This document shows, in pieces, positions 1 to 13,610 of a stretch of 13,610 nucleotides of DNA. How positions within the stretch are numbered: the stretch's first letter is position 1; each line of letters begins with the position of its first letter. Source of the stretch: Promethearchaeota archaeon (GTDB lineage Archaea > Asgardarchaeota > Odinarchaeia > Odinarchaeales > JBHLKK01); the NCBI GenBank assembly GCA_048939465.1, contig JBHLPL010000048.1:1-13610 (forward strand). The letters run 5' to 3'. The notes beneath the pieces were generated by a model. That model had not been told where the DNA came from. It saw only the letters and a list, made by a program, of their open reading frames with translations, and ran no database searches. Made by a program: the position numbers and the translations under genes.

Positions 1-107
1 AATATCACTGGGGCTTTTCGAGATTCGGTCTGGATAGGCGGGGCAAGAAAACTTGTCTTATCACTCTCTTCCTTTGTTTCGTTTCTCGCTATATTTGATG
101 GATCCAT
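1..107 (-). CDS. Possible 5' end of a gene running off the left edge (MDPSNIARNETKEESDKTSFLAPPIQTESRKAPVI...)
   Basis: ATG at 107-105 on the minus strand stays open to position 1. TTATAA at 128-133 lies about 21-26 nt upstream. No family recognised. Confidence 0.3.
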   Translation of the reverse strand, partial: MDPSNIARNETKEESDKTSFLAPPIQTESRKAPVI

Positions 108-452
108 GCCAAAAACACAGATTTGAATTATAATCGGTTTGTTGTTTTATTAATACGCATTATTTTAAGAACTAACAAGCTCTATGATATATTCTAATTT
201 GGCTATAATTATAACGATTTGTATGGTCTACTTTTTTTGGTCGAGCTTGACGATTCTTGCACCGACATTAATTGAGGACACATTAGTGGGTTCAGGTAAC
301 CCTGTAGCTATCAAGGGTGTGGGGGCTTTAAATGATAAAAGAGGTGCTTCTTGCCCTTTGTTCTCGATTTCAAGCGTCCTTTTGGTTTTTTATTGACTAC
401 CAACAACGTTGTTTGAACAGATCAGTTTGAGTCTTTGCTGCGGAGGTTTATA

Positions 453-468
453 GAAAAGGCTTTAAAGG
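453..468 (+). promoter_or_regulatory. Putative BRE + TATA box for the arylsulfotransferase gene
   Basis: gaaaagg (453-459) is followed by tttaaa (461-466). The same gctttaaagg 10-mer occurs upstream of satP (2510-2519). Confidence 0.5.
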
Positions 469-604
469 GATTAAATCATTCTTAGTTCGGATTTAAGTGA
501 TGAGGGATGAAGTAATTCTCCCTACATATTTCCTCTTATCTGAATAATTAACTGATTAACTACGTTCCCGTTGACGGAACTAGTTGCGGGGGGTGGGGAT
601 GTGT

Positions 605-2125
605 ATGAATAGAAAATCATTAGTCGGTTTATTGTTTTGTGTAATGTTTCTTGCAAGTTTTGCAGTGGGTTTAGTTCAGGTTCGAAGTATAGAATTTCCA
701 GATGGTTATGCGACAATTCATGATGTTGATAAAGCATTTGACGGTTTGAATATCTTTTTAGAAAAGGGGACCAATAAAGGTGCTTTTGTTGTAGATATGG
801 AAGGTAATCTTATTAGTAGTTCTGCTATTGGTGATGGTCATATAGATTTTATGAACTCAACAACGGTTGTAATCACTACAGGAAGGGCTGGTTATATATG
901 GAATATGATTGACAATAATTTGGTAAACCTATCTTTTGGCAGCCATCATGATCTAGAATATAATCCTTTTACGGACACATTCTTGATTTTGAAAGGTGTA
1001 CGAGAAGGTAGTTGTGAGAATCCTGATGGTATAACGATGCCGATTGAATATGATGACATATTAGAGGTTGACCGAGAAGGTAATGTGGTTTGGGAATGGG
1101 ACATGAGTGAACATATTCCATTTGATTTAATGGAACATAGTTTACGGTGGGAAGTGAAGGGGAAAGGTGAGAACCAAGCGCACGATTGGTCACATGCAAA
1201 TGCTGTTTTTTGGGATATTGATAAGAATATGATATATCTCAATACGCGAAACTTAGACACATTTTATAAAATTGACAAATTGACAGGGGATATTGTCTGG
1301 GCGTGTGGAAGATATAATGGTGACTTTACTTTGTTGGACAAGGACGGAGACGAAGTTGAATCTCTCTGGTATCATAGTCATGGACTCGAAAAGATGAGCG
1401 AGAATCATTTTATACAGTTTGATAATGATATTTATAATTCAAATACAGTATCACCTTGGGACGGAAACTCTTCATTATTAGAAATAGAGGTTGATGAAGA
1501 AAATATGGTTGCTAGAGAGGTTTGGAGATGGATAGCTCCAATCGAGTATTTTGCAGACCGTTTTGGTGATGCTAATAGAATGCCTAATGGTAATACTTTG
1601 GGTTGTTTTGGTGTTCCGCCATCACATTTGACTGAAGTGACATCTGAAGGGGAAATTGTGTGGGAAATGTTGTTAAGTGATTATCAGGTATACAGAGTAG
1701 AACGATTCTTGACAAAACCGTTAGCTGAGATTGTGCCAACGGGTTCATTTACACAAGGAAGTCCGATTGTTTTAACATTTAACGTTTTGGACACAATTAA
1801 GCGTTCATATCTTACTGGTGGTGTCCTTACTATAATTGAAGACGATTTAGTTTTGAAAGAAATGACATTTCAGTTTTCACCATACTGGCAAGAAACAGAG
1901 TTATTTGTGGATATAGGTGAATTACCACTAGGTAGACATAATTTAAAACTTACAGTTGAAAACTGTGATGGAATATCAAATTCTGTTGATTTTACAGTCT
2001 ATGTCTCCTATTCTAAAACAGTGTGGTCAGAACAGGTTTTTGTGACTATGCTGTCATTGGGTGCAATTGTAGGAATCGCATTTGCCACATTCGCAGGATA
2101 CCATCTAACGAAAAAATACAGGTAA
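605..2125 (+). CDS. Arylsulfotransferase (ASST) family protein, secreted, with a C-terminal beta-rich domain and membrane anchor
   Basis: N-terminal hydrophobic signal (MNRKSLVGLLFCVMFLASFAVG). ASST-type motifs SHHDLEY, DWSHANAV, NTRNLD, WYHSHG and GDANRMPNGNTL. C-terminal TM plus basic tail (VFVTMLSLGAIVGIAFATFAGYHLTKKYR). ATG 605 (alternative 599), preceded by ggtgggg, is preferred over TTG 584. Confidence 0.85.
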   Translation: MNRKSLVGLLFCVMFLASFAVGLVQVRSIEFPDGYATIHDVDKAFDGLNIFLEKGTNKGAFVVDMEGNLISSSAIGDGHIDFMNSTTVVITTGRAGYIWNMIDNNLVNLSFGSHHDLEYNPFTDTFLILKGVREGSCENPDGITMPIEYDDILEVDREGNVVWEWDMSEHIPFDLMEHSLRWEVKGKGENQAHDWSHANAVFWDIDKNMIYLNTRNLDTFYKIDKLTGDIVWACGRYNGDFTLLDKDGDEVESLWYHSHGLEKMSENHFIQFDNDIYNSNTVSPWDGNSSLLEIEVDEENMVAREVWRWIAPIEYFADRFGDANRMPNGNTLGCFGVPPSHLTEVTSEGEIVWEMLLSDYQVYRVERFLTKPLAEIVPTGSFTQGSPIVLTFNVLDTIKRSYLTGGVLTIIEDDLVLKEMTFQFSPYWQETELFVDIGELPLGRHNLKLTVENCDGISNSVDFTVYVSYSKTVWSEQVFVTMLSLGAIVGIAFATFAGYHLTKKYR

Positions 2126-2130
2126 ATTAA

Positions 2131-2353
2131 ATACCGGCAAAACATTTATGGTATATAACTGCTGTTGGCACCATGACAGCGGAAGATACCGCTGAATATC
2201 CGGGGGGTCACCGGATCGTTGAGTACTTTGTAAATGGTACATCTGGTCACTCGATGCGAGCATTCGGCGGATTTTACGCGGACTGGTTCCGGTGCTGCCA
2301 TTGGCGTAACCGCACTCACTATTGCGATTTTGATGCGCAAAAGAGGGCGTTAA
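2131..2353 (+). pseudogene. Probable remnant of a surface-protein 3' end (TM anchor plus basic tail), or a 39-aa small membrane peptide (2234-2353)
   Basis: The frame from ATG 2234 reads MVHLVTRCEHSADFTRTGSGAAIGVTALTIAILMRKRGR*. The upstream frame (2131 onward, including the 2173 ORF) reads HLWYITAVGTMTAEDTAEYPGGHRIVEYFVNGTSG. Joining the two needs a frameshift. Confidence 0.4.
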
Positions 2354-2450
2354 TCTGAATCTCACCTTTCGAATAGACTTCCGTATTTCTGTTCCAGGCA
2401 AATTGAGACAAAAAGGTACGCCCTTCTATACGAATTTGTGTTCTTAGAGC

Positions 2451-2470
2451 AGCAAGAATCTTGCTTTTTT
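2451..2470. repeat. Inverted repeat AGCAAGA-A-TCTTGCT followed by a T-tract (operator or terminator)
   Basis: Perfect 7-bp arms at 2451-2457 and 2459-2465, with a T run to 2470. Confidence 0.5.
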
Positions 2471-2503
2471 GTTTGTTCTTGATTCCATGAGTTGTGGCAG
2501 AAT

Positions 2504-2519
2504 GAATAAGCTTTAAAGG
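2504..2519 (+). promoter_or_regulatory. Putative BRE/TATA for satP (leaderless or short-leader transcript)
   Basis: gaataagc then tttaaa (2512-2517). The first T is 29 nt before ATG 2541. Confidence 0.55.
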
Positions 2520-2540
2520 ACAAAAATTCTAGTAGAAGGC

Positions 2541-3155
2541 ATGTCCGAAAAAGCTGACAAGGCTGATGGGGCTGCTGATGAGTCTTCCCGGTTTGGAGCG
2601 GAACCTGCCTCTCTTGGACTTTTTGGCCTCGCAGTCGCAGCACTGGTGTTGGCATCAACAGACCTTGGGTTCGCTTCAGCCACAGCCAAGTCCCTTATGA
2701 TTCCTTGGACAGTTTGTCTTGGGGCTACTGCTCAACTTATAGCGGGGATTATTGATTTCAAGAGAAAGAACGTCTTTGGTGGGACAGTCTTCACCACCTT
2801 CTCACTCTTGTGGTATTCAGTCTCGCTGACATTATTCATCACAATCTTTGGTGGTGCTCCCTTTGACATGACTCATTATGCCTATGGTTTGATTGGATTC
2901 TTGGTGTTTGGCATCATCATGACTGTTGCCTCCACCATGACAAACTTGACTTTTGTCACCATCTTAGTCTTTATCGACCTCGCCTTAGTGACGTTGGTCC
3001 CCCACGTGCTGATCGGTACACCGGCTTTTATCGTTGGCATCTTTCTAGTCTGTGTTTCGGTGTCCTCTTTCTACGGAGCGGCAGCCGTACTCATAAACAC
3101 CATGGCAGGAAGAACAGTACTCCCTTTGGGGAGAAAGCTTTGGAAGCCCCCCTAG
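2541..3155 (+). CDS. satP: Acetate/succinate uptake channel, GPR1/FUN34/YaaH (SatP) family
   Basis: Signature AEPASLGLFGL (family ANPAPLGL.GF), GATAQLIAGIIDFKRKNVFGGTVF, six hydrophobic segments, C-terminal GRTVLPLG. Confidence 0.9.
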   Translation: MSEKADKADGAADESSRFGAEPASLGLFGLAVAALVLASTDLGFASATAKSLMIPWTVCLGATAQLIAGIIDFKRKNVFGGTVFTTFSLLWYSVSLTLFITIFGGAPFDMTHYAYGLIGFLVFGIIMTVASTMTNLTFVTILVFIDLALVTLVPHVLIGTPAFIVGIFLVCVSVSSFYGAAAVLINTMAGRTVLPLGRKLWKPP

Positions 3156-3270
3156 GATCATCTTTCTTTATGGATTCGTCGAAGTTGACCCGTACTTGCT
3201 GTTTCTGCTAATGTATGAACCCAAATTTCAGCAGTAATCTTTTGAGGTAGGTCGCATAGGTTCGTTCCAT

Positions 3271-3576
3271 ATGGAGTTTCATGATAGAATCTATGAGGTT
3301 GTGGTTTCGGGGAAGGTTTATGGATTCTTCTTAGAATGGAAGGAGAACAGGGCAATCTTGCTAGCTATTCCCGATGCCGGGGGACAGGCTGATATGTCTC
3401 CCAAGTATCCGGAGCAACTGGACTGGCTTCTTCCCAAGCTTGAAGGTATTAAGGGTTTGAAGCGGATCTGGACGACAGTATGGAAAATTAGGACAGAGTC
3501 GGCTCTTCGTAAAGTGGAGCAGCTTTTTGAAAAGGAGGGGCGAGTATCTGCAAGACCGAGATCAAGTTTCTATTGA
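3271..3576 (+). CDS. Hypothetical protein, 101 aa (possibly a truncated gene)
   Basis: Protein-like composition, no overlap with confident genes, weak aggt RBS, T-tract at 3599-3605 downstream. No family recognised. Confidence 0.5.
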   Translation: MEFHDRIYEVVVSGKVYGFFLEWKENRAILLAIPDAGGQADMSPKYPEQLDWLLPKLEGIKGLKRIWTTVWKIRTESALRKVEQLFEKEGRVSARPRSSFY

Positions 3577-3643
3577 GTATTGATCAAAACCAAATATGTT
3601 TTTTTGACGAAATCTTCGATGACATAACGGCCATCATTGCTTA

Positions 3644-4192
3644 CTATTTCTCACGCTTTTTCAGCACATTTATGATGCTTTCCACCCACCGAAGTTCAGC
3701 GTTACCTTTGGCAAGGCCGTGGTCAAAGATGATTTCGGCACCAAAAGGTAGCGGCTGCTGTTGCTTCCTAGACTTCTCCAGCCTGGCGATTCTTTCAGTC
3801 AATCTGACATGATAGGCCTCCAGGCATTGGATGGCTTCGTCAGGACGTAAAAGCCCAATATCGGCGGCACCAATATCGATCCGTCGCCGTGGTTGCTCCG
3901 GTTCAGATAAATAGAGTTTTGTGTGATCCCTAAGGACGTTCTTTCCCTTGCTGGTGATTTTGTAGAGTTTTCGGACGGGGAGCTTTCCCGATGTATCACG
4001 TCGACTAGAGATTAGTTTCGCTTTTTCGAGTCGTGTGAGAATTGCATATATTGATGAGAAGCCAATGTCTGTCCAATTGCGCATGCCACGGTATCGGATT
4101 GTTTCATCTAGACCATAACCGTGCGTTTCGCCCTCATTCACCAGACTGAGGATGGCGATCTCGGCAGGTGTAAATTTCTCCTTTATTCTCAT
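3644..4192 (-). CDS. PadR family transcriptional regulator with C-terminal dimerisation domain
   Basis: Winged-HTH motifs ILSLVNEGETHGYGL, SSIYAILTRLEKAKLI and RKLYKITSKGK. Helical C-terminus ending AELRWVESII. Confidence 0.92.
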   Translation of the reverse strand: MRIKEKFTPAEIAILSLVNEGETHGYGLDETIRYRGMRNWTDIGFSSIYAILTRLEKAKLISSRRDTSGKLPVRKLYKITSKGKNVLRDHTKLYLSEPEQPRRRIDIGAADIGLLRPDEAIQCLEAYHVRLTERIARLEKSRKQQQPLPFGAEIIFDHGLAKGNAELRWVESIINVLKKREK

Positions 4193-4208
4193 AAGAGAAT
4201 ATTCTGTT

Positions 4209-4232
4209 GATATAATGCTACTTAAGTTTTTT
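4209..4232 (-). promoter_or_regulatory. Putative BRE/TATA for padR (leaderless)
   Basis: The minus strand reads gAAAAAA-CTTAAGTA, about 27-40 nt upstream of ATG 4192. An alternative ATTATATC lies at 4216-4209. Confidence 0.4.
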
Positions 4233-4312
4233 CATTCGTTAATCTGCGAGGTAATAGCAAGCCGACCATGTAAAAATGTAGTTAAATGAATTCTCTCTAC
4301 TCACCGAAGATT

Positions 4313-4771
4313 TCAACCCAGATACATGTATATGAGACATCCCAAGGATATCCAAAATGCCATTGTCACAATAAATCCCATTTTCCTGTCTATTCTGAAT
4401 GACACACCGATCATATTGAAGGCGGCTACGTAGAAGACAATTATGTAGAAGATATGAAGGGCCAGTATTTCTCGGAATGGAATTCTTAGAATGTAATCCA
4501 ACGTTAATTCTAAAAAGAGATAGAAGAGAATAATCCCAAGAGATATGATTACCGGTTTTTCCGCCTTCTTCAAATACCAGATTAGTACCACTGTATAGGG
4601 AGCTATTAGAAAGATAACAAGAGCCCCAAATCCCCCCCGGAGTGCCATGTATCCAAGTTTACTTGAAAGGAAGATACCACTCACGAAAATGAAGAAGAAA
4701 ACAGAAGCGGCGATGAAGACGATATGCAATACCCTACTCAGTTCGATTTGTTTAGTCTCCACAGTCCCCAT
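4313..4771 (-). CDS. Hypothetical integral membrane protein (4-5 TM)
   Basis: 152-aa ORF with a gagggg RBS and four to five hydrophobic segments. It fills the gap between neighbouring genes without overlap. Confidence 0.8.
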   Translation of the reverse strand: MGTVETKQIELSRVLHIVFIAASVFFFIFVSGIFLSSKLGYMALRGGFGALVIFLIAPYTVVLIWYLKKAEKPVIISLGIILFYLFLELTLDYILRIPFREILALHIFYIIVFYVAAFNMIGVSFRIDRKMGFIVTMAFWISLGCLIYMYLG

Positions 4772-4979
4772 TTTTTCCCCTCAAAATCGCTAATATTGTG
4801 ATATGAATCTTAAAGAAGAGCCCAGTGTTCGTAATCTTTTCAAAGGTCCCCCCTCTTGTTCATTGTCGCAGGCTGGCCGGTTATTTATTGCAGATTAGAG
4901 ACTTTTTTCTGTGGGAAGACCTCATTTTGGTGTATTTGGACCACAGGGTATATTGCCAAGTCACCATTCTCACTTTGGT

Positions 4980-5150
4980 CTATCTTTTCTTTAATGCCAG
5001 GCCGCAACAGCTGAATTCTCCGTGCTCAGAGCACTCACATTCTGCAACAGATTTTCCAACTTCTCTGCATTCTTTCACTACTTGAAGTTCAAGCCCACAT
5101 TCTCCACAGTAGTAAATGTCTCCCTTCTTCATGTCATGGCAACTAACCAT
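4980..5150 (-). CDS. Small Cys-rich desulforedoxin/desulfoferrodoxin-N-like metal-binding protein, 56 aa (not in the ORF track)
   Basis: Hand translation: MVSCHDMKKGDIYYCGECGLELQVVKECREVGKSVAECECSEHGEFSCCGLALKKR*. GAGGTG RBS just upstream of the ATG. YxCxxCG...CCG motif, 8 Cys. Confidence 0.85.
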   Translation of the reverse strand: MVSCHDMKKGDIYYCGECGLELQVVKECREVGKSVAECECSEHGEFSCCGLALKKR

Positions 5151-5277
5151 AGCACCTCATCTCCTTATTTTCTCAGAATCGTGAGGCTTTATGAGTCTAA
5201 GAAAGTATTAAAGGTTTCTAGGCAATCTTAAAAACCAAAGGTCTTCTTCAATATGAATAGGAGAGGTTGAACATATT

Positions 5278-6159
5278 ATGCCAAAAGCAAGTGTAAACAA
5301 CATTGAGATTGAATATGAGACCTTCGGGGACCCGAATTCAAAGCCGCTGTTATTGATAGCGGGTCTGGGAGGTCAAATGCATGCTTGGTCGGATGACATG
5401 TGCGGAAACCTTGCAAGTCTTGGTTTTTTTGTTATTAGATTTGACAATCGGGACGTAGGCCTGTCAACAAAAATGACAGATGCAGGTATCCCGAACTTTG
5501 CGGAGATTAACGCTGCGTATGCACGTGGAGAGAGACCGGAGGTACCCTACACATTGGAGGACATGGCCGGTGATGCAGTTGGACTGTTGGATGCTCTGAA
5601 CATAGATAGGGCGCACATCATTGGTGCATCGATGGGTGGAATGATCGCACAAGTTCTGGCGTATAAACACCCGTCTCGAGTTCTATCTCTTACGATAATC
5701 ATAAGCACGACTGGCAATCCTGAATTGCCGCAAGGGAAACCGGAGATCATGGCGCAGTTCTTTGCACCTGTTCCTTCCGAGCGTCAGGCGTATATTGAAG
5801 AAATGGTCAAACGCGATCGACTTATTCATGGCACTTTTGATTTTGACGAGGCTAAAGGAAGGGAATATAGAGCAAAAGAGTACGATCGCAGCTATTATCC
5901 TGAAGGGGCAATACGACAACTGGCAGCCATGGCTATTCCCGGTAATACCAAGCCCGAACTCTCTGCAATACGTGCGCCCACACTTGTTATCCATGGAAAG
6001 GAGGACCCATTCTACCCTGTGGAAGCTGGAAAAGACATTGCATCAGCGATACCTGGGGCAGAATTACTAGTTCTGGACGGGATGGGGCATAGTCTCCCGA
6101 CCGAAGTTATACCACGAATAATCGATGCTTTAGTGGCAAATACTAATAAGGTAATATAG
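5278..6159 (+). CDS. Alpha/beta fold hydrolase (esterase-like)
   Basis: LLLIAGLG oxyanion region, FDNRDVGLS, nucleophile elbow GASMGG, acid HGKEDP, catalytic His in GMGH. RBS ggagaggt. Confidence 0.95.
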   Translation: MPKASVNNIEIEYETFGDPNSKPLLLIAGLGGQMHAWSDDMCGNLASLGFFVIRFDNRDVGLSTKMTDAGIPNFAEINAAYARGERPEVPYTLEDMAGDAVGLLDALNIDRAHIIGASMGGMIAQVLAYKHPSRVLSLTIIISTTGNPELPQGKPEIMAQFFAPVPSERQAYIEEMVKRDRLIHGTFDFDEAKGREYRAKEYDRSYYPEGAIRQLAAMAIPGNTKPELSAIRAPTLVIHGKEDPFYPVEAGKDIASAIPGAELLVLDGMGHSLPTEVIPRIIDALVANTNKVI

Positions 6160-6369
6160 GTGGGCCATCAAGAGAGATTTGCGCATACTCTCGATTCTTA
6201 TCTCTATTCAGCAGAGAGGATCTCAGGCTGAGGATGTAATGAGAGATAGAACAGTAGTCCTTAGAGGGGAATGGAGGAGAAGGAAGGAGGCGTTGATGCG
6301 AGTCAGAATGAGTTGGAGACTGTACCAAGACTTCAATTCCGTGGAAGCCATAGATTGGGCCGTTCTTCC

Positions 6370-6705
6370 TCAGTCATCTCCTCTGCTCTTAAGAGTATAG
6401 GGCTCAAACAAAAGGATGTATGTATTTACCGAGCTCTTTGGGCAGTGCTCCACGCCTTTTGGTATCACTGCTAATTCTCCTTCACGCAAAACTACATCCG
6501 AATAAGGTTCTCTCAGTTGAATAGTCAATTCCCCTCTTAAGACGTAGAAAAGCTCATCCTCGTTCGTGTGTTTATGCCAGTGATAATCCCCTCTGCACAA
6601 TACCATTCGAACAGCTTGATCGTTGACTCTCGCAACTTCAACGGGATGGTAGGGTTTCTCTCCGACATCTTTCATTTTTTCTTCCAGATTAATCTTAGGA
6701 ATCAT
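6370..6705 (-). CDS. Cupin domain protein
   Basis: Cupin motif 1 HWHKHTNEDELFYVLRGEL and motif 2 GELAVIPKGVEHCP. Confidence 0.92.
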   Translation of the reverse strand: MIPKINLEEKMKDVGEKPYHPVEVARVNDQAVRMVLCRGDYHWHKHTNEDELFYVLRGELTIQLREPYSDVVLREGELAVIPKGVEHCPKSSVNTYILLFEPYTLKSRGDD

Positions 6706-6727
6706 AATTGCTAGTAGTAGTCAGGGC

Positions 6728-6737
6728 TATTTATAAT
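6728..6737 (-). promoter_or_regulatory. TATA box for the cupin gene (leaderless)
   Basis: Minus strand ATTATAAATA, about 23-32 nt upstream of ATG 6705. No RBS before the ATG. Confidence 0.55.
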
Positions 6738-6764
6738 CTAATCTCTTTACCTTTTTTCTATTCT

Positions 6765-6953
6765 TTAAACGTGGGTTACCTCTATGGCTCCGGCTTGACA
6801 GCATCTTATACACTCTTCGCAGCCTTTGCAGTATTTTGGATTAGCTGGATAAGCTACGTTATCGATTAGCTCTAAGACTCCATAAATGCACGCTTTGATG
6901 CAGTCACTGCATCCTGTACATCTTCTTGTGTCGATGGTCACTTTATACCTCAT
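6765..6953 (-). CDS. 2x[4Fe-4S] ferredoxin, 62 aa
   Basis: CTGCSDCIKAC and CKGCEECIRCC motifs. GAGGAGG RBS 9 nt upstream (6969-6963). Confidence 0.93.
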   Translation of the reverse strand: MRYKVTIDTRRCTGCSDCIKACIYGVLELIDNVAYPANPKYCKGCEECIRCCQAGAIEVTHV

Positions 6954-7048
6954 GCGTTTCGGCCTCCTCTTTCTACGGAGTAGCGGTGGTACTCACAAAC
7001 ACTATGGCAGGCAGAACAGTTCTTCCCTTAGGGGAGAAAGACTTCTAA
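6953..7048 (+). pseudogene. Orphan 3' fragment of a satP paralog
   Basis: Translates CVSASSFYGVAVVLTNTMAGRTVLPLGEKDF*, versus CVSVSSFYGAAAVLINTMAGRTVLPLGRKLWKPP* at 3051-3155. Hand count: 66/81 nt and 23/27 aa identical. Confidence 0.9.
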
Positions 7049-8181
7049 CGTAAGCCGATTATCCCTCTAATCCCCGCTCTTTTTACGTCTATTGCTCTGT
7101 AGGGGCATAATTCGAAGCAACAGAGACAATTGACACATGTTTTTCTATCTACTTCGGGGTAGGGTGTAAGTCCGATAGCGCTGACCGGGCAGTTTTCGGC
7201 ACACGTACCGCATTGTGTGCATCTATCGTGCAAGAACAAGGGGATTTTCTTCATGTACCTATGGAATACTTCACCAAGAAACGTTGAAGATATACCGACT
7301 ATTGCCCCTGAAGGCAGACTGAGTTTCTCTCTCTCCTCTGGGAATCCGTCTCCGACGATTTCTATCCTTCTCAGATCTCCGATTCCTAGCCCTCGTTCAT
7401 GACATATTCTTATATGTGGAACTGCTGCCAGCGGCTCGTAACCTGCCATGGCAACCGCTACGGCATCCACTGCGACCGCATCAAATCCTGCAATTATCGC
7501 ATTTACGTTGACCATTTTGCCAGAGGATGGTCCCATGCCCACCATCGCCTGAATCACGTCCATGACATTCAAGATAGGTCTTCCATTGATTACCGAGTAT
7601 AGATCTGCCAGAACCTCTGAGAACTCCTCTAATGTCCGCCCCTTGAGATGATTTAGAACTTTCCGAGCCCCCGGCTGAATTCCCCAGAAGTTTTTGATTG
7701 CCCCAGTATAGACAGTCTGCATGTGGGTCTTCCACTTTGGTATGTTTATTATGGCATCAGCTTCAAAGAAGACTGGAGCAATCAATGTCTCTTTCAGCCT
7801 TCTAGCATTCTTGATCTCCAGCTCAACTGGTCCTGCTGTTTCAAATGAAGCAAATTTAGCTCCGGTTTTGTTGATGATCTCTAATATTCCAGCAGCCCTG
7901 AATTGCTCCTTTGATTTGGTCAGCGTTTCTTCTCCTCCGGGAGAGTCCCCTACCAGAACCTCTGCCCCGTCTTCCTTTGCCAGAAGTATTAATTCTTTGA
8001 TAAGTCTGGGATCAGTAAAGACACCCTCCTTCGCCATTAGCATATTCGGTTTTAGCAGTACCTTTTCTCCCTTCCTGAAAAGCTTTTGAAACCCTCCGAC
8101 AAGATCTATGGCATTCAAAACAGCATCTTTGAGCGTTGCGTATTTCTTGATTTGAACAACTGATACTCGAGCATCGGTCAA
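7045..8181 (-). CDS. DUF362 domain protein with C-terminal 2x[4Fe-4S] ferredoxin domain
   Basis: KVLLKPN, INIPKWKTH, TGAIKNFWG and DAVAVDAVA motifs. C-terminal CTQCGTCAENCP and CVNCLCCFELCP. TTG start with gagggt RBS and a TTTTAAAC TATA at 8239-8232. Confidence 0.9.
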   Translation of the reverse strand: MTDARVSVVQIKKYATLKDAVLNAIDLVGGFQKLFRKGEKVLLKPNMLMAKEGVFTDPRLIKELILLAKEDGAEVLVGDSPGGEETLTKSKEQFRAAGILEIINKTGAKFASFETAGPVELEIKNARRLKETLIAPVFFEADAIINIPKWKTHMQTVYTGAIKNFWGIQPGARKVLNHLKGRTLEEFSEVLADLYSVINGRPILNVMDVIQAMVGMGPSSGKMVNVNAIIAGFDAVAVDAVAVAMAGYEPLAAVPHIRICHERGLGIGDLRRIEIVGDGFPEEREKLSLPSGAIVGISSTFLGEVFHRYMKKIPLFLHDRCTQCGTCAENCPVSAIGLTPYPEVDRKTCVNCLCCFELCPYRAIDVKRAGIRGIIGLR

Positions 8182-8303
8182 TCTCTTACCCTCGCCTGGA
8201 AGACAGATAGTCGAAAAACTAGTTACTTTGTGTTTAAAATCTTATCGTAAAACCAATTGGCATCCCGCTCCAGTTGTCTGATTCGAAGAGTCTTGTGCGT
8301 CTA

Positions 8304-8531
8304 TCAGAATTTGATTATTACATCCTTGGCAAGTATCTCTGGATCCTCTGTGTTTGGAACTTCCAAGAAGACCATATGAAACTTGGCAAAGCCCATGTCT
8401 ATCAGTTGACTTATGCTCTCGAAGCACTTTTCAGACGTCCCATGAACTACTCCCTTCCTGTGCTCATCTGCGGGTCTGTCAAGTTGGAGAGCCCTACCTT
8501 TGGCGATTTCTCTCGTTAATTGATCGAAAAA
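8304..8531 (-). pseudogene. Orphan C-terminal fragment of an LLM-class (luciferase-like, possibly F420-dependent) oxidoreductase
   Basis: Startless 75-aa frame FFDQLTREIAKGRALQLDRPADEHRKGVVHGTSEKCFESISQLIDMGFAKFHMVFLEVPNTEDPEILAKDVIIKF*. It matches the LLM C-terminal pattern GTPEE..E.I..L.D.G...F.L.F......E.LA..V.P.F as recalled. Confidence 0.7.
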
Positions 8532-9866
8532 TCATAAGGCAAATACAACAAGAACATACGTAAGGGCAATCCCCAAGCTTATCGGTAGAATGATCCCACT
8601 GTACTTAAGGAATTCCATAGTAGTCAGTTTAATTCCAGATTTTTTCAAAATATCCATCGCAATTATCGTACTTGGTGATCCTATTGGGAGCAGATCGCCG
8701 CCCAGTAAGGCGCAAGAGAGAAGGGACCAGTGCAAAGGATGAGCGTTGGGAAGACCCATAACATTTACGCCCAGCTGCTGGGCAACAGGTATGAATGTCA
8801 AGGCCACAGGTATATTATCAACCACGCCTGATAGCAGACCACCTATCAGGCCCATAAGGACGATCGCCAAGGGAAGATTCGCACCGACTACGGCTCCCAA
8901 TCCGCGAGCGATTGCATCCAGCACACCTGCTGCCTCAACTCCGCCGATTGTAATGAACAGACCTATGAAGAAAAATATGGTATCCCATCTAACCTTTCCT
9001 ATCGATTCTTCCACTCTTCTCGTAAAGAAGAGCATCGCTATTGCTCCCAAAAGGGCAGCAAAACCTATGGTGATTCCAAAAGATCTCCCTATCACGAAAA
9101 GTATTATCACACCGGTCAGCACGGCTGCCGAACTGTAGAAGAAGTAAATGTTCTCTACCACGCTCCACGCATCAAATGCATCCAGCTGTGACCGGATAAC
9201 TGAGACCCTCGACTCAGAGGGAGTAATCAGTTTCTTTCTGTTCATTCTTCTTAGTACGAAGATTAGAACCAAACCGAGGATGGTTGCCAGGGGAAGTCCG
9301 GTGATCGCAAACTCACCGAACCCTATAGGGGGATCAACACTCGGGTGTGATGCAATCGTGATGCTTGGTATTGAAGACGTGACCAAAGCCATTCCCGCCG
9401 CGTCTGCCACAAAAACCTCTGATATGACATATGGCAGAGGATCATATTCCAGAACATCACAAGCTATCATTGTCAACGAACCAATGATCATGGTCGAAAC
9501 GATGTTTCCGATTATGGTCGTGAAAAGGAAGATAAGTGTACACATGGTGGTCAGGAGCTTTGCGGGGCTATCCCCTACTCTCTTTATGACCTGAATAGCG
9601 ATGAATTGAAAGAGCCCACTTTCTCGCGCAACTTCCACTATGATTAGCATTCCGACGATAAGCATTATTGTTTCCAGCTCAATGAATTCCAGCGGGTTGA
9701 CAAGACCTGGCGGAGTTGGATGTTCAAAGCTAAACATGCCCAATGCGATGCCTGCGATCATCGTTGCCACAGCTCCAACCAGTGCTGCAAGAACCCTCGG
9801 TATTTTCTCGGTGAGAATTAGGGCGTATACTACAACCAGGATTCCCACGAACACCCACATCGACAT
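8532..9866 (-). CDS. ArsB/NhaD-like (IT superfamily, SLC13/P-protein related) ion transporter
   Basis: About 12 hydrophobic segments. Motifs KIPRVLAALVGA, GMLIIVEVARESGLF, KVRWDTIFFFIGLFITIGGVEAAG and SGVVDNIP. AGGTGA RBS. Confidence 0.88.
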   Translation of the reverse strand: MSMWVFVGILVVVYALILTEKIPRVLAALVGAVATMIAGIALGMFSFEHPTPPGLVNPLEFIELETIMLIVGMLIIVEVARESGLFQFIAIQVIKRVGDSPAKLLTTMCTLIFLFTTIIGNIVSTMIIGSLTMIACDVLEYDPLPYVISEVFVADAAGMALVTSSIPSITIASHPSVDPPIGFGEFAITGLPLATILGLVLIFVLRRMNRKKLITPSESRVSVIRSQLDAFDAWSVVENIYFFYSSAAVLTGVIILFVIGRSFGITIGFAALLGAIAMLFFTRRVEESIGKVRWDTIFFFIGLFITIGGVEAAGVLDAIARGLGAVVGANLPLAIVLMGLIGGLLSGVVDNIPVALTFIPVAQQLGVNVMGLPNAHPLHWSLLSCALLGGDLLPIGSPSTIIAMDILKKSGIKLTTMEFLKYSGIILPISLGIALTYVLVVFAL

Positions 9867-10141
9867 CGATTCTCACCTGCGGAGTAAACGCAAACCAAAA
9901 TACGACTGCTACTATATTGTGAACCTTGATTATATTCTTTTCTGAGTAGGGATCGACAGAGGGATTTCACAGTAGACCGTGTTTGTGTCGGTTCTTTTGT
10001 GCTTTTGGGGCCAGGGTCTTTGTCAAAAAACCTATGTTCATGTAGACTATTCAATCCTAATTAGTTCGTTGTCCAGCGCTTCTTTCCAGTGTAAGTAGAG
10101 TCAACCTTTTGAAACAAGAATCAGAAAAATGATGAAAGCAA

Positions 10142-10717
10142 TCAAATCTTCTTGAGTCTTTCATAATGTCCTTTCATCGATTCTAGCAGTCTTTCAGCAT
10201 CATCAAATCGCTTGTTGATTAACGATTCGAAGAATGATTCTATTTCGGTGGTGTGCATTTTGACGTCATACCCAGCGATCTCAAGACAAACCCCTATCCT
10301 CTCGCGTGCAAAGCTACTCCCCTTTGAAATCTTGATGACTGTCGGTAAGAAATCAATGAGCCTAGAACAGAGCTCTCTGTCCCTGTGTATGGCCTTTAGG
10401 GTTTCCACAAACTTCGGAATTATGAATAATTCTATTCTTTTTGATGAATCACCCTTTCCTAGACTGATTTCGTGCAGACTGTCAAGCAATGATTTTATGT
10501 TGAAATTCACTTCTCTTCTCGCATTGATCCACCTTTTGAATAGGTCCAGTCCTCTTTCTGCCTTTGTCAGTTCATCAACAAATCGATCAACTTGATCCTC
10601 TACGGATTTGACGTCATGAACCAATGGATCCGGGAATTTTGTGAACGCCAGTGACAGGGAGTCTTTGAATAACTCTGCGAATTCAGATATCTTCCTTCTT
10701 ACGGATTCATCACTCAT
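10142..10717 (-). CDS. Hypothetical all-alpha cytoplasmic protein, paralog of 10710-11336
   Basis: 191 aa, charged and amphipathic. GGAG RBS inside the upstream gene, 8-nt overlap. Ungapped homology to its neighbour. Confidence 0.85.
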   Translation of the reverse strand: MSDESVRRKISEFAELFKDSLSLAFTKFPDPLVHDVKSVEDQVDRFVDELTKAERGLDLFKRWINARREVNFNIKSLLDSLHEISLGKGDSSKRIELFIIPKFVETLKAIHRDRELCSRLIDFLPTVIKISKGSSFARERIGVCLEIAGYDVKMHTTEIESFFESLINKRFDDAERLLESMKGHYERLKKI

Positions 10718-11336
10718 TTCTCCCTTTCACCACCGGAACCTGTCCGAATTCGTTCTTCATTTTTTCGAATTTCTTGCCCATATTCTCCAGAAAAACGTCT
10801 GCAATGGAGAGCTGAAAACCAATTAGGGCTTTAAAGAACTTTTCAAAATCTGAACTATGTTTCTTCGGATCGTAGCCGACAAACTTGAGATACGCATCCG
10901 TCCTTCTTAAGACGACTTTGCTTCCTTCAGCAGATTTCTCTATTACTGGAAAAATATCCTCAAGGTCCGTTACTAGATCTCTGTCAACCTCCAGAGCATC
11001 CAGCATTCCTTTCACCAAAGGAAGGAGGATGAGTTTTGCTTTGAGCGTTTGATCTCCCTTCTCGATCTTCATACTGTACAAGGTTTCTAATAGAGACTTC
11101 ATATGATAGAACGCATCCCGTCTTGCCCTTATCCATCTTCCAAATAATTCAATTACCTCATCCGCTTTTGTCAAGTCATCAGTAGTCTGGGCAAGTCTTT
11201 CAAGTATCTTGTTACCTACTGGTTTTAAGGGATCTGGAAAGCTCAGTGAAATGAATGTGAGGGTATCTTCAAACAGTTTGGTAAATTCTGTAATCTTCTT
11301 CTTCACTGGATCTACAATTGTATTATCTCTTTCCAT
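10710..11336 (-). CDS. Hypothetical all-alpha cytoplasmic protein, paralog of 10142-10717
   Basis: 208 aa, ggag RBS, TTTATACA TATA-like element around 11390-11383. Shares FPDPL, LTKA, RWI.ARR, KSLL, KGD and GYD with its neighbour. Confidence 0.85.
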   Translation of the reverse strand: MERDNTIVDPVKKKITEFTKLFEDTLTFISLSFPDPLKPVGNKILERLAQTTDDLTKADEVIELFGRWIRARRDAFYHMKSLLETLYSMKIEKGDQTLKAKLILLPLVKGMLDALEVDRDLVTDLEDIFPVIEKSAEGSKVVLRRTDAYLKFVGYDPKKHSSDFEKFFKALIGFQLSIADVFLENMGKKFEKMKNEFGQVPVVKGRNE

Positions 11337-11524
11337 TTTCTTTCTCCAAGATAGTATTATTGCCGGTGTGAAATTAACCTTTTGTATAAACTGCGGTGTT
11401 GAAATCAGTCTCTTATGACGCCATGGTTCTTCATTTGAGTGTCTCTTATCAGGCTGCTGAGTTCCTTGTTCAGGTCACCCATTGAAATAGACCCATAGCC
11501 TGATGCTGCAGAAGATATCTCTCT

Positions 11525-12124
11525 TTAACGGCTGTATCTTTCTTCCTTCCACGGATCTCCGCGAATATGGTATCCGTGGGACTCCCAAAATCCTGGTCTG
11601 TTTTCTTCTGTGAATTCTACACCAGTAACCCATTTGGCGCTTTTCCAGAAATAAAGCCTCGGTACTATAAGCCTTACAGGATATCCATGTCCTGGGTCCA
11701 GCAATTCGCCGTTGTGCTTTAAGGCAAATAAAACATCTGGTTCGAAGAAGTCACTCAGCGGAAGATTTGTGGTAAAGTTCCCCATCGCATGGACAATAAT
11801 GTAACCTGCTTCAGGAAGAATCCTGACAAGATCTTTGATTACGGCTGAGCTCACTCCTTCCCAACGATTGTCGAGTTTCGACCAGCCGGTAACACAGTGG
11901 ATATCCGAAAGAACTTCTGTCCTTGGCAGCTTCATGAATTCTTCGAAGTTGAGTTTCCGCTCTTTCTCCACTAAACCTGAAATTGTGAAGGTCCATCTTG
12001 AGGTGTTAATTTCCGGCACTTTCCCATAATGAAGTACCGGCCACTTTTCTAAAACCCTTTGACCCGGCGGAATCCTGTTCTTTCTCTTAACGTCTGGACT
12101 TACGATTGTTTTCCCATCATTCAT
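11525..12124 (-). CDS. Sulfite oxidase-like molybdopterin oxidoreductase (single-domain, MsrP/YedY-related, no Tat signal seen)
   Basis: RIPPGQ, WPVLHYG, DIHCVTGWS (Moco Cys), HGYPVRLIVPRLYFWKSAKWV, GFWESHGYH. ATG 12124, with ggacggtg RBS and TTTTATAA TATA (12172-12165), is preferred over 12226. Confidence 0.93.
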   Translation of the reverse strand: MNDGKTIVSPDVKRKNRIPPGQRVLEKWPVLHYGKVPEINTSRWTFTISGLVEKERKLNFEEFMKLPRTEVLSDIHCVTGWSKLDNRWEGVSSAVIKDLVRILPEAGYIIVHAMGNFTTNLPLSDFFEPDVLFALKHNGELLDPGHGYPVRLIVPRLYFWKSAKWVTGVEFTEENRPGFWESHGYHIRGDPWKEERYSR

Positions 12125-12255
12125 AGAGGCACCGTCCAATCCGATTCTTAGGTCGAGAAGCTCCTTATAAAACCATTCGCTGATCCTATCGAATCCTATT
12201 GAGCAATACTGTTTCCTAAAGAACAAATGATCTCCGATTGCGTGTTATGATTAAC

Positions 12256-12270
12256 AAAAAAAGGGAAGGA
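12256..12270 (-). terminator. Pyrimidine/T7 tract terminator after the 4-TM gene
   Basis: The minus strand reads tccttcccTTTTTTT immediately after TAA 12273. Confidence 0.6.
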
Positions 12271-12272
12271 AT

Positions 12273-12659
12273 TTAGGTTCCTTTATAACCTTTGTAGAGT
12301 CCACTAGCGGTTACTATGACGCCAATTACGGTGACTGCGAGTGTCATTATCTGAAACGTTCCAAGCAGTACGTGTGGCATGAAGCTTAGAAATGCTCCCA
12401 GTCCTAAGAATAGCACCATCAGGCCTGATTTCAGGGTTGAGTTCGGATTCTGTAGGCTGGTAGACAGAAGAGTATTGAGACCGACAGCGATTCCTGCGAA
12501 GATTATAAGCATTCCGGGAAGGGCCCAGAATCCGAATCCCGCAAAGAAGAAGAACAGTATCAGTGTGACTATGAAGCCAACTATTATTACTGTAATCGCA
12601 GATGCGTATCCTCCAAGACTACTCATTTCTGGTGTCACTTTAGGTTCAGCTTTTGTCAT
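12273..12659 (-). CDS. Hypothetical 4-TM membrane protein, 128 aa
   Basis: Four Gly-rich hydrophobic segments. AAGGTGA RBS before ATG 12659, overlapping the upstream gene's stop. The 12725 start would overlap the upstream CDS. Confidence 0.8.
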   Translation of the reverse strand: MTKAEPKVTPEMSSLGGYASAITVIIVGFIVTLILFFFFAGFGFWALPGMLIIFAGIAVGLNTLLSTSLQNPNSTLKSGLMVLFLGLGAFLSFMPHVLLGTFQIMTLAVTVIGVIVTASGLYKGYKGT

Positions 12660-12669
12660 GGTTATCACC

Positions 12670-13610
12670 TTATACAAATGGTCCTCCTGGTTCGTAGATT
12701 GTTGCTTGCCATTCAGCGAGTGCATATGCCCAAGCTCCTACTTCTGAAGCTACTGCGAAGCTTAGGTAGGAGCAGACTTCTCTTACTCTGTCCCCTATTG
12801 TCATCATGTTTAGCAGATGCGTGTCTATCTTGAATTGACAGATGTCGAGCGTGTGGTAGGCCAGATAGTACAATTTATACATCGGTCCAGCTGGCCACGA
12901 TGCAGTGATGTTACCGTAAAATGCCACTAGCAAATCTGTGACATTTAGTCCCGCGTAAAGTGTTAGGTTGAATCCCCATCGTGTTAAGGTTGCATTAGTA
13001 GGAATACTGCTCGGAGCGGTTTGGTTCAATCCAAAGAGCTCATTGTATACATTGTAGTAATCCCTGGTATAGTTGAAAGCCATATCGTACGTCATGTTTC
13101 TGGTCTCATTCTCGATAAAAACAAACAGGTCCGTAAGCTCCGTGAAGTTGGTAGCATCTCCAACTGCAGTATAATTACCAAAAACATTGCCTGTCCAGTC
13201 ACTGTCCGCAATAAAGTGGGGTTCTGACGGAAACGATTCTGAGTAGTTGAAGAATGAATCCATCAAGGCCAAGGCATAGTCAATCGTATTCTGCGTTGAT
13301 GCCGATACGCTGCCTCTCAGGAGGCTGAGTTTATAATATTCATAACGGAACTTCACAGCGTCTCTCTCTAGGTCGTTCAAGTGTTCGCTTAGGTGCATTC
13401 CGTAGAATACGTGGACTTCGTCGAACCACCAACCTACGGGGTTATAGTGGTCTCCTCCTCTAAAGTTGACAATCTCTGTCGCTGTCCTGGTAAATGATTC
13501 AAGGGTCGGTTCTATTTCTGCTGAGGTTGAAAGAACAGTATTTACTCTCAACTTCGAAATCTCTGTTGGATTGTACGCTGTTGTTGTCGGATCCAGGTTG
13601 GAGGTATCAA
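12670..13610 (-). CDS. Large extracellular glycoprotein, 3' part only (5' end outside the window)
   Basis: The frame is open from the window edge (…DTSNLDPTTTAYNPTEISK then the 293-aa ORF) to TAA 12670. 11 N-x-S/T sequons. Thr/Asn/Tyr-rich. Confidence 0.85.
   Translation of the reverse strand, partial: DTSNLDPTTTAYNPTEISKLRVNTVLSTSAEIEPTLESFTRTATEIVNFRGGDHYNPVGWWFDEVHVFYGMHLSEHLNDLERDAVKFRYEYYKLSLLRGSVSASTQNTIDYALALMDSFFNYSESFPSEPHFIADSDWTGNVFGNYTAVGDATNFTELTDLFVFIENETRNMTYDMAFNYTRDYYNVYNELFGLNQTAPSSIPTNATLTRWGFNLTLYAGLNVTDLLVAFYGNITASWPAGPMYKLYYLAYHTLDICQFKIDTHLLNMMTIGDRVREVCSYLSFAVASEVGAWAYALAEWQATIYEPGGPFV

Follow-up and report, generated by a model that had tools for sequence, protein, structure and literature searches.

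The spacer between a DUF362 gene and a ferredoxin gene in an uncultured Asgard archaeon is the 3' end of a second, dead copy of the transporter gene satP, and it stands in the place of the ferredoxin's own upstream region and ribosome site. We show the relic itself, both of its junctions, the loss of the native site and the genome-wide use of Shine-Dalgarno (SD) sites. On the strand of the ferredoxin the relic carries an AGGAGG motif, which, on balance, would probably be used for initiation on a DUF362-ferredoxin message. The event belongs to a known kind, the capture of expression signals at a rearrangement scar; its interest is modest and no new kind of biology is opened. If confirmed, it would provide a clean natural case of a gene that loses its promoter and ribosome site and is rescued by whatever sequence lands upstream, the rescuing sequence here being three codons of a dead transporter gene read backward.

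The satP relic and its junctions

The window analyzed is a whole contig of 13,610 bases (C95) from a genome bin of 1.96 Mb that is 91% complete; the host lineage is given as Hodarchaeota, and the DNA runs with a matching stretch come from mangrove and other sediments; no RNA run with it was listed. Its genes of relevance here include an arylsulfotransferase-like gene (584-2125, plus strand) and an intact satP (2541-3155, plus strand), which encodes a GPR1/FUN34/YaaH acetate/succinate transporter of 204 residues (Pfam PF01184, E 1.6e-18) with orthologues in relatives at 83-96% amino acid identity. These are followed by an unnamed 101-aa ORF (orf101; 3271-3576, plus strand), a PadR gene (3644-4192, minus strand), an unnamed 152-aa gene (hyp152; 4313-4771, minus strand), an alpha/beta hydrolase (5278-6159, plus strand) and a cupin (6370-6705, minus strand). 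PadR, the hydrolase and the cupin were assigned by Pfam, and the 101-aa and 152-aa frames are without family. Beyond them lie a 62-aa 2x[4Fe-4S] ferredoxin (6765-6953, minus strand), a DUF362 protein gene with a C-terminal 4Fe-4S domain (7045-8181, minus strand; PF04015, E 7e-48), presumed to be the upstream cistron, and a CitMHS-type transporter (8532-9866, minus strand). An Rfam search of the window gave zero matches.

The spacer between ferredoxin and DUF362 was assigned to satP by its nucleotide match to the intact gene. Searching the window's own genome with 6953-7048 shows that 6953-7044 repeats satP 3051-3140, codons 171-200, on the same plus strand with 84% identity (E 1.5e-20, match listed to 3137), and at the protein level the relic is 69% identical to residues 166-200 (E 3.7e-9). 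The homology has a clear start at 6953, within the ferredoxin start codon, and stops near 7044, no more than about 3 nt from the DUF362 stop codon (7045-7047, minus-strand reading), so the relic makes up the whole of the spacer. The first-pass annotation had proposed both the satP origin of the spacer and its beginning at the start codon, and the alignment bears out both. Its count of differences was likewise reproduced, with an ungapped codon comparison of the first 27 codons giving 15 substitutions from the intact copy, eight of which are single synonymous third-position changes. Past codon 27 the mismatch reflects plain divergence or, alternatively, two insertions of 1 nt each in the relic, whose tail is a deviant EKDF where the intact copy ends in RKLWKPP, and the in-frame TAA lies at 7046-7048. 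The relic has homology to the transporter family but comprises only the last 30 or so codons, not a full-length six-helix protein.

The junctions are further supported by six independently assembled Logan contigs from other runs, which span cupin, ferredoxin, relic and DUF362 without gaps at 99.3-99.9% identity; the arrangement is therefore not a chimeric assembly. These six population contigs show no variants from 6796 to about 8500, which covers the ferredoxin 5' half, the relic and DUF362, beside many variants in the adjacent cupin and the ferredoxin 3' end. This pattern suggests a recombination boundary or a recent sweep. We also note that the relic frame is open for 40 codons from a TTG (6926-7048, plus strand), overlapping the ferredoxin start on the other strand; nothing hints at its expression.

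The AGGAGG motif and the loss of the native ribosome site

The ferredoxin next to the relic has both CxxCxxCxxxC motifs (Pfam Fer4_6, E 3.9e-9, plus Fer4_7, Fer4_9 and Fer4_10) and retains all eight cluster cysteines. Across an alignment of ten small ferredoxins C12, C18, C22, C42 and C48 are invariant, and C15 and C52 nearly so. Its protein was found in no contig besides the window's own by exact look-up, and a word-indexed protein search returned only itself. An exhaustive profile-free search recovered a family of stand-alone ferredoxins of 60-66 residues that aligns from residue 1, with the consensus MxYKVTIDxxKCxGC. The N-terminus MRYKVTID..C fits this family, and a 67%-identical orthologue begins with MRYKVTIN at the same residue. 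Because the family aligns from residue 1, and because an in-frame TGA lies 42 nt upstream of the ATG with no alternative start codon in between, we take the ATG at 6953 to be the native start. A weak similarity between satP 3016-3050 and the antisense of the first 12 ferredoxin codons (6916-6952), with a score of 17 and p of 0.02-0.05, was rejected as homology, since these codons match the ferredoxin family N-terminus and the 67%-identical orthologue.

That orthologue lies on a sister-species contig (L096) with the order CitMHS, luciferase-like gene, DUF362, zinc-finger and radical-SAM genes on the other strand, and ferredoxin. There the ferredoxin sits 1.9 kb downstream of DUF362, behind a 330-nt AT-rich upstream region with a GGTGA SD site 6 nt before the ATG. 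Nucleotide homology between this contig and the window covers 6808-6953 (76%) and ends exactly at the ATG, the base where satP homology begins. The ferredoxin has thus lost its native ribosome site, and the only putative site now in front of it is that of the relic. The zinc-finger and radical-SAM orthologues are found on other contigs in the window's genome. These comparisons indicate that 92 nt of satP tail, in backward reading, now stand in place of the whole interval from the DUF362 stop to the ferredoxin ATG, the native promoter region and ribosome site included. A comparison of ferredoxin upstream regions in relatives, as proposed by the first-pass annotation, yields a native GGTGA and upstream region in the sister species that are missing in the window. 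It is rare to have, as here, both the before state, with GGTGA in the sister species, and the after state, with the relic's AGGAGG.

The putative replacement site is read from positions 6963-6969, cctcctc, which give GAGGAGG on the minus strand (including AGGAGG) and leave nine nucleotides (6962-6954) to the ATG at 6953-6951. This position and distance, put forward earlier, were verified in the sequence. The genome of the window clearly uses SD sites widely. Indeed, a match of at least five nucleotides to AGGAGGTGATC precedes 31% of 1,167 well-bounded starts genome-wide, against 7.5% of random positions, and the share rises to 39% for distal cistrons, that is, genes close behind a same-strand gene. 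AGGAGG is among the motifs that show a 4-8 fold enrichment ahead of start codons genome-wide; a 16S rRNA was not found in the genome bin by pattern or by the Rfam SSU model, and the anti-SD is inferred from motif enrichment only. Genome-wide, GGAGG spacers run from 4 to 12 nt with a mode of 7, and a spacer of 9 nt occurs in 10 of 141 cases; the 9-nt spacing of the relic motif is within the used range and off the mode. To our knowledge, translation signals in Hodarchaeota have barely been studied.

How the ferredoxin might be transcribed was approached with a scan for TATA boxes and T-runs, as bacterial promoter and terminator scans are inapplicable to an archaeon. A minus-strand pattern scan found no TATA-like box in the DUF362-ferredoxin spacer, and no run of at least five T occurs on the minus strand between 8214 and 6300, which makes expression as a distal cistron of DUF362 the likeliest route for the ferredoxin. 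In archaeal operons, reliance on SD sites is common among distal cistrons (review PMC7531240). In the account of such SD-dependent initiation that this review gives from Condo et al. (1999), the ferredoxin finds a counterpart, with a G-rich motif about 10 nt before a promoterless gene behind a same-strand gene; it differs from what is described there in that the putative site is non-native, takes the place of the orthologue's GGTGA and derives from a dead gene's opposite strand. The first-pass annotation had also considered that the ferredoxin may be translationally coupled to DUF362. Tight coupling is not supported, as the 91-nt gap between the two genes is longer than termination-reinitiation would allow. 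Folding of the spacer RNA is unremarkable (z +0.9), and a weak 4-bp hairpin is able to pair the first GGAG of the motif.

We further note that the cupin has no SD-like motif. A pattern scan places a TATAAATA box at 6728-6735 (minus strand), 22 nt before the cupin ATG (6705), and homology with the cupin locus of a same-genus relative (G001) includes this box. Although it lies downstream of the ferredoxin on the same strand, the cupin is probably transcribed separately, from a promoter of its own and with a leader that is very short.

Taken together, we propose that rearrangements in a recombination-prone locus would have left the 92-nt 3' end of a second satP copy and removed the ferredoxin's upstream region with its GGTGA site. 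The native ATG of the ferredoxin would then have been joined directly to the antisense strand of the satP tail, with the other end of the tail abutting the DUF362 stop. The ferredoxin would most likely be transcribed by read-through from DUF362 and translated as a distal cistron from AGGAGG, the antisense of satP Ala-Ser-Ser codons. Promoters or ribosome sites are known to be captured at rearrangement junctions, for example in the hybrid promoters made by insertion sequences. As in those cases, a gene stripped of its own expression signals would gain new ones from the sequence placed in front of it; unlike the insertion-sequence hybrid promoters, the present case has no mobile element, and the donor is coding DNA read backwards.

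How readily such a junction supplies a site was estimated by modelling a second satP placed antisense with 578 possible breakpoints, counting sites at 4-12 nt from the start. Only nine of these breakpoints (1.6%) yield a 6-mer site, all nine at one place that includes the real breakpoint, while a site of at least 5 nt arises from 10% of them. Combined with the lost native site and the intact ferredoxin, this statistic, which is post hoc and concerns one event, suggests that only a junction supplying a site survived.

Age of the relic and origin of the motif

The history of the relic was reconstructed by comparing it over 81 nt with satP of six relatives and polarising the changes. In this comparison the satP of the clade that includes the window's genome (G000) comes out as the sister of the relic, with seven derived sites shared between them relative to G001 and G002. 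Four changes common to satP of all four clade members are absent from the relic, which therefore split off before the clade diversified. Clearly relic-specific changes number four, three of them at second codon positions, and the synonymous differences between relic and satP fall mostly on the branch of the intact gene or are ambiguous. The reading of the first-pass annotation that the relic diverged as a real coding allele before truncation does not hold on this distribution. The synonymous pattern is as expected from an intact gene under purifying selection compared with a slowly changing relic, and does not show that the relic was ever in use as a working allele. Nor are the changes numerous enough to demonstrate constraint on the relic.

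The three codons behind the motif appear to be old. GCC is also present in G002, and TCC-TCT is common to the intact copies, from which we infer that GCC-TCC-TCT is ancestral. The antisense GAGGAGG would therefore predate the truncation, with the intact copy later losing it by a change from GCC to GTG, and a view of the site as newly evolved or as a later adaptation is not upheld. Reuse of this pre-existing accident is exaptation in the strict sense; the motif was not shaped for the job.

The two junctions of the relic need at least two events, and we searched for their traces. No satP 5' fragment was found elsewhere in the genome, no relative or contig examined contains an intact second satP convergent on DUF362, and a reciprocal junction of the ferredoxin upstream region with the satP 5' part was not found. 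The radical-SAM orthologue and 224 nt upstream of it are present on another contig of the window's genome (C74), where the sequence beyond is unrelated to satP. Nothing similar to the relic occurs in the 65-nt spacer that follows DUF362 in L084. We also considered whether G001 has a decayed satP relic downstream of its DUF362 gene; the one marginal match, with a score of 27 against a shuffle maximum of 24, was treated as chance because it has the wrong orientation, arose from eight tests and does not match intact satP genes.

The ancestry of the motif bears directly on another explanation, in which a deletion left the satP tail behind as functionless junk, the ferredoxin has low expression or is being lost, and AGGAGG is a coincidence of Ala-Ser-Ser codons. 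This explanation, possible but rather doubtful in our judgement, gains from the presence of the motif already in the ancestral coding sequence, from the confinement of the arrangement to one species and from the other gene tails in the same locus. It is also favored by the one-in-ten frequency of shorter sites among the modelled breakpoints, by the ferredoxin ORF having been skipped by gene callers (on six of the six Logan contigs) and by the mainly second-position changes on the relic branch, as expected of unconstrained DNA. Against it, the ferredoxin ORF is intact with all its ligand cysteines, and its population polymorphisms are mostly synonymous (four, with two conservative replacements). 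Moreover, few breakpoints place a 6-mer site at a usable distance, and with its native site gone the intact gene needs another. Selective retention of the satP fragment is unsupported, and the arrangement is species-specific.

In Rickettsia and Mycobacterium leprae, whose genomes shed genes by deletion, remnants of genes are known to persist between intact genes. The relic resembles these remnants in that the spacer is a decayed gene piece between neighbors that are intact to their start and stop codons, with a second tail, that of a luciferase-like gene, in the same locus. It differs from them in having an intact paralogue 3.9 kb away in the window, in lying antisense to the gene that it now precedes, and in its host, an Asgard archaeon with mosaic recombining neighborhoods and not a reductive intracellular genome.

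Reading the relic as the source of a ribosome site also places an antisense stretch on the DUF362-ferredoxin transcript. The first-pass annotation had pointed out that this RNA would be imperfectly complementary to satP mRNA, and the spacer RNA is indeed 84% complementary over 88 nt, with a longest perfect run of 16 nt. Pseudogene-derived antisense RNAs that regulate the parent gene are known from eukaryotes, and we know of no archaeal precedent. As in the eukaryotic examples, transcription of a truncated copy from its opposite strand would yield an RNA complementary to the parent mRNA; unlike them, the case of the satP relic is purely hypothetical. That the transcript acts in trans on satP mRNA, linking the two loci and giving the relic a reason to persist, seems very unlikely. 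The predicted duplex of -134 kcal/mol, against -43 +/- 5 for shuffles, agrees with such pairing, but any diverged inverted copy gives such an energy by construction, the target is at the very 3' end of the coding region, and the arrangement is not conserved in relatives. An antisense effect on satP is at present an unsupported prediction. It is equally hard to credit that the tail was selected for two roles, as ferredoxin leader and ribosome site after the loss of the gene's own promoter and site and also for pairing with satP mRNA, a combination that, if true, would mean that an Asgard archaeon has its acetate/succinate transport tuned by how the DUF362-ferredoxin redox pair is expressed.

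Recombination around DUF362

The replacement of the ferredoxin upstream region took place in a neighborhood that, from the comparison with relatives, can be described as a REARRANGEMENT hot spot. In every relative, similarity to the window is lost only a few bases away from the DUF362 stop codon. In G001, L079 and L096 a zinc-finger gene follows this stop, whereas in L084 about 65 nt are followed by the sequence of window 5217 downward, with the 152-aa gene and PadR. L084 is 92% identical to the window in this 152-aa/PadR segment (4014-5217) and 78% in DUF362. An independent contig in run X14 joins 5217 to 7200, and both L084 and this contig lack the block 5218-7044 that holds the hydrolase, cupin, ferredoxin and satP relic. 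The closest satP relatives keep satP, the 101-aa ORF, PadR and the 152-aa gene together. The hydrolase segment (5228-6250) is 89-92% identical to G001 and G002, with core genes at about 77%, and the core genes flanking the hydrolase and PadR/152-aa segments are 75-84% identical. These two segments look recently exchanged between species, and the block between the satP tails is composite, not one element.

This structure argues against an integrative element that used the satP 3' end as its target and brought along a replacement tail, with the two satP tails as attachment-site repeats. Integrative elements are known to duplicate the 3' end of a target gene, either a tRNA or a protein gene, as with the archaeal pNOB8-type and SSV-type integrases. 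The window is similar in that direct repeats of a gene 3' end bracket a 3.8-kb block of accessory-looking genes, with inner segments closer to relatives than the core genes are and with the upstream copy completing an intact gene. Unlike these elements, however, the block has no integrase or recombinase between the repeats, where Pfam finds only PadR, alpha/beta hydrolase, cupin and ferredoxin beside the two ORFs without family. The repeats are 16% diverged and so far from near-identical, and the block varies piecewise among relatives, with satP-orf101-PadR-hyp152 conserved and only 5218-7044 missing in the L084 type. Furthermore, satP of G000 shows no identity break at codon 170 against its closest relative, so that a chimeric intact satP with a native 5' part and a foreign 3' part was also rejected. 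We regard an integrative origin as highly improbable.

Several additional observations describe the wider locus. Between the CitMHS stop and DUF362 the window retains the 3' tail of a lost luciferase-like monooxygenase gene (8304-8531, minus strand), which was detected by tblastn with the G001 protein (residues 241-328, 52% identity, E 2.7e-21); G001, L079 and L096 have the whole gene at this place. The locus contains in it a second gene tail with its junction at a neighbor's stop codon. Window 3227-3286, the start of the 101-aa ORF and sequence upstream of it, is 75% identical in inverted orientation to L096:4175-4233, just after the DUF362 stop, with exact blocks of 16 nt and 11 nt; this hints that satP-orf101 may once have adjoined DUF362. 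Part of the 152-aa gene (4263-4676) has a summed depth two- to four-fold higher, and many metagenome contigs run from it into unrelated sequence, so it may be a repeated or widely shared module.

Other satP copies show irregularities of their own. The satP of G001 lies in two pieces on the ends of two contigs (the end of C16, and C47:12598-13012, L010), divided at residue 131/132, and a truncated sulfatase-like ORF adjoins the second piece; either the gene is interrupted or the assembly broke at a repeat. One in-frame TAG occurs in a distant satP paralogue (33-34% identity) in both G002 (C63:4633-5211) and G001 (C36:4605-5180); this paralogue could be a shared pseudogene, two ORFs or a gene with a read-through codon. 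The matching paralogue in the window's genome is cut by a contig end (C12:6-416).

Follow-up and report, generated by a model that had tools for sequence, protein, structure and literature searches.

No known prokaryotes are more closely related to eukaryotes than the Asgard archaea, the lineage-specific helical and coiled-coil proteins of which could include unrecognised components of the cytoskeleton, of trafficking or of chromatin. Described families that are similar in appearance to the proteins reported here include PhoU_div/DUF47 (PF01865) and ESCRT-III/Snf7 (PF03357), the members of which are all-helical, of similar size and sometimes encoded as sets of paralogs; DUF47 proteins are, in addition, paired with transporters. 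The window that we analysed, a stretch of 13,610 nt from the genome of a Promethearchaeota archaeon, carries two adjacent genes, here called A and B, the products of which resemble these families in size, in helical character and in being encoded by paralogs, and differ from them in charge pattern, gene context and profile similarity. A and B are best read as members of a small family, as yet without a name and restricted to Asgard archaea, the proteins of which are soluble, all-alpha and about 190 to 220 aa long. As to what these proteins do, we favour, tentatively and with somewhat less than even confidence, a reading in which this is an Asgard-only orphan family of non-enzymatic helical scaffold or adaptor proteins with an ancestral coiled-coil partner, and in which A and B form a hetero-oligomer.

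Gene A (P0001; 10710-11336, minus strand) encodes 208 aa and is the upstream member of the pair, and gene B (P0002; 10142-10717, minus strand), its downstream paralog, encodes 191 aa; both were delimited as open reading frames and translated. It was found by BLASTP that 66 of 186 residues are identical (35%), with 62% positives, no gaps and an E-value of 6e-43, and therefore the likeness of A and B is far beyond chance. The two genes overlap by 8 nt, ATGAGTGA (10717-10710, minus strand), read directly from the DNA, such that the start of B lies within the last codons and the stop of A: the A frame reads ...AAT GAG TGA and the B frame ATG AGT GAT. The overlap is identical in a second genome of the same genus (G001). 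Two Shine-Dalgarno-like sequences lie inside the 3′ end of A, GGTGA (10731-10727, minus strand), which is 9 nt before the ATG of B and conserved in G001, and GGGAG (10724-10720, minus strand), which is 2 nt before this ATG and present only in the genome that contains the window; these are candidate ribosome-binding sites for B. The tandem, overlapping and gapless pair of about 35% identity described in the initial annotation, with a ribosome-binding site for the second gene inside the first, was thus recovered, the site itself being putative. In a comparison of this genome with G001, dN/dS was 0.13 for A and 0.14 for B at a dS of 0.65-0.85, which indicates purifying selection on both frames, and therefore A and B are both real genes. 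They evolve faster than the neighbouring genes (dN/dS of 0.03-0.09 between the same two genomes) and at rates that are near-identical to each other.

The order of A and B is the same in G001, three more metagenome-assembled genomes (MAGs) have an A-type gene next to a B-type gene, as judged by consecutive locus tags or accessions, and one JGI contig of 4.2 kb carries genes of both types. The coupled tandem arrangement is therefore real and is retained in at least five related assemblies. In NCBI annotation, close relatives of A and B appear as hypothetical proteins from Candidatus Hodarchaeota MAGs. The relatives of the pair are 80-87% identical and, because all of the carriers are close kin, this shows that the arrangement has persisted in a single lineage rather than that it has recurred independently; no further copies of the pair came to light in two metagenome scans. 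In compact prokaryotic genomes, unrelated neighbouring genes often have short start-stop overlaps, and for this reason the overlap alone argues weakly for a complex. The strict length conservation that had been read as a mark of an A-B partnership is a trait of the family: the paralogs on contigs C134 and C35 can likewise be aligned with A and B with no internal gap, and gapless alignment is a property of the whole local family that is not specific to the pair.

At E≤1, Pfam and NCBIfam gave nothing above noise for either A or B, a Pfam scan of 34 family members gave only scattered sub-threshold coiled-coil matches, and PHROGs and PADLOC gave no match for the family; the sub-threshold noise across these scans consisted of ATG17_like, ApoLp-III, LmuB and similar coiled coils. 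Searches of PDB sequences, both with single sequences and with a 34-member profile, returned only coiled-coil chance matches (E≥0.0045), and the ESM Atlas gave no usable match. The statement that the proteins belong to no recognised family was thus borne out in Pfam, NCBIfam, PDB sequences, PHROGs and PADLOC, and we consider it highly probable that A and B belong to an orphan family matching no characterised family in the libraries searched. PhoU/DUF47 and ESCRT-III had been suggested as leads at the outset, and the genome has two canonical ESCRT-III genes and one canonical DUF47 gene, with the products of which the family could be compared directly. In hhalign, the family profile matched the two ESCRT-III proteins with probabilities of 0.2% and 0.2% and the DUF47 protein with a probability of 0.6%, and no Pfam match to PF03357 or PF01865 was obtained; both leads were therefore negative in profile comparison. 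The basic-N/acidic-C charge pattern of ESCRT-III was absent from A, B and the 34 members: the net charges of the N- and C-terminal halves are +1/-1 in A and -1/+1 in B, with no consistent asymmetry over the 34 sequences.

The distribution of the family was determined by an exhaustive HMM search of 1.84 billion cluster representatives with the profile of the window's own genus and no restriction on length. It was found that 31 representatives matched at E≤1e-3, all but two of them 132-256 aa long, the other two being long proteins with weak, multi-stretch matches; fused A-B forms were absent from the results of this search. Of 400 Asgard genomes, 44 carry the family (16 of 85 genera, in about eleven GTDB families), with one copy per genome, or occasionally two, everywhere except in the window's genus, in which the counts are 8, 8 and 3. 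An obligate 1:1 heterodimer had been proposed for A and B, with a prevalence of single-gene homologs named as a finding that would count against it, and this proposal fared poorly against the finding that nearly all of the 44 genomes carry one copy: because most members are single genes, hetero-association cannot be a family-wide property, and an obligate 1:1 A-B heterodimer is a putative arrangement, possible for this pair and weakened by its single-gene relatives.

The genome that contains the window (an assembly of 1.96 Mb that is 91% complete) carries seven full or partial paralogs and one fragment at a contig end. A and B form the only tandem among these; the other six copies are dispersed single genes with pheST, an aminotransferase gene, an acetyl-CoA synthetase gene, IS200/IS605 genes, mch/fae-hps or a tubulin-like GTPase block as neighbours. 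Three of the eight copies are at contig ends (the end of C35, the start of C105 and the end of C3), and the C105 copy adjoins an IS200/IS605 tnpA-tnpB pair; the true copy number may be higher, or some copies may lie beside mobile elements. Beyond the IS200/IS605 genes downstream of the C105 copy there is a gene for a 703-aa protein (L012:2878-4989) with a weak N-terminal match to the clathrin-adaptor small chain (longin-like; E 1e-4, just above the Pfam cut-off). The C134 paralog (L009:8210-8821, minus strand) is part of a run of minus-strand genes (L009:2357-10665) that includes a 426-aa Tubulin/FtsZ-family GTPase with a long helical protein on either side, a nucleotidyltransferase and, upstream, unknown proteins of 429 and 123 aa. 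One subfamily is located immediately downstream of mch (methenyl-H4MPT cyclohydrolase) and beside a divergent fae-hps fusion gene, an arrangement kept across two GTDB families that belong to one order (L013:868-3911 on contig C57 of this genome; L036, L038, L042 and L043).

In a maximum-likelihood tree, A, B and five other lineages form a poorly resolved radiation, in which A groups weakly with the C134 copy (80/85) and not with B. Of the old duplication that the initial annotation had supposed, the homology of A and B therefore stands, whereas A is not resolved as the closest paralog of B. This bears on a second reading, which we regard as a realistic possibility though not a probable one, namely that A and B are duplicates that have diverged and act independently, each as a monomer or homo-oligomer and with a partner of its own, and that their adjacency and overlap are simply what a tandem duplication left behind in a compact genome. 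Such independence would be consistent with the tree, with the Shine-Dalgarno-like sequence that B has for itself, and with the occurrence of the six other copies and nearly all relatives as single genes amid unrelated neighbours (mch/fae-hps, uvrB, polB/thiF, pheST, acetyl-CoA synthetase, IS200/IS605 and the tubulin-like block). It accords less well with the presence of the pair in at least five assemblies, with the exact preservation of the 8-nt overlap at about 80% protein identity and a dS of 0.65-0.85, and with the near-identical rates of A and B. If A and B are ordinary, independent adaptors of this kind, then they represent merely one more family of hypothetical proteins.

The favoured reading, a scaffold or adaptor family with an ancestral coiled-coil partner, draws on the contexts of the single-copy relatives. 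A family member is located directly upstream of, and on the same strand as, a gene for a coiled-coil protein of about 650 aa at 7/7 loci retrieved from GTDB family f21 and 2/2 retrieved from f22. The ~650-aa protein is mostly coiled coil, ends in a C-terminal MarR-type winged helix and has no sequence relative in the PDB. At 7/7 f21 loci, the coiled-coil gene is followed by genes for a MoxR-type AAA+ ATPase (AAA_5) and a VWA protein, whereas in f22 both contigs break off within the coiled-coil gene. The gap between the member and the coiled-coil gene ranges from 149 nt down to a 4-nt overlap, the latter at one f22 locus. The resulting four-gene, co-directional unit is seen at L054:5105-12147 (genome G089) and also at L049, L055, L058, L059, L060 and L064, and in part at L063 and L068. 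The flanks of this unit often include HypF upstream, with a convergent M48 peptidase gene downstream.

The distant single-copy members and the window's genus were compared by hhalign, the distant profile being built from sequences of GTDB families f21, f22 and f25-f27. It was found that the two profiles match with a probability of 99.0% and an E-value of 8.7e-18 over 179 columns, end to end, and that the own-genus profile finds the distant representatives among the 1.84 billion proteins at E-values of 1e-8 to 2e-4. Therefore, A, B and the distant single-copy members are one family. The single-copy members resemble A and B in their length of 190-220 aa and in conserved W, (L/I)P and GY(D/x)P positions; in contrast, the sequence identity is about 15%, and the single-copy members are encoded beside the coiled-coil/winged-helix gene, whereas A and B are a tandem pair. 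The adjacency to the coiled-coil/winged-helix, MoxR and VWA genes is a context of some lineages and is not needed for membership in the family.

In the window's own genome, tblastn found no homolog of the ~650-aa rod protein and hmmsearch found only short coiled-coil/winged-helix fragments. The MoxR locus of this genome (C139) contains no family member, its ORFs of 191 and 449 aa being unrelated. Because neither a rod partner nor a member at the MoxR locus was found here, the rod context may not apply to A and B. An extended version of the scaffold reading, which we consider unlikely, would assign to the family the ancestral task of capping, bundling or nucleating a long coiled-coil/winged-helix rod, which the MoxR and VWA proteins would remodel, with eight specialised subunits in this genus, A and B as an obligate heterodimer or copolymer, and the whole as a cytoskeletal or chromosome-tethering assembly. 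If this were true, then the prokaryotes closest to eukaryotes would possess an archaeal scaffold system that has not been described.

The family proteins are all-helical and soluble. The AlphaFold2 model of A (mean pLDDT 85.4, pTM 0.67) has helices at residues 10-32, 44-91, 97-126, 129-153, 163-172 and 176-197, followed by a C-terminal tail of about 8 residues (201-208) that is predicted to be disordered. The model of B (mean pLDDT 92.3, pTM 0.72) has helices at residues 3-27, 39-86, 91-148, 158-167 and 171-190, with lengths of 25, 48, 58, 10 and 20 residues, and A is built alike, except that its third helix is interrupted. There is no invariant column in the 34-sequence family alignment, which argues against an enzyme. 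The initial description of helical proteins that lack a catalytic motif is thus in agreement with the models and the alignment, and, because no residue is invariant across the family, it is most likely that its members are non-enzymatic scaffolds or adaptors that act through helix-helix contacts with other proteins.

A Foldseek search of the PDB with both models found nothing at E≤1e-3. VIA-align against all PDB representatives, again with both models, gave flat lists at Z 8.2-9.8; according to the guidance for this program, helical models can reach about Z 13 by noise alone, and therefore these matches show only a common helical arrangement. A second VIA comparison, with the top chains from Foldseek, covered A. 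The superpositions were of two kinds. Residues ~52-135 of B superposed tightly (1.7-4 Å over 66-97 residues) on alpha-hairpin arms, for example in membrane-fusion proteins, seryl-tRNA synthetase, the LSD1 tower and the dynein stalk. Whole chains superposed loosely (rmsd 6-9 Å over 136-151 residues), at Z within helical noise, on F-BAR cores, namely syndapin (3i2w; Z 9.1, 149 residues), Hof1 (4wpe; Z 9.1, 151 residues) and Imp2 (5c1f; Z 8.6, 145 residues); the coverage and the Z of SMC coiled-coil segments, PrgA, AhlC and Cg1735 are equal to these. PhoU and DUF47 chains were absent from the listed fold matches, and neither globins nor any other specific family was prominent there, the lists being saturated with generic hairpins. 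From the AlphaFold2 helix lengths and the ranges of the fold matches, rather than from coordinates, we infer a fold in which a helical-bundle base carries a long, protruding antiparallel alpha-hairpin arm. The helix boundaries suggest that the arm would consist of the C-terminal half of the 48-residue helix and the N-terminal half of the 58-residue helix, with a conserved (E/G)KGD loop at its tip.

A third reading, that the family is a membrane-remodelling or filament module like BAR/F-BAR or ESCRT-III/PspA proteins and that A and B are its heterodimeric or copolymeric building block, appears very unlikely. It would draw on the F-BAR three-helix cores, which are among the matches with the highest coverage, on the listing of Vipp1 (7o3w; Z 9.2, 123 residues, rmsd 7.4) and of the CHMP4B hairpin (Z 8.4, 75 residues), both within a flat list of unrelated hairpins, and on the one paralog that is located in a block with an Asgard tubulin-like gene. 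Against this, the Z values of 8.2-9.8 are below the helical noise level of about 13 and the long alignments have an rmsd of 6-9 Å, the Foldseek E-value for BAR/F-BAR was 0.28 or worse, the hhalign probability for ESCRT-III was 0.2%, the basic-N/acidic-C asymmetry is absent, and no amphipathic or transmembrane signal came out positive.

The neighbourhood of the pair was examined for partners and for the limits of its transcription unit. Upstream of A on the same strand is a gene with a molybdopterin-binding oxidoreductase domain (Oxidored_molyb; 11525-12226), and 275 nt downstream of B, also on the same strand, is a gene for a CitMHS/ArsB-type transporter (8532-9866); the order Oxidored_molyb, A, B, transporter is kept in G001. 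In G001 a luciferase-like monooxygenase gene (L035:9351-10334) is located between the transporter gene and that of a DUF362 ferredoxin, and it is absent from the corresponding place in the window. An alignment of the upstream regions placed a GGAG sequence (11344-11347, minus strand) 7 nt upstream of the ATG of A, within the stretch AATACTATCTTGGAGAA that is conserved between the two genomes. A TATA-like sequence, TTTATACAAAAGG (11378-11390, minus strand), lies 49-54 nt upstream of the same ATG and lacks conservation in G001, and its role as the promoter of A is uncertain.

In an alignment of the spacers between B and the transporter gene, a T-rich stretch, CATCATTTTTCTGATTCTTGTTTC (10111-10134, minus strand), was found right after the stop of B; it is conserved in G001 and is a candidate archaeal oligo-T terminator for the A-B transcript. 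A TATA-like block, AAAGAATATAATCAAGG (9924-9940, minus strand), 58-74 nt upstream of the transporter ATG, is likewise conserved, which argues that the transporter gene would have a promoter of its own. Because of the T-rich tract after B and the separate TATA-like block before the transporter, A and B are best read as a separate bicistronic unit that is probably outside the downstream transporter operon, and an operon shared with the transporter is disfavoured by these conserved terminator-like and promoter-like blocks. The spacer as a whole (9867-10141, 275 nt) is well conserved between the two genomes despite a coding dS of 0.65-0.85, with long identical blocks that include AAAGAATATAAT...CACAATATA.TAGCAGTCGTATT and GGTTTTTTGAC, and it could be a regulatory leader for the transporter gene. 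An Rfam scan gave no match in the window, this spacer included, and a scan of the window for sigma-70 promoters and terminators is not informative for an archaeon.

That A and B are PhoU/DUF47-like regulators of this transporter or of the upstream molybdopterin oxidoreductase, as the conserved one-strand gene order and the size, helical nature and transporter pairing of DUF47 proteins might suggest, is the least probable of the readings considered, given the 0.6% probability against the genome's own DUF47 protein and the lack of a Pfam match, the 275-nt spacer with its conserved T-rich tract and separate TATA-like block, the fact that no other member adjoins such a transporter in any genome examined, and a synteny that, being confined to one genus, is inherited and gives no sign of a functional link.

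Returning to the scaffold/adaptor reading, the gene order in f21 and f22 suggests that in the ancestral state the product of a single gene would have been the partner of a coiled-coil assembly. The family would then have expanded to eight copies in the window's genus, where one duplicate pair, A and B, stayed in tandem, probably on a separate two-gene transcript. Translation of this transcript with a start-stop overlap would lead to roughly equimolar synthesis of A and B, and the two proteins may assemble into a hetero-oligomer. What is new here is the definition of a compact orphan family, the finding that the gene beside the coiled-coil/winged-helix, MoxR and VWA unit belongs to the same family as A and B, and the eight-fold expansion of this family in one genus with small genomes. 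The family also provides concrete, easily expressed proteins of about 200 aa with confident models for assembly studies.

When A and B are set beside described proteins of similar shape, the F-BAR core differs in that the first helix of B is much shorter (25 aa), in the lack of a sequence or profile signal, and in superpositions at Z 8.4-9.1 and rmsd 6-8 Å; it is alike in being an elongated bundle of three long helices, with about 145-151 of 191 residues covered. The central helix-loop-helix of B superposes on the hairpin arms of membrane-fusion proteins, seryl-tRNA synthetase and the LSD1 tower; such arms are antiparallel coiled coils of a generic kind that occur in unrelated proteins, and there is no sign that they share ancestry or function with B.
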